From Candidatus Poribacteria bacterium (GTDB lineage Bacteria; Poribacteria; WGA-4E; WGA-3G): a DNA stretch of 64,000 nt. This document shows positions 1 through 64,000 of this stretch, in pieces. The position numbers and the translations under genes were made by a program. Position 1 is the stretch's first letter. Every line of letters begins with the position of its first letter. The DNA is taken from assembly GCA_965215265.1 (NCBI GenBank), contig OZ244048.1:2336001-2400000 (forward strand). Reading direction: 5' to 3'. The notes below the pieces were generated by a model. That model was not told the DNA's origin, made no database searches, and worked only from the letters and a program-made list of their open reading frames with translations.

Positions 1-1
1 A

Positions 2-799
2 CTCACAGACGCAGAAATAGATGCCGAAACGCAACAGCGGTTAGAACTCTTTGAAGGAAACGATGCGGAAAGTTTCTTTTTCTTCGCCGTAGAACTAAAA
101 GAGAAAACCTACTCCCGCGGTGCGTACGCAGAATTGACGCGAGAAATCAATAAGCGTCTGATTGTTCCGACGGTGGTGTTATTTCGTGTGTCAACCCGGC
201 TAACCCTCGGTTTTGTGGGACGCCGTCCACACGAGCACCACCCAGAACGTGATGTTCTCCAACAAGTGACACTCATCAAGGATATTCGTCTTGAGGCACC
301 GCACCGTGCGCATTTAGATATCCTCTCTGAACTTTCACGAACAGAATGCCTGAACTGGATGGACGCAAATAACAGACAGAAAAACTTAGCCGGACTGCTA
401 TCCGCCTGGCTAGCGAAACTCAACACCGAAGCGCTCAATAAGCAGTTCTACCGAAGGTTGTTCAGCTGGTTTGAGTGGGCAGTGAGGGAAGCCAAGTTCC
501 CGACAGCCGAGCTGAATCCGTTGGGTTCCGAAGCACACATCATCCGGCTCATCACGCGGCTGCTCTTTATATGGTTCTTGAAAGAAAAAGGGCTTGTCCC
601 CGAGTGGCTTTTTCAAGATTCCGGGCAGAAAGAGCAGGCGGGCACGCAAAACAACGAGCTGTCTGAAGAATCTGAACAGAATAGGCAGGTAAGCCTGCAA
701 AACAACCAACAGTCTGAATACCCCCCCCTTACAGACGTTAAGTCTTCTGCCGAACTCCACGACAGAAAGCAGCCTGCACGCACACCTCAAAAACTTTGA
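2..799 (+). CDS. Type IIG restriction-modification enzyme, N-terminal part (5'-truncated by window edge; frameshifted relative to the rest)
   Basis: Frame open from base 2 (LTDAEIDAETQQRLELF...); contains IRLITRLLFIWFLKEKGLVP, typical of Eco57I-like Type IIG enzymes; drifts into low-complexity sequence after ~616 and stops at 799. Confidence 0.8.
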   Translation, partial: LTDAEIDAETQQRLELFEGNDAESFFFFAVELKEKTYSRGAYAELTREINKRLIVPTVVLFRVSTRLTLGFVGRRPHEHHPERDVLQQVTLIKDIRLEAPHRAHLDILSELSRTECLNWMDANNRQKNLAGLLSAWLAKLNTEALNKQFYRRLFSWFEWAVREAKFPTAELNPLGSEAHIIRLITRLLFIWFLKEKGLVPEWLFQDSGQKEQAGTQNNELSEESEQNRQVSLQNNQQSEYPPLTDVKSSAELHDRKQPARTPQKL

Positions 800-3683
800 G
801 CCCGACACATCCGACTACTACCAAGCCATCCTCCAAAACCTATTCTTTGCTACTCTCAACACACCTATAAATCAACGCACATTTAGCACACACGATAACC
901 GGAGCCACCGCGACTCAAGCAAATATCGCTATGCTGACCTGCTCCAACAACCCGACACCTTCCTTCAACACCTAAAGCACGTCCCATTTGTCAACGGCGG
1001 ACTGTTTGACTGCCTCGATACCTTTGAGGCAACCGGCGACGGCGGTGTCCGAATAGACTGTTTCTCTGATAACAAAACAGTTCGGCAAAAATTACACGTC
1101 CCCGCAAAACTCTTCTTTGACAAAACACACGGCCTCTTTCCTCTCTTCGCTCACTATAAGTTTACCGTCGAGGAAAACACACCCATTGAACAAGAAGTCG
1201 CGCTCGATCCAGAACTGCTCGGACAGATATTCGAAAACCTGCTCGGCACCTATAACCCCGAAACGCAATCCACCGCACGCAAAGCCACAGGCTCTTACTA
1301 CACACCCCGCCAAATCGTTGAACACATGGTAGACGAGGCACTCAGCACCTATCTCATCCAAAACGTCAAACCCTACGACGGAAACACACAATCCCTTGAG
1401 GAACGCCTCCGCGAAGACCTCCTCGCTTATGAATCCCAAGGCAACATTGATGAAGACGCACATCACCTCATTCATCCAGAGGAAATTCAACCCCTCATTC
1501 AGGCGATAGACGCACTCAAAATCATAGATCCAGCCGTCGGCTCCGGGGCTTTCGCTATGGGCATCCTCAATAAACTCGTGCTCATCCTCCGAAAACTCGA
1601 TCCGCAGAATCAAAACTGGAAGCAGCGACAACTTCAACAAGCTGAAAACATACCAGACCTCCATAGCCGCGAAAGCGCAAAGCAGGCAATAGAGGCAGTC
1701 TTCTCTCAACAAAACCGATACAACGACTACGGACGCAAACTCTACCTCATCCAAAACGGCCTCTACGGCATAGATATCCAACCCATCGCCGTCACCATTG
1801 CCAAACTCCGCTTTTTCATCTCTCTCATCATAGAGCAGATACCCAACCAGAACCCTGACGACAACTACGGCATCAGACCCCTCCCCAACTTGGAGACGAA
1901 GTTCGTCGCCGCAAACACCCTCATCGGCTTGAAGGGGGCAAAAGAAACGGATTTTCAGCGCTTGCTGGAAACAGACACCATCCAACAACTCCGCAACGAC
2001 ATTGAAGTCATCCGCGCCAAACACTTCTCCGGCAGCACCCGTCGGCAAAAACTTGAGGCGATGCGAAAAGAGGAAAAGTGCCGTGAAAAATTGGCACTCG
2101 CGCTAAGAACACAGTCGGAACAGTGGACGGTGCAGGAGCAAAGCCGGATATCCCAACAGATTGCGCAGCTGCCAAAAAAGGAGGCGCGCAACCAACTCCG
2201 GGAAAAACTCGAGAAAGCGTATGCAATTCGTCAGCAAAAGCTAACAGCCAGCGTAGAAGAGGCACAGAAAATCGCAGACTGGAATCCATACAACCAGAAC
2301 GCCGTCGCCGATTTCTTTGAACCCGCATGGATGTTCGGCATCCACCACGGCTTTCACATCGTCATCGGCAATCCACCCTATATCCGACACGAAAAGATTC
2401 GCCACCTCAAGCCTGCCTTGCAAACACACTTCGGCGACTTCTTCGCCAGCACCGCAGACATCAGCGTCTACTTCTACAAACGCGGAGCCGAGTTGCTACG
2501 CCAAGGCGGGTTGCTCACTTACATCTGCACAAACAAGTTTATGCGCAGCGGCTACGGAAAAAAACTACGCCAATTCCTAACCGCTGAGATGGCACTAAAA
2601 ACAATTTTGGACTTCGGCAGCCTCGCCGTCTTTGACGCAGCAGTGGACACTTGTATTGCGCTTGTGCAAAAGTGCATCCCCGCCACAAACCATACCCTTC
2701 GCGTCGCAACCCTAAGGCATGTTTCAGAGGAATTTAACGTCCGGGAGGCATTTCAAACGCAGGCATTCCCGATGCAGCTCGCCCACTTATCTTCAGAAGA
2801 ATGGACGTTAGCACGCACAGAAACACTCGCCCTACTACAGAAATTGCAACACACGGGAACATCATTCAGCGAATCAATACAAGGCAAATTCTATTTTGGT
2901 ATCAAGACAGGGTGCAATGACGCTTTTATCATAGATGAAGCCATCTGTCAGCAGCTAATAGCAGAGGATGCCAAAAGCGCACAACTCATAAAACCTTTAC
3001 TTCGTGGACGGAATCTCAAAAAATGGAAAGCGGTATCAGCAAACGAGCACTTGATAGCAATAGCCAGCAGTGCCAATAAGCAGTGGCCCTGGTCAAACGC
3101 AGAAAGCGAATCAGAGGCTGAACAGATTTTTGAAAAAACCTATCCAGCAATCCATCGCCATCTAATACGCTATAAAGAGCGGCTTTTACCCCGTGATGAT
3201 CAGGGGAAATTCTATTGGGAGTTGCGTTCGTGCGCCTATTACGACGCGTTCGAAAAGCCAAAGATTATCTATCCAGATATTAGCTCATCTATGCGTGCGT
3301 GTTATGATACCACCAAGGTCTTCGGAGAAGCAACAACATTTTGCATACCTGCTACTGACTTCTCTTTGCTTGCAATTTTAAACAGCCAACTTTTTGATTG
3401 GTATGCGCGCTACAAATTTCAAACCCTTAACAACCCATGGGCAGGAGGTGGATTACGGTTAAAGAAAATATACATGCAACACGTCCCGATAGCCAATGGA
3501 ACAGAAGCACAGAAAGCCGCACTCTCACGCCTCGTCGCACAGCTCTTGGCAGAACCCAACGGCGATGCCGTGAACGCACTTGAGAAAGAGATAGATACCT
3601 TAGTCTATCAGTTATATGAGTTAACGCCGCAAGAAATTCAACTCATAGAACAGACGTATCGCGACGCAGGAATGACAGTATGA
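693..3683 (+). CDS. Type IIG RM enzyme, N6-adenine methyltransferase + TaqI-C-like target recognition domain (continuation in another frame)
   Basis: Frame open from 693 (TAA at 690-692). Reads YYQAILQNLFFATLN, VPFVNGGLF, DPELLGQIFENLL, GSYYTP, DPAVGSGAF (motif I) and GNPPY (motif IV). No ATG/GTG/TTG start before 1326, so it is the 3' part of the gene at 2..799. Confidence 0.85.
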   Translation, partial: ACKTTNSLNTPPLQTLSLLPNSTTESSLHAHLKNFEPDTSDYYQAILQNLFFATLNTPINQRTFSTHDNRSHRDSSKYRYADLLQQPDTFLQHLKHVPFVNGGLFDCLDTFEATGDGGVRIDCFSDNKTVRQKLHVPAKLFFDKTHGLFPLFAHYKFTVEENTPIEQEVALDPELLGQIFENLLGTYNPETQSTARKATGSYYTPRQIVEHMVDEALSTYLIQNVKPYDGNTQSLEERLREDLLAYESQGNIDEDAHHLIHPEEIQPLIQAIDALKIIDPAVGSGAFAMGILNKLVLILRKLDPQNQNWKQRQLQQAENIPDLHSRESAKQAIEAVFSQQNRYNDYGRKLYLIQNGLYGIDIQPIAVTIAKLRFFISLIIEQIPNQNPDDNYGIRPLPNLETKFVAANTLIGLKGAKETDFQRLLETDTIQQLRNDIEVIRAKHFSGSTRRQKLEAMRKEEKCREKLALALRTQSEQWTVQEQSRISQQIAQLPKKEARNQLREKLEKAYAIRQQKLTASVEEAQKIADWNPYNQNAVADFFEPAWMFGIHHGFHIVIGNPPYIRHEKIRHLKPALQTHFGDFFASTADISVYFYKRGAELLRQGGLLTYICTNKFMRSGYGKKLRQFLTAEMALKTILDFGSLAVFDAAVDTCIALVQKCIPATNHTLRVATLRHVSEEFNVREAFQTQAFPMQLAHLSSEEWTLARTETLALLQKLQHTGTSFSESIQGKFYFGIKTGCNDAFIIDEAICQQLIAEDAKSAQLIKPLLRGRNLKKWKAVSANEHLIAIASSANKQWPWSNAESESEAEQIFEKTYPAIHRHLIRYKERLLPRDDQGKFYWELRSCAYYDAFEKPKIIYPDISSSMRACYDTTKVFGEATTFCIPATDFSLLAILNSQLFDWYARYKFQTLNNPWAGGGLRLKKIYMQHVPIANGTEAQKAALSRLVAQLLAEPNGDAVNALEKEIDTLVYQLYELTPQEIQLIEQTYRDAGMTV

Positions 3684-4095
3684 AGCACCACGCTCTATAT
3701 TATAGCAACCCACCAGAATTGCGGTTTGGAGCCAAACATCTGAAGTTGCGATATGAGCCGTTTTCACGAAAAAAAGGCTTTTGTATTGTCTGAACGCAGT
3801 CGGCGTCTACGCTCACGAAAACCTCTCGTGAAACTTTTCGTGAATTGGAGACTTTGGAATCAAATGTCGCCTCTTTCAGCACAGCAACCCCTGATGTTTT
3901 GAGCTGTCGTATCTCTCCATACCATAAAGGTTATCTTTTGCTAATACCCGATTATGATTCAATACATCGAATGGCTCTGGCGAGGTTTGTAAAGCACTAA
4001 ACATAACAACTGCCTTTATTGGACGAAAAGAGACGAAAACCTTTCACGACAAACCTTCAAAAAAAAGGGGAGTAAGTGACATCTTACAAAAACGT

Positions 4096-4124
4096 TTGAC
4101 TTTTGGATGAGAATATGTTATAAT
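4096..4124 (+). promoter_or_regulatory. sigma70-type promoter
   Basis: TTGACT-17 nt-TATAAT upstream of the 4290 gene. Confidence 0.65.
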
Positions 4125-4289
4125 ATTTATCGTAGCATTATAATGTTTAGACAGAATATCGGGCTGTTTCTGTTCTCGCAACTATTTACCTGCCCTGAAT
4201 CACAGAGTAAGGTACGTTACCTGAATATCCGATCTTCTGTGATAGTACTATGTGAACGGCAACAAGAAAGTTGTACAGGAGAAATCACA

Positions 4290-5051
4290 ATGAGAAAAGC
4301 GTATTGGATTTGCGTGATTTTGCTGACGCTGAGCATGCCAATTTCAGCGTTTGCACAAGGTGCCCAAGCAGACAATCTGCTCGGCTGGTGGCTATTTGAT
4401 AGCCCAAAAGACGAAATGGGAAATTGGGATGATATAGATCTGCATGGGGCAAAACTGGACGGTGGACAATTAGTTGTCGAAACGACTAAATGGGCACATG
4501 CGCTTAATTATACGGGCCCTGACATTGAAGAGAAGACCTTAATGTCTTGGGTGAGTTTGGATGATCTTGCAGCGACGGAAGGTTCTGCCTTAACGCTTGA
4601 TAAAGAGAGCGAAGATCAGTTTAATGGACTCGTCTATGCAGAACGTCAACCCAATCAGTGGATGTCCGGTAGTAGTTGGTTTCACCGTACCGAAGATTTT
4701 CCAGATGCAGTTAACGAGAAGAACGAGGGTGAAATGATTTTTTTAGCTGTCACGTATAAGAATGACAAAGGCAGCTACAAGATTACCGGGTACCGTAACG
4801 GTGAAAGCCTTGGCAGTTACACGAAGGGTGAGCTCAAAACCTGGCCGACAGGTGATGCAGAAGCGATTTGGGGCAAACGTCATACGAATGGACTTGCCGG
4901 ACCAGGAGACCTTAACGCGCATATAGAAGAATCTCGAATTTACGCAGTTGCATTAACGCAAGACGAGATTCAGAGCCTGGAGATAGGGACACTTACGGTT
5001 GAACCACAAGGCAAGTTGGCTACGCAATGGGCATCGCTAAAAGCGAAGTAA
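4290..5051 (+). CDS. Secreted LamG/concanavalin-like domain protein with C-terminal KLATQWASLK tail
   Basis: SD GGAG before ATG 4290; signal peptide; IEESRIYAVALTQDEI matches the LamG end motif. Confidence 0.75.
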   Translation: MRKAYWICVILLTLSMPISAFAQGAQADNLLGWWLFDSPKDEMGNWDDIDLHGAKLDGGQLVVETTKWAHALNYTGPDIEEKTLMSWVSLDDLAATEGSALTLDKESEDQFNGLVYAERQPNQWMSGSSWFHRTEDFPDAVNEKNEGEMIFLAVTYKNDKGSYKITGYRNGESLGSYTKGELKTWPTGDAEAIWGKRHTNGLAGPGDLNAHIEESRIYAVALTQDEIQSLEIGTLTVEPQGKLATQWASLKAK

Positions 5052-5059
5052 CGTGCGAA

Positions 5060-5110
5060 AATAGGTTCAAAAACCGATTGTTCCACGGATAACCGTTTTT
5101 TGAACCTATT
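5060..5110 (+). terminator. Long inverted repeat, probable terminator
   Basis: AATAGGTTCAAAAA...TTTTTGAACCTATT just after the stop codon. Confidence 0.55.
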
Positions 5111-5188
5111 CTCGTTCTTACATCTTCATGATTCTGATATCTTAGAGACTTTCATCATAAACGGCCTTATCCTTCTCTATCTACAACA

Positions 5189-5857
5189 ATGAAAAAGTTG
5201 TTTCTTATTGCCTTGATTTACCTCTGCCTCACCATAAACGGTGTCGCTGAAGAATACCGCTGGGCATTTGACGATGATGCCAGTGATTGGAAGGCGGCGA
5301 ACGGTACCTGGGAAGTGCAGGACGGTGCCTATAAACAGACAACCCGTTGGGGCAAAGCGATGCATGCGTTAGTTGATAGCATGGAATGGAGCGATCATGT
5401 TCTTGAGGCGAAGGTGCGACTTGAAGCAGGGCATTGGGCTGGTATTGTTTTTCGGGCACGGAATGAGTTTGAATATTATGTCTACCTTTTGTGCCCGAAG
5501 GAAAATAAGTCAGAGTTGTGGCGGCATCGGCGTAGTACTGCTTTTCAGGACGGTTTTGAGGGGCGTGACGAAATTGAACACAATATTCCGCCTATCGGGC
5601 TGACAATTACCCGTCATGAATGGTTTAAGCTGAGCGTTGCGGTTGAAGGCGACAGAATAGCGGTAGCGATTAATGACATCCAACAAGGCGTCTTCAAAGA
5701 TGGCACCTACGCAACAGGCACGGTTGGAGTTTGGACATGGGATACGCAAGCCAGTTTTGATGATGTCACGCTGACCGACAACGTCGCACCGGTCACGTCT
5801 GTCCAACCGCGAGCGAAATTGGCCACCACCTGGGCAAGTTTAAAGAAGAAAAAGTGA
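5189..5857 (+). CDS. Secreted DUF1080/3-keto-disaccharide-hydrolase-like beta-sandwich protein with KLATTWASLK tail
   Basis: Signal peptide; W..L.V.V.G..I...IN, GTVGVW and FDDV pattern. Confidence 0.7.
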   Translation: MKKLFLIALIYLCLTINGVAEEYRWAFDDDASDWKAANGTWEVQDGAYKQTTRWGKAMHALVDSMEWSDHVLEAKVRLEAGHWAGIVFRARNEFEYYVYLLCPKENKSELWRHRRSTAFQDGFEGRDEIEHNIPPIGLTITRHEWFKLSVAVEGDRIAVAINDIQQGVFKDGTYATGTVGVWTWDTQASFDDVTLTDNVAPVTSVQPRAKLATTWASLKKKK

Positions 5858-5994
5858 ACTATATTTTGATTTTTCAACGGTGCTTTAGATTCGGAATACG
5901 ATGTTAGCTGGCCAAGGTGTCTCTGACATGGACGGAGATGTGAAGTTCGTACGAGAGTCACGCTATTTGAGCCACAGAGAAAAAAGGGGTTTTT

Positions 5995-6462
5995 ATGTTA
6001 GAAGTAGGAAGCGCTGCACCTGATTTCACCTTAAATGGGGCAGTGAATCAAGAAGATACCGAAGTTTCGTTAAATGACTATGCAGGCAAAAATCTAGTTG
6101 TCCTTTTTTATCCGCTCGCGTTTTCACCAGTGTGTGCGGAACAAGTTCCAGATTTTAATGAGCATCTCACTGCAATTGAGGCGAAAGGTGCGTCGGTTAT
6201 AGCTATCAACCGTGATTCAACTTTTGCGCACAAGGCGTGGAGCGAGGCATTGGGTGGCATTAATTTCCCGCTTCTTGCGGATATGAACCTTGCTGTATCG
6301 AAGCAGTTCGGTATGGCACTGGAGGAAGTAGGGATAACCACACGCGGGGTTTTTATCATTGACGGAGACGGCAAGATAGCCTTTAAACACGTGGAAGAGG
6401 CACCGCCGGACAATACATTGGCAGCAGAACAGATTTTGAACGAGCTGGATAAGCTGCAATAA
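5995..6462 (+). CDS. Peroxiredoxin (AhpC/TSA, AhpE-like)
   Basis: APDFTL; FYPLAFSPVC peroxidatic motif; RGVFIID. Confidence 0.9.
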   Translation: MLEVGSAAPDFTLNGAVNQEDTEVSLNDYAGKNLVVLFYPLAFSPVCAEQVPDFNEHLTAIEAKGASVIAINRDSTFAHKAWSEALGGINFPLLADMNLAVSKQFGMALEEVGITTRGVFIIDGDGKIAFKHVEEAPPDNTLAAEQILNELDKLQ

Positions 6463-6569
6463 AACCAGATTTTTAACGACATAGGGCGGATATAGCTTCA
6501 CGGATGCATACCCGCCCTTGTAATTTAAAGTTGAAAACGACTATAGTCGTACCGTATAATATCATAAAT

Positions 6570-6641
6570 GCGGGTGTAGCTCAGCGGTAGAGCGTCAGCT
6601 TCCCAAGCTGAGGGTCGCGGGTTCAATTCCCGTCACCCGCT
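6570..6641 (+). tRNA. tRNA-Gly(CCC)
   Basis: GCGGGTG acceptor stem; anticodon arm TCAGC-TTCCCAA-GCTGA; GGTTCAATTCC T-loop. Confidence 0.95.
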
Positions 6642-6743
6642 TGTCTTTAAAATTCAATGCGAAGATGCTTCTGACGTGTTTGACAATCCGACATGTACAG
6701 GCGAGCGTTGCTATTTCAAGTTAGAAACAATAAGAGGAAAACC

Positions 6744-7862
6744 ATGGCAAAAAGCAATCGGTTGAGTAAAGAGGAAATTAAAGAAGATAAGTTTGTTGAT
6801 TTCGTGCTGCAAACGTACGAATTCATAAAAGACAATCTCAGAATCATCCTAATCGTTTGCGGCATCGTTGTGGTTGCTGTAGCGAGTTATGCAGCGTACC
6901 ATCAAAATCGTGAGAATCGTCGAGCAGAAGCTGCCTTTGCCCTGAACAAAGCGAACGAAGCGTATCAAACGGCTGAAGCGACCCTTTTCGATACCGCGAA
7001 ATTGCAAGAAAGTGAAGAAGCGATTAAGACTGCCCAGACCCAGCTTCAGGCAATTTTTCAGCAAAACCCGAATACCACTTTCGCTGACAATGCCCGGTAT
7101 CAGCATGCGAAGACCCTCTATTACCAGGGCAATTACGTTGAAGCCCGTACACAATTCGAGCAAATTATTAACACACATCAACCTCAAAACCAGATTTATA
7201 GTCTCTATGCCCAGAAGGCAATAGGGAATTGCTATGAACAAGAGGGAGACTATGAAAAAGCTATCACGGCATATCAGGCAGCGAGATTCTCGCCTACTCC
7301 GAATCTCCCTCCTGAGATTCGCCAATTTGTGCTTGCCAATGCAACATTCCACCAAGCGCTCTGCTATGAGAAATTAGGGAATACGGAAATGGCGCAAGCT
7401 TCATATAAAGAAATTTTAGAGCAGTTCCGCACCACGCTCGCAGGTGGACTTGAGCAAAAAAGTGCGGAGATGCTTCAGGACGCTAAAAGAGTTGTCGATG
7501 CTATTAACGAACCCCTGGAATTGGGAACTGCGGAACAATTTGAAAGCGAAGGACGTTACTATGATGCTTTTGTGGCGTATACGGATGAGATTCGCACCTA
7601 TAAAGTGAAACAAGACGTTCAGGGCGGGCTGGCCTCCGATTTGCGAAAGCAGATTCGCGATTTTGAAAAACATGCAACGACAATTATAAAAAACGTTGAG
7701 GCTGCTCGGCGTGCAGATGCTGCCGGCAGAACAAGCACAGCCCTCAATAATTATAATGCCGTAGTTGAATTTGCACATCTCGGGCTCAGTCGTCACCTTT
7801 ATGAGAATTCTCTGCTTAACCACAATAGACTCACAACCGCCACAACCGGCAAAAGCGAGTAG
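6744..7862 (+). CDS. Membrane-anchored TPR protein (YfgM-like)
   Basis: SD GAGG; single N-terminal TM helix; TPR-like repeats. Confidence 0.75.
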   Translation: MAKSNRLSKEEIKEDKFVDFVLQTYEFIKDNLRIILIVCGIVVVAVASYAAYHQNRENRRAEAAFALNKANEAYQTAEATLFDTAKLQESEEAIKTAQTQLQAIFQQNPNTTFADNARYQHAKTLYYQGNYVEARTQFEQIINTHQPQNQIYSLYAQKAIGNCYEQEGDYEKAITAYQAARFSPTPNLPPEIRQFVLANATFHQALCYEKLGNTEMAQASYKEILEQFRTTLAGGLEQKSAEMLQDAKRVVDAINEPLELGTAEQFESEGRYYDAFVAYTDEIRTYKVKQDVQGGLASDLRKQIRDFEKHATTIIKNVEAARRADAAGRTSTALNNYNAVVEFAHLGLSRHLYENSLLNHNRLTTATTGKSE

Positions 7863-7867
7863 ACACG

Positions 7868-8869
7868 ATGAAATTTATCAAAAACCGTCACCTTTTCGTT
7901 GCGATGTTCTGTTTGATCCTCGGCCAGTGTTGGATGGTCCTGTTTGTGCAAGCGCAGCCGATTGGACATCTTACGTATGCTGTCAATGGCTTTGACGAAA
8001 ATCAGGGGCGTTTTGACTGGAACCTTTACACCACAGCACTGCGCGGTACAAAAGATTTTAGAGCAGTTCCGTTGAATCATAAAGGGATGTACCCATCCTG
8101 GGGCATGGATGGGGAAGTGCTCTATTTTGTCCAATGGGATGCCGGACATGCGGATATTTATTCAATTAGACCGGATAACCCCAAAAATAAAACACGAGTT
8201 ACCCAAATTTCTGGTACCTACCGATTCCTCGCCGTTTCACCTAACGGCCGGCAAATTGCTTTCAGTGGCTGGACAATAGAGCAGGTGCCTCAAGAAAATC
8301 AGATCTGGTTGCTAGATATTGCCAGTGGGGAGATGGAGCCTGTGACAGAGGTTCCGCATTTCGGATGGCCCTATTCCTTCTGGGGGATTTCTTGGTCGCC
8401 CACCGGCAAAAAACTGGTGTTCTCTCTTTCGAGACCCGGTTGGCTTGAACAACTCTATCTCTTAGATATTGAAACAAAAGAGGTAGAAATTCTGACCGAA
8501 TTTAACAAGGACTTTTATCCGGTATGGGGACCTGATGGAAAACGCATCCTCTTTCTGAGATGGAACAGAGAATTCGACACGTTCTACACCGTTGATGTTG
8601 AAACGAAAGCCCTGGAACCGCTCTTTGATGTGGATAAAGCAACAGGCTATTGGAGCGACTGGTCTCCGGATGGGCAGTACATAGTCTATTCAAGATGGGG
8701 AACGATATACATATTTGATATGGCAACAGATGAAACAGAGGAGCTCGTGGAGGTGGACGGTAGTATATTTGTGATAGCGTGGCTGCGAGAAGGTATCTTA
8801 CCTGTAAAGCCGCGTGAAAAATTAGTGACGATGTGGAGTCAAATCAAAGCCACAAGCTTGCAGCGTTAA
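7868..8869 (+). CDS. Secreted TolB-like/PD40 beta-propeller protein with KLVTMWSQIK tail
   Basis: Repeated WSPTG/WGPDG/WSPDG motifs; signal peptide. Confidence 0.8.
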   Translation: MKFIKNRHLFVAMFCLILGQCWMVLFVQAQPIGHLTYAVNGFDENQGRFDWNLYTTALRGTKDFRAVPLNHKGMYPSWGMDGEVLYFVQWDAGHADIYSIRPDNPKNKTRVTQISGTYRFLAVSPNGRQIAFSGWTIEQVPQENQIWLLDIASGEMEPVTEVPHFGWPYSFWGISWSPTGKKLVFSLSRPGWLEQLYLLDIETKEVEILTEFNKDFYPVWGPDGKRILFLRWNREFDTFYTVDVETKALEPLFDVDKATGYWSDWSPDGQYIVYSRWGTIYIFDMATDETEELVEVDGSIFVIAWLREGILPVKPREKLVTMWSQIKATSLQR

Positions 8870-8873
8870 TCTC

Positions 8874-11318
8874 ATGACAGAAAAGAGGCAGGCCATGTTC
8901 CCTGGCGTTGAAAACGTTTTGGAGTACGATAAAATTAAGCGGTTGTTGAAGAAGTATACCGCTTCTCAGTTAGGCGCAGCGTGCGTGGATGCACTCGCCC
9001 CGTCTGACGAGTTGGACACTGTACGAAAATTGTTGAAACTCTGCAGTGAGACAAAAACCTTCCATCAACTCTACAACGGAATCCCTCTCAAAGGTTTAAA
9101 AGACATCCGCGGTTCACTAACACATGCGGCTAAGTCTGGTTCAATATTAGACGTTGACGAGCTGCTGGATGTTGCGAAAATTGCGCAGATTCCGACAGAT
9201 ATCCACAAAGCATTTTCAAAATGTAATCAATCCGAATTTCCGCATCTATTTTCTATTGTCGGTGCACTACCAAGGTTTCCTGAACTAGCAAAAACAATTT
9301 TGGATTGCATCGGTCTGGATGGTGTGTTGCTTGACCTGGCGAGTCCGGAATTGCGTGCTATCCGCCGAAAGTTGTCACGCCTCCGCGAAAATATCCATCA
9401 AAAGTTAGAGACAACGCTCCGCTCCGCCGAATACCAAAAATCAATTCAAGAATCGGTCATCACTTCCCGAAACAATCGCTATGTTCTGCCCATTAAACAA
9501 GAGGCACGCTCGTCATTTCCAGGCGTGGTGCAAGGACAATCAACAAGCGGTGCGACATTCTTTATTGAACCGCTTGCGATCGTTGAAATGAATAATGCAC
9601 TTCATGAAACAGTCGAGGCGGAACATCGTGAAATTAGACGTATCCTACTCTCCTTGACAGATGAGGTACGCGTACACCTACACGAATTGGAGCTCGCGCT
9701 AATGCTATTAGCGGAGCTGGATTTTTTAACCGCCAAGGCCCGTTTGAGTCTGGCCTTGGACGGTGTTGAACCGAGGTTAAATACCCGTGGGGTAGTGGAG
9801 CTGTTTGCAGCACGTCATCCGATACTGGAATACCATCTGCGTGAAACTGTTGCGCGTGCGGATAACAAAACCGATGCCAACGTCCCGGAACGAATTGTTC
9901 CTACAGATGTTCACATCGGAAAATCGTTTAAAACCCTCGTGATTACAGGTCCGAATACTGGTGGCAAAACCGTCGTGCTCAAAACAGTCGGGCTATTAGC
10001 GCTGATGGCACAATCCGGATTGCATATTCCGGCGGCGGCGGGGAGCCAGCTGGCTATTTTTAAGCAAATTTTCGCTGACATTGGGGATGAACAAGGAATA
10101 GAACAGAATCTAAGCACTTTTTCTTCACACATCACCAAAATCGCTGAGATGTTAAAGCGGTTGCCTGATGATAAGGGGTGCCACTCGCTCGTCCTATTGG
10201 ATGAAATCGGTGCTGGCACAGATCCGAGTGAGGGCACCGCCCTGAGCATGGCACTTCTTGATTGGCTATCGAAAAAACGTGTGAAGACTATCGTCACAAC
10301 GCATTATGGTGCGCTTAAGGCGTATGCACATACGCAAGCGGACATGGAAAACGCCTCCATGGAATTTGATTCGACGACGCTCCGTCCGACGTATCGCTTA
10401 CAAGTAGGTGTTCCGGGTAGTAGCAATGCGATAAAAATAGCGGAACAATTGGGAATTCCGGGCGAGGTGCTAAAAGCAGCACAAAAGCACCTAGGCAATA
10501 ATAGGGTTGCTGTTGAAGATCTGCTGGTGGAATTACAAAAGACAGAACGTGAGTTAGAAACAGAGCGTTTGAACCTTCAGGATAAGATTCGCGTGGCTGA
10601 GGCTGCTGCGCAGAAGCACAAAACAGTTGTTCAAAACTTGGAAACCGAACGCCGTTCGTTAATACAGAGGGCGGAAAACGAGGCACTTGAGACAGTTTCT
10701 GATGCACGTCGCACTGTAGAAACACTCATCGCCGATATCCGCAGAGAAAAAGCCTCGAAAGCGAGCATCCAATCTGCCTTTTCCAAAATTGGAGCCGCTA
10801 AAAAGCAGCTAAGACCTAAAAAATCGCCGAAGAAACCGCAGAATCTGGTTCAGCCGAAAGTCGCAGTCGGTGACAAAGTGCGTGTCAAAAAACTGAATCG
10901 GTTTGGCGAAGTTAACGCCATTGGCCAACACAGCAAGGCTCCACTTCAAATCAGCGTCGGGAATATGCAAATGCAAATCGGCTATGAGGACATTGACTAC
11001 ATTGAGCCGAAAAAAGGGCACGCCAACCTTTCAACGTCCGTTTTAGATATCCAATATAGCAAAGCCGATACAATCCAAACCGAGCTCAATGTGCGTGGCA
11101 TGGTTGTAACGGAAGCGTGGGCTGCTACAGATAAATACCTTGATGATGCCTATCTTTCGGGCTTACCAAGCGTGCGCATTCTGCATGGCAAAGGCACCGG
11201 CGCGTTGCGAAAGGCGATTCATCAGGAATTGGCGGAGCATCCACACGTCACGAAATACCAACTCGCACCACACAGTCAAGGCGGCGAGGGTGTTACAATT
11301 GTCACGTTCAAAGAGTAG
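8874..11318 (+). CDS. mutS2: Endonuclease MutS2
   Basis: ITGPNTGGKT Walker A; QNLSTFSSH; LLDEIGAGTDP; C-terminal Smr domain ILHGKGTGAL. Confidence 0.95.
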   Translation: MTEKRQAMFPGVENVLEYDKIKRLLKKYTASQLGAACVDALAPSDELDTVRKLLKLCSETKTFHQLYNGIPLKGLKDIRGSLTHAAKSGSILDVDELLDVAKIAQIPTDIHKAFSKCNQSEFPHLFSIVGALPRFPELAKTILDCIGLDGVLLDLASPELRAIRRKLSRLRENIHQKLETTLRSAEYQKSIQESVITSRNNRYVLPIKQEARSSFPGVVQGQSTSGATFFIEPLAIVEMNNALHETVEAEHREIRRILLSLTDEVRVHLHELELALMLLAELDFLTAKARLSLALDGVEPRLNTRGVVELFAARHPILEYHLRETVARADNKTDANVPERIVPTDVHIGKSFKTLVITGPNTGGKTVVLKTVGLLALMAQSGLHIPAAAGSQLAIFKQIFADIGDEQGIEQNLSTFSSHITKIAEMLKRLPDDKGCHSLVLLDEIGAGTDPSEGTALSMALLDWLSKKRVKTIVTTHYGALKAYAHTQADMENASMEFDSTTLRPTYRLQVGVPGSSNAIKIAEQLGIPGEVLKAAQKHLGNNRVAVEDLLVELQKTERELETERLNLQDKIRVAEAAAQKHKTVVQNLETERRSLIQRAENEALETVSDARRTVETLIADIRREKASKASIQSAFSKIGAAKKQLRPKKSPKKPQNLVQPKVAVGDKVRVKKLNRFGEVNAIGQHSKAPLQISVGNMQMQIGYEDIDYIEPKKGHANLSTSVLDIQYSKADTIQTELNVRGMVVTEAWAATDKYLDDAYLSGLPSVRILHGKGTGALRKAIHQELAEHPHVTKYQLAPHSQGGEGVTIVTFKE

Positions 11319-11420
11319 TTTCACTTTTTTCTACGGTGTGCTCAGTGGATTTTCCGATAATTCTACAATGGTGTTAATTTACTGAGAAAATACAGTCCAT
11401 TATTCCCGACAGGTACCCAG

Positions 11421-13244
11421 GTGAGGGAAAAGAGCGTGAACCTAACTCGGACAAAAAACCAAATTCCGCGCGAAATCATTGAGGAAATTCAGCACGGGAG
11501 CGATATTGTTGAAGTGATTTCCGAATGCGGTATCCCGCTGCGCCCCGCCGGCCGTAATTACAAAGGGCTCTGTCCGTTCCACGATGAAAAGACACCGTCC
11601 TTTACTGTGTCTGTGGATAAGCAGATTTTTTATTGCTTCGGTTGCCAAACCGGTGGCAATGTTATCTCTTTTGTCCAAAAGCATGAGGGTAAAACCTTTG
11701 TTGAGAGCGTGGAGTGGTTAGCAGGGCGGTTGAATATTTCGCTGCCGAATCAGGATGTGCGTGACAGTGCGAACCGCAAAAGGGTTACGTCACTTGAAGA
11801 GCTCAATAAGTTCGCGATAGCATACTATCACCGCCAGCTTCTCACAGAAAGCGTAAGCGGACATGCACGCCAGTATCTGCATCATCGCGGGGTCCAGCCG
11901 AAAACGGTGCGGTTGTTTCAACTCGGATATGCCAAGTCGATGCACCGTGACTTCGTAAAAGCCGCAACAGACACAGGCTTTACTATCCAGCAATTAGTTG
12001 ATGCAGGGCTAATTAAGGATGATGCCCACGGTCCCCAAGACCGGTTTTGGAATCGACTCCTTTTTCCTATTCATAATGAACGTGGTGTACCCGTCGGTTT
12101 CGGTGCCCGTGCACTCACTGAAGAGCAGCAGCCAAAATACTTGAATTCGCCTGAGACAATTCTGTATAATAAAAGCAATGTTCTTTATAATCTGGACAAA
12201 GCACGGCAAGCCATCTATAAAAAACAGGCTGCGCTTCTGGTTGAAGGGTATATGGATGCGTTGATGCTCTACCAACATGGCGTTGAGAACGTCGTAGCCT
12301 CTTCAGGTACCGCACTCAGTGAAAACCAGGCAAATTTGCTAAAAAGGTTCACATCCGAGGCTATCATAGTTTATGACGGGGATGCTTCTGGTTTCCAAGC
12401 AGCACAGCGCGGTTTACAGCGTTTATTGGGGGCCGGCTTACAAGTTCGCATAGCACTACTGCCAGAAAAAGAAGATCCGGATTCCTTTGTGCGGAAGCAC
12501 GGCAATCATGCATTTACACAACTCCTAGACAAAGCGGTGAACCTGATTGAATTTCAGATTCAAACCGCTATCCAACAGCGGAACATTCAACAAATTGATG
12601 TGAAAATGCAAATTGTCAAAGAAATTAGTACCATATTGCTGAATCTTCAAAACCGTGTAGAACGACGTGAGTACATTAAATATGCAGTGCGCGAGCTGGA
12701 TGTTGATGCAGCGCTACTTTGGCACGAGCTGCGTGAGTTAGGACTCAAAGAAGCCCCTGCCCCCTATCGCACTAAAGCGAAGCAACCCAAGGAAAAATTA
12801 TCAACGAGACAGCAAATTGAGGCACAACTGATTGAAGTACTCATCCAAAACCCGGAGCTGCTGCCAGAGATTAAATCGCAATTTCACTATAACGATTTGA
12901 CAGAACCACACTTCGCACAAATTGCGCAATTGCTGTGGCAGAGAAGTACGGAAAACGAAACATTTGATATTCAAAACCTCCTCAACGAGTGTCCTGCTGA
13001 AGAGTTAAGAGCGCTAATTTCAAACGTACTCGTCTCCAAAACGCCGCCGCCTAACCCACGGGCAAGAGCAGAAGGATGCCTCAAAAAACTAAGACATTTT
13101 CTCTTAAAAGATATTGAACAGCGTGTCCGTTCAAACGCACTTGCTGAGGGGGCAGATGAACTTGAAACGCTTAAGGAACTTGTTGAACTCTCTAATCAGA
13201 GACGTGCCTTGACAGAGCAACCGCTTCATAAATCAGAGTTGTAA
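11421..13244 (+). CDS. dnaG: DNA primase
   Basis: CPFHDEKTPSF...CFGC zinc finger; KYLNSPET; EGYMD and YDGD TOPRIM motifs. Confidence 0.97.
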   Translation: MREKSVNLTRTKNQIPREIIEEIQHGSDIVEVISECGIPLRPAGRNYKGLCPFHDEKTPSFTVSVDKQIFYCFGCQTGGNVISFVQKHEGKTFVESVEWLAGRLNISLPNQDVRDSANRKRVTSLEELNKFAIAYYHRQLLTESVSGHARQYLHHRGVQPKTVRLFQLGYAKSMHRDFVKAATDTGFTIQQLVDAGLIKDDAHGPQDRFWNRLLFPIHNERGVPVGFGARALTEEQQPKYLNSPETILYNKSNVLYNLDKARQAIYKKQAALLVEGYMDALMLYQHGVENVVASSGTALSENQANLLKRFTSEAIIVYDGDASGFQAAQRGLQRLLGAGLQVRIALLPEKEDPDSFVRKHGNHAFTQLLDKAVNLIEFQIQTAIQQRNIQQIDVKMQIVKEISTILLNLQNRVERREYIKYAVRELDVDAALLWHELRELGLKEAPAPYRTKAKQPKEKLSTRQQIEAQLIEVLIQNPELLPEIKSQFHYNDLTEPHFAQIAQLLWQRSTENETFDIQNLLNECPAEELRALISNVLVSKTPPPNPRARAEGCLKKLRHFLLKDIEQRVRSNALAEGADELETLKELVELSNQRRALTEQPLHKSEL

Positions 13245-13312
13245 AAAATTTAAATTACCCAATCAGAACGTAATTAAATTTTTTAATTTTCAGAAAAAGG
13301 AGTTAATTGACG

Positions 13313-14860
13313 ATGGATTTCAGAGACCACCTTCCTCTCGAGTTTCTTGAAACCGACGGTACGGATGAAATGGAATATGAGGAGGACATAGATCTGTCCC
13401 TACAGTATCCCAGTTATACCGACGACCCGGTAAAAGTGTATATGCGCGAAATGGGTAAATTTCCGTTGCTCGATAAAACACAGGAGGTCGAACTGGCTAA
13501 AAAGATTGAGGTTGGCTACCGGACTGCCCAGAAAGCCACCTTCGGCACACGTATCGCTATTACTGAGATTCGGAAACTCCTTTATAAAATCTCGACCGTC
13601 AAAAAGCGCGCATCAGATATTATAGATATGTCGGTCTCGAGTACCTCGACGCAGAACAAGGAGCGGAAGCTGCGTGACCAGGTTAAGAAAGCGTTAAACA
13701 CGATAGAAAAACTAGAGGCTGAACGGATTACGAAACTGCTTACGGCTCCTGCTGGCAAGGGTACAGGTTCTTCTAAAACATCGAAAATCAAGTGGAATGG
13801 ATCCAAGAAGTTAATCACGACAATAGAGAAGCTGAAAATAGATCGCGAAGAGATTAGCAAAATCTCCGATATTGTTAAACAGGCTGAGCACAAGATTAGC
13901 CATTGGGAACAGGAAATCTGCCGCCTTATGCGGTTGCATGAGATACCGGAGACGATGCTTGCACAGCCGCCGCCTGCAGATTTTCACTTCAAAACGGAGA
14001 AAGCCAAACACGCTTATATAGAGGCGATTCGTCTCCGACGCTATATTCAGCAACACATGAAGGAAATCGGTGTCTCACGCAGCGAGCTCAAACGTCTGAC
14101 GCAGCAGATTGATAAGGGGGAGACGGACGCGCAAGATGCGAAAATGGCGATAGTTGAATCGAATCTCCGGCTTGTTGTCAGTATCGCAAAAAAATATAGG
14201 CACCGCGCCTCCGGCCTTGAATTCCTTGACTTGATTCAAGAAGGTAACATCGGTTTGATGCGTGCCGTGGACAAATTTGACTACCAACGCGGCTATAAGT
14301 TTAGCACTTATGCAACTTGGTGGATTCGACAAGGTATCACACGGGCTATTGCAGACCAAGGGCGTACTATCCGACTGCCTGTCCATATGCACGAACGAAT
14401 TAACAAAATCCGACGAGTCCAACGTTCACTCATACAAGAATTAGGGTGTGAACCAACTATTGAGCAGATCGCCGCGGATATCGACATTCCACTCAGTAAA
14501 GTCAATGAAGCACTCGGTGTGGCTCCCGAGGCAGTCTCTTTAGAGGCACCGATCGGGGAGGACGATGACAATTCACTAGGCGAATTCATTGAGGATACAA
14601 CGCTCAATTCACCGGTCCGAGACACCGAATTGAGCATGCTTAAAGAACAGATCCAAGAAGTGCTTTCTGACTTGACCGACCGTGAGCGGACGGTCATCGT
14701 TCTACGTTTCGGCATTGAAGGTGGCTATCCGAAAACGCTTGAAGAAGTCGGCCGTATGTTTAATGTTACGCGCGAACGCATCCGGCAAATAGAAGCGAAA
14801 GCACTCCGCAAACTACGCCATCCGAGACGTAGCAGGAAATTGCGGGACTTTATTAATTAA
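13313..14860 (+). CDS. rpoD: Primary RNA polymerase sigma factor
   Basis: [12 protein letters not shown]; [12 protein letters not shown]; [12 protein letters not shown]; [19 protein letters not shown]; follows dnaG. Confidence 0.96.
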
Positions 14861-14972
14861 CTAATATACCTCCTTTCATAAATGCTTATATAACGGAATA
14901 CCCGTGATTTGGATTGATAAAAATTTGCTTTTTCCTTAAAAATAGCGTATAATTCTGCATAGTAAACGATAA

Positions 14973-15045
14973 GGGCCCATAGCTCAGTGGTCAGAGCCGC
15001 CGGCTCATAACCGGCTGGTCCTAGGTTCGAGTCCTAGTGGGCCCA
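14973..15045 (+). tRNA. tRNA-Ile2(CAT, lysidine type; elongator Met not excluded)
   Basis: GGGCCCA acceptor stem; anticodon loop CTCATAA; lies downstream of rpoD like ileX; promoter TTGCTT-17-TATAAT at 14925-14953. Confidence 0.85.
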
Positions 15046-15137
15046 TCTCTTTAAGGGTAAATCGCGCAATAAGCTCACGTGAGATGTGACAAGGATTCCC
15101 TAAAAACAGTCCTGACTACTTAAATGCATGAAAAAAT

Positions 15138-15210
15138 GGGGCGTTAGCTCAGGGGTACGAGCGCTACCTTCACACGGTAGAAGTCACTGGTTCAAATCCA
15201 GTACGCCCCA
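15138..15210 (+). tRNA. tRNA-Val(CAC)
   Basis: GGGGCGT/ACGCCCC acceptor stem; CTACC-TTCACAC-GGTAG anticodon arm. Confidence 0.9.
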
Positions 15211-15321
15211 TCATTTTAACCAAGTTAACCAAGTTAACCAAGGTGCCAGCCGTGAAATTCTAAAAATTATTATGACAGCCTCTGCTGCTACCGTGGTATA
15301 AGAATTTATCAGGAGAAAGAG

Positions 15322-16428
15322 ATGGCTCAGGAAGCAGGACTGACACCGGCGTGTTCTAGGAGATCTGCCATATCAGCCGAATTTGTGCAGGCAGGTATCC
15401 GTGCAATTGATTGCGATATTCACAACGAAGTGCCCTCGTTACAAACGCTCTTTCGGTATATGTCTGATTTCTGGTGCGACTACTGTAGTAATTCTGGATT
15501 CCGGGGGCCCGATGCAAACGATTATCCACGTGGTGCACCAATAACAACACATCCGGATGCGACACCGCCCTGGGAAATCGATTTGCCCCATATCCGTGAA
15601 CGTTTACTTGACGGCTGGAATCTTGAGTACGGTATCCTGAATTGCGCGTATCGAGTCCAGAGCGTCCATAACCCGGATCTGGCGGCGGCGATTGCTCAAG
15701 CGATAAACGATTGGCAAATAGAGTCATGGTTAGACCCGGAGCCGAGGCTCCGGGCATCCGTTGTTATCCCGAGCCAGATTCCGGACCTCGCTGCGAGGGA
15801 AATTGAACGGGTAGGCGAACATCCGGGGTTTGTGCAAGTGATAATGCCGGTTCGTTCACGGACCCCGTACGGCAACCGCCTGTACCACCCAATTTATGAA
15901 GCCGCTGTCCGGCATCAGCTTGCGGTCGGTATTCATTACGGGGGTGCCCCCGGCAACCAGCCCTCACCGACAGGATGGCCCTCAACTTATCTGGAAGAAT
16001 ATGCCGGAATGACGCAGGTATTCCAAGCACAAGTTATCAGTCTCGTCGCAGAGGGAATTTTCGACCAGTTTCCGGAGCTCCGTGTTGTCATGATTGAAAG
16101 CGGTTTTACGTGGCTGCCAGCTGTGATGTGGCGTATTGATAAAGAATGGCGTGGACTCCGAAACAACACCCCATGGCTTAGGCGCCCGCCTTCGCACTAT
16201 ATGCGCGAACATATTCGGTTTACTTTACAACCTATTGATTCACCACCCAATCCGAAACAACTCCTGCAGATAATTGGGCAGCTGGAATCCGAAGAGATGC
16301 TGATGTTTTCAACAGATTATCCGCATTGGCAGTTTGATACACCGAATGATGCACTCCCCTCAGAATTGCCCGGGCAGCTCGCCCGTAAAATTCTGAGTGA
16401 AAATGCACGCGCGTTCTACCAACTCTGA
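15322..16428 (+). CDS. Amidohydrolase-2 family protein (possible dinuclear oxygenase subunit)
   Basis: IDCDIH; GIHYG; MIESG; FSTDYPHW. Confidence 0.85.
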   Translation: MAQEAGLTPACSRRSAISAEFVQAGIRAIDCDIHNEVPSLQTLFRYMSDFWCDYCSNSGFRGPDANDYPRGAPITTHPDATPPWEIDLPHIRERLLDGWNLEYGILNCAYRVQSVHNPDLAAAIAQAINDWQIESWLDPEPRLRASVVIPSQIPDLAAREIERVGEHPGFVQVIMPVRSRTPYGNRLYHPIYEAAVRHQLAVGIHYGGAPGNQPSPTGWPSTYLEEYAGMTQVFQAQVISLVAEGIFDQFPELRVVMIESGFTWLPAVMWRIDKEWRGLRNNTPWLRRPPSHYMREHIRFTLQPIDSPPNPKQLLQIIGQLESEEMLMFSTDYPHWQFDTPNDALPSELPGQLARKILSENARAFYQL

Positions 16429-16445
16429 ATCGGAGGCAAAATAGT

Positions 16446-17555
16446 ATGGAAAACACTTCAAACTTAGAACGCACCCTGAATTCTGACAAGCAAGTATTGA
16501 AACATGAGAGTTCTATCATCGATTGCGACATCCACAATTCTGTGCCACCTGGCGGATTGTCGCCGTATCTATCGAAGAAATGGCAAGAGCATCACGCGCA
16601 ATTTGGACTCCGCGGCCGTATTGGCGGTTACTATCCCCGCGCACTCTTAAACGCCGCACGACACGACGCATGGCCGCCCTCCGGACTTTCACCCGGGGCT
16701 GACTTGGAGTTCATGCAGGAACAACTGCTAGATGCCTGGCAGATTGAATACGGCGTGCTTAATCCTTTAATACCTGTCGGCGAACAGTTGAACTTAGCAT
16801 ACGGGGCTGCGCTCGCACAGGCAGTTAACGAATGGCAAATTGCCTCCTGGGTCGAGCCGGAGCAGCGTTTGCGTGCCTCTATTGTTGTTACGTATGAAGA
16901 TGGGGAATTAGCAGCCGAAGAAATCCATCGCTGCGGGCCACATCCGGGGTTCGTCCAAATTTTGCTCATTGCGCGTACGAAAGACCCGCTCGGAAACCGA
17001 AAATATTGGAAAATCTACGAGGCGGCGGTTGAGTACGACCTCCCCATAGGTATACACTTTGGGGGCATCGCTGGACCGATCACGGGTACAGGCTGGCCGT
17101 CATATTACATTGAGGACCACGGTGGAATGCCGCAAGCCTTTCACACGCAGGTCAGCAGTTATGTATGCGAAGGCGTTTTTGACCGGTTCCCAACGCTCAA
17201 AATTGTACTGATTGAGGGTGGATTCGCTTGGCTCCCGCCTCTAATGTGGCGACTTGACGCAACGTGGACGAAACTCCAAAGCGAGATCCCAGAACTCCGC
17301 CGTAAACCATCCGAATACATCCGAGACCACTTCTGGCTCAGCACACAACCCATGGAAGAACCACCGAAACGCGAGTATTTTGAACAGTTGCTCGAACAGA
17401 TGGACATGAATGATAAACTCATGTTCGCGACAGATTATCCTCATTGGGATTTCGACGCACCTGACCGGGCACTGCCGAATTTCCTAAAACCGGAATTGCG
17501 ACGGCGGATTCTAGCGGATAATGCCCGCACACTCTATCAATTTGAGAAAAATTAA
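16446..17555 (+). CDS. Amidohydrolase-2 family protein (paralog)
   Basis: IDCDIH; GIHFG; YYIEDH; LIEGG; FATDYPHWDFD. Confidence 0.85.
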   Translation: MENTSNLERTLNSDKQVLKHESSIIDCDIHNSVPPGGLSPYLSKKWQEHHAQFGLRGRIGGYYPRALLNAARHDAWPPSGLSPGADLEFMQEQLLDAWQIEYGVLNPLIPVGEQLNLAYGAALAQAVNEWQIASWVEPEQRLRASIVVTYEDGELAAEEIHRCGPHPGFVQILLIARTKDPLGNRKYWKIYEAAVEYDLPIGIHFGGIAGPITGTGWPSYYIEDHGGMPQAFHTQVSSYVCEGVFDRFPTLKIVLIEGGFAWLPPLMWRLDATWTKLQSEIPELRRKPSEYIRDHFWLSTQPMEEPPKREYFEQLLEQMDMNDKLMFATDYPHWDFDAPDRALPNFLKPELRRRILADNARTLYQFEKN

Positions 17556-17624
17556 GAACATAAGAGATTTTCAACGCAGTGCTATTGCCTCAGAAACTAG
17601 ACGATGCTGAAACAGACAAAAAAA

Positions 17625-18062
17625 ATGGCTAAGTACGTAGTTGCAACTCCAGACGAAATCCCGCCCGGTGAACGTAAAATTGTTGATATCGGGGGGCGTT
17701 CCATCGGCATTTTTAATATTGACGGCGAATACTTCGCCATCCGGAACAGCTGTCCACACCAAGGTGGCCCGCTGTGTAAGGGGCACGTCACCGGCTTCTT
17801 AGAATCCCCTGCACCCGGAACCTATAACTATATCCGCAAGGGCGAATTTCTACGCTGCCCGTGGCACAATTGGGAATTTGACATCAAAACCGGACAGTCG
17901 TGGTGGAACCCCACACAGCGACGCGTCCGAAAATACGATGTCCATGTAGAGAGCGGAGAACAGATTGAGGCTGCCACGTCCGAACCAGAAAAAGGACCTT
18001 ACCGGGCAGATACGTTTCCTGTCACCGTTGAACAGCAGTACCTCGTCATTGAAATTGGGTAA
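17625..18062 (+). CDS. Rieske 2Fe-2S ferredoxin
   Basis: CPHQG...CPWH ligand motifs. Confidence 0.92.
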   Translation: MAKYVVATPDEIPPGERKIVDIGGRSIGIFNIDGEYFAIRNSCPHQGGPLCKGHVTGFLESPAPGTYNYIRKGEFLRCPWHNWEFDIKTGQSWWNPTQRRVRKYDVHVESGEQIEAATSEPEKGPYRADTFPVTVEQQYLVIEIG

Positions 18063-18073
18063 TCTCAAGCGTT

Positions 18074-18349
18074 TTTTGTCGTATAATTCATGTTAATCGG
18101 AATCAGGACGAGAATCTTCCGAAGGTGACGAAAAAAAAGTGCGAAAATGGCTTGACTATTAATCCGAATTTGTGCTAAAATCGGTAATAACAGTGGAAAA
18201 CTTGCTTTCTCTCAATTTTTTTTGCAAAAAAAGGTTGACAATTTTGTAATTTTGTCGTATAATTCATGTTAAAAGGTTGACAACTTTGTAATTTTGTCGT
18301 ATAATTCATGTTAATCGGAATCAGGACGAGAATCTTCCGAAGGTGACGA
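18074..18349 (+). repeat. ~58-bp direct repeat (18074-18131 and 18292-18349) plus a 42-bp tandem duplication (18229-18312)
   Basis: TTTTGTCGTATAATTCATGTTAATCGGAATCAGGACGAGAATCTTCCGAAGGTGACGA occurs twice; AAAAGGTTGACAA(T/C)TTTGTAATTTTGTCGTATAATTCATGTT occurs in tandem. Confidence 0.9.
18235..18305 (+). promoter_or_regulatory. Two tandem perfect sigma70 promoters
   Basis: TTGACA-17-TATAAT at 18235-18263 and again at 18277-18305. Confidence 0.85.
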
Positions 18350-18351
18350 CC

Positions 18352-18555
18352 ATGAAAATCACGCACGCAGAGCTGCACATCAACAGAGCGATCGGTTTCT
18401 CCGTGATACAACGCGGCGGCACCCCAAACGGGGCTGCGTCCTGCTTCGCTGCTAAGGCAGCGTCGCGATATGGTGATTACGGCTACTTCACATCTGTTCA
18501 CTATACTCCGATTACCCCCCCCCTTCAAATTTTCTATTTTGTAACAAATCGTTAA
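18352..18555 (+). CDS. Putative short leader ORF (67 aa) containing a C9 tract
   Basis: GAAGGTGA SD-like sequence then ATG AAA ATC directly downstream of the doubled promoter; no recognisable domain. Confidence 0.35.
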   Translation: MKITHAELHINRAIGFSVIQRGGTPNGAASCFAAKAASRYGDYGYFTSVHYTPITPPLQIFYFVTNR

Positions 18556-18923
18556 ATATAGAACTTGACAGTGTCGGCACTTACTGTCGGCCTGTCTCTG
18601 TTGTGCCTGCACGTGCTCTCTCTCGTATGATGGGGCTCGCTGTGGGCTCTTTCTGTTGTCATGACTGTAATATGCGGACTCAATTTGATCTACTCAGAGA
18701 TCAAATTGGATATTGTCCGCTGCATGTTTTCCTGCCAACGCCACGGTTGCAACTGTTTCCATCGTTACCGTTTGATGAAAAATACGACAGCACCCGCACG
18801 TTGGCAGCTGTTTTTAACTGGAGTCGGCGTAATCTCTTTAACATATGCAGAGGATTATGCTGAAATATTCTGTCTGATTCTGAATTAGACAGTAGGCTAG
18901 TGACAAACTAAAAGGAGTTTACC

Positions 18924-19250
18924 ATGCTAACTTGCAGATTAGTCCGAATCGTATGCCATAAGCAAGAGGATTGGACCGGCGACGATTCTCCGTACATCAA
19001 GATTAACGGCGAGATCGTCTGGGGTCCGAAAGATATGGATGCCGGACAAACACGCGAAATTCACCGTGGTTACCAATTCCTTCACCGGGCTAAGGTAGTC
19101 CTATATGAGGACGATGCCTGGGATGAGGATGATTTCCTTGGTGAACACGTTCTTACACGAGCAGATGTAGGCACAGGGCTCCAGGAGTTGGCGTTCAGAG
19201 AAGATGACGCTAATTATTCAATATGGGTAGAGGTGCTCTCTAATCGGTAA
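18924..19250 (+). CDS. Small acidic hypothetical protein (C2-domain-like)
   Basis: SD AAGGAG; DSPYIKING...LYEDDAWDEDDFLG resembles C2-domain calcium loops (inference). Confidence 0.65.
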   Translation: MLTCRLVRIVCHKQEDWTGDDSPYIKINGEIVWGPKDMDAGQTREIHRGYQFLHRAKVVLYEDDAWDEDDFLGEHVLTRADVGTGLQELAFREDDANYSIWVEVLSNR

Positions 19251-19415
19251 AAACGTCTCCATTCTCCGTTGCGGTGGGTGTGCCGAAGAGATTGGCAAAT
19301 GCCCACCGCAACTAACATCTCTGAAGTATACGTGGGCGGGGGGACACACTCTCTCGCCTCTACACAAAGTAGGGAACCCATGCCGTGGGTTCCCGCATCA
19401 AAAAGGAGGATTCCG

Positions 19416-21344
19416 ATGAAAAAAACAGTGATTTTAACAATCCTGACGTTACTGGGCGTGACAACGCTACTATTAGCCACTTCATCAGACAATCATCCGT
19501 CGCAATTGCGGATTACAGAGCCAGAGCCAATAACGCTTACAGAACCAGAGCCAATAACGATCCAGCGAATTCTCATAAACGGGTTGCGGCTTGATGGCCC
19601 GGGAATAGTGAAGTACCCTACTAATCAGCTGCCTGACACTGAAGATTTCGCGTGTTACGACGACAACACGTTCATCTTACTGGAGCAATACAAGCAAACC
19701 TGCGGTATCACCTGCGCAGAGATGCTTTTGCACTACTACGGCAAGAATGTCAGCGCGGATCAGATCTGGGATAAGGGCGGCATTTATAGCGTGGATACCG
19801 GTGCGTGGCCTAACGAGTTAGTGGCTGCCTTGAGCAGACTCGGAGTGGATGTAATCTTGGAGAAGAGGCCGGATAATTGGTGGAAAGCGCTTCACGGTTT
19901 ATTCTACCAAGTAGAGCAGAACCGCCCGCCGATCGTCTTGCTCCGTTACGGAAACGTGTACCACTATTCGGTCGTCGTCGGGTTTGATACCACTGGTGTA
20001 ACTGATAAAGTAAAAGGAATCCGCAATGTTATACTCGCCGATCCGCACAACGTTTACCGAATCATGCAGCTGAATACGTTCCTAAAAGTCTGGTCTTTAA
20101 AGACTTCCGAGATAGAACTACCGGGAGGCGGCTTTAAGGGGATGGTGAACAAAGGTTTGGTAATCGCTGTGAACACGAAGGATTATAGGTACGTGAGCAT
20201 CAATCCGAGGATGCAACCGCAGGAACATTTCCCCCCGAATTGGTCACAACTGAAAGCCGATATGATTATCGGAGAAAAGAAGGCCAACTGGACCCTTGGT
20301 TTTTTCTCTAGTGGAAAGCGTCACTGGGAGCGGACGTACAGATTCAAGCATCCCTTTAAGTCTTACAGCGTCTCGGCAATAGATCCGTTGCTATGGGAGG
20401 TACCATCCTCGTGGGGTACAAGTGGCTATATGCAAGGGCATGAGGCCAAGTGGGGGGATGACGGTGCACACAAGCTGAGAATCTGGGGTCGCATTGAGCA
20501 CGGGAAGGTAACACGTGGGCATTTGTGGGTCATGGTCCGCACCTACCGGAACCGTAAGAAGGAAACCTTCCCCGCAGGCATGGCACTCATCCCCGCAGGC
20601 ACCTTCCAGATGGGCAGCGAGGATGCTGATGCCCGGGATAACGAGCAGCCTGTGCATACGGTGCATGTGGACGCGTTCTATATGGATACGCACGAAGTGA
20701 CGAACGCCGAGTATAAAACTTTTGTGCTGGCGAACCCCGAGTGGCAGAAGGGGCGGATTCCGGATGCCTTCCACAGCGGTAAGTACCTAAACCGTTGGGA
20801 AGGTAATAACTATCCTTCGGGTAAGGCAGACCATCCTGTGGCGAATGTGTCGTGGTATGCGGCGATGGCGTATGCCGCGTGGGCGGGTAAGCGTCTTCCA
20901 ACGGAGGCGGAGTGGGAGAAAGCGGCACGGGGTGGGAAGTCAGGGTTAAAGTATCCGTGGGGAGACAGGATAACGGAGAAAGATGCGAACTACGATAGGA
21001 ATGTAGACGATACAACGGCTGTGGGGAGTTATGCGGCGAACGGATATGGGCTATATGATATGGCCGGGAACGTTGAAGAGTGGTGTCTTGACGCTTATGA
21101 TTCGGATTTCTATTCTGCGTCTCCGTCTAGTAATCCGCTGAGTGGTGTGTCTGGCAATACGCTCGCGAATCTGGATGAGATTGTAGATAACTATACAGGT
21201 GTTAAGTCTCCTCGCGTGTTGCGCGGCGGTAGCTGGGGCCATAATAATTCACATTACCTGCGCGCTGCGGATCGCGACTGGACTCCACCGACGACCACGA
21301 GCCTCGTCGACGGGTTCCGGTGTGCGAGGGCTGTCACGCCTTAA
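19416..21344 (+). CDS. Secreted peptidase-C39-like domain fused to a C-terminal FGE-sulfatase (SUMF1/CLec) domain
   Basis: SD AGGAGG; signal peptide; QYKQTCG...HYSVVVG...DP papain-like residues; RLPTEAEWEKAARGG, GLYDMAGNV and GFRC FGE motifs. Confidence 0.85.
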   Translation: MKKTVILTILTLLGVTTLLLATSSDNHPSQLRITEPEPITLTEPEPITIQRILINGLRLDGPGIVKYPTNQLPDTEDFACYDDNTFILLEQYKQTCGITCAEMLLHYYGKNVSADQIWDKGGIYSVDTGAWPNELVAALSRLGVDVILEKRPDNWWKALHGLFYQVEQNRPPIVLLRYGNVYHYSVVVGFDTTGVTDKVKGIRNVILADPHNVYRIMQLNTFLKVWSLKTSEIELPGGGFKGMVNKGLVIAVNTKDYRYVSINPRMQPQEHFPPNWSQLKADMIIGEKKANWTLGFFSSGKRHWERTYRFKHPFKSYSVSAIDPLLWEVPSSWGTSGYMQGHEAKWGDDGAHKLRIWGRIEHGKVTRGHLWVMVRTYRNRKKETFPAGMALIPAGTFQMGSEDADARDNEQPVHTVHVDAFYMDTHEVTNAEYKTFVLANPEWQKGRIPDAFHSGKYLNRWEGNNYPSGKADHPVANVSWYAAMAYAAWAGKRLPTEAEWEKAARGGKSGLKYPWGDRITEKDANYDRNVDDTTAVGSYAANGYGLYDMAGNVEEWCLDAYDSDFYSASPSSNPLSGVSGNTLANLDEIVDNYTGVKSPRVLRGGSWGHNNSHYLRAADRDWTPPTTTSLVDGFRCARAVTP

Positions 21345-22690
21345 ATCTTTACCCCTTTACCCCTTCCGAGCTGCACGCAGCTCGGGTCGATGCGATTTTG
21401 TGTTGATTTTGAGATGTGTTATGTGTTCCCTGTTGCGACAAGCGTGGGGAGATTGTCCGAACAAGCGCCGGTCCAACAGGGAAAATCAGATCTATTTTAT
21501 ATAAACAGTATGGACAATGCCGTGGATGCTCTTGAAGAGATTCCGGCATCCGTTAGCCGCGAGCGTTTCGCGGCATGTGGAGGTATCTAATGTGTAATAA
21601 AAAAGTGTCAATGATGTTTGCAATATTGGTGTGTATGGTTTTGGGGTTAGGTGGTGTTGGCGAAGTGTCGGGACGACGGGCCCCCGAAGGTATGGTGCTC
21701 ATCCCCGCTGGCGACTTCCAGATGGGCAGCGACGATGCTGAAGCCGATGGTGACGAGCAGCCTGTGCGGACGGTGTATGTTGACGCGTTCTACATGGACA
21801 CGCACGAAGTGACGAACGCTGAATATAAAACTTTTGTGCTTGCGAATCCCGAGTGGCAAAAGACGCGGATTCCGGATGCCTTCCATGATGGTGGTTACCT
21901 ATGGGATTGGAGCGGTAATAACTATCCAGCGGGTAAGGGAGACCATCCTGTGAGGTATGTGTCGTGGTATGGTGCGATGGCATATTCCGCGTGGGCAGGT
22001 AAGCGTCTTCCAACGGAGGCGGAGTGGGAGAAAGCAGCACGCGGGGGGTTAGTTGGTAAGAAATACCCGTGGGGAGACACGCTAACGCCGAACGATGCGA
22101 ACTACGATACTGGCGGTACAACGGCTGTGGGGAGTTATGCGGCGAACGGGTATGGGCTATATGACATGGCCGGCAACGTCTGGGAGTGGTGTCTGGATGC
22201 GTATGATGCGGATTTCTATTTTCATTCGCCGTCTCGGAATCCGCTGAGTGACGTGAACACCATATCGAATCTGGATGAGATTGTAGATAACTATACAGGT
22301 GTTAAGTCGTCTCGCGTGTTGCGCGGCGGGAGTTGGTACGGTACTACTACGCGGACCCTGCGTGTCGCCTATCGCGCCGGGTCTCCCCCGACGTACTCGG
22401 GCAACATCGGGTTCCGGTGTGCGAGGGCTGTAACTCCTTAAATCTTTACCCCTTTACTCCTTCCGATCTGCGTGCAGCTCGGGTCGATGCGATTTGTGTT
22501 GATTTTGAGATGTGTTATGTGTTCCCTGTTGCGACAAGCGTGGGGAGATTGTCCGAACAAGCGCCGGTCCAACAGGGAAAATCTTATCTATTTTATATAA
22601 ACAGTATAGACAATGCCGGGGATGCTCTTGAAGAGATTCCGGCATCCGTTAGCCGCGAGCGTTTCGCGGCATGTGGAGGTATCTAATGTG
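21345..22690 (+). repeat. Near-identical ~245-bp intergenic unit duplicated between FGE genes (21345-21590 and 22442-22686); first ~45 bp also follow the third gene
   Basis: Direct comparison shows only a few substitutions or indels between copies. Confidence 0.9.
21590..22441 (+). CDS. Secreted FGE-sulfatase (SUMF1/CLec) domain protein
   Basis: SD GGAGG; signal peptide; same FGE motifs as the upstream gene; variable C-terminus. Confidence 0.9.
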   Translation: MCNKKVSMMFAILVCMVLGLGGVGEVSGRRAPEGMVLIPAGDFQMGSDDAEADGDEQPVRTVYVDAFYMDTHEVTNAEYKTFVLANPEWQKTRIPDAFHDGGYLWDWSGNNYPAGKGDHPVRYVSWYGAMAYSAWAGKRLPTEAEWEKAARGGLVGKKYPWGDTLTPNDANYDTGGTTAVGSYAANGYGLYDMAGNVWEWCLDAYDADFYFHSPSRNPLSDVNTISNLDEIVDNYTGVKSSRVLRGGSWYGTTTRTLRVAYRAGSPPTYSGNIGFRCARAVTP

Positions 22691-23678
22691 TGATAAAAAA
22701 GAGTCAAAGGTTTGGAGGGCAGTAATGTCCCCTAAAAGTGTTTCAACAGTTTTGAGGTATATCCTGTCCGCTAAAAAAGTATCAAAGGTTTGGAGGGCTG
22801 TAATGACTAATAGAAACGTGTCAGTGATGTTAGCCATATTGGTGTGTATGGTTTTGAGTTTAGGGGGTGTTGGCGAAGTGTCGGAACAATCGGCACCCGA
22901 AGGCATGGTGCTGATTCCTGCCGGTGAATTCCAGATGGGCAGCAACGATGCCGAGGCCGATGTTGACGAGCAGCCTGTGCATACGGTGCATGTGGACGCG
23001 TTCTACATGGATACGCACGAGGTGACGAACGCCGAGTATAAAACTTTTGTGCTTGCGAATCCCGAGTGGCAGGAGGGGCGGGTTCCGGATGCCCTCCATG
23101 ATGGTTCCTACCTAAGGCATTGGGAAGGTAATAACTATCCAGTGGGTAAAGGGGACCATCCTGTGAGGTATGTGTCGTGGTATGGTGCGATGGCTTATGC
23201 TGCGTGGGCAGGGAAGCGTCTTCCAACGGAGGCGGAGTGGGAGAAAGCAGCACGTGGTGGGTTAGTTGGTAAGAAATACCCGTGGGGTGACACGATAACG
23301 TGGGGTGACACGATAACGGCGAACTACAATGATAATGTAGGCGGTACAACGGCTGTGGGGAGTTATGCTGCGAACGGATATGGGCTATATGATATGGCCG
23401 GCAACGTTTACGAGTGGTGTCTGGACGAGTATAATGCGGCATTTTATTCTGCGTCTCCGTCTAGTAATCCGCTGAGTGGAGTGTCTGGTAGTACGCTCGC
23501 GAATCTGGATGAGATTGTAGATGACTACACAAATGTTATCTCATCTCGCGTGTTGCGCGGCAGTGGCTGGGGCGATAAGGTTGCACGGGACCTGCGCGCC
23601 GCTGATCGCGGCTGGAATAGGCCGACGTCCACGGACCTCTACACCGGGTTCCGGTGTGCGAGGGATGTCACGCCTTAA
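22686..23678 (+). CDS. Secreted FGE-sulfatase (SUMF1/CLec) domain protein (alternative starts 22725/22803)
   Basis: FGE motifs; several in-frame SD+start units before the signal peptide. Confidence 0.9.
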   Translation: MCDKKESKVWRAVMSPKSVSTVLRYILSAKKVSKVWRAVMTNRNVSVMLAILVCMVLSLGGVGEVSEQSAPEGMVLIPAGEFQMGSNDAEADVDEQPVHTVHVDAFYMDTHEVTNAEYKTFVLANPEWQEGRVPDALHDGSYLRHWEGNNYPVGKGDHPVRYVSWYGAMAYAAWAGKRLPTEAEWEKAARGGLVGKKYPWGDTITWGDTITANYNDNVGGTTAVGSYAANGYGLYDMAGNVYEWCLDEYNAAFYSASPSSNPLSGVSGSTLANLDEIVDDYTNVISSRVLRGSGWGDKVARDLRAADRGWNRPTSTDLYTGFRCARDVTP

Positions 23679-23859
23679 ATCTTTACCCTTTACCCCTTCC
23701 GAGCTGCGTGCAGCTCGGGGCGCTGCGATTTTTAACAGTTAGTAAAAAAGTAGACTGTAAATCCATCCTTATGCCTCCTTTTATTTTTCTTATTTATAGG
23801 ATAGCATAAGGATGGAGTCCCTCACACGCAAAATCAACTCATTTCTTAGGAGAGTTTAC

Positions 23860-24723
23860 ATGAGATACATCTATAACCCCTTCCTAAAAAGAATCCCGTA
23901 CTTCACAATTGCGATAGGCTTATTGGCATCCATCTTCTGCTTTTGCACAGGGTGCATGAACCTCAGCACCGTCGGGCGAGCTGGGAATTTACTCATTGAA
24001 GAATTAAGCGATGTAAACATCTTCACTGACGCAGAAGAGCGCCAATTGGGGCAGGCGTTCGTCGCACAGCATGAACAGAAAATTACGCTTTACACAGACC
24101 CTGTTGTCACGGACTATATTAACACGCTAGGACAGTCGCTCGTGCGTTACAGCAAACGCAGCAATATCCAGTATACGTTTAAAGTCGTAGACACGAAAGG
24201 TGTGAATGCCTATGCGGTGCCGGGCGGCTTCATTTACGTCCACCTCGATCTTATCCGGGCGGCGAAAACGGAATCGGAGTTAGCTGCAGTGATCGGTCAT
24301 GAAATCGGGCATATTGTCGGAAGGCATTCCATGAAACGCCTCACCCAAGTCTACGGTATTGAAATCTTAAAACAGGTAATTTTAGATGAGGACTCAGGCC
24401 ATGTCAAAAAACTAATCACGGAAATCTTCGCGGCAGGACTGCTCTTTCGATACAGTCGTGATCATGAACGGGAATCTGATGCTTACGGAGTCCAGAATGT
24501 TTACGATGCCTGCATAGCTCCCGAAGGGGCCGTGGCGTTCTTTGAAACCTTACGTGCGATGCGTGGAAGGGAACCCTCTGCACTAGAAAAGTTTCTATCG
24601 ACACACCCAGTGCCGCATGAACGCGTCAGGAATGTGCGTAACCAGATTGCCGGATTGCCGCCGAAATCCGGGTTGCGGACCGATTCCTCGCGTTTCCGTC
24701 AAATCAAAACGCGCATTCGATGA
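23860..24723 (+). CDS. M48 family zinc metalloprotease (probable lipoprotein)
   Basis: NAYAVPGG; HEIGH; YSRDHERESD; FLSTHP. Confidence 0.9.
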   Translation: MRYIYNPFLKRIPYFTIAIGLLASIFCFCTGCMNLSTVGRAGNLLIEELSDVNIFTDAEERQLGQAFVAQHEQKITLYTDPVVTDYINTLGQSLVRYSKRSNIQYTFKVVDTKGVNAYAVPGGFIYVHLDLIRAAKTESELAAVIGHEIGHIVGRHSMKRLTQVYGIEILKQVILDEDSGHVKKLITEIFAAGLLFRYSRDHERESDAYGVQNVYDACIAPEGAVAFFETLRAMRGREPSALEKFLSTHPVPHERVRNVRNQIAGLPPKSGLRTDSSRFRQIKTRIR

Positions 24724-24889
24724 CGCGTTAAATTAGCGCAACTTCTGAGCCTAAAAACGCGAAAATTGTTTGATTCCGATGCAAATTTATGATAGACTAA
24801 AAAATAAGCACTCACAGTTCACGTAGCTACAGCACAGTGCATGCCGATAATTTGGGGAAAACCAGACAAAAGGCTAAGGAGGTTTAACA

Positions 24890-25732
24890 GTGAAAACAGA
24901 CCTAAAGAAATTAGCACCTTATTCTCCCATTATTGCAATAATCGGAGTCATCATCGCTATCTCCGTGGGCTTCTTTGGATTGGATTATACGAAGGTTGGC
25001 TCGCTTGTTTCTAAGCGGCCAGCCGGTCCGCCTGAACGAGATACTTTTCCGCCTGAACGAGATACTTTTTCTTGGAACTTGGAGAGTAGAAGGGCCGTTG
25101 AAAGCGAGGGAGGCACAGTTCAGGCTCCCGGCACCGACAATTTTGTCAAAGGAGAAAGCGCATGTGGCACCGGTTTTGTCAGTAAAGAAAAAAGTGATGT
25201 CATCATAATTCCGTTGAAGAGCGAATGGAAGGACCCGCTCACCAATATAACTGCCGGCACCGTTGAATTGTGCGTAACCCCCTTACAGGATATCAACAAA
25301 AGAGAAGACAACCTTTCTTTTTTCAGAGCCCCACCGATTGACGGCACGTTGGTCTCTTTAAAGATTGTTAGTATTGAACGAAAAACGCCAGAACTGCGTC
25401 TGCGAGTTAAGAAAAACAGTGGTGAAAAGGGGAGCGTGAAGAGCACATCCATCCTTGATTGGAAATCCGGGGAACATCACCACATCATCGGAACATGGGG
25501 TGCAGCAGGACTGCATCTATACATAGATGGTGAGCACGTAGCAGGGAGGACTGACTTTAAAGGCGGGCCCGAAAATCTTCATGGAGAATTTGTGATTAAC
25601 AATACCTGGCACGAGGATGAACCTTTTAAATCCCCAACGCATTGCATCGTCAGCAACGTTCGCATTTCTAACTATCAGTGGGGCGCAGCAGAAGTGAAAG
25701 CACGTTTTGAGGAACTCCATCCGACCGAATAA
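24890..25732 (+). CDS. Membrane-anchored LamG-like domain protein
   Basis: SD AAGGAGG + GTG; N-terminal TM helix; HHIIGTW...LYIDG...VRIS LamG pattern. Confidence 0.7.
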   Translation: MKTDLKKLAPYSPIIAIIGVIIAISVGFFGLDYTKVGSLVSKRPAGPPERDTFPPERDTFSWNLESRRAVESEGGTVQAPGTDNFVKGESACGTGFVSKEKSDVIIIPLKSEWKDPLTNITAGTVELCVTPLQDINKREDNLSFFRAPPIDGTLVSLKIVSIERKTPELRLRVKKNSGEKGSVKSTSILDWKSGEHHHIIGTWGAAGLHLYIDGEHVAGRTDFKGGPENLHGEFVINNTWHEDEPFKSPTHCIVSNVRISNYQWGAAEVKARFEELHPTE

Positions 25733-25866
25733 GTGCCTTGCGAGTCGCTTCGCGCACGCCCTAGTTTCCATCACTTTTTGTTGGGCACGCGCCTTATAAC
25801 TGCCTATTCCCTTCTGATCTAATCAACCTTAGAATTCTGTCCATCCGCGATTCAGACAGTGACATA

Positions 25867-27267
25867 TCACGATGCCCTCTTCGCTGAAAACGGCAGCCAC
25901 ATGAAAACTGTGGTGCCTTTACCGACTGTGCTTTCAATTTCTACATTCCCGCCATGCTCTTCAAGCACCCGTTTAACATTGGCCAATCCGAGTCCCGTGC
26001 CCTTTGTTTTCCTCGTAAAGAAAGGTTTAAACAGGTGTGCGAAATCTTCCTTCGGAATCCCGTCACCAGTATCCGAAACCTTGATGCCGACCTTATCCGA
26101 GGCGTTGACGGTAGATACAGTTAGCGTCCCACCTTGAGGCATCGCCTCTATAGCATTCAAAACCACATTCATAAACGCCTGTTTGAGTTTCTCGGCATCA
26201 AACGGAATTTCTTGCAATTCCGTTGCAAATTCGGCGACTAACTGAATTTGATGATGAGCGAGGTTCGCTTCCATTAATGCCAAGACGGCTTGCAATGCAG
26301 GGGCGAGGGGCTGTTGTACCAGATTGAGAGTGGTAGGACTTGCGAAATCCATCAATCCCTTAACAATGCCGTCGATACGCTCAATCTCCTCAAGGATATA
26401 CCGTAAAGATTGTTGGCTGCGTTCTTCAGTTATATCGGTTTTGCGGAGGAGCATTTGTGCCAACATCCGCATTGAGGATAGCGGGTTTCGGATTTCGTGT
26501 GCGAAGGAAGCAGACATTTTCCCGGCCGTGGCGAGCCGCTCCGCTTGAACAAGTTTATCCCGCGATCGTTCAAGTTCTCGCGTCATCGCGTTAAATGCAA
26601 TCGCCAGATCGCCAATTTCATCGTGAGTTTGCACATCGCAAGTTTTGTCTAATTCCCCCGTCGCAACCCGTTTTGTGAATTCAACGAGCCGATTGAGCGG
26701 CACCGTTAAATTTCTGCCAATGAAATGGCTGATTAATCCGACTGCTGCCATCACCAGCACAGCGATACCGAACATATACAACGTGAGGATCCGTTTTGCC
26801 TCCGCGATTTTTTCCATAGGTCGCAATAAGCAGTAGAGCCGCCCCTGAGGCAGTAATAGATAAAAGACTTTGTAAGGTCTTTCTCCGAGCGTTACGTCTT
26901 GTGTGACAGGGCTGCCATCAGGATTCTGTAGCCGTTGTTTCACCGCAGCAAGCCGCATTTTTTCAGCTAAATAACCCCAATCGTTCTCTTCATCAGAGAG
27001 CCCGGGCACCGTGCTGGCGTTAAGTGTATAATCTGACCCGAAAATCATCACCTCCGCGCTATAAGCCTGCTTAATTTTTTCAGTCCCTTCCTGAATATAC
27101 CCTGTTTTGAGAATCACATCAAGCCACCCTTGGGTTTCACGCGTAAACTGCTCGCTGTACTTCCACGCGAAGAATTCAACCGTTATTAACGGGACGACAA
27201 CCGTGACAACCGCGAAGAGCAGCAGAAATGGAAGCACAATTTTGGTTTGAATGCCATATCGTCGCAT
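25867..27267 (-). CDS. HAMP-domain sensor histidine kinase
   Basis: Two TM helices; HAMP domain; AHEIRNPL H-box; N, G1, F and G2 boxes; promoter TTGACA-17-TACACT on minus strand at 27329-27357. Confidence 0.92.
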   Translation of the reverse strand: MRRYGIQTKIVLPFLLLFAVVTVVVPLITVEFFAWKYSEQFTRETQGWLDVILKTGYIQEGTEKIKQAYSAEVMIFGSDYTLNASTVPGLSDEENDWGYLAEKMRLAAVKQRLQNPDGSPVTQDVTLGERPYKVFYLLLPQGRLYCLLRPMEKIAEAKRILTLYMFGIAVLVMAAVGLISHFIGRNLTVPLNRLVEFTKRVATGELDKTCDVQTHDEIGDLAIAFNAMTRELERSRDKLVQAERLATAGKMSASFAHEIRNPLSSMRMLAQMLLRKTDITEERSQQSLRYILEEIERIDGIVKGLMDFASPTTLNLVQQPLAPALQAVLALMEANLAHHQIQLVAEFATELQEIPFDAEKLKQAFMNVVLNAIEAMPQGGTLTVSTVNASDKVGIKVSDTGDGIPKEDFAHLFKPFFTRKTKGTGLGLANVKRVLEEHGGNVEIESTVGKGTTVFMWLPFSAKRAS

Positions 27268-27496
27268 CAGAACGTCTCATCAGGTTTGTGGCCAGTATTC
27301 TCTTTCGAGAAATGTACCTTTTATGGTGAGTGTACCCGAATTTTGCGGCGATGTCAAGCGGTAAATGTTGAAGGAAAAGAACGGTTGCTGCGTCTCATAT
27401 AACATGACTGTTGCGAACTGTCCATAGTAGACGGAACTGCGGAGCAAAAAGGGAACTGTGTTATCAAGTGATGGACCCGATATACATGGAAAAATT

Positions 27497-27524
27497 GGAA
27501 CTTTTTAGACTGTAGGGTGTATAA
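27497..27524 (+). promoter_or_regulatory. Candidate ECF (RpoE-like) autoregulatory promoter
   Basis: GGAACT-16 nt-GTATAA upstream of the ECF sigma gene. Confidence 0.45.
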
Positions 27525-27584
27525 ACTTAACAGATTTCGCGAGTGAGATAAAAAAAATAATTTCGCCTACATGAGGTAAACAAG

Positions 27585-28268
27585 ATGGCAGATGCTAATG
27601 TAAAAAATGCTGACGATGTTGTCACAGGGTGCGTGCAATTACATTATATTGAAAAATCTTCGACAGTTCTCAATTTTGACAATGAGCAGGAACTGATTGA
27701 ACGGTTTCAAAATGGGGATACAGAGGCTTTTAATCCGCTGGTTCTTAAATATGAAAAAAAAGTGTATAACCTCATCTACCAACGTGTTCGCGACCGGGAG
27801 ACAGCCAAAGACCTGTGTCAAGAGACCTTTCTGAAGGCGTTTCAGGCGTTGGCTAACTTCAAACGTGAATCGGCTTTTTACAGCTGGCTTTACCGCATTG
27901 CTGTGAATTGTAGCATTGACTTCTTACGCAAAAGTAAGCGAAGCCCGGCCTTTAGATTTGAAGAATTAACACTTAGCGCTGACGACGAACTGAGGATGGC
28001 AGAATCGCAGCCGTCGGCATCGCAGGCTATTGAGAATAAAGAATTAGGCAGCATCATCCGGAAGGCTGTTCGTCATCTGTCGCCCGGACAACAACGTGTT
28101 TTTAATCTGCGGTACTACAAAGAACTTCAAATTAAAGAGATTGCTGCGCTTTTGAACCGTTCGGAAGGCACCGTAAAAACGCACTTGCATCATGCACATC
28201 GGCGTCTCCGGGATATGCTTCTCCCGTATTTGCAAAATGAACCGCTTACCTGGAACGGTGAAACTTAA
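27585..28268 (+). CDS. ECF sigma factor (sigma-24/RpoE family)
   Basis: DLCQETFLKAF; FYSWLYRIAVN; region 4 EIAALLNRSEGTVKTHLH. Confidence 0.92.
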   Translation: MADANVKNADDVVTGCVQLHYIEKSSTVLNFDNEQELIERFQNGDTEAFNPLVLKYEKKVYNLIYQRVRDRETAKDLCQETFLKAFQALANFKRESAFYSWLYRIAVNCSIDFLRKSKRSPAFRFEELTLSADDELRMAESQPSASQAIENKELGSIIRKAVRHLSPGQQRVFNLRYYKELQIKEIAALLNRSEGTVKTHLHHAHRRLRDMLLPYLQNEPLTWNGET

Positions 28269-28329
28269 AGCATGTACGGAATTGCTGCAAGTTTATCCGG
28301 ATATCGGCTATCAATTAAAGGTTAACACG

Positions 28330-28434
28330 GCATTTTAATTTGACAAACCCAATCAAATGTGTCTTCTTTGCTTGACGCTTTGATGATACGGGCTAGCATT
28401 TTAATTTGACAAACCCAATCAAATGTGGTATACT
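28330..28434 (+). promoter_or_regulatory. 32-bp direct repeat; second copy forms the tRNA operon promoter
   Basis: GCATTTTAATTTGACAAACCCAATCAAATGTG at 28330-28361 and 28396-28427; TTGACA-17-TATACT at 28406-28434. Confidence 0.75.
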
Positions 28435-28467
28435 ATATACAACTTACCAATCAGGAAAATACAAACA

Positions 28468-28552
28468 GGTGGGATGGCTGAGTGGACGAAGGCGGCGGTC
28501 TTGAAAACCGTTGTGGCGCAAGCCACCGTGGGTTCGAATCCTACTCCCACCG
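28468..28552 (+). tRNA. tRNA-Ser(TGA)
   Basis: Anticodon loop CTTGAAA; long variable arm; G discriminator. Confidence 0.93.
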
Positions 28553-28600
28553 TTCCGTTGTGAAAGCAGTGCTTCCCATATTATTCTGTTTTTGCAAGTT

Positions 28601-28685
28601 GGAGAGGTGCAGGAGTGGTTGAACTGGACTGCCTGCTAAGCAGTTATGGCGCAAGCCATCGTGGGTTCGAATCCCACCCTCTCCG
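28601..28685 (+). tRNA. tRNA-Ser(GCT)
   Basis: ACTGC-CTGCTAA-GCAGT anticodon arm; long variable arm. Confidence 0.93.
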
Positions 28686-28724
28686 TGTTATTGCTATTGT
28701 TGGTAACAGTTTAGAACTCTAAAC

Positions 28725-28798
28725 GCGCCTGTAGCTCAGTGGATTAGAGCATCTGACTACGGATCAGAAGGCCGGGGGTTCGAATCCTCTCAGGCGCT
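28725..28798 (+). tRNA. tRNA-Arg(ACG)
   Basis: GCGCCTG/CAGGCGC acceptor stem; anticodon loop CTACGGA. Confidence 0.93.
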
Positions 28799-28836
28799 TT
28801 GATGCCCTCATAAGATAGAGGTACAAGGGCGAAGAT

Positions 28837-29310
28837 TTGCAGAGCGATTCCTTCTGGATGGAGCAAGCACTCACATTAGCGCGACGTGCCGGTGAGAAAG
28901 GTGAAGTCCCCGTCGCAGCGCTCATTGTTAAGGATGGGGTACGGATTGCAGAATCACATAACCTCCGTGAGGCGTGCGGTAGCCCCATTGCGCACGCCGA
29001 ATTGCTTGCGATTCAGGCGGCCGCCGGAAAAATCGGCAACTGGCGATTAACAGGGACGACCCTCTACGTGACATTGGAACCATGCCCAATGTGTGCTGGC
29101 GCGATAGTGTTAGCACGAATTCCGAAAGTTGTTTACGCCACAGCAGATCCAAAGTCTGGCGCTGCTGGTACGCTGTACAATATACTCCAAGATGAACGGC
29201 TCAACCATCGAGTAGAACTTGTCAGCGGTGTCCTCGCGGATAAGAGCAGTGCACTTTTGAAATCCTTTTTTGAAGAACGCCGACATTCCTCAAAGCGATT
29301 TAGGAGCTAA
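28837..29310 (+). CDS. tadA: tRNA adenosine(34) deaminase
   Basis: GEVPV; HAE; TLEPCPMCAGA. Confidence 0.95.
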   Translation: MQSDSFWMEQALTLARRAGEKGEVPVAALIVKDGVRIAESHNLREACGSPIAHAELLAIQAAAGKIGNWRLTGTTLYVTLEPCPMCAGAIVLARIPKVVYATADPKSGAAGTLYNILQDERLNHRVELVSGVLADKSSALLKSFFEERRHSSKRFRS

Positions 29311-29349
29311 CTTGCAAAATCGGCACAAAATAGTAACTTATAGACATCT

Positions 29350-29434
29350 GGAGAGATGCAGGAGTGGTTGAACTGGACAGTCTCGAAAACTGTTGTGACG
29401 CAAGTCACCGTGGGTTCGAATCCCACTCTCTCCG
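29350..29434 (+). tRNA. tRNA-Ser(CGA)
   Basis: ACAGT-CTCGAAA-ACTGT anticodon arm; long variable arm. Confidence 0.93.
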
Positions 29435-29522
29435 CTTTATTTGACTAACACCCTTAATATTTGTATTTTAGTATAGTAGGATTTAAGCGGCAATCAGCGT
29501 TGGAAGCGTGGCGTTGCATTGT

Positions 29523-29595
29523 GGGGCAGTAGCTCAGTTGGGAGAGCGCATCCCTCGCACGGATGAGGTCACGGGTTCAAATCCCGTCTGCTCCA
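29523..29595 (+). tRNA. tRNA-Ala(CGC)
   Basis: G3:U70 pair; CATCC-CTCGCAC-GGATG anticodon arm. Confidence 0.93.
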
Positions 29596-29642
29596 TACAC
29601 ATTTAGACAGTTCGATGAGATTGTTTCGTCTGACAAAAATTT

Positions 29643-29731
29643 GGAGAGATGCAGGAGTTGGTTGAACTGGCATGACTGGAAATCATGTGTGCTGTGATGC
29701 AGTACCGTGGGTTCGAATCCCACTCTCTCCG
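29643..29731 (+). tRNA. tRNA-Ser(GGA)
   Basis: CATGA-CTGGAAA-TCATG anticodon arm; long variable arm. Confidence 0.93.
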
Positions 29732-29776
29732 CTAGGGGTGAAAATTGCCCGTTCGCCCTATTGAAACAAACGTCTT

Positions 29777-30045
29777 GGCTATGCTAGGTGGGGAGGTAGC
29801 GGTGCCCTGTATCTGCAATCCGCTAAAGCAGAACGGAATTCCCAGTATGCGGCCTGTTTTTGTGGGGACTGTCCCACGCACGTGGCGTTGATGGCTGGGT
29901 CTTGAGCAACGAGAATTTATCAAACCCCGTCAGGTCTGGAAGGAAGCAGCGGTAGATAGGTTTCTCGTGTGACACAAGGTCGCCTAGCCTGAGCTAACGA
30001 CGTGTGCAACGCCCGGAAGAGCATGTCAACCCTGGGTGCATAGCC
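29777..30045 (+). ncRNA. ffs: Large (Bacillus-type, Alu-domain-containing) SRP RNA
   Basis: Terminal pairing GGCTATGC/GCATAGCC; 5' GGGGAGGTAGCGGTGCCCTGTA Alu-like segment; helix 8 CAGGTCTGGAAGGAAGCAGC; lies between tadA and dnaX. Confidence 0.88.
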
Positions 30046-30083
30046 ATTTAAATGCACGATTCCGATTGACTAAGGATACAGTG

Positions 30084-31856
30084 ATGTCATACGAGGTTCT
30101 TGCACAAAAATGGCGCCCTCAAAAATTCGCGGATGTTGTAGGACAAGAACACGTTACCACAACGTTAAAAAACCAGATTTTGTCTGAGCGAATCGGGCAC
30201 GCCTATCTGTTTTGGGGGCCGAGAGGAACTGGCAAAACGACGGTTGCACGTCTCCTGGCAAAAACTGTTAATTGTCCAAACCGGATTCACGAAACCGAAT
30301 TTGACAAAACACTTATTGCAGAACCCTGCAACACGTGTGAATTCTGTAGAGACATCGCGGCGGGTAAATCTTTTGACGTGCTTGAGATGGATGCTGCCTC
30401 TAACCGCGGTATTGATACAATTCGTGACCTGCGTGAAAACGTTAAACTCGCGCCAGCTACCTGTACCTACAAAATCTATATCATAGATGAAGCACACATG
30501 CTGTCCACTGAAGCTTTCAACGCTCTCCTCAAGACGCTTGAGGAACCCCCCTCGCATGTCATCTTCATCATGGCAACCACCGAACATGCAAAAATCCCGA
30601 AGACGATTGCGTCACGTTGTCAAGATTTTGATTTCCGGCACCTGGAAGATGAAAAAATCATCTCCCGCTTATCGTTAATTGCTGAAACAGAACAAATCGA
30701 TGCAAACTCAGATGTCCTGACTCTCATCACTCGGCAATCGGAAGGCTGTCTACGGGATGCGGAAAACTTACTGGAGCGCCTCGTCTCCTCAGCCGGAAAA
30801 AATTTAACCGTTACTACCGTTGAACAGACGCTCGGCCTGGGCTCTAGTTTTCTGATTGGCGAACTCACCGGGGCAATTATTAAACGGCATCTCGCAGAAG
30901 CACTAGTAACACTAAACAAATTAGTGAAGCAAGGCACAGATCTCAGCCAATGTCTGCACCAATTGATTATCCATTTCCGAGATTTGCGCCTCTTAGCGAT
31001 TGACAAAAACCTATCAGAACTCATCCAGAGCCCTAAATCAGATCTTTCTGAACTCCAACAGCAAGTTGAACAGATATCAGTCAACCGATTATCGCGGATT
31101 ATCAAAATTTTAATGCATACCAACCGTGAAATCAAACAGTACGGTTACGCGCAGCTCCAATTGGAAACCGCGCTGGTGCAGCTTAATTCGCTTGAGGAAG
31201 GCATTCAACTTCAGGAAATCGTGAATAAATTGTCGGAAATGGAACAGAAACTTGATTCAACAGCGGTTTCGGGAGTATCTTCTTCCGATAGCGAGCTGCA
31301 TGCGGACAAAGTCTTTGAGCCTGCCAGCCGGCCATCTCGCCAATTCTCGAATTCTATAGATATGGCGCAGAGAGGAGCCGAATCCGAACAGCAGCGGCCC
31401 ATATTCGCGTTTCAGGAAAGCACGACTACGAGCCTAGAGGAGCCAATAAAATCGCAGTCATCCGAACCCGCGCCCGATGTCAGTGATATTAACACGGTTT
31501 GGGAGGCGGTTAAAGCGAAACTCCCAGTGCATCTTCGCTCTGGTTTACTAAGCGATGCCGTCCCTTCTGCCAATGGCAGCTCTCATATCAAAATCGCCTG
31601 CTCCCCAACCTACCTCTCAATGATTGATGACGAACAGAGACAAAAGATTACCACTGTTGTAAACGAGATAGTGGGAAAATCTGTCGAAGTTGAATTAGTC
31701 AAGTTAGAGCATGTGCCCGAAACGGCCACGTCTACCGGCGCACAACCAAAAAAGGCACAGAAGACTCCCCTGGTGCAGCGGCTTGAAGCGGAAGACGATC
31801 CGCGGCTCAAAACAGCCCTTCAACTTTTTGATGCAAAAATTTTAGAAACGCAATAA
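30084..31856 (+). CDS. dnaX: DNA polymerase III subunit gamma/tau
   Basis: KWRPQKF; GPRGTGKTT; DAASNRG; IIDEAHMLS; LLKTLEEPP. Confidence 0.96.
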   Translation: MSYEVLAQKWRPQKFADVVGQEHVTTTLKNQILSERIGHAYLFWGPRGTGKTTVARLLAKTVNCPNRIHETEFDKTLIAEPCNTCEFCRDIAAGKSFDVLEMDAASNRGIDTIRDLRENVKLAPATCTYKIYIIDEAHMLSTEAFNALLKTLEEPPSHVIFIMATTEHAKIPKTIASRCQDFDFRHLEDEKIISRLSLIAETEQIDANSDVLTLITRQSEGCLRDAENLLERLVSSAGKNLTVTTVEQTLGLGSSFLIGELTGAIIKRHLAEALVTLNKLVKQGTDLSQCLHQLIIHFRDLRLLAIDKNLSELIQSPKSDLSELQQQVEQISVNRLSRIIKILMHTNREIKQYGYAQLQLETALVQLNSLEEGIQLQEIVNKLSEMEQKLDSTAVSGVSSSDSELHADKVFEPASRPSRQFSNSIDMAQRGAESEQQRPIFAFQESTTTSLEEPIKSQSSEPAPDVSDINTVWEAVKAKLPVHLRSGLLSDAVPSANGSSHIKIACSPTYLSMIDDEQRQKITTVVNEIVGKSVEVELVKLEHVPETATSTGAQPKKAQKTPLVQRLEAEDDPRLKTALQLFDAKILETQ

Positions 31857-31961
31857 TCGTTAAACGTGCCTAAAAAGCGCGATGAAAAAAGGAGATATAT
31901 CCGGAAAAATCGCGTGCGGAGACAGATGTCCGCACGACTCACGCCGGAAAACATTGTTATT

Positions 31962-32270
31962 ATGAAAATGAATGACTTGATGAAACAGGCCCAACAGATG
32001 CAGAAGCGAATGCTTGAAATCCGAGAAGAACTCGCAAACCGAACCGTTGAGTCAACCGTCGGTGGAGGCATGGTCACGGCTGTTGTGAATGGCCAACAAG
32101 AAGTCGTTTCTCTCCAAATCAAGCCGGAAGTCGTAGATTCAGAAGATACAGAGATGCTGGAAGACCTCGTCGTAGCGGCGATTAACGAGGCACTTGAGCA
32201 GTCCCAAGAATTAATGTCCGCAGAGATGAGCAAACTCACCGGAGGTCTAAAAATTCCGGGGCTACCGTAA
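31962..32270 (+). CDS. ybaB: YbaB/EbfC nucleoid-associated protein
   Basis: MKQAQQMQ; GGGMVTAVVNG; LEDLVVAAINEA; lies between dnaX and recR. Confidence 0.93.
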   Translation: MKMNDLMKQAQQMQKRMLEIREELANRTVESTVGGGMVTAVVNGQQEVVSLQIKPEVVDSEDTEMLEDLVVAAINEALEQSQELMSAEMSKLTGGLKIPGLP

Positions 32271-32348
32271 ATCCAAACAACTTGCAAATTGTTTCGCATC
32301 ATCCAAGATAGCAGCAAAGATTTGCTAGTTATATCGGACAGAGAATTC

Positions 32349-32975
32349 ATGGAAGAATACCCACGACCCTTGGCACGGCTGATCTGCGAGCTCCAAAAAC
32401 TTCCGACGATTGGGCAGAAAACGGCACAACGGTTGGCATTTTTTATGCTAAAATTGCCAGAAACTGAGACTGTCCAGATTGCCAAAGCGATTGCTGAGGT
32501 TAAACGGCTCCTGTCTTATTGCAACATTTGTGGTACAATTACGGATACGAATCCATGCTATATTTGTATTAATCCACGCCGCGATCGGCGGCTGATCTGT
32601 GTAGTTGAAGAGTCAGATGATTTGTGGGCTATTGAACGAACCAACGGTTATAAGGGATTATACCACGTACTGGGCGGGGTGCTCTCTCCACTTGATGGTA
32701 TCGGCCCCGATGAACTCAGAATCAATGCACTTTTTGAACGAATTGAGGAAAGCCGCTCCAAAAATTTTGAGCCGGGTGCAGATATCAAGGAGGTAATTCT
32801 CGCGACTAATGGTACTACAGAGGGGCAGGCAACTGCCCTCTATCTCCTGCAACACTTGGAAAGATTTCAGATAGCCGTAACCCGGATTGCACAAGGCATT
32901 CCTGTTGGTGGAGATTTGGAGTACATTGATGAGTTAACCCTCGCTAAAGCGTTGTCGGATAGACGTAAGGTATAA
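32349..32975 (+). CDS. recR: Recombination mediator RecR
   Basis: LPTIGQKTAQRLAF; C4 zinc finger; YHVLGGVLSPLDGIGP. Confidence 0.96.
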   Translation: MEEYPRPLARLICELQKLPTIGQKTAQRLAFFMLKLPETETVQIAKAIAEVKRLLSYCNICGTITDTNPCYICINPRRDRRLICVVEESDDLWAIERTNGYKGLYHVLGGVLSPLDGIGPDELRINALFERIEESRSKNFEPGADIKEVILATNGTTEGQATALYLLQHLERFQIAVTRIAQGIPVGGDLEYIDELTLAKALSDRRKV

Positions 32976-33010
32976 GCAGAAAACGATGCCGCGTCTCGCT
33001 AAATCAAAAT

Positions 33011-33982
33011 ATGAAAAACTTTCATGAAATGCCAAATTCGATACAGCCAATTGTAGACAGAAGACAGATTCGGTTTCGGTGCATGTTCCTCTTAGTAACC
33101 TTTTGTTTGGGTATCTGTAGTCCTGCCTGTACAAATCCAATTCGTGAGAATGAGGACACTTCAACAAGCGCAGTGAACGCCTTTGATGCTCAAAATGCCT
33201 TTGCAATCTTGGAGAAACAGTGCAAATTCGGCCCGAGGCCGCCTGGTTCAGCGGCACACCGAAAAACGCAAGATTATCTATTCTTAGAACTTCAGAAATA
33301 CGCTGAGAATGTAGAACTCCAGCCACATCAATTCAAAACGCTGCATCTGAATAATATCTTGGCAGAGTTCGGAAGCAATAGCAGCGAGACGATGCTATTG
33401 GCAGCGCATTGGGACACGCGCCCCATCGCCGAGCACGATGCTATCCTTGAGAACCGGAATAAACCGATCCTCGGTGCAAACGACGGTGCCTCGGGTGTGG
33501 CAGTACTTCTTGAAATCGCACGTATTTTAAAGCAATACCCGCCGCCGCGTCGGGTCATCATTGTTTTATTTGATGGAGAAGATTACGGCAAAACTACGGA
33601 CGATATGTTTATCGGATCCCGTTTTTTTGCTCGAAATCTCGGCAGGTGGAAGCCAGACTACGGTATCTTGTTAGATATGGTAGGCGATAAGAATTTACAA
33701 CTGCCCATAGAAAGATATTCTTGGAATGCCAATCCTGAATTTGCAGAGGCGTTATGGAAACGTGCACGCGAACTCGGATTGGGAGCCTTCGAACACCGGG
33801 TCGGGGCGGCAATCATGGACGACCACGTTCCACTCATAAAGGTTGGTATCCCCATGGTTAATATTATTGACTTTGACTATCCGTATTGGCACACGCTTGA
33901 AGATACCGTAGACAAATGTAGCGCGAAAAGCCTGGAGATGGTTGGAACCCTCGTCCTCAGCACGATTTATGACGGCCTATGA
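33011..33982 (+). CDS. M28 family peptidase / glutaminyl-cyclase-like protein
   Basis: AHWDTRP; GANDGASGV; FDGED; DDH; YWHT. Confidence 0.88.
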
Positions 33983-34041
33983 TGCCGCTGACGAGACCCG
34001 CTAGAGAATACCTAGATTCAATAACCGAGCAAAACAGAGAG

Positions 34042-35922
34042 ATGAACACTTACCAAAAACATTACGATGTTATCGTTGTTGGAGCGGGACATGCAGGCTG
34101 TGAAGCTGCGCTTGCTGCTGCGCGAATGGGCTGTGAAACGCTAATCGTTACCATTAACCTGGATACCATCGCTAAGATGTCCTGCAATCCTGCTATCGGC
34201 GGGTTAGCTAAGGGGCATCTCGTGAAAGAAATCGATGCCCTCGGGGGTGAGATGGCGAAAACGATTGACAAAACGGGTATTCAATTCCGGCGATTGAACA
34301 CGAAAAAGGGCCCCGCGGTCCGCGCCAGCCGTGCACAAGCAGACAAAAAGGCGTATCAAGATGAAATGAAGCGCGTTTTGGAAGCGCAGCAACGACTTGA
34401 CATCAAGCAGGTATTGGTTGAAGAATTATTGGTAGAAGACGGGCAATGCATAGGAATTCTGAGTCAGACGCAAACCGCCTATTTCGCCAGTACTGTCATT
34501 CTAACAACAGGGACCTTCCTCAAAGGCTTAATCCATATTGGCGATATCTGCTACAGTGCTGGCAGAGCAGGCGAATCATCTGCAGAGAAGCTGTCGACGA
34601 ACTTTTTGAACCTTGGCTTTGAAATCGGCAGGCTCAAAACAGGTACCCCGCCGCGCGTCAATGCAAATACTGTAGATTTCAGCAAAATGGAGATTCAGCC
34701 CGGCGATGAACAGCCGGCCCCTTTTTCATTTTCAACGGAGCACATCTCGCAGAGACAACTCCCATGTTATCTCACGTATACCAATGAAAAAACGCATCAG
34801 TTAATTCGCGATAATCTGCATCGTTCAGCAATGTATAGCGGGCGCATCGTCGGCATCGGACCCCGCTATTGCCCGTCAATTGAGGATAAGGTCATTCGAT
34901 TCGCAGAGAAGACTGCTCACCAAGTGTTTGTAGAACCGGAAGGCAGAGAAACCGATGAAATTTACCTCAATGGTATCTCGTCCAGTTTACCGGAAGATGT
35001 CCAAGTAGAGATGGTTCATAGCATCAAAGGCTTAGAGCATGCCGAGATCATGCGATTCGGATATGCCGTTGAATATGACTTTGCACCCGCCAGACAACTT
35101 AAACCGACCCTTGAAACCAAACGCGTCAAAAACCTTTACTTTGCAGGGCAACTCAATGGTACCACCGGTTATGAGGAAGCCGCTGCTCAAGGAGTGATAG
35201 CAGGTATAAATGCCGCCTTAAAGGTTAAAGAAGAGCAGCCTTTTGTGCTTGACCGGGCACAAGCATATATCGCTGTACTGATTGATGATCTGGTAACGAT
35301 GGATATCCGTGAACCTTACCGCATGTTCACATCACGCGCTGAATATAGATTGACTTTAAGGGAAGACAATGCAGACCTGCGTCTAACCGAACTCGGCAGA
35401 AGGATCGGACTCGTTGATGACAATAGATATAGACGATTCAAAATGAAAGCCGAACAGATTCAGACAGAACACAAGCGGTTGTACGAAACCGTTCTAAAGC
35501 CTCAGTTGGTACCGGATGCTAGTCTCACACACATCATCAAAACGGGCCAGTTGAAGCAGCCAACATCGCTGGCGGAACTGCTTAAACGTCCTGCGCTGCA
35601 CTACGAAGACATAGCACAAATTGCGCCACCGTCAGAGGCACTCTGTGCGGCTGTAAAAGAACAGGTTGAAATTCAGATCAAATACGAAGGCTATATCCAG
35701 CGGCAACAGAGACAGATTCATCAGTTTAAACGGTTAGAGAATTATCGAATTCCGGAGGCGTTTGACTACACCGAGGTGCCGGGCTTAAAGGTAGAAGCCC
35801 GCGAAAAATTGGCAAAAATTCGTCCGGCTTCTATCGGGCAAGCTTCGCGGCTGCCCGGGGTTTCGCCTGCAGATATCTCAATTTTGACCGTTATCCTGCA
35901 TCAACAAACAGCCAAGCGTTAA
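34042..35922 (+). CDS. mnmG: tRNA uridine-5-carboxymethylaminomethyl modification enzyme
   Basis: [11 protein letters not shown]; MSCNPAIGG; RLKTGTPPR; [11 protein letters not shown]. Confidence 0.97.
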
Positions 35923-35952
35923 ATTCCGTTGAAGCATCCTATTCGGAGTGCG

Positions 35953-36684
35953 ATGTCTATAGAGAGAAGCAGCGTCGCGATGTCTGAAGTTACGTCCGGA
36001 AAATTTGCTGAGTCTTTAGAACAGACTTTCGGCAATTATGGGTTCCCACTCACACAGAACCAAGTAGAACAATTAACCCGGTATCGTACCGAATTATGCC
36101 GGTGGAATAGACGTATCAACCTAACCGCAATCACAAAAGATGAGGAGATTATTCGTAAACACTTTCTTGACTCGCTGGGTGTACTAAAATATATCACACT
36201 CCATCCTAAGGCTGCAGTCATTGACATCGGCACCGGGGCGGGATTTCCCGGAATGGTGCTAAAAATTTACGTCCCCGACATTTGGTTAACCCTTGTTGAA
36301 GCAAAACAAAAGAAGGTCAGTTTTCTAAAATTTCTGACTGCACAATTGATAGACGTAGCAGGAAACGCAAATTGCACATCTAAGGTTCAAGTGTTAGCGG
36401 AGCGGGCTGAAACCTGTGCCCGGGAGCCTTGCCACATAGGTGTTTATGATTGGGTATTCACGCGTTACGTTGCCTCACTTAGAGACGCGGCCGCCTACTG
36501 CTTACCGTTATTAAAATCAACTGGGAAGTGGGTGGCCTACAAATCCGGTGAAGAGACTGTTCACGCGGAAATTCGCGACAGTGCTACGAGGTTTGACGCA
36601 CTCGGTGGAGCCGTTGAAACCGTTTTCACGAGCTCGATGCTCAATCGGCACTATATTGTCATTAGCCGCCTAAACAAAGCATGA
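35953..36684 (+). CDS. rsmG: 16S rRNA m7G527 methyltransferase
   Basis: WNRRINLTAI; HFLDSL; DIGTGAGFPG; follows mnmG. Confidence 0.93.
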   Translation: MSIERSSVAMSEVTSGKFAESLEQTFGNYGFPLTQNQVEQLTRYRTELCRWNRRINLTAITKDEEIIRKHFLDSLGVLKYITLHPKAAVIDIGTGAGFPGMVLKIYVPDIWLTLVEAKQKKVSFLKFLTAQLIDVAGNANCTSKVQVLAERAETCAREPCHIGVYDWVFTRYVASLRDAAAYCLPLLKSTGKWVAYKSGEETVHAEIRDSATRFDALGGAVETVFTSSMLNRHYIVISRLNKA

Positions 36685-36810
36685 TACCAATTACTGCAAA
36701 CAGAATACCTTATACGGACTACTTTTAAAAATTGCATGAAGTCAAGAAAGGAAGTTTTGAAACGCTTAAAGTCTGTAAGGATAGGATTTCCACACCTGAA
36801 GGAAAATTTG

Positions 36811-37149
36811 ATGAATTTTGATACAATAGTAAGAGAACAAAATATCTCTATTCTCCGCGTTGAAGGGAAAATCATTGGAAGTACTGCCAAGGCATTTCGT
36901 CAAGCGATGGAACGTCAGCTTGAGGTAGGAAACGTTAAACTCGTCGTCGATTTAACGAAAGTGCCATTGATTGACAGTACGGCCCTCGGTGCGATTATCT
37001 TAGCCATGCGCGGCTTCCAAGAATCGGGCGGTAAATTAGTGCTGCTTAACCCACAGAAAGCGGTCCAGAATGTGCTGGAGGTAACACATCTTGCCTCTGT
37101 CGTCGAAATCTATGATACGGAGGACAGGGCGCATGCTGCGCTTTCGTAA
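36811..37149 (+). CDS. STAS-domain anti-sigma-factor antagonist
   Basis: VVDLTKVPLIDSTALG phosphoacceptor loop. Confidence 0.88.
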   Translation: MNFDTIVREQNISILRVEGKIIGSTAKAFRQAMERQLEVGNVKLVVDLTKVPLIDSTALGAIILAMRGFQESGGKLVLLNPQKAVQNVLEVTHLASVVEIYDTEDRAHAALS

Positions 37150-37186
37150 TTCGCTATGAGGGTGCTTTGAGAAAGCTGAGAGTCCA

Positions 37187-39583
37187 ATGAAAAGGAAACC
37201 CACCGCGAAACGCTCGTCACTCAAACTCGGCTTACGCGGACAACAGATTATCCTGTTTCTGTTGGTTTCCCTGATGCCGTTGTTCACGGTGGCCCTAACC
37301 ATTAAGGTATTAGGCGAGAACGCTTTGAAAAGTAGTGTAGGGGACAGTCTCGTCTTATTGGCACAACAGAAACTTTACCAAACCGATAGAGCGATATCAG
37401 AAAAAATAGAGAACATTTACAGTGAACTCCCCAACATCACAGAAGCGGTCCGCTGGTCTAACAGTGCTAAAGAGAAACAGCTCGTATTTTTGACGGTTTG
37501 GGCACGCTTAGACGATAGCATTCGGTTATTTGAGGCTTATGCAGGGTATGACAGTGAGGTAACCATTGCGAATGCGACTGGAGAGGTGCTTCGTTCAAAC
37601 AACCCTGAGCTTGATTACAGCACCAAGGAGCCGGCTCCTCACCGGGTGAACAATCAAGATTGGTGGCAAAAGGCCTACAACAACGGCCTCGGATATCAGT
37701 TTGTGGAGGATGTGACGTATGATACCACGCGCGGCGCACATGTACTCCCGATTGCGTTGCCAATTAGAGCGGAATCGCAGCCTGCAAACACTTCTGGAGA
37801 GAAAAATCGGAAATTGCCCGTTCACATAGAAAACCCCGTCATCGGTGTGCTCAGGGCAGTTCTGTTACTGCCTGAATTGACGAATCTTGTTGAATCCAGT
37901 CCTGATATTGAAGAAACGGACACCTTTTTGATAAACCAATCCGGTACAATTATCTCCGCGTCACCTGGGAGTGGATATAGCATCGGTAATTATGAGATAA
38001 GCAATGCGGTTGCCTCGGCAATTGTTGAAGCCAAAAAACGGAACAGCGGAAGTTACTACGGTTATGAGGCAGATGGCGAGACCGATAGTTTCGGTGAAAA
38101 CCGCATCTACGGTTGGGCACGAACACAGCCTTCCGTGCTGGAACCGTGGAAGGTAGAACAAAATTTTAGCAATTGGATAATTTTCGTTTCCCGTCCCGTT
38201 TCATCTGCGTACGCCGCGGTCGGGAAATTGAACAGATATATCTTTTACGTCACACTTGCGTCCGCTGCCACTGTTGTTTTGATAGCCTGCTGGGCCGCCC
38301 AAAGAATTACGACACCTATCATGCAATTAGCCGGTGCAGCACGTAACATCGCGCAGAGCGAGTCTGAAGGTGAGCTAGGGCAGAGCTTGCAAAACCGTAT
38401 TGAAAAGCCCATCCACAGCAGCACGGAAGTTGGGATTCTGGCAGAAGAATTCAATAACATGCGTCAAAATTTGAAGGCCGCTGTTGAAGAACTCAGCAAT
38501 GAACAAAAAAAGTTGATGGCGATTGTCGAAAACCTCGGGGAAGGATTGATTGTTGTTGATAAAAATAGTAGAGTACTATATATTAACCCTGTGGCAGAAA
38601 CGCTATTCAAGCTGGGTGATACAGAGAATTATGAAAACTTCGTCTCTCTTGACATATCAGCAGGTCAAGTCCATTGGCGGAAGTCTCTCCTTGGAGAGGC
38701 GATGTCCGACACGGTAACGGCTGAATTAAACGTGCTTTCCGAAACACAGCACGAAACGCATCACACCGTGATTGCGGAAATTAATCAAACACAAGTTCTC
38801 CGGATTGTGACGAGTCAATTTGTGGATGAGAGGCACACGACAGTAGGAACGGTGTACCTGTTTGATGACATCACGTCTGAATACGAAATTGATAAAATGA
38901 AATCCGAGTTCGTCTCACTTGTCTCGCATGAATTGCGTACACCGTTGACATCCATCATGGGGTTCATCTCACTTATTCTGGATGGAAAAACTGGCGGAAT
39001 TAACGAAAAACAGCGCGAAAGTCTGAGCCGGGCACTGCGTCAATCAAAGCGTCTCACAGCGCTTATTAACGATTTGCTTGATGTTTCACGAATTGAAGCC
39101 GGGCGGATTGAGATGAAGCAGGAACACATAGCGATTCAAAAGATAGCAAAGCGACGACTGGAAGAATTACGTCCACAAGCAGCTGAGAAAGCGATTACGC
39201 TTGTTATAGACACTGAACCGAATTTACCGGTTATCACCGGTGATGCCGATAGGATCGGACAAGTTTTTATCAACCTCATCGGAAATGCGATTAAATTTAC
39301 ACCGGACAACGGAAAAGTGACTGTCAGAATCTCCCGTGTCCCTGACACAAAGCGTGCACTCCATGCTGAAGTCATTGACACCGGCCCAGGCATTCCGCCT
39401 GAGGAAAGAGAAAAAATTTTTGATAAATTCCATCAGCTTGGAAGTGTGCAGACACGCCAGCAGGGTGGGACGGGCTTAGGACTCGGTATTGCTGCTGCGA
39501 TAGTTGACGCACACGGGGGCAAATTGTGGGCGGATGCTGGGGCGAACGGACACGGCTGTAATTTTCAATTCATCATCCCGTAA
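37187..39583 (+). CDS. Membrane sensor histidine kinase (Cache-like, HAMP, PAS)
   Basis: Two TM helices; VSHELRTPLTSI; NAIKFT; GGTGLGL. Confidence 0.92.
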   Translation: MKRKPTAKRSSLKLGLRGQQIILFLLVSLMPLFTVALTIKVLGENALKSSVGDSLVLLAQQKLYQTDRAISEKIENIYSELPNITEAVRWSNSAKEKQLVFLTVWARLDDSIRLFEAYAGYDSEVTIANATGEVLRSNNPELDYSTKEPAPHRVNNQDWWQKAYNNGLGYQFVEDVTYDTTRGAHVLPIALPIRAESQPANTSGEKNRKLPVHIENPVIGVLRAVLLLPELTNLVESSPDIEETDTFLINQSGTIISASPGSGYSIGNYEISNAVASAIVEAKKRNSGSYYGYEADGETDSFGENRIYGWARTQPSVLEPWKVEQNFSNWIIFVSRPVSSAYAAVGKLNRYIFYVTLASAATVVLIACWAAQRITTPIMQLAGAARNIAQSESEGELGQSLQNRIEKPIHSSTEVGILAEEFNNMRQNLKAAVEELSNEQKKLMAIVENLGEGLIVVDKNSRVLYINPVAETLFKLGDTENYENFVSLDISAGQVHWRKSLLGEAMSDTVTAELNVLSETQHETHHTVIAEINQTQVLRIVTSQFVDERHTTVGTVYLFDDITSEYEIDKMKSEFVSLVSHELRTPLTSIMGFISLILDGKTGGINEKQRESLSRALRQSKRLTALINDLLDVSRIEAGRIEMKQEHIAIQKIAKRRLEELRPQAAEKAITLVIDTEPNLPVITGDADRIGQVFINLIGNAIKFTPDNGKVTVRISRVPDTKRALHAEVIDTGPGIPPEEREKIFDKFHQLGSVQTRQQGGTGLGLGIAAAIVDAHGGKLWADAGANGHGCNFQFIIP

Positions 39584-39615
39584 GAAAACAGACATCACAA
39601 AAAAGGATTGAGCGG

Positions 39616-40824
39616 ATGCCCGAAACCATTTTGGTTGTTGATGACGATATAGATATCTTGGAACTCCTCAAGCTCAGCTTGGAATCGGATGGATTTAATG
39701 TACGAACCGCGAACGATGGAGAAAGCAGTCTGGGCATCGCACGTACTTATCTCCCGGATCTGATTCTGCTTGATATCATGATGCCTAATAAAGATGGATT
39801 GGCTGTCATCAATGAACTGAAAGGTGATGGTGAAACGAAACAGATTCCGGTAATTTTGCTCACGGCACGCGGACAAACCGAAGACAAAGTTCGAGGCTTG
39901 GATACCGGCGCGGACGATTATATAACAAAGCCTTTTGATTTGCGGGAAGTCACCGCGCGCATTAAAGCTGTCTTGGGTAGAACACGCCAGATAAAATATA
40001 TAAACCCACTCATGCATGCTATGGGAGATAGGTTCAGCGAGCAAGGCGTGCAACAACTCGTCGGCCATCTACAGGCCGCTGCAGCTATACAACAAAAATT
40101 GCTACCAGAAAAAACGCCAAACCTACCGGGTGTTGAGATCGCTGCCCGACTACAAAGCTCAACAGCCGTCTCTGGCGATTTCTACGATTTCATACCCCTG
40201 AGTAAAACGCAAATAGGCATTGTCCAAGGAGACGTGGTTGGGAGTGGTATACCCGCTGCATTGCTGATGGTGATGATCCAAACAGCACTGCGGCTACTCT
40301 GTACTGAGCAGCATTCGCCAGCAACGATTCTGAAACGGATTAATGATTTGCTCGTCCGGGACACCGACCCGGAAGTATATGCGACAATAATTTACGGTAT
40401 TTTGGATACCGAGTTGTTTACCTTCACATATTCAAACGGTGGACACTGTTATCCATTGCACTGGCAGCATGGGACACCCCAGAGAAAAATAGAGCTCTTA
40501 AAAATAGGCGGGATGCTTGTCGGGACTTTTAAGGACGCAACCTTTACAACGGGAACGTCTCTCCTCGCCCCGGGCGATGTCTTAGTCTTTTATACAGATG
40601 GTATCACGGAAACGGTGGGCCCTACGGAGAGCGTAGAAGAGACATTCTATGGCGTAGAACGCCTCGTTGGCTGGCTAACTAAAAAACTCCAGACAGCAAA
40701 GAACGAAAGTTCGCTTTCGGCCTCTGTGCTATGCGATACTCTTATAACTGAACTTGCACAGTTTAGCGGCAGTCCGCAACCCGCTGACGACAGGTCATTA
40801 ATTATCATCAAACGTGATGCATGA
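39616..40824 (+). CDS. Response regulator fused to a SpoIIE/RsbU-type PP2C phosphatase
   Basis: REC domain (LVVDDD, LLDIMMP, KPF); SGDFYDF, GDVVGSG, YTDGITE and DD phosphatase motifs. Confidence 0.92.
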   Translation: MPETILVVDDDIDILELLKLSLESDGFNVRTANDGESSLGIARTYLPDLILLDIMMPNKDGLAVINELKGDGETKQIPVILLTARGQTEDKVRGLDTGADDYITKPFDLREVTARIKAVLGRTRQIKYINPLMHAMGDRFSEQGVQQLVGHLQAAAAIQQKLLPEKTPNLPGVEIAARLQSSTAVSGDFYDFIPLSKTQIGIVQGDVVGSGIPAALLMVMIQTALRLLCTEQHSPATILKRINDLLVRDTDPEVYATIIYGILDTELFTFTYSNGGHCYPLHWQHGTPQRKIELLKIGGMLVGTFKDATFTTGTSLLAPGDVLVFYTDGITETVGPTESVEETFYGVERLVGWLTKKLQTAKNESSLSASVLCDTLITELAQFSGSPQPADDRSLIIIKRDA

Positions 40825-40956
40825 AGCTGCACACGGCAATGATGTCTCGCGGAAACAGGGACAGAAAACGCTGTGCAACTGCAGTCCACTGTTATCTTAC
40901 ATAGACAGGGATTCTCACAAAACAGGAAAACTGACAGTAAAGAAAGGAGATTCAGC

Positions 40957-41385
40957 GTGGGCGAGAAACAAGAACAAGTTATTACCCTTTCTCTCCCCAG
41001 TTCAATGCAACATATTTATCTGCTGGATGTTGTAACTACTGAAATTCTGAGTCAGATGAATTTCAAGGAAGAACTCCGAGAGCAGGTGAACCTTGCTGTT
41101 ATTGAAGCAGGCACAAACGCAATAAAGCACGGAAATAAAGAAGAGCTGGACAAAAAGGCTGATTTTCAGTTTATCCTCGCAGAAGACAAACTGACTATTG
41201 TCATTCAAGACCAAGGCAAAGGATTTACACGAGAAGATGTTGAAAATCCGCTCGACCCGGATAATTTGCTCAAGAGCAGTGGTAGAGGCATATTTCTCAT
41301 GGAAGCTTATATGGACGATGTTTCCTTTGATGGACAAGGGACTATTGTCAAAATGGTGAAATATAAGGGTACACCGGATTCGTAG
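40957..41385 (+). CDS. RsbW-like anti-sigma factor / serine kinase
   Basis: SD AGGAG + GTG; EAGTNAIKHG; DQGKGF; GRGIFLM. Confidence 0.9.
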   Translation: MGEKQEQVITLSLPSSMQHIYLLDVVTTEILSQMNFKEELREQVNLAVIEAGTNAIKHGNKEELDKKADFQFILAEDKLTIVIQDQGKGFTREDVENPLDPDNLLKSSGRGIFLMEAYMDDVSFDGQGTIVKMVKYKGTPDS

Positions 41386-41497
41386 GCACCCCATACTCCT
41401 AAGCGAAGGAAACCGAAACCGTGCTCCACGAGACACAACAGCATCTATCAAACTATACATGCACCGCATACATTTCCGAGATGCTAAAGGAGGGTTT

Positions 41498-41842
41498 ATG
41501 CAAGTCAACATTCGACATAAAGGCAGCGTTACAATCTTAGATATTGAAGGGAAAATCATTGGTCCGGATACATTGGCACTGAAACGCGTCATTGATGAAC
41601 AGGTTGAAGCAGCTCAAGACGGGAAACTCAATCTGATTTTGAATATGGAGCGCGTCCAGATAATGGATAGTTCGGGTCTAGGTGTCCTCGTCGCCTCTTA
41701 TTCCACAATCACCCGGAATAACGGACGGGTTGTACTCCTCAACCTCGGGGGCAATATCAGAAGCCTTATTGTTATGGCAAAATTGGTTACAATCTTCGAC
41801 CGGTACGAAACCGAAGCGGAGGCGATCTCCAGTTTTTTATAG
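41498..41842 (+). CDS. STAS-domain anti-sigma-factor antagonist
   Basis: SD AAGGAGG; MDSSGLGVL. Confidence 0.9.
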   Translation: MQVNIRHKGSVTILDIEGKIIGPDTLALKRVIDEQVEAAQDGKLNLILNMERVQIMDSSGLGVLVASYSTITRNNGRVVLLNLGGNIRSLIVMAKLVTIFDRYETEAEAISSFL

Positions 41843-41850
41843 GCAACTAT

Positions 41851-42624
41851 ATGATCCAAACACTGAGCACCAGAGACTCCGAACAGAGTATTAGTTTATG
41901 GGATAAGTGCACCGGATGCAACGAACTTGTTTTCAAAGGTGAACTAGAACGAAACTTCTATGTCTGCCCCTACTGTGCGCATCTGTTTCCGCTTTCCGTC
42001 GAAAAACGGTTAGAGCAGCTGCTTGACGTTATGCCTGCAGAAGAGGCACAGACTGCAGCCCTCACCGGAACAATCTCAGGCTATCCTGTCAGTCTATTCA
42101 TTGAAGAATTAGGGATGATACCGACGCAAAATCACCAGGCCGCCTTCCTCACTGCAACGCATGCCGCTTTCAACGAACGGGTACCACTTATTACCGTTGT
42201 CAGGGGACAGCCTCATGAAGAGCAGTTCTCTCTTTGGGAGACTACCTACTTGGCATCCGAAATGGAAAGGCTTGCAGCGGTATCACTGCCGCATATCACT
42301 GTCATCACTGAAACCGGCTCTATCCCGTTGATAACCAACCTACCTGTCGGGGAATTGGTTATCGCCGAACGAACCGGCAGTAACGAACAAAACACAGCTG
42401 TAAAGCTGCAACCTGCTTTGCACGCGCCTGAAGAACAACTTTTGGCACAAACCACTATGTTAGATGGAGCCGCGGAACTGAAAACAGAAAATGGGTTTCG
42501 TAATACGGAGGTGAGCCCGGACATCAGCGTTGATTGCTATATTTCACGTGTAGAACTCCCGGATCTGTTAGGAAAATTGCTAAAATTTTTCTCTCATAAT
42601 TCGGCTGTTAAGGAAAGAGAATGA
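41851..42624 (+). CDS. Divergent AccD-like protein (zinc finger intact, carboxyltransferase core degenerate)
   Basis: LWDKCTGC...YVCPYCAHLFPLS..RL..LLD matches the AccD N-terminus; GGSMG and SGGARMQE motifs absent. Confidence 0.6.
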   Translation: MIQTLSTRDSEQSISLWDKCTGCNELVFKGELERNFYVCPYCAHLFPLSVEKRLEQLLDVMPAEEAQTAALTGTISGYPVSLFIEELGMIPTQNHQAAFLTATHAAFNERVPLITVVRGQPHEEQFSLWETTYLASEMERLAAVSLPHITVITETGSIPLITNLPVGELVIAERTGSNEQNTAVKLQPALHAPEEQLLAQTTMLDGAAELKTENGFRNTEVSPDISVDCYISRVELPDLLGKLLKFFSHNSAVKERE

Positions 42625-43838
42625 TGAAGCAACAGCACTTAGGCAATATCTCTGTTTCACACGGTGCACTGCAACAGAATTTTCATCAAATCTTCGGGGG
42701 TTTCCCTGAGTTTATCGTCTCAGCCCCTGGTAGAGTAAATCTCATTGGAGAACATACAGATTACAACGACGGCTACGTGTTTCCAGTCGCGATTGACAAA
42801 TATCTCCACATTGCTGCACGTAAACGCGCGGACAATCAGGTTAAATTATATGCCCGAGATATCAACGAACATTGCCAATTCGAGTTGGTACGTCTTGATG
42901 ACGGGAGCTCATCCATCCAAAACGCGGATACCAGATGGAGCGATTACATAAAAGGAGTTGCCTACCTCTTAAAAGGATCCGGTAGAACCATCATAGGTAT
43001 GGATGCCGTCATTACAGGAGATGTCCCGATTGGTGCCGGGCTTAGTTCCTCTGCTGCGCTAACAGTTGCCGCCGCGCTTGCATTTTTAACCGTCAGCGGC
43101 TCAGATATGCACAGCAATCAACTCGCTGCATTATGTCAACGTACCGAGCACGAGTTTGTTGGAGTCAAGTGCGGTATCATGGACCAGACTATCTGCTTGT
43201 TAGGGCGCGCAGATTATGCCTTGTTTCTTGATTGCCGTTCACTGCAACATGCGCATGTCCCCCTTAACTTGGGCGAGCATGTTATCGTTATTTGCAACAC
43301 CAAAGTAAAACGCGAACTGGCGGCATCTGAATATAACAAGCGGCGAGCTGAATGTGAAAAAGGGGTGGAGATTCTGAGAAAATGGCTTCCTGATATTAGA
43401 GCGCTGCGCGATGTCCGTTTAGCAGATTTCAAGAACTATGAAGGAAAACTCCCTCTATTGACACAAAAGAGATGTCGGTACGTCATTGAAGAGAACGAGC
43501 GTGTGCAAAGTGCTGTCACAGCTGTGAAAGCAGGCATCCTAAAAACCTTCGGCACTTTAATGAATGCCTCACATACCGGACTCCGGGACGATTATGAGGT
43601 GAGCTGCAAAGAATTAAATATACTCACCGAAATCGCACGCAGCACTGACGGCGTCATTGGTACGAGAATGACAGGTGCCGGTTTCGGTGGCTGCACGGTC
43701 ACACTTGTTCACCGGAACGCCGTGGAGACACTACAAACACGCGTGAGAACAGAATACCGACAGCAAACAGGAATTGAACCTGAAGTTTATTTATGCAACG
43801 TTAGTGATGGCGCGACCGTTCGCTGGCTCTCTGAATGA
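42621..43838 (+). CDS. galK: Galactokinase
   Basis: APGRVNLIGEHTDYN; PIGAGLSSSAA; RMTGAGFGG. Confidence 0.95.
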   Translation: MMKQQHLGNISVSHGALQQNFHQIFGGFPEFIVSAPGRVNLIGEHTDYNDGYVFPVAIDKYLHIAARKRADNQVKLYARDINEHCQFELVRLDDGSSSIQNADTRWSDYIKGVAYLLKGSGRTIIGMDAVITGDVPIGAGLSSSAALTVAAALAFLTVSGSDMHSNQLAALCQRTEHEFVGVKCGIMDQTICLLGRADYALFLDCRSLQHAHVPLNLGEHVIVICNTKVKRELAASEYNKRRAECEKGVEILRKWLPDIRALRDVRLADFKNYEGKLPLLTQKRCRYVIEENERVQSAVTAVKAGILKTFGTLMNASHTGLRDDYEVSCKELNILTEIARSTDGVIGTRMTGAGFGGCTVTLVHRNAVETLQTRVRTEYRQQTGIEPEVYLCNVSDGATVRWLSE

Positions 43839-43853
43839 GGTGTCTCCGGACCT

Positions 43854-44849
43854 ATGAAATATAGCATCGGAATAGACCTTGGCGGAACCACTATCAAAGC
43901 AGGATTAGTCTCAGCAACCGGTGACATTTTATCCGACTTGATGCTACCGACTCCGGTTGATGATGGCCCAAACGTTGTAGCAGCACAGATTGTTGAAGCT
44001 GTGTGTCAACTTCTCGAAAAAACGGAAACGGAAAAAACAAACAACATCACCGGCATCGGGCTCGGTTCACCAGGACTTATCGTTGCAGAGACAGGTGTAG
44101 TACACTTCTCTCCTAACTTTCCCATCTGGTCGGATGTCCCGCTAGTGGATTACGTTAGGCAGGAATTGGCTGCGCGCATAACCGTAGGTGTCCCGGGCAA
44201 TACCGACGTGCATACCCACTTACCTATTTTTATAGACAATGATGTCAATGTCATGACATTAGGTGAACTCCACTACGGTGCAGGAATCGGATATCAGAAT
44301 ATCGTTGCATTGACGCTCGGCACGGGTGTCGGAGGAGGTATTGCAATAGGCGGAAAGATTTATCACGGTAGCATGAATACCGCTGGAGAACTGGGACATA
44401 CCGTCGTTGAACCAGACGGACGTTCCTGTGGATGTGGCAACCGGGGATGTCTGGAAGCGTACGCCGGCGCGAAAAATATCGTTGAACGTACGCAGCTGGA
44501 GATAGAACGCGGTAGAAAAACCGATTTAGCCCCCAGTCCAGATTTGACACCGGAACGGATAGCAGCAGCCGCAGCAGCAGGAGACAAACTCGCTATTGAA
44601 ATTTTTGCTGAAACTGGGAGATGTATAGGTGTCGCGCTCACCTCGATTGCGCATATTCTTAACCCGCAAATTGCAATCATTGGCGGTGGAATCGCCGCAG
44701 CTGGCGAAAAATTGCTCTTTGAACCGATTCGGGCTGAATTTGACAAACGCACCATGGACATACCCGCACAGATGGAGATTGTCAAAGCACGCCTCGGAAA
44801 TAGTGCCGGCATCGTCGGCGCAGCTAAACTCGCTTTTGATTTCACATAG
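43854..44849 (+). CDS. ROK family sugar kinase (glucokinase-like)
   Basis: GIDLGGT; DNDVN; GELGH; CGCGNRGCLE. Confidence 0.92.
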   Translation: MKYSIGIDLGGTTIKAGLVSATGDILSDLMLPTPVDDGPNVVAAQIVEAVCQLLEKTETEKTNNITGIGLGSPGLIVAETGVVHFSPNFPIWSDVPLVDYVRQELAARITVGVPGNTDVHTHLPIFIDNDVNVMTLGELHYGAGIGYQNIVALTLGTGVGGGIAIGGKIYHGSMNTAGELGHTVVEPDGRSCGCGNRGCLEAYAGAKNIVERTQLEIERGRKTDLAPSPDLTPERIAAAAAAGDKLAIEIFAETGRCIGVALTSIAHILNPQIAIIGGGIAAAGEKLLFEPIRAEFDKRTMDIPAQMEIVKARLGNSAGIVGAAKLAFDFT

Positions 44850-44859
44850 AGGAAAAAAG

Positions 44860-45486
44860 GTGAAAACTACTTTAAAAATTTTAATCATTTTCAGTCTATC
44901 AATTGCAACCTTGAGTTGTTCAAAGGTACCCGACTTCGTCAAGAATACTTTCCAACCGGAGGTGATTGTCCCGGTATTTGATCCCGATGCTACGATTATG
45001 CCGCAAACAGGCACCGTCGCCTATGTGAGAAACGGCGTGAAAGCGATGGCAGTCCCCCTCAACGACGTGAAAGCCGTCGATGCGTTCGGTATCTTTATCT
45101 ATAATGGAACAAACCACTGGATTTCATTTAAAAAGAAGGATTGCCAAATGCTTGACGGCACCGGGAAAGTTACCAAACCGCTAGATAAATCACAAGAATC
45201 TTTTTATCTCAAGAGAAATTTCAGACCGAAGCTCCCGCCTGAATTTGCAGCAGAAGTTTTTCGTTGGGATAAAGCCATTCGCATACAAGGCGATCCGGCA
45301 ATACTCCCCAGGGAAGATATTGAGAAAACCAATGTCATGCCACGGAAATACGCCCGATTTTTCCTCTATTTCCCCAAGCGGAGCGTTAATTATAGTAACT
45401 TGAGAATTATTGTCCCCAGAGTTACGAGCGACTTTAATGAACAGCAAACAACGTTCGTTTTCAGGTTTAAGGTTCAGAGAGGGTAA
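44860..45486 (+). CDS. Hypothetical lipoprotein
   Basis: SD GAGG + GTG; lipobox-like TLSC. Confidence 0.65.
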   Translation: MKTTLKILIIFSLSIATLSCSKVPDFVKNTFQPEVIVPVFDPDATIMPQTGTVAYVRNGVKAMAVPLNDVKAVDAFGIFIYNGTNHWISFKKKDCQMLDGTGKVTKPLDKSQESFYLKRNFRPKLPPEFAAEVFRWDKAIRIQGDPAILPREDIEKTNVMPRKYARFFLYFPKRSVNYSNLRIIVPRVTSDFNEQQTTFVFRFKVQRG

Positions 45487-46537
45487 CCTTTTCGTTCAGA
45501 GACGCGTTGCAGGCCATACAACAACTTTTCTCGTATTGCTCCTGCTGTGTGGTTGGGGTGGCTGTACCTTGCCCGAAACCGAAAACGGAAATTCTATTGA
45601 AATTCTAACCTCAAACCAAGAACGTAAAGCCCCACCTATATTAGATATTAACTATGTTCAAACGCTCGGTAGGCCCGGACAAGGTCCTGCTGAATTCAGG
45701 ATGCCTACCGGCCTTGCACTGGATGGGCAAGGTGGCATTTACACTGCGGATACTGGGAACAATCGAGTGCAATTGATTGATACCTATGGAAATTTCATCG
45801 CAGAATTCGGGAGTAGAGGATGGCGTATAGGAGAATTCGACACGCCGACGGACATTGCCATCAGCTTCCAGCGGAGTTACCGTCTCTATGTTGCGGATAC
45901 GGGCAATAATCGAATTCAATATTGCAATCTTGTCGAAGGCATCTTCTATCCGCTACAAGTAGAATCGTCCTCTGGCGGCGGTTCAGAAATAGACACAGGA
46001 ACTATCGTGCTTGACCGGCCGGAAGGTATCGGTATCGGACGAAACGGCGATGTCTTTGTAGTTGACACCGGAAACCATCGCTGGATCCGATTTAACATAC
46101 ACGGTATACCAGTACTGACACGAGGCAATTTCGGCAGCGGGAAGGCGCATCTCTGGAATGCCACAGACATCACCGTTGACACGAAAGGCAATATCTATGT
46201 CGTGGATACCGGGAACCATCTTATAAAAAAATACGATTTTAGCGGCAATCCAATCGGCGTATGGGGTGGCGAAGGGAATACACTCGGGCAGTTTCGAGAG
46301 CCTAAAAGCATCGCACTTGATGCTTGGAATTACCTCTATGTCACAGACAGTGCGAATCAACGAATCCAAGTTTTCACGGATGACGGCAAGAGCATCACAG
46401 AATTTGGTACACCAACCTTGCTGGAACCGGCCGGTATCGCTGTTGCCAAAAATGGGCGCGTCTTTGTCAGCGACGCATCAGCCAATGACATCAAGGTGTT
46501 TCAGGTTATCTTTGCAAAAAACTTCTCGGAGGAGTAA
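45437..46537 (+). CDS. NHL-repeat beta-propeller lipoprotein (start uncertain)
   Basis: Repeated YVADTGNNRIQ units; lipobox-like GWGGC. Confidence 0.85.
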   Translation: MNSKQRSFSGLRFREGNLFVQRRVAGHTTTFLVLLLLCGWGGCTLPETENGNSIEILTSNQERKAPPILDINYVQTLGRPGQGPAEFRMPTGLALDGQGGIYTADTGNNRVQLIDTYGNFIAEFGSRGWRIGEFDTPTDIAISFQRSYRLYVADTGNNRIQYCNLVEGIFYPLQVESSSGGGSEIDTGTIVLDRPEGIGIGRNGDVFVVDTGNHRWIRFNIHGIPVLTRGNFGSGKAHLWNATDITVDTKGNIYVVDTGNHLIKKYDFSGNPIGVWGGEGNTLGQFREPKSIALDAWNYLYVTDSANQRIQVFTDDGKSITEFGTPTLLEPAGIAVAKNGRVFVSDASANDIKVFQVIFAKNFSEE

Positions 46538-46556
46538 TAATGAATGGTCTTCGGCT

Positions 46557-49500
46557 TTGCGTATTCCTATCTTTTTGTTCGCATTCTGTTTATGCATCGT
46601 CCCACGCGCAGAGCCGGAAGTAGACGTCCCTCTTCCTAAAAATGCAGAAAATGATGGAGATGATGTTCTCCAACTTCCAACCTTCTCTATCCTGCAGAAA
46701 AAGGAAACGTTTTTATTAAAAGTGACATCGACAACTGCCGATGAGATGTACGAATCTGCAGAATCGACTCAGAAACTAGACCGGAAACAAGAATTCACTG
46801 TTCGATATCCTCCGATCCTCCCGAACAGTGAACAGGTAAAGGACTCCACCGGAAAGACCCTGGTCCGGGGTGTAGATTATCAGATAGATTACTATCCCGG
46901 CAAAGTTACGCTGAAAGCGGAGAGCCTCTTCCTATCCAACGTCCAAGATAAATCACCCCTAAAGATTACGATAACTTACCGCACTTTACCGTTTGCCATT
47001 AAACCAATCTATAAGCGAGACCTTTACGGAGAAACCGGTGTGGCAGAGGAACCGAATGGAATAAACGGCGTGCCCGATACCCCTGGAATTTCGACTGACA
47101 CAGAACAACGTACAGAAAGACAAATAGGCGATACTGCTCCGCAACCAAGTTCACAGTTAGCGGTTTCTGGGAGTCAGACGTTCGGTATTTCGGTAGGGAG
47201 CGGCCGCTCCTTGTCACAAAACCAAGAACTTCGCCTTAACGTAGAGGGCAAAGTCTCGGATAACATAACCGTCCTCGCCCGGCTGTCTGATCAGGATTTG
47301 CCCATCCAGCCAGAGGGAACAACAGAAAACATCCAAGACATTGACCAGAAATTAATTCGCATCACGCATCCACATGTCAGCGGGACTTTAGGCGACTTTG
47401 AGGGGAGCCTCGGTAATACTGAGTTTATCTTCTTCCCACGCGCTTTGGAGGGTGTCCAAGTTGAAGGAGATTTCAGATGGGGGCGTTTTCACCTTATCCC
47501 GAGTAGCATTCCCAAGGGAAAATCCACGAGTATTGTTATCCCAGGAGAGGAGGGCCGCGGTGAATATAGACTGACTGCGGATGCACAGTATGTCATCGTC
47601 AAAGCCGGCAGCGAAATTGTCTGGCTTAATGGCGAACGCATGCGCCGCGGCGAAAACAACGATTACGTCATCCGTGACTACGGAGATGCAATTATTGAAT
47701 TCAATAGCAAACATCTGATAACGAGCAACGACGTAATTCGAGTCGATTTTGAATATATTCCTGAAGACCGGGCTTATCAGCAGAATCTTTACGGCATCAA
47801 TTCGATCTTCCGCCTCCCCGGTGACAGGTTAACCGTTGGTGCGTCTTATGCTGTTGAGGCAGATTTGAATCAACCTGCACAGGTTTTAATCACTTTTGAT
47901 GAAGAAGATGTGACAGCCCTACGTCAAAATAGGCTTGACCCGGATGGCGACGGGGTTGCACTCACCGCACCACAGAAACATACTATTTGGGGCCTGGAAA
48001 GCCGGTTGAACCTCACAGAAGAGACATGGCTTGAAGGACAATTCGCTTACAGCGCTGTCGACAAAAATACCTATTCCAATATCGACCGGAAAGAAGTGAG
48101 TCAGGCGTGGAAACTGATTGGATATTCCGATTGGGATTTTCCAATACATGATGGCAAATTCCGTCCGCAGATAGCAGCTAATTTGGATGTCCGCGCCCTG
48201 GATGCTAAGTTCGTCCCAATCGGTGCGTCTAGCAGCAACCGCACGCGCGCCGGTTATGAAACGCAATATGCCAAGGAAGGGTTTGATGACACCTTTTTAT
48301 TCCAGAATGCAACGGGCGGCTATGGGAATACGGCCGGGCGTTCAACAATCAACGAGCACGATGAATTAATCACGAATTTTGACCTGCGAGGGATACCTAT
48401 GTCTTGGCTTGAAATAACAGCAGGTGTCGGTAGAACTGAGGAAAAAGCACAACAAACGCTAACGCCTCGAGACGAAAGCGAGCAGGATACAATTGGGGAA
48501 ACAACCGACACAACCATCCGCAATAATTTCAATTGGGGTGTTAACTTCAACCGGCGTGCAGGTAGACAAAGTCGGCTCTCCGCTGGCTCTCTGCAACAGG
48601 GGGTATCTTCAAAATACACAGCGCAAAACGCCCAAGTACAGCCTTCGCCTCGGGTGCAACCTACCGAACCAACACGTACAAGGCACCTGCTAAGTTTGTT
48701 ACCTCATATTCGATGGAATGACTATAGAAGCAACTCACAGATACAAGTCGTTAGTAGCGCGCAAGATTTCCGCAAATCGCGGCAGGAAGGGAATCTCTCC
48801 TATCCGCTCGGTCCCTTTGAAGTCATGGGTACGCTCAGCCGTTTAGAATCAAAAGATGCCGTACAGGCAACGCGCAACCGCAAGCGGAACCGCTCAACAG
48901 GACGTATCAATCTGGTAGATTTTAAATGGGCCTCGTTCAATACGAGTTACGAACTTGAGCGCGCTTTTGCCAAAGAACCGCTACTCACATTGGATGGCGA
49001 GACGTTAGGCATCACAGATTGGCAGAACCACACCACCGCCAGGACCTGGAAAATTGGTATCTTTTCACAACAAGGGAAGTGGGGGAATCTCTCGACAAAT
49101 CTTGCCCGTAGGATACTGAAAGCGCATACGGAACTCGGTAGCGATATCACAACGCAATTGGCGGATATCAACGTCCATCTTACACCTTTAAGCCGTGCTA
49201 TTGACGTTGAGGTTACCTACGAACTGGATAAAAAATTGACAACCCAACGGCGGGAAATCTATACCGACATCCACCCGCACACTGGACATAGACTTCAACC
49301 GGGCGAGGGGGCGTACGTGAAACTGGACGACTTGCACTATGTAGAAGATTTCGAGGAAGGTACCTACATAAAAATCTATCAAAACGTCGGCGATAAACCG
49401 ACTACAGCAATCGATGCAGAGTTCCGTTTCCGTTTTCAGCCGCGGCAGTTTTTTGCTCGTCGTGCTCGGGCCCGGGTGAATCAAGCAAGCCTATCTACAC

Positions 49501-50405
49501 GCGATGCTGCTCCGTTATTAAGAACGCAAACCGTGCCTAACGCATCTACCAACCGTGTAGATACAACCCCTAATCAGCGTAATTCAGTGGAGTGGTTGCT
49601 CACCGCACTGAGGGGACAAACGCGTTTCTGGCTCACTGAAGAACAAGAAGCAGAGGATGCGATTTCTCTCTATCTGCTCCGAAACCTGCAAGATACACAC
49701 ACACTTTTCGGGCGAGTCAACCAGCACCATCGGCTTGAGTTTTCACCCTCACCAAAATTCAGCCTTGAATTCAACCTGCGTGTCGGGCGAATCCTTAACC
49801 GACGGATTAACACACAGGAACGCCGCAGGCACCACCGAACGTGGGACATAAGCCTTTCAATAAATCCAACGCAACGCCTGTCTGTTGGCGGTACTTGGGA
49901 ACAACTCCGAGAAACGGAGAAGTATAGCCAACTTTTCCTGACACCTATTGGCGAGGATTTGGAGCAGACAGTACCGCCTACCCCTATCTCCGACCTTCGT
50001 CAATTTGAGCAGAATACTGAACTGAGCCTCCAATACGAATTGAGCAGCTCGCTCCGCTGGAGCGGGCTCGGCGGATACAGACGAACAACCGATCGCGAGT
50101 ATCTCGACGAAAATCCGGCAGCCAGAACGCGTACTTTTTCATTTGAGAACCGTATCACCTATCGGCTCCTCGGCAAAGGACGGTTCGATATTAACTATAA
50201 ATTGGGCCATGGGGCGAGTGAAGGCGGCGTTCCATTTGCGCAATACTATTTTTACGAAGGCATCAGCCATGAAGTGCGCATCATCGCAGACTATAAGGTC
50301 CGGAAATTCACAGACCTCCTGTTACGTACTAACTACCGTTTGCTATCAACGAAGCAGAGGAGACCTGAACACCGCTTGGAGATGAACGTCAGTGCGGCAC
50401 TCTAA
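46557..50405 (+). CDS. Very large predicted outer-membrane beta-barrel protein (start likely TTG 46557)
   Basis: Signal peptide MRIPIFLFAFCLCIVPRA; alternating aromatic/hydrophobic strands; GVDYQIDYYPG and SDQDLPIQPEG motifs. Confidence 0.65.
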   Translation: MRIPIFLFAFCLCIVPRAEPEVDVPLPKNAENDGDDVLQLPTFSILQKKETFLLKVTSTTADEMYESAESTQKLDRKQEFTVRYPPILPNSEQVKDSTGKTLVRGVDYQIDYYPGKVTLKAESLFLSNVQDKSPLKITITYRTLPFAIKPIYKRDLYGETGVAEEPNGINGVPDTPGISTDTEQRTERQIGDTAPQPSSQLAVSGSQTFGISVGSGRSLSQNQELRLNVEGKVSDNITVLARLSDQDLPIQPEGTTENIQDIDQKLIRITHPHVSGTLGDFEGSLGNTEFIFFPRALEGVQVEGDFRWGRFHLIPSSIPKGKSTSIVIPGEEGRGEYRLTADAQYVIVKAGSEIVWLNGERMRRGENNDYVIRDYGDAIIEFNSKHLITSNDVIRVDFEYIPEDRAYQQNLYGINSIFRLPGDRLTVGASYAVEADLNQPAQVLITFDEEDVTALRQNRLDPDGDGVALTAPQKHTIWGLESRLNLTEETWLEGQFAYSAVDKNTYSNIDRKEVSQAWKLIGYSDWDFPIHDGKFRPQIAANLDVRALDAKFVPIGASSSNRTRAGYETQYAKEGFDDTFLFQNATGGYGNTAGRSTINEHDELITNFDLRGIPMSWLEITAGVGRTEEKAQQTLTPRDESEQDTIGETTDTTIRNNFNWGVNFNRRAGRQSRLSAGSLQQGVSSKYTAQNAQVQPSPRVQPTEPTRTRHLLSLLPHIRWNDYRSNSQIQVVSSAQDFRKSRQEGNLSYPLGPFEVMGTLSRLESKDAVQATRNRKRNRSTGRINLVDFKWASFNTSYELERAFAKEPLLTLDGETLGITDWQNHTTARTWKIGIFSQQGKWGNLSTNLARRILKAHTELGSDITTQLADINVHLTPLSRAIDVEVTYELDKKLTTQRREIYTDIHPHTGHRLQPGEGAYVKLDDLHYVEDFEEGTYIKIYQNVGDKPTTAIDAEFRFRFQPRQFFARRARARVNQASLSTRDAAPLLRTQTVPNASTNRVDTTPNQRNSVEWLLTALRGQTRFWLTEEQEAEDAISLYLLRNLQDTHTLFGRVNQHHRLEFSPSPKFSLEFNLRVGRILNRRINTQERRRHHRTWDISLSINPTQRLSVGGTWEQLRETEKYSQLFLTPIGEDLEQTVPPTPISDLRQFEQNTELSLQYELSSSLRWSGLGGYRRTTDREYLDENPAARTRTFSFENRITYRLLGKGRFDINYKLGHGASEGGVPFAQYYFYEGISHEVRIIADYKVRKFTDLLLRTNYRLLSTKQRRPEHRLEMNVSAAL

Positions 50406-50919
50406 ATGATTTCAGTATCGCGGGAGGGTGTTTTTCAGAAGTATAACGATTCCTCAAACCTTTTCTTTTGCCACTCCGCCCAGAAGTGCACGCTGAAGAC
50501 CAAAAGAAGGCAGCCCAGAAGGGTCAGCATCACAACATTTTCATACAAAATGCAATTTTTTTTACACTTTATGAATATTAGACGATATTTCCCGCAAAAT
50601 GCAAATCTTTTTATAGTAATGTGAGTTTGATATAGGCCCAATGAGTTTGGCCGCAGCCAGCAAACTTCTCGTGTTCTTATAAGTTATAACGGAAGTTTGA
50701 TATAAGCGAAGTGATTTTGTGGTATCATCTGCTGTGTGAAAATAATACCTATTGGATAAATTTTGTTTTCTCCAAAGACTTTTCCGCGTTTTCGCATGTT
50801 TCTTCGGGCAAACTGAGAACAGAAGCGCTGTCTTTTTTTTCCCGGCTTGACAAAATAAAAAAAACTGTATAAAATGATATATCAGCACAAATATAGACTT
50901 GCAAGGAAAGGGAGACCTG

Positions 50920-52266
50920 ATGATTCAAACCGCTTATAAAGAAACATATCGTCCGCAATTCCACTTCACACCGAAAATGAATTGGACGAACGATCCGAAC
51001 GGCTTGATTTACTACAAAGGTGAGTTCCACCTCTTCTTTCAACACAATCCGTTCGGCATTGATTGGGGGAACATGACATGGGGGCATGCTGTTAGCACGG
51101 ACCTGGTTCATTGGAAACAACTCCCGCACGCGATACATCCGGATGAGCTCGGCACAATTTTCTCTGGATCTGGAGTCGTAGATTGGAAAAATACTGCTGG
51201 GTTCCAAACCGGAGATGAGGCGGTGCTTGTTAATATCTATACTTCTGCCGGGGGGCATGCTCCGGAACCGGTACCTTTTACGCAAAGTATCGCTTATAGC
51301 AATGACCGGGGCAGAAGTTGGACAAAATATGAAAGTAATCCTGTCCTTGAACACATCGTAGGAAGCAACCGCGATCCGAAAGTGATCTGGCATGAGCCGA
51401 CACAAAAGTGGGTCATGGCACTGTATCTAGAGGAGAACGACTATGCCCTATTTGGTTCGCCAAACTTGAAAGAGTGGAGCCGGCTCTCTGAGCTTCAAAT
51501 CCCGGATACAGAATGCCCTGACATTTTCGAGCTGCCGGTCGACGGAGATTCAGAAAATACCAAGTGGGTGTTCTGGGGTGCTGCCGGCAAATATTACATC
51601 GGGGATTTTGATGGCACAACCTTCACGCCAGACGACGATGCTCTCCGTGCAGACTATGGTGCTAATTTTTATGCTGCACAAACATGGAGCGATGTGCCTG
51701 AATCAGATGGTAGACGTATCCAAATCGCCTGGATGAGTGGCAGCAAGCCGCCAGAGATGCCTTTCAATCAGCAGATGAGTTTTCCTTGCGAATTGACACT
51801 GCGGACAACGCCAGAGGGGATACGGTTGCATCGAGAACCGGTTGCCGAAATAGAAAACATTCATGCGTATACGCATACGTGGAGCAATCTTGCACTTAAC
51901 CCTGGTGAAGATATACTTGCAGGCTTGACAGGCGAATTCTTTGATATACGCGTTGAAGTGGCGTTAAACGATGCGACTGCTTTCGGCTTCAAAATTCGCG
52001 GACAAGACATCCGGTACGATGTCGCACAGCAGGAGCTAACTTTCCTTGAGCGGCGTGGACCTCTTACTCCACGAAATGGGGAAATTCAGCTGCAAATTCT
52101 TGTAGATCGTATCTCTATAGAGGCATTCGGCAATAATGGCGAACTTTCTATGACTTCCTATTTCGTACCAGACTTGGAGAACGCAGAGGTAGGAATATAC
52201 GCGGAAGGCGGTACTGCAACGTTGGTATCGCTAAAGGTTCATGAATTGAAGTCGGCGTGGGTATAA
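50920..52266 (+). CDS. Glycoside hydrolase family 32 (levanase/fructan beta-fructosidase)
   Basis: WTNDPNG; WGHAVS; FSGS; RDPKV; ECPD; promoter TTGACA-17-TAAAAT at 50847-50875. Confidence 0.93.
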   Translation: MIQTAYKETYRPQFHFTPKMNWTNDPNGLIYYKGEFHLFFQHNPFGIDWGNMTWGHAVSTDLVHWKQLPHAIHPDELGTIFSGSGVVDWKNTAGFQTGDEAVLVNIYTSAGGHAPEPVPFTQSIAYSNDRGRSWTKYESNPVLEHIVGSNRDPKVIWHEPTQKWVMALYLEENDYALFGSPNLKEWSRLSELQIPDTECPDIFELPVDGDSENTKWVFWGAAGKYYIGDFDGTTFTPDDDALRADYGANFYAAQTWSDVPESDGRRIQIAWMSGSKPPEMPFNQQMSFPCELTLRTTPEGIRLHREPVAEIENIHAYTHTWSNLALNPGEDILAGLTGEFFDIRVEVALNDATAFGFKIRGQDIRYDVAQQELTFLERRGPLTPRNGEIQLQILVDRISIEAFGNNGELSMTSYFVPDLENAEVGIYAEGGTATLVSLKVHELKSAWV

Positions 52267-52424
52267 GCAGTGCTTTCCGTTGTGAGGCAGGAGTTGTTAC
52301 GCCTGCTTTTTTCTTACTTATAGTTAGTAAAGTTTCAGAATTAACCGGACACCTTCGCTCGGCGTGCTTTAATGACGATTACGAATGTCATCCGGGAATG
52401 TCCTCACCCCCTTATCAGGAGACA

Positions 52425-52564
52425 GTGAGTTTACCGTCCGCACCGGGTTGTCTGCAGTGCCTGCTGCACGCCTGCGTTGGAGACTTCTTCAGTTCCGAGC
52501 ATCGCCACGGCGGCTGTTAGGTCCTGCGTTGTTGAACTCAGATCCGGTTGCTCAACTGATGACG
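52425..52564 (-). pseudogene. Decayed, internally deleted copy of the 3' end of the giant surface-protein gene
   Basis: Matches 53930-54205, e.g. CGGGTTGTCTGCAG..CTGCTGCAC.CCTGCGTTGGAGAC.TCTTCA and TCCTGCGTTGTT.AACTC.GAT.CGGTTGC.CAACTGATGACG. Confidence 0.75.
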
Positions 52565-52618
52565 GTTTTGTCATCCTTGCCGCGTCCGAGTATCAAGGGA
52601 CGGTGGCTCTCCGTGATG

Positions 52619-53659
52619 TTACGTGTCAGTACCGTTGTCAGCTGCCTCCAGCTGCCGCACGAGTTCTGCCCGCACCTCCGGAGATAAATCCCGAATCTCC
52701 TCCGGGCGAAGTCCGGCTAACCGCTCCTCGGGGCTGAGTCCTTCGACGCGCTCCTCGGGGCTGAGTCCTTTGACACGTTCATCGGGACTCAGGCGTGCTA
52801 ACATATCGGCCCGGTCTGCCGCAGATAACCTTGCTAACATGTCCGCGCGGGCTTCAGCGGGCAGCCGTGCGAGCAGATCCGCCCGGTCTTGAGGACTCAA
52901 GCGGGCCAGCATGTCCGCACGCTCCTCCGATGTCAGTGCTGACAGCAGCTTCGGACCTAAAGTCGTCGCGACTTCGCGAAGACGACTCTGAAAGAAATCT
53001 TGACGGCCTTCCATTTCACAAATCTCCTCCGTGACTTCCGGCTGCAAATACAACGCGGAGTCAAAATATAACGTATTCTCTTCTGTTATCACACGCCGCA
53101 GGAACGCACGAAACTGTTTCTGCGCCGACGCAAACAGCAGCAACCAATAATTCGGCTCAACCAACTCCACTTCATTGCAAACCAACAGATGCACCGGCAC
53201 GCCATCCATCAACCGATAATGCCCCGCCGCCAACGGCTCCCACGGCTCCCCAAAAGGCGGATGTGTCAGCAGCGCCCGCGGCTTCCGAGACGATACTATC
53301 GTCAGGGTTAACTCGGTTGCAGGCACCTGCTTATCTGCCAGATAACCACGCGCACGCATGCAAATCCGGTGATACGCCGATTCATTCAACGGGTCGTTTT
53401 GTCCTTTGAATTCAAACAGATTATGCGTGCGTAAGTAAGAGAGCAGCGGATTGTCCCGCACTCTCGCGCGGGCTGCGGCGCTTTCGAGGAGAGCGAGTGC
53501 ATCTATGCGCTGCGGCAACCGGTTCACTTCTATCTCTGTCTGGATAGAGGCACCCAGCCCAGAGAACAGCAGCGCGAGAAACTCTTTGAAGAAAGGGTCC
53601 CAGAGTTTCCGTTTGCTTGGTGTTTGTTTGGATGTCTCTGGTGCCGTAGTTTGCCTCAT
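52619..53659 (-). CDS. Rpn-like PD-(D/E)XK nuclease-family protein with C-terminal LSPEER-type helical repeats
   Basis: WDPFFK...RIDAL...LFEFK catalytic-type pattern; repeats LARLSPQDRAD/LSPEERVEG; own promoter TTGACA-18-TATACT at 53693-53722 (minus strand). Confidence 0.65.
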   Translation of the reverse strand: MRQTTAPETSKQTPSKRKLWDPFFKEFLALLFSGLGASIQTEIEVNRLPQRIDALALLESAAARARVRDNPLLSYLRTHNLFEFKGQNDPLNESAYHRICMRARGYLADKQVPATELTLTIVSSRKPRALLTHPPFGEPWEPLAAGHYRLMDGVPVHLLVCNEVELVEPNYWLLLFASAQKQFRAFLRRVITEENTLYFDSALYLQPEVTEEICEMEGRQDFFQSRLREVATTLGPKLLSALTSEERADMLARLSPQDRADLLARLPAEARADMLARLSAADRADMLARLSPDERVKGLSPEERVEGLSPEERLAGLRPEEIRDLSPEVRAELVRQLEAADNGTDT

Positions 53660-53821
53660 CTATCTCCTTAGACGCTTAACTCCTTATCATAAAGTATAGC
53701 AGCCTTTCTGCTTTTTTGTCAACGCCTTTTTTTGGGGCCCCGGTGCGAAAATCGCGCCTGTTTTGACTCGCACCAGGGCATCGGATTTTCCGGCACAAAA
53801 GCAGAGCCATCTATCCAAAGC

Positions 53822-53860
53822 AAAAAAATAGGGGCAACCACTTGTGAGGGTGGCTGCCCC
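53822..53860 (-). terminator. Rho-independent terminator of the giant surface-protein gene
   Basis: GGGGCAACCAC/GTGGCTGCCCC stem followed by a T-run on the minus strand. Confidence 0.7.
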
Positions 53861-53895
53861 TGGTTTGGGTTAGGTGAGTTTAGCATTCACAGCGT

Positions 53896-56800
53896 TTATT
53901 CTTCCGATTTGAGCGTTGCCCAGCGTTCTGTGAGTTTCCCATCTGCACTCAGATGCCCTTTCAAGCGGGTTGTCTGCAGCGTCTGCTGCACACCTGCGTT
54001 GGAGACATCTTCAATGCGGTAGTAATACACCACATTCGGTTTGGCAGACGTATCCGTCCAACTATAGTCGTTGCGTTCGCCTGTGGTGCCGGCCCCTGCA
54101 ATCAACTCGGAGTTTATCTTTGTGAAGGTGCCGTTGCGCGCATCGCTCCGCAGCAGGTTGAATCCTGCGTTGTTCAACTCGGATTCGGTTGCCCAACTGA
54201 TGACGATAGCGCCTTCTACGCGTTTCGCGGTGAATGCAGAGAGCGCCACGGGCAGCGGGCCGCCGCCCCGATAGCCGGGAGTGCCTTCATCCTCAGCATT
54301 ACCGTAGAAGGTGTCGCGCTGCGCCTCGTTCAAAGAGGTGTTGGCGGCTAGCACCCAACCCGCTTCGGTGGTGCCGTCTTCGGCAACTGCGCCGGTGGCA
54401 CGGCTAGCGCTGCCGTAGCGGCGGATGATGGAGCTGCGCCCGTCTTCAAGCATTGGCAGCTCCCAGGCAGGTTCTTCCCCTCGCCCGACATAGTTGCCAA
54501 CCGTATCCACCACGGGCTTGACACCAGAGGCTTCTTTACCATATAACGTCAACTTGAAGGCGGTGGTGGCTAGCACCGGCGAACGCCGTTCCAAGTCCAG
54601 TTTATCGCGATAAGCACTCTCGCGCCGCAGGTTGATGACACGTGCATCAGGGAAGTGGCCAGAGGTGCGCCCGGTGTCTGTCACGATGAGCAGCGTCTGG
54701 TTCGGGGGGATTATCTTACCGCCTACGAATTTGAGCGTCACATCTGGGCGAACGGCGGTGTCGGTGGTGGCATCTTGTTGGATGCGGAGCGTCCAGTCGT
54801 TCAGATTCACCGCTTCGGTTAGAGAACTATTGTGCAGCTCTATCCACTGCGGCAGCCGGTTGTCTGTGTCGAACATAATCTCGCTGATGGAGACTTGGCC
54901 CGCGGCGGATTTATCTTTCACTACACCGTTCTGATACCCGGGGGTACCGCCATACGCGTCTGCGTTCGGGGTATCGCGATCCCAGCCTATGCCGGTGAAA
55001 CCGCGTTTGCTCCACGCGTTTTCCGCGAAGTTGTTCTCATTGTCGCGCTGATACACTGACCCTTCCTTGAACGCCTCATCTATATCCTTAAAGATGTCCT
55101 TGTCGGGATCCGGTGTCGCCTGCAGTGGCCAAACCTCCGTATTGTAGTTCTGAGAATCATGCGTCCCTACAAACGGAACGAAAACAGCGCCTGCCGCATC
55201 TTCTATGTGAATCGGCTTATTCTTTTGCTCTTTCTTATTCCGCAGCAGCAACAAGAACTTACCGTCGGCAGGAAGGTTGAGGCCGGATACAACTATGTAT
55301 TGGTGCTTCGCACCATGCTTCACCTCATCCGCATCGGCCACGCCAAGATCGTCCCCACCGGCGAGCAAGTTCCCTTCTGGATTGCTGTTCGCAACTAGCA
55401 ACACACCCCCGCCGGCAATGCTCTTATCAGGCAGCGTCACAAGCACCGTCTCTTTGCCGTCGAAAGGGACTTTGTCGGGGGTACCCGTCACAAGCGTGAG
55501 CTCCCACTCTTTGATATTGACGGCGTCAGTCGTGTCGTTTCGCAGCTCTACCCAGTCTAGGCTGTCATCCGTGTGATTCCCTACTTCGTTGATGACAATC
55601 TTTCGACCTTCGAAACTCGTCCGGTCTCCGGCGGCGATACGCTGAGACGGGGTCGAACCAGGGGTGCCGATACGCTGCCCACCGAGGTTTATGCTCGGCG
55701 CAGAGGACGCTTGCCAGTTATCGGAACGGTTACCGTCTTTGACTTCATCTGGATCCTTCTCAAAATCTATGCTCCTATACATCGAAACCAGAGACGCAGA
55801 CGCGGCTTTATCAGTTGCCACAGTGCGCCCACCTCCACCGGGCACCTCCCAGTAGCCCAGCCCTAGATTGCTTATGCTATCTATCACCAGATAGGGTGTC
55901 TCTCCTATTGTCACTTCCGGACGAATCTCCAGCTTGCCCGTCGTAAAATACAACGACCAAGATTTGGCAACGGCAGTATCGGCAACCGCTTTTACTGCAT
56001 ACAGCTCTATCCACTGGCCTGCCGACGACGGCGTTTGACTCGCATCTTCGCCCCACAACACTTCGCTGATGACTACATCACCTTTCGCGGCACCGCCGGT
56101 GGTTAGCTTCGGCGCTATCAATTCTATCGTCCCACCATTACGGAAAAATTCGCTCAAGTTACGAGTGAGGGCTTCTACAGGTGCAACAGCACTGGAGATA
56201 CCATGCGTCGTGGCTGAGCTACCCTCTTGGGTCAAAACCTCAAATTTGCCCGCTGCCAACGCTGAAAGCGTGAAGTAGTCCGCTTTCGCGTCAGGGAGAA
56301 ATATCGTCAAGGAGGTGAGCCCTGACAACTCTTCTGGGATATCCGACACTTGCGTAGTACCACTGATATCCAGCTCTTCCAAGTTGGTGAGGGTTGACAG
56401 GGACGAGATATCCTCTACGGGCGTATCACTGAGATCCAGCTCTTTCAAGGTGGTTAGGGTTGACAGGGGCGAGACATCCGACACGGGCGTACCCTCGAGA
56501 TTCAGCTCTTCCAAGTTGGTGGCATATTTTAGTCCTGTCAGATCGCTAACGTCTGAGTCACTTAAATCGAGGTCTGTCAAGCCTAGCATATCTCCCCGGG
56601 TGACAGCCGTCCCCGCGGCGATGTCGAGTTCCTCCTTGATTTTCGCACGGAGCGCCGCATCCGGAATGTTCACCGCGATGCTTGCTGTATCTACAGGCAC
56701 CGTCAGCGTATTCGAGGCATAGCTCAGGTTGCCCGCTATGTCCATTGTGGCATCCTCTGGCACCGTTATTTCCACATCTCCCTCAAAAACCGCCGGCGGC

Positions 56801-58068
56801 GTGATAGTCGCTCTGTAGACTTTGAAGGCGGAACTATGTTTCACCAGTCCGTTATCCTCCTTCTCCGTAGCAAAAAAACCGGGATCCCGATGGTCTAAGC
56901 CGATTAAAATCGGGTCTGAAACCTGCCAATCAGCCGGCGCGGTGGTGCCCAGTGTCACCGCGGTGTCATCTACCGTGAACGTGATGTCCGTCGCCTCGAA
57001 GCCTCGCGTGCTATCTGCAATCACACCATCATCGTCACCTCCAATCCCATAGTTGTAGAATAGAAATTCCACATCAAAGGACACTGTCTGAGTGTCAGGT
57101 TCGGTAACAGCCGCATCGGGGTCTGTCGTTGCAAAATTCACATAGGCGGTGCGGTAACCCGTCTGAACATCATGAGTCCCGTCCTTGATCAGCCCGGGGA
57201 TCCTCACGCTCGCCCGTTTAGCATCTACTTGATAGTTAAGGCCGGTATGAATATAAGGGTGCGTAGTCGGCTCCTTATAGTTCATATTCTGCCGGCCCAC
57301 GTAAAAGTCCCTATTAAGCTGTTTTGAGTAGATATACGCATCGCCGGAGGGAGTTTTCCACTTATCAGTATCGGCGGTGGTCGAGACATCGGCCGGGATG
57401 GTCGTGGCATTATCTATGATGAAATTATTTGCATCGTCCTTATACGAAGGACGACCGTCACGCACCTTCCCATCTATATTAATGCCATCGCCGAAAAGGT
57501 TATCATTGTCTTGCACCGTGTATGTGAAATATACGACTTTAAGATCGGTGTCCGCCGCGGTCCTTGCTGAATCATAGACGGCATCTCGATCAGTGCCATC
57601 GGGGGGGGGGCGGAGGGCCTCACCGTCAAATACTAGACGCAGGGACGGCAGATTGGACGTTCCATCGTGCACGACTTTGACATCTATATGAAATGTCAAC
57701 TTAAGAACGATTTCATCTCCATTACCGAAAACTTTAATCTCTTGGCCCATGGGAGGGTTGGAGTACCCCGGGGCAGTAAGAATCTCCCCTCTCTGTCCTG
57801 CTACTAGATCCGCCCGCCTCGCGTCTCTTGCAGCTTCATCGGGATTGGTATTATCCTCCCAATCTTGATATAAATGTTGCCTGCTGTACGAATAGAGCGA
57901 ATGGCCTGTATGTGTACCTTCACTCTCTATCTCAACCGACCTTAACTCCGGTTTCGTTGCCTGCACAGTAGCCATCGGTGCGGCTAACATCGCAATCCCG
58001 GCTATCAGCAGCAACACAAAAAACTTGTTCCGGAAGGCTCCTATGGGAAGCCTATTTCTTCTATTCAT
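53896..58068 (-). CDS. Giant secreted/surface protein: Ig-like repeats, internalin-type LRRs, lamin-tail domains, PLPVxLS domain, KLTERWATLK tail
   Basis: SD GGAGG + ATG 58068; signal peptide; IPDAALRAKI LRR cap; LEELNLEGTPVSDVSPL repeats; ISEV/INEV/ISEIM...WIEL lamin-tail motifs. Confidence 0.85.
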   Translation of the reverse strand: MNRRNRLPIGAFRNKFFVLLLIAGIAMLAAPMATVQATKPELRSVEIESEGTHTGHSLYSYSRQHLYQDWEDNTNPDEAARDARRADLVAGQRGEILTAPGYSNPPMGQEIKVFGNGDEIVLKLTFHIDVKVVHDGTSNLPSLRLVFDGEALRPPPDGTDRDAVYDSARTAADTDLKVVYFTYTVQDNDNLFGDGINIDGKVRDGRPSYKDDANNFIIDNATTIPADVSTTADTDKWKTPSGDAYIYSKQLNRDFYVGRQNMNYKEPTTHPYIHTGLNYQVDAKRASVRIPGLIKDGTHDVQTGYRTAYVNFATTDPDAAVTEPDTQTVSFDVEFLFYNYGIGGDDDGVIADSTRGFEATDITFTVDDTAVTLGTTAPADWQVSDPILIGLDHRDPGFFATEKEDNGLVKHSSAFKVYRATITPPAVFEGDVEITVPEDATMDIAGNLSYASNTLTVPVDTASIAVNIPDAALRAKIKEELDIAAGTAVTRGDMLGLTDLDLSDSDVSDLTGLKYATNLEELNLEGTPVSDVSPLSTLTTLKELDLSDTPVEDISSLSTLTNLEELDISGTTQVSDIPEELSGLTSLTIFLPDAKADYFTLSALAAGKFEVLTQEGSSATTHGISSAVAPVEALTRNLSEFFRNGGTIELIAPKLTTGGAAKGDVVISEVLWGEDASQTPSSAGQWIELYAVKAVADTAVAKSWSLYFTTGKLEIRPEVTIGETPYLVIDSISNLGLGYWEVPGGGGRTVATDKAASASLVSMYRSIDFEKDPDEVKDGNRSDNWQASSAPSINLGGQRIGTPGSTPSQRIAAGDRTSFEGRKIVINEVGNHTDDSLDWVELRNDTTDAVNIKEWELTLVTGTPDKVPFDGKETVLVTLPDKSIAGGGVLLVANSNPEGNLLAGGDDLGVADADEVKHGAKHQYIVVSGLNLPADGKFLLLLRNKKEQKNKPIHIEDAAGAVFVPFVGTHDSQNYNTEVWPLQATPDPDKDIFKDIDEAFKEGSVYQRDNENNFAENAWSKRGFTGIGWDRDTPNADAYGGTPGYQNGVVKDKSAAGQVSISEIMFDTDNRLPQWIELHNSSLTEAVNLNDWTLRIQQDATTDTAVRPDVTLKFVGGKIIPPNQTLLIVTDTGRTSGHFPDARVINLRRESAYRDKLDLERRSPVLATTAFKLTLYGKEASGVKPVVDTVGNYVGRGEEPAWELPMLEDGRSSIIRRYGSASRATGAVAEDGTTEAGWVLAANTSLNEAQRDTFYGNAEDEGTPGYRGGGPLPVALSAFTAKRVEGAIVISWATESELNNAGFNLLRSDARNGTFTKINSELIAGAGTTGERNDYSWTDTSAKPNVVYYYRIEDVSNAGVQQTLQTTRLKGHLSADGKLTERWATLKSEE

Positions 58069-58425
58069 TCTTTTTTCCTCCATATAGCGAAGAAGCAAAC
58101 CTAACACGGACGGTTTAGTTTCTCGCCTGCCCAAACAAAAATATTGTTTAAAAATCAGTAATAAAATAAACTAGCCTTTAGTACATATCCGCCCTATCGG
58201 AGATTAATCGCGTTTTCAAAACAGCCTCACCTCAAAAGAGCGTTGAAATTGAGCCTGATATCTATTTGCAGACGGATTTAGACACAAGGTTCCAAACGAC
58301 TTCGTCACACTTATAGGAACGTTATGGGTTGTAAAAGGGTTATAATACAAAAGAATGTCAACCCATTTTACGCCATTTTACGGATGTTGCCTCAAACGGG
58401 TTCGGCAACTCACTTTGTAAAGTTA

Positions 58426-58454
58426 ATTATACCTGCAATCTAAAAAAATGTCAA
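58426..58454 (-). promoter_or_regulatory. Perfect sigma70 promoter for the giant surface-protein gene
   Basis: TTGACA-17-TATAAT on the minus strand. Confidence 0.75.
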
Positions 58455-59177
58455 CTCTTTTTTCTCTTATATACTTAAATATACCACAAAAATGGTAAAA
58501 GTCAAAACTTTTTTTTAGATACGGTGAACCGATACCGAATTCTGCTCGGTGTATCAATCACATTCGGGGCTTCGCCTTCGCTAATCTTAGTGAAAGTAAG
58601 GATAAAGGCAAAGGGCAGTGCCCGACGAGATGCACCGTTAAGATCCCGGTCAGGGTTTAGCATTCTATTATTTGCAAATGTGTGTCTTGTTAGTTTGACG
58701 AGATGTCCGCAGGCACCGCCCTCGGTGCTGTATCCATTGCTGTTGCACTGTAATGCTGGCGAAGATGAACGCCTTTAATGAAAGTTATTTATGGCAAATC
58801 AGAGAAGGTTGCTCATCATCTTCATCGTCGTGCACATCCGTGGTGATGTTTTCTTCTCTAGTAGATGCTGCATAACAAAAAGTCCTTGACTGTTCCCTCA
58901 TAACTGAAGTATAATTGACTTATCTACGCTATCCAAGTATTTTCCGAAAGACTTAACGAAATTAGAGAGGAGATTAGAACTGAATTGGAAAATAAAGAGA
59001 GTAGAAATGGGAATTAGAGAGCGGTTAAGAGAGATTGTGCAACTGAAAACGATGTAAAATCTACCTTTATCATAGGGTTTAACAAATGCCTGACACTAAC
59101 GCTAATTTATCAAGCAATCAAATTCGGAGTCTCTGCTTTTCTCTACTGCAGATAAAAAAAACGGAGTTCGCTAACGT

Positions 59178-59546
59178 ATGCATCGTATAATTGTCTGGAG
59201 CACAGTACTCGGTGTTATTTTGCTGGTAGGCATCGGCATGATTTACGCGCTGCGTGCCCCGCGTAGTGTGCCAAAAACCTACCCTGCGGATAACGGACCT
59301 AACTTTATTGACGTTTCTGCCTATCCACAGAAAATGCAGGCAGCTTACGAGGTCTTTACAAGCAAATGTAGCCGGTGCCACACCGTCGCACGCCCGATTA
59401 ATTCCGCATTCGCACCAGAAGACTGGCGGAAGTATGTCTACAAAATGATGCGAAAACCCGGTTCCGGCCTCACCCCGAAGACAGCAGAACAGATTATAGA
59501 ATTCTTGATTTACGATGCACAGCATCGGGAGAAAAGTACACCATGA
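59178..59546 (+). CDS. Membrane-anchored monoheme c-type cytochrome
   Basis: N-terminal TM helix; CSRCH heme motif; KMM distal Met; ATGA overlap with the next gene. Confidence 0.85.
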   Translation: MHRIIVWSTVLGVILLVGIGMIYALRAPRSVPKTYPADNGPNFIDVSAYPQKMQAAYEVFTSKCSRCHTVARPINSAFAPEDWRKYVYKMMRKPGSGLTPKTAEQIIEFLIYDAQHREKSTP

Positions 59547-60616
59547 TAAAATTAATACTCACCACTATAGGCATCCTGTCTTGTGCAATTGGTGCACAAG
59601 CGGGCCAACATAAAACACTTCAAGTCACAATTGATGGAAAACTGGCCCGCCTGACACCGTCCCCCATATTAAAGGGTGGCAACTGGCTGGTGCCGGTGGA
59701 ACCTTTCTCGAAACAATTGGGATTGAAGGTAGAATACCCAGAAGGCGCAGAGATGGCTGTTATCTGTGGTAGGGGTGGAGCGGCGCTCTGCGTTCCGCTT
59801 CAAGTCGGACAGGACGCGTTTCTGATTGACGGCACCTTTTATGCCCAGCCTGCACGCATCACCGAACCGTTCGGATTGGAAATTTACAACGTTTCAGCAG
59901 TGCGGGTTGAAGTTGTCCGTCCAGAACAACTCGCACCGGCGTTCACCCTTCCGGACCTTGAGGGCAACCTGCGCCAGCTGCAAGACTTTCGCGGAAAAAA
60001 GACGTTACTCTATGTCTGGGGCTCATGGTGAGGCTGCCGTGGGCAACTGCCAGGCTGGCAGCAATTCTACGCCAAACACCGGGAAAAACTAAACCTCGTC
60101 TCCATTGCGATTGATGCACAAGGCACACCGGTCGTGAAACCGTGGCACGATGCCGCTAAGGCGGAATTCGTCACGCTCGTTGATGAACAAAACAGGCTCG
60201 GCACCAGTTACCGTCTCAAAGCGATACCGTACGGTATCATGATTGACGGAGCCGGTCGCCTCGTTAAGCCACCGTTTAGCATCAACGTCTCCGATAAAAA
60301 GACAATCGCAATGCTGGAACAGTGGATAGCAGAGCCGTCCTACAATGCAACGCTGCTCGCCAATTTCAAACCACTGAGGGTATTAGAGTCGCCAAACGTT
60401 GCAGAAGCCAAATCGCGGTTCCAATTAGGACTTGTGTTGCTGGAAGTCGGCAAAAAGGAGGAGGCGATGGCAGAATGGCGAAAAGCCCTCGCATTAGACC
60501 CGGGCAACTGGATTATTCATAAGCAAATTTGGGCAGTGGAGCATCCGGACAAATTTTATGAAGGCGATGTCGATTATGGCTGGCAGAAAGCGCAGCTAGA
60601 AGCGGAAGGGAAGTAG
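59543..60616 (+). CDS. Probable selenoprotein: secreted TlpA/AhpC-like redoxin (W-U-G-C) with C-terminal TPR
   Basis: ORFs 59543..60031 and 60134..60616 share one frame and are separated only by TGA 60029-60031 at the active-site Cys position; hairpin follows at 60047-60061. Confidence 0.8.
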
Positions 60617-60730
60617 TAGCAGCAAAAAGCGTGACGGTAAGGGCAAGGTTATCTCCCCCTTTACTTGTTGACAAAGCGGGTTCAAAGCACTAACCCGTAC
60701 AACAGTCGCGCTAAACAGCGGCAAAAAAAC

Positions 60731-61630
60731 TTATGATGCAACCGCCGCTGTCTCAAGCCGTTTTCTCTGTTCTTCTAACATTTTCTGCTGCCGTTTAACA
60801 CGTTCAGGAACTAATCTTTCTCGCGGTGCTGCCGGCTGGAAATCCAAACGGTTGCATCGTAAGCCGTTTAGCACCCCCAACTCAACAGGCGAAAAATCAT
60901 TAGCGTTCTCACGGTTGAAATTCATCGGTTCTTTGAGAGCGACCGGCGGGTTGGTAATAAAACGTGCCCGTCCCGATGGATTCTGCGATGCGGCGTGCAA
61001 AATAAACGGATGGAGCAGTACAACGTCCCCTGCTTTGCCCGTAATTTCGACAAAATCCTTGCACTTCTCAATGAGCCCGCCAAACCCATTTGGGAGCACC
61101 CCTTCCGGATGTTCGTACAGCCGCTGCGCCACGTGCTGGACAGAATCACACGCGACAAACGTGCCTCCGCTTTCCGGATAGATATCCGACCAGACGACAA
61201 TCGTCAGCAGCCCCTGCTCTGGGCTATCCAGAAAGTGGCGAAAGAAATCGCCATCCTTATGCCAGCCGCCGACTTCTGGAGAAGGGGGCTGCCATGGGCC
61301 TTCTGCACCTAGTGCAAAGTTAATAATAAAGCCGTCCCCCCACGACGGTGCCGGATTCGCAACTCGAGCTTCACCCCCGAGCAGGTCACAGATAGCATCC
61401 CACGCACGCGGGGCCACCTCCTTAATCGGCACCCGATTCATAGAAGGCAGATGGATGCGCGGCACCGCCCAAGTCGTTGAATCGTCCGGCTCGTAACCGA
61501 GCCGTTTATAAGCAAATGCTCTCCATTCCTCTGCTAATGCACGTGGAAAGCAGTCCTGCAGGATAATATGCCCTCTCTCAATGAAATGGGTAATATCCGC
61601 CTCGGCCAGTGTTTTGTAAGTTTTTGACAT
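60731..61630 (-). CDS. Phytanoyl-CoA dioxygenase (PhyH) family Fe/2OG protein
   Basis: WHKDG; GGT; GDVVLLHPFILHAAS. Confidence 0.85.
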   Translation of the reverse strand: MSKTYKTLAEADITHFIERGHIILQDCFPRALAEEWRAFAYKRLGYEPDDSTTWAVPRIHLPSMNRVPIKEVAPRAWDAICDLLGGEARVANPAPSWGDGFIINFALGAEGPWQPPSPEVGGWHKDGDFFRHFLDSPEQGLLTIVVWSDIYPESGGTFVACDSVQHVAQRLYEHPEGVLPNGFGGLIEKCKDFVEITGKAGDVVLLHPFILHAASQNPSGRARFITNPPVALKEPMNFNRENANDFSPVELGVLNGLRCNRLDFQPAAPRERLVPERVKRQQKMLEEQRKRLETAAVAS

Positions 61631-61682
61631 CAATTCCCCTCTCGTGTTGCCTCATGTAAATGCGAAAAGCCTGCTTACTGGC

Positions 61683-62894
61683 TTAAGAAGAAAGTTGCCC
61701 TAACAAGGTTTCCGCCAATTTCGTTGCAAATTCGTCATCATTAATATGAACGTCCATCTCAATTACTGTGACATTATCACCGATGTGTGCCTTCAGATTC
61801 TCCTGCCATGCATCGCGTGCTTCAGGCGAATTGAAAGGCTGCCCTGTTTTGTCAATTGCCGATACCCCTTGTGTCGGGATGATAACGGTTGTCGGGCCCT
61901 TCGCAGTACTAAGCTTACGTGCCATAATCTTGCCGAGTTCGGCTGTCTCTTGTGCAGTCGTCCGCATCAGCGTCACCGTTGGATTGTGCTGATAGAATTG
62001 CCGGTCGTTAAATTTTTCCGGCACTGTGTCCGGTGGTCCGAAATTCACCATGTCCAAAGCCCCCGGGGCGATGACTTGTGGCAGTGCTGCTTCTCCTGCG
62101 GCTTCCAGCCGCTCCGGTCCTGCACTCAAGATACCGCCTACCAATTCGTCTGCGAGCTCCGTCGTCGTCACGTCTAATACGCCGGCAAGGAATCCGCCTC
62201 TGACGAGCTCTTCCATTGCCCGCCCGCCGGTACCGGTTGCATGAAAAACGAGAACTTCATAGCCGGCTGCCTCAAGAATTTCTCGTGCTTTTGTCACACA
62301 AGGGGTTGTGACACCGAACATCGTGGCCGCGATAAGCGGTTTATCTGCAACCGCCTCCGGTGCTTCAGCTGTTACCATCCCAACCATCGCCCCCGCAGCG
62401 TTTGCCAAAATCTGTCGTGACAACCGATTGATGCCGGCGATGTCCACCACAGAATACATCATGCATATATCTTTGGACTGCACATACGGGCTCGTATCCC
62501 CTGATGCCAGCGTCGAGACCATCAACTTTGGAACTCCAACCGGCAGCGCCTGCATGGCAGTGGTGCCGATAGTTGTTCCTGCAGACCCACCGAGTGATAT
62601 GAGTCCATCAATTTTCCCAGCGGCGTGTTTTTCTGCAGCTATCGCAGCGGCACCTTGTGCCATCACTGCAACGCTATTACCCCGGTCGCCTTCATCTCGC
62701 AACGCTTGTAGAGACGAGCCCGCCTTCCGGGCAACATCATCTGCAGAAATATCCGGTTCCAGTTGCGGTTCCCCCAAGATGCCGGTATTAATAACGCACG
62801 TCGAGGTGCCACTGGACTCGATCTGTGCCTTGATGAATGCAAATTCGACCCCTTTGGTATCCATTGTCCCGACAATGCCAACCGTTTTCGCCAT
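61683..62894 (-). CDS. Tm-1-like ATP-binding domain protein (UPF0261)
   Basis: GTMDTKG; GGSAGT; TMFGVTTPCV; FHATGTGG; promoter TTGACA-17-TATAAT on minus strand at 62932-62960. Confidence 0.9.
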   Translation of the reverse strand: MAKTVGIVGTMDTKGVEFAFIKAQIESSGTSTCVINTGILGEPQLEPDISADDVARKAGSSLQALRDEGDRGNSVAVMAQGAAAIAAEKHAAGKIDGLISLGGSAGTTIGTTAMQALPVGVPKLMVSTLASGDTSPYVQSKDICMMYSVVDIAGINRLSRQILANAAGAMVGMVTAEAPEAVADKPLIAATMFGVTTPCVTKAREILEAAGYEVLVFHATGTGGRAMEELVRGGFLAGVLDVTTTELADELVGGILSAGPERLEAAGEAALPQVIAPGALDMVNFGPPDTVPEKFNDRQFYQHNPTVTLMRTTAQETAELGKIMARKLSTAKGPTTVIIPTQGVSAIDKTGQPFNSPEARDAWQENLKAHIGDNVTVIEMDVHINDDEFATKLAETLLGQLSS

Positions 62895-63179
62895 TGTGGC
62901 ATCCCCCTAAAAGCAAAAAGTTATATCCTTTATTATACGGATATTTTTAAATTATGTCAAGTCCGTCTACAACGGTTTCGTGTTCATTACCTTTTAACAA
63001 GACGTGCCAGAGGCGTTTTTCATCTTTTACTTCCCCCACACGAGCAGATTTGAATGCCAAACGCGGGAGATTAAAAATCGCCCGCACCTTAAGATGAAAT
63101 GAGAAAAAAAATTGACAGAATTTAATATATATGATATACTTTCTCACAGCAATTACAAGTCGCGGAGGTAAATATATAC

Positions 63180-63632
63180 GTGAAACCAATTGATTCTAAA
63201 CAGGCAGGCTTAACATCGATCCAGATTCTCGTTGTGGTTATCGTCATCGGGATTATTGCCGCTGTGCTATTAGCACCCCAGTTGCTTGGGCAGGCCGGTC
63301 GTGCGTTACAAGCACAAGCCGCTGAAGAAATTGAGGCCCTCGGCATTGCACTAGATAGATACGCGAAAGATAACGGTGATTATCCGTCAACCGAACAAGG
63401 CTTGAAAGCACTCTGGGAGAAACCTGAAGAGCCGCCACGGCCGATAAATTGGACGGGGCCCTATATGGACATCCCGATTACTGTGGATCCGTGGGGCAAT
63501 CCGTATATCTACATCCGGCCCGGTGTACACGATTCGTACGGGTACGACCTGATCTCTTTTGGCAGTGACGAACTTGAAGGTGGCACAGGCGAGGCTGAGG
63601 ACGTGGTCAGCTGGATCCGGCGTGACGAATAA
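63180..63632 (+). CDS. gspG: Type II secretion major pseudopilin GspG-like protein
   Basis: YPSTEQGLKAL; WTGPY; DPWGNPYIY; DLISFGSD; promoter TTGACA-17-TATACT at 63112-63140. Confidence 0.85.
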   Translation: MKPIDSKQAGLTSIQILVVVIVIGIIAAVLLAPQLLGQAGRALQAQAAEEIEALGIALDRYAKDNGDYPSTEQGLKALWEKPEEPPRPINWTGPYMDIPITVDPWGNPYIYIRPGVHDSYGYDLISFGSDELEGGTGEAEDVVSWIRRDE

Positions 63633-63752
63633 GGCCTACCCCCGCACAAAGGATGCGGGAAAAGTTGGCTATCTGGCAGAAATTTTTAACGTGTTAGTTA
63701 TACGCATGGACGATAGCACGCTCCCTACAATAACGTCGAACAGGGGCTCTCT

Positions 63753-64000
63753 ATAAAAATTACGCAGATTGAGGTTAGCAAAGTCAAAGTCCCATATCAT
63801 GATGGCATCGCTGAACTGATGACTCAGCGAAATCTTTACCAGATTGACTCCGTTTATCAAGTTCATACCGACGAAGGGCTGACCGGAATAGGCGACGGCC
63901 CCCACCTTGCGGATGAGATTATCCAACAATATATCGGCAGGGATTCGTTTGAGTTTATGAATGGATGGGCACCGACCCCTCTCTCGCAAGCGTTCTACGA
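63753..64000 (+). CDS. Mandelate racemase/enolase-superfamily protein, 5' part (runs off the window; begins at ATA)
   Basis: Translates as IKITQIEVSKVKVPY...VHTDEGLTGIGD...QAFY, the typical N-terminal capping domain. Confidence 0.7.
   Translation, partial: MKITQIEVSKVKVPYHDGIAELMTQRNLYQIDSVYQVHTDEGLTGIGDGPHLADEIIQQYIGRDSFEFMNGWAPTPLSQAFY

Follow-up and report, generated by a model that had tools for sequence, protein, structure and literature searches.

Three tandem FGE-fold genes of a Poribacteria genome as probable remote targets of its single DGR

Three FGE-fold genes in tandem

Three neighbouring FGE/CLec genes end in a shared frame broken by variable codons, and the question is what wrote this variation. 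An earlier note on the window (the whole 64,000-nucleotide stretch of Candidatus Poribacteria DNA that we analysed) had proposed that the genes are remote targets of a diversity-generating retroelement (DGR) encoded elsewhere. The bacterium carrying the window is sponge-associated. All three ORFs lie on the + strand and match FGE-sulfatase (PF03781), in agreement with the FGE/CLec assignment made there. In gene 1 (19416..21344), a hydrophobic N-terminus precedes a Peptidase_C39-like domain, and an FGE-sulfatase/CLec domain forms the C-terminal part. Its ORF (691 aa) is open from a TTG at 19269, with the start likely at the ATG at 19416, at MKKTVILTILTLL; Peptidase_C39_2 matches residues 139-260 (7.3e-9) and FGE-sulfatase residues 437-687 (1.2e-63), so that this gene couples the FGE fold to a C39-like peptidase domain. 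Gene 2 (21575..22441; 288 aa) and gene 3 (22671..23678; ORF of 335 aa) each combine a hydrophobic N-terminus with one FGE-sulfatase/CLec domain (4.1e-61 and 2e-63, respectively). Because the 5′ part of gene 3 consists of repeated KKVSKVWRAVM leader units, its start is likely nearer MTNRNVSVMLAILVC than the start of the ORF. Secretion of the three proteins is predicted from a reading of their hydrophobic N-termini. The genes are tandem paralogs, about 80-86% identical, with gene bodies diverging by about 15% and stop codons at 21342-21344, 22439-22441 and 23676-23678.

The shared 3′ ends begin with CGC GTG TTG at 21213, 22313 and 23547, as noted before. Our recount again gave 11 codons that differ at their first and/or second position but end in the same pyrimidine in all three copies, and every triplet quoted for them earlier is present. 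The last ~115 nt of each gene align with one and the same A-rich template repeat (TR), described below, and these variable regions (VRs) each end 5 codons short of the stop codon.

Bacterial and human FGE structures match gene 2 at 5e-39 to 2e-35, and TvpA (2y3c) matches it at 5.4e-10. A role for the window genes as sulfatase maturases (catalytic FGE/SUMF1) was rejected: the fold alone is present and the catalytic cysteine pair is absent. When gene 2 is aligned to 6muj/2q17, the FGE segment LCHDSYC, whose two cysteines we take to be the catalytic pair, lies opposite the cysteine-free start of its VR. Genes 1 and 3 likewise encode VR peptides that lack cysteine at this position, where the TR encodes NNNTRN. 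By this alignment, the VR coincides with the segment of the fold in which true formylglycine-generating enzymes carry both catalytic cysteines. The fold is therefore predicted to serve as a variable ligand-binding face rather than as a sulfatase maturase.

A distant cassette and its genome-wide targets

A search of the window for VR-like sequence returned the three copies only, and the genome's sole reverse transcriptase (RT; one RVT_1 match in 4.83 Mb, 85.2 bits) lies 936 kb away, consistent with the remark that neither an RT nor a template repeat is found nearby. The RT belongs to a cassette at C1:1.417-1.421 Mb with the order two FGE target genes, Avd, RT and TR. Its closest solved relative is 8ub7, a 328-aa chain named 'Reverse transcriptase' (9.6e-63), which we take to be the BPP-1 bRT; group II intron RTs match at 1.2e-20 or weaker. 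The RT translation contains IGNLTSQ and YVDD, and I/LGxxxSQ is a mark of DGR RTs. No DGR-specific RT model matched it among the NCBIfam models. The Avd gene, which ends 62 nt upstream of the RT start, matches NF033474 DivGenRetAVD at 120.2 bits (cut-off 80) and PF22296 bAvd at 2.6e-23.

The TR is 113 nt long, non-coding, and lies ~90 nt after the RT stop. We searched the whole genome for the non-coding A-rich copy beside an RT that the earlier note had anticipated and found exactly one, at C1:1,421,034-1,421,146; among the VR-like copies it is the sole one with A at all 35 sites. Its translation, RGGSWNNNTRNLRAANRNRNTPTNTNNNNGFRCA (in the VR frame, RVLRGGSWNNNTRNLRAANRNRNTPTNTNNNNGFRCA), is almost exactly the template predicted from the window alone, RGGSWNNN..NLR..NRN.N.PTNTNNNNGFRCAR. 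Twelve of its codons are AAY, and none of its codons can turn into a stop.

Mismatches between the window VRs and the TR are concentrated at template adenines in all three copies (Fisher p 2e-7 to 7e-11), again as expected. VR1 (21212..21327, + strand, 116 nt), a TR homologue with TR-type (A-type) centre markers, differs at 17/35 A sites and 4/78 non-A sites (p 1.9e-7), or, per TR base, at A 17/35, C 2/32, G 1/30 and T 1/16. VR2 (22312..22424, + strand, 113 nt) differs at 20/33 A and 5/77 non-A sites (p 3.3e-9). It is of an older 'B-type', with one codon more in block 1 and one fewer in the 3′ block than the TR, and its five non-A mismatches all belong to markers that recur in the family. VR3 (23546..23661, + strand, 116 nt), A-type with 7 codons in block 1, differs at 20/35 A and 2/78 non-A sites (p 6.8e-11).

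Each window VR is followed by a 3′ target module on the + strand. In gene 1 (21312..21385), GGGTTCCGGTGTGCGA, with which the homology to the TR ends, is followed by the VR-specific IMH tail GGGCTGT, the stop codon, a 21-nt TTTACC spacer (21345-21365) and a hairpin (21366-21385) of the form CCGAGCTG-CACG-CAGCTCGG with 9/9 pairs, whose 8-bp stem and 4-nt loop are present in the MFE fold. The gene 2 module (22409..22482) has the IMH, the stop, a 21-nt spacer (22442-22462) and a hairpin (22463-22482) with 8/9 pairs; one T.C mismatch interrupts the stem, and its arms come one from each of two hairpin variants. In gene 3 (23646..23718), the tail variant GGGATGT and the stop are followed by a spacer one base short (20 nt, 23679-23698) and a perfect hairpin (23699-23718; 9/9 pairs). 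The IMH core is intact in VR1, VR2 and VR3 (16/16 bases). IMH and IMH* part after the common GGGTTCCGGTGTGCGA, where the VRs read GGGCTGT (GGGATGT in VR3) and the TR reads AGACCCT.

We found that such a private module, consisting of IMH, stop codon, TTTACC-repeat spacer and 8-bp/4-nt hairpin, characterizes terminal VR copies across the genome. All 20 genomic copies of the TTTACC spacer motif lie directly after an IMH and stop codon. The hairpin occurs behind VRs only, in 19 of the 23 terminal ones, including all three in the window. Its stem covaries at pair 5, which is G-C in 9 of the 19 hairpins, T-A in 6 and broken in 4. Hairpin folding energies were no better than those of shuffles (z -0.60, +0.64 and -0.08).

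Across the genome we counted 32 VR copies, spread over 25 loci. Of these copies, 30 are separated from the RT by over 100 kb, and every one of the 32 has an excess of mismatches where the TR has adenine (p 2e-5 to 8e-16). Summed over all copies, mismatches fall on A at 643/1098 sites (59%), C at 90/1017 (9%), G at 37/957 (4%) and T at 44/509 (9%). The targets' partner domains include dockerin, cohesin, caspase and C39-like peptidase, and some targets are triple-FGE proteins. Three triple-FGE paralogs, at 1.56, 4.14 and 4.44 Mb, have flanks that are 95-98% identical. In domains 1 and 2 of these proteins, where the VRs lack both stop and hairpin, A-site identity is 0.94-1.00; in the terminal VRs it is 0.26-0.34. 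This shows that the terminal VRs alone were re-randomised while the internal ones stayed frozen, and that the system was active after a recent triplication.

Ordinary paralog divergence, with positive selection on a binding loop and no retroelement, could draw on the ~80-86% identity of the tandem genes and on the fast evolution often seen at binding surfaces. It leaves unexplained why the variation falls on adenine positions of a non-coding repeat located next to paired RT and Avd genes, why third codon positions are fixed and positions 1 and 2 randomised, and why module-less VRs are identical between paralogs of 96-97% identity when module-bearing ones are randomised. The adenine-site bias and the terminal-only randomisation refute this account, barring an artefactual TR match, and we regard it as extremely improbable.

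We conclude that the three window genes are very probably remote (trans) targets of the genome's single DGR, as had been proposed, and we are highly confident that their VRs were written by this DGR lineage. The data leave no reasonable alignment in which the VR differences would not centre on TR adenines. By analogy with the BPP-1 mechanism, an RT-Avd complex would copy the TR RNA, misincorporating at random opposite A, and the cDNA would take the place of the VR sequence, starting at the IMH and extending leftwards as far as a 5′ crossover that depends on homology. This would re-randomise as many as 12 AAY codons and 8 other A-containing codons, never yielding a stop, and some 10^17.6 peptides would be possible per VR.

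Age and template of the window copies

We put continued rewriting of the three window copies today at a little under an even chance. Complete replacement would be expected to leave a VR co-linear with the TR and equal to it in length, but the window VRs measure 116, 113 (+3/-3) and 116 nt against 113 nt for the TR. The cognate VR beside the RT also measures 116 nt. The distance from TGG to CTGCG is 21 nt (7 codons) in VR1-3 and 18 nt (6 codons) in the TR, so none of the three is a plain full-length copy of today's TR. This makes it less likely that they were freshly copied from today's TR and leaves their status as DGR targets unaffected.

One alternative is that these are fossil targets, once written by the DGR but no longer rewritten, which now evolve like ordinary genes with fixed sequences and separate binding specificities. 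It overlaps our preferred explanation and differs from it on present activity alone, and we give it close to, but short of, an even probability. Consistent with it, all three differ from the TR in block-1 length, and VR1-3 carry 4, 5 and 2 non-A mismatches against none in the four freshest VRs; VR2 combines the older template type with an imperfect hairpin, and VR3 the 20-nt spacer with an altered IMH tail. The population data point the same way. In contigs of 3/3 runs from one study (X4, X5 and X6), VR1-3 show 0 differences from the window, although these runs may be the assembly's own source samples and contigs mask rare variants. VR contig depth is at least that of unique flanks (X5: 332 and 343 versus 254-315), and the contigs thus reveal no major variation within the population; in X1, they break at the VRs. 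Even live targets, however, are expected to show fixed consensus alleles, because DGR homing is ordinarily an infrequent event. The intact IMH cores and the perfect hairpins of VR1 and VR3 also argue against fossil status. Non-A divergence of VR1-3 from the TR (2.6-6.5%) is far under the ~15% of the gene bodies, so the writing post-dates the divergence of the paralogs. In BPP-1 work, as excerpted from a 2017 survey, the 5′ boundary of VR replacement is set by homology (PMC5758913), which would permit rewriting of the 3′ two thirds alone.

Another template could also account for the extra codon: a second or earlier TR with four AAY codons opening block 1, since lost or altered by repeat slippage, or an array imported from a strain with such a TR. 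The extra codon is private to these three adjacent genes (3/3 window VRs against 0/27 other scorable VRs, all at 18 nt), and the third bases of their block 1 fit AAC AAT AAT AAT ACA CGA AAC. The genes form no clade on 560 nt of non-VR sequence, with gene 2 joining 762319/1666045 (support 99/95). Derived A-site states are shared between window VR pairs at 7/12, 4/10 and 4/12 sites. Over 496 pairs the median is 0.39, and in these states the window VRs are thus no more similar than random pairs. The TR has also changed over time, since 12 VRs have T51 and C55 in common, the same states as in the TR of a related genome (G004). The four VRs with no non-A mismatch have 3′ blocks of 46, 46, 45 and 41 nt against 43 nt in the TR. 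Against this stand a genome-wide search that found no second TR or RT in this genome, the G004 TR, which also has 6 codons in block 1, and searches of 60 other genomes of the family and of a metagenome collection, in which no donor or ortholog of gene 1 exceeded 42% identity. We consider a different template unlikely.

G004, from a related genus, has an RT 83% identical to the one here and its own TR, and 16/20 of its scored VR-like copies are A-biased (p<=4e-5). Neither an RT nor VR copies were found in G001, a genome of the same genus as the bacterium carrying the window.

Relation to known DGRs

This system is of a known kind, a cellular DGR with remote targets, and is unusual in size; a literature search found no published Poribacteria case. 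The Treponema denticola TvpA DGR is likewise cellular, with one RT/TR, FGE-fold targets far from the cassette and a C-terminal VR. Treponema had the most non-adjacent targets, seven, according to an excerpt of the 2017 survey (PMC5758913), compared with 32 copies across 25 loci here, nearly all of which (30 copies) are over 100 kb away from the RT. Under the survey's strict rule of A-to-N differences only with minor exceptions, as excerpted (PMC5758913), 8 VRs qualify here when the limit is taken as <=2 non-A mismatches. The host also differs, being a member of the Poribacteria rather than a spirochaete, as do the partner domains (dockerin, cohesin, caspase, C39-like peptidase and triple-FGE).

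At the sequence level, the RT shares 55-60% identity with those of many Nostocales and other cyanobacteria. Passages from a study of cyanobacterial DGRs describe C-terminal CLec domains on signalling and peptidase domains, including orthocaspases, with paralogs dispersed by intragenomic duplication and TR-like matches at 3′ termini only (Vallota-Eastman et al. 2020, PMC7517822). The modular targets, C-terminal CLec domains and dispersed paralogs found here resemble those described in these passages. The same passages count 90 targets for 58 DGRs (PMC7517822), whereas one TR relates to 25 loci here, and the partners in this genome seem for the most part to be extracellular (dockerin/cohesin, hydrophobic N-termini), in contrast to the kinase partners they mention.

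With BPP-1, as portrayed in part of the phage work, the system shares RT plus Avd, a TR/VR pair, A-specific mutagenesis, a 3′ IMH and a downstream GC-rich hairpin with a 4-nt loop. That part reports, for phage DGRs, stems of 7-10 bp and loops of 4 nt at 4-34 bp from the VR, and shows that a foreign gene can be targeted once it has the IMH and the hairpin (Guo et al. 2011, PMC3240598). By comparison, the hairpin here lies 38 nt past the end of TR/VR homology, after the TTTACC-repeat spacer, and its loop is CRYG/CACG rather than the GRNA of phage. The order here is target-Avd-RT-TR. Unlike the phage-borne prototype, this is a cellular system whose targets are chromosomal and remote.

Thiohalocapsa sp. 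PB-PSB1 has nine DGR loci in four classes with 15 targets, according to extracts of its description (Dore et al. 2024, PMC10907252). STAND NTPase/MoxR partners, considered for this comparison, were absent among the 22 intact target proteins scanned here. As in those extracts, many FGE/CLec targets occur per genome, tandem VR-containing CLec domains lie in one protein, partners include peptidases, and duplications and transposons shape the loci, with trans activity proposed (PMC10907252). By contrast with PB-PSB1, a single RT/TR corresponds to 25 loci here.

Window genes and a distant retroelement cassette

Three open reading frames on one strand of the window end at positions 21344, 22441 and 23678 (genes 1, 2 and 3); re-reading the sequence showed that the 3′-end coordinates claimed for them in the earlier note were exact. 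All three proteins contain an FGE-sulfatase domain (PF03781; E values of 1.2e-63, 4.1e-61 and 2e-63), and that of gene 1 additionally contains a Peptidase_C39-like domain. About 190 nt can be aligned at the 3′ ends, where invariant anchors enclose variable codons, and we found in the codon columns the claimed 11 codons that differ at positions 1 and 2 while the third-position pyrimidine stays constant across the three copies. When gene 2 was aligned to bacterial FGE structures, the FGE segment LCHDSYC lay opposite the cysteine-free start of the variable region (VR), and TvpA of Treponema (2y3c) matched gene 2 at 5.4e-10. Judged from sequence, the genes are predicted to encode proteins that use the FGE fold for variable binding and do not act as sulfatase maturases.

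The earlier note had proposed that these genes are remote targets of a diversity-generating retroelement (DGR) encoded elsewhere, and that an A-rich copy should be sought beside a reverse transcriptase (RT). In the genome, a single contig (C1) of 4,833,177 bases, the query VR1 (window 21212..21327) matched 41 times at E<=10, the window itself accounting for three of these, and Pfam RVT_1 matched exactly once, at C1:1,420,096-1,420,737. The cassette at this site runs in the order FGE target gene with its own VR, accessory variability determinant (Avd), RT and A-rich VR-like copy. Avd (118 aa) scored 120.2 bits against NF033474 (cut-off 80) and 2.6e-23 against PF22296. The RT (354 aa) contains IGNLTSQ and YVDD; its closest solved structure is 8ub7, a 328-residue 'Reverse transcriptase' chain (9.6e-63), and group II intron RTs matched at 1.2e-20. 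The A-rich copy, the template repeat (TR; C1:1,421,034-1,421,146), lies about 90 nt beyond the RT and 936,178 bases from VR1, and its 113 nt consist of 35 A and 78 other bases. Alone in the whole family, it has AGACCC in place of GGGCTGT after the homology. It holds 12 AAY codons and no codon convertible to stop by A-to-N changes, and its translation in the VR frame, RVLRGGSWNNNTRNLRAANRNRNTPTNTNNNNGFRCA, agrees in nearly every letter with the template that had been predicted. Finding this cassette supports the proposal of a DGR acting from elsewhere.

As predicted, the mismatches of VR1–3 fall on template adenines. VR1 differs from the TR at 17 of 35 A sites and 4 of 78 non-A sites (Fisher p 1.9e-7), VR2 (22312..22424) at 20/33 and 5/77 (p 3.3e-9), and VR3 (23546..23661) at 20/35 and 2/78 (p 6.8e-11). 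The same bias was present in all 32 anchorable VR copies (p 2e-5 to 8e-16), whose pooled mismatches by TR base were 643/1098 for A, 90/1017 for C, 37/957 for G and 44/509 for T. Ordinary divergence of paralogs does not explain this concentration at A sites, and VR1–3 were very probably written by this DGR lineage.

We looked for present activity in sequencing runs that hold the locus; these are kept as contigs only, with rare alleles dropped, and are possibly the assembly's own samples. VR1–3 were without difference in the contigs of runs X4, X5 and X6, all from one study, which is a weak test as contigs hide rare alleles. Depth at the VRs was at least that of unique flanks (in X5, 332 and 343 versus 254-315), and VR3 lies within a 2,025-nt contig. 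Run X1, from another study, holds a strain at about 98% whose contigs are interrupted at the VRs. With the N-terminal 386 aa encoded by gene 1 as query, metagenome_contigs yielded no relative and 60 further genomes of the family yielded none above 42% identity, and an exact 23-nt pattern of the IMH, the VR-specific 3′ end of the TR/VR homology, gave 0 matches in metagenome_contigs. That the three window genes are presently being rewritten is plausible, at slightly less than an even chance.

The 5′ part of gene 3 (window 22671-22890) begins with repeated units encoding KKVSKVWRAVM, and such N-termini also occur in many target genes elsewhere in the genome. The repeat number varies, as shown by contigs of X5 and X6, among which is a form that jumps from 22672 to 22772, leaving out 99 nt, with 10 other letters at the junction.

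A cis module behind terminal variable regions

Terminal VRs, which lie at the 3′ end of a gene before the stop, are followed by a module in which the end of the TR homology leads into GGGCTGT.AC.CCT, a TAA stop, a spacer of roughly 21 nt of TTTACC-like repeats and an inverted repeat, CCGAGCTG-CRYG-CAGCTCGG. All 20 occurrences of the spacer motif in the genome are in this module context, and the hairpin was found nowhere else. We therefore rejected the reading of the hairpin as one of the general intergenic repeats of this genome. The hairpin is kept in 19 of the 23 terminal VRs; one stem position is G-C in nine, T-A in six and unpaired in four. In the window, the module of VR1 is perfect. The stem behind VR2 contains a T.C mismatch; at VR3 the stem pairs fully, the spacer lacks one base and the IMH core is followed by GGGATGT. 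Minimum free energy folds of the window modules contain the hairpin, but folding energies against shuffles were not significant for the three modules (z -0.60, +0.64 and -0.08), so the hairpin is supported by its position, its conservation and a single covarying pair. The hairpins described in the relevant part of Guo et al. 2011 (PMC3240598) have GC-rich stems of 7-10 bp, 4-nt loops and a flexible distance, and there IMH and hairpin were sufficient to direct homing. The form of the module here agrees with that description, although its loop sequence differs and its distance of 38 nt is slightly past their range.

The intergenic stretches after genes 1 and 2 are identical at 131 of 134 positions, and the genes that follow both begin MWRYLMC. 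We considered rewriting of VR1 and VR2 after a recent duplication of the 3′ ends: the near-identical tract starts only 3′ of the hairpin and extends into the 5′ end of the next gene, and from IMH to hairpin the two modules agree at 53 of 59 positions.

Evidence for activity in trans came from three triple-FGE genes at 1.56, 4.14 and 4.44 Mb, which are recent mutual copies with 300-nt flanks that are 95-98% identical. In each gene the first two VRs are internal, have no stop, spacer or hairpin, and are 0.94-1.00 identical between copies at TR-adenine sites. By contrast, their terminal VRs have an A-site identity of 0.26-0.34, like unrelated pairs (family mean 0.35). Rewriting after the triplication therefore reached a minimum of two of the three terminal VRs and none of the internal ones. 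The rewritten VRs lie hundreds of kilobases to megabases away from the RT. In the part of PMC12875486 that bears on direction, targets co-directional with replication were edited 7.6- to 24.6-fold better; here, the plus strand has a net G-over-C excess of about 20,000, and cumulative GC skew and long-ORF strand bias over the whole genome lacked the usual two-arm pattern and gave no usable origin or terminus.

Among the compared genomes, one from a related genus (G004) has an RT that is 83% identical and the same cassette and module. Of its VR-like copies scored against its own TR, 16 of 20 were A-biased at p<=4e-5, one at 8e-4 and three not. Neither RT nor VR copies were found in G001, from the same genus, and G024 (390 contigs) has an RT that is 79% identical and one VR copy. 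In the named genome collection, the nearest RTs are from an uncultured Poribacteria bacterium (83%), then MAGs, then many cyanobacteria (55-60%). Conserved with the related genome are 70-90 nt 3′ of the TR (loci L021 ~2555-2640 and L032 ~5240-5310), for example GGGTTGCCAGAGTTGGTGTGCCTCCGA; this stretch is possibly the cDNA-priming segment of the DGR RNA.

Length differences and a possible template history

The stretch from TGG to CTGCG is 21 nt in the three window VRs only and 18 nt in the TR and the 27 other scorable VRs; the third-base pattern of the window VRs fits a template with AAC AAT AAT AAT. Shared ancestry could place the same extra codon in three neighbouring genes. We rejected this origin, as genes 1–3 do not form a clade in a tree built on non-VR sequence, and the derived A-site states that they share (7/12, 4/10 and 4/12) are nothing unusual beside the median of 0.39 for 496 pairs. 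Length also varies in the four VRs, the cognate VR beside the RT included, that have 0/78 non-A mismatches: their 3′ blocks are 46, 46, 45 and 41 nt, versus 43 in the TR. Six recurrent non-A changes, which mark a class that we call B-type, account for 83 of the 171 non-A mismatches; all five non-A mismatches of VR2 belong to this set. The TR of the related genome has the B state at two of three central markers, so B-type probably represents the older template state.

From the extra codon, the 3′-block lengths and the recurrent non-A changes, we infer that the template changed in sequence and probably in the length of its AAY repeat, or else that recipient length was preserved. Either AAY repeats of the template expand and contract, so that each VR preserves the template as it was when that VR was last rewritten, or the transfer preserves the length of the recipient. 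A joint reading, tentative at this stage and rather unlikely as a whole, is that one RT and a 113-nt template maintain programmed hypermutation of over 20 scattered genes in a sponge symbiont, and that the VRs serve as a dated archive of the system, including template-length change or patchy transfer. Within this joint reading, B-type copies are the older and A-type copies the newer, evidence that the template evolved; VR groups keep private codon insertions (one codon more in the window trio, a longer 3′ block in the four freshest VRs), and the adenine sites of insertion-sharing groups are independently randomised. Patchy, length-preserving transfer of cDNA would lie outside the current model of whole-VR replacement. 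If the joint reading is true, the contrast of frozen internal with re-randomised terminal VRs would amount to a natural experiment across the genome, demonstrating that remote targets are licensed by the module of stop, spacer and hairpin.

Two of the four freshest VRs are frame-broken, at C1:4,150,273 (-) and C1:4,795,203 (+) (loci L133 and L134), with lengths of 108 and 115 nt. These could be real pseudogenes, cDNA indels or assembly consensus artefacts of a variable population. In a 966-aa triple-FGE gene, the internal VR at C1:1,263,785 (+) has a 33-nt tandem duplication in its 3′ block (76 versus 43 nt).

Target repertoire and possible spread of target 3′ ends

The 32 VRs are spread over 25 loci, three of which are broken within the VR. 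A Pfam domain scan of the three window proteins and 19 other intact target proteins revealed architectures that include single FGE domains following hydrophobic or lipoprotein-like N-termini, three consecutive FGE domains (five proteins) and fusions to Dockerin_1, Cohesin, Peptidase_C14 (caspase) or a C39-like domain. About 30 'sulfatase-modifying factor' domains in this genome have no catalytic cysteines and would be variable binding modules, not to be tallied as sulfatase-maturation capacity. With these binders, apparently secreted or displayed at the surface, the genome encodes a programmable repertoire that could serve as an interface to the host matrix, to other microbes or to phages.

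Remote DGR targets are already known, and the present case is a cellular DGR with remote FGE/CLec targets. In the portions of the literature drawn on here, Treponema has seven non-adjacent targets and the survey maximum is eight, in tandem (PMC5758913); CLec paralogs are dispersed in cyanobacteria (PMC7517822); Thiohalocapsa has nine DGR loci and 15 targets (PMC10907252); and target genes per MAG reach six (PMC11661182). The largest metagenome survey (PMC8144416) states in the part considered that its own approach is unable to detect remote targets. Against seven non-adjacent targets (PMC5758913) or six per MAG (PMC11661182), the 25 VR-bearing loci for one RT/TR form a large set, although supplements to those papers might list larger ones. 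No account of a DGR in Poribacteria or another sponge symbiont turned up in full-text searches of the literature. What stands out here is the size of the target set, the clean cis module and the internal controls. One RT/TR with this many loci in a closed 4.8-Mb genome shows the scale that trans-targeting can reach, and because the genome offers contrasts between terminal and internal VRs and between old and new template types, cis requirements and homing tempo are testable from sequence data alone.

We also observed two orphan target tails with no VR ahead, at C1:2,998,798-2,998,886 (-) (L131) and C1:4,393,826-4,393,914 (-) (L132). Each consists of IMH core, stop, spacer and hairpin, is 97-98% identical to those of the window and lies about 85 nt past the stop of a PA14-domain gene; the PA14 gene at L131 shares the lipoprotein-like N-terminus of the FGE targets. 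The arrangement suggests that at these sites a PA14 domain took the place of the FGE domain and the tail stayed. Directly 3′ of the TR is a gene of the Transposase_31 (YhgA/Rpn-like) family (PF04754, 1.4e-28; C1:1,421,466-1,422,293, L021 2871-3641). No copy of this gene lies behind the three window VRs. Of the 16 copies with at least 92% identity, 8 follow the TR, a VR end or an orphan tail on the same strand at a distance of 217-424 nt, and the family could have contributed to the dispersal of target 3′ ends.
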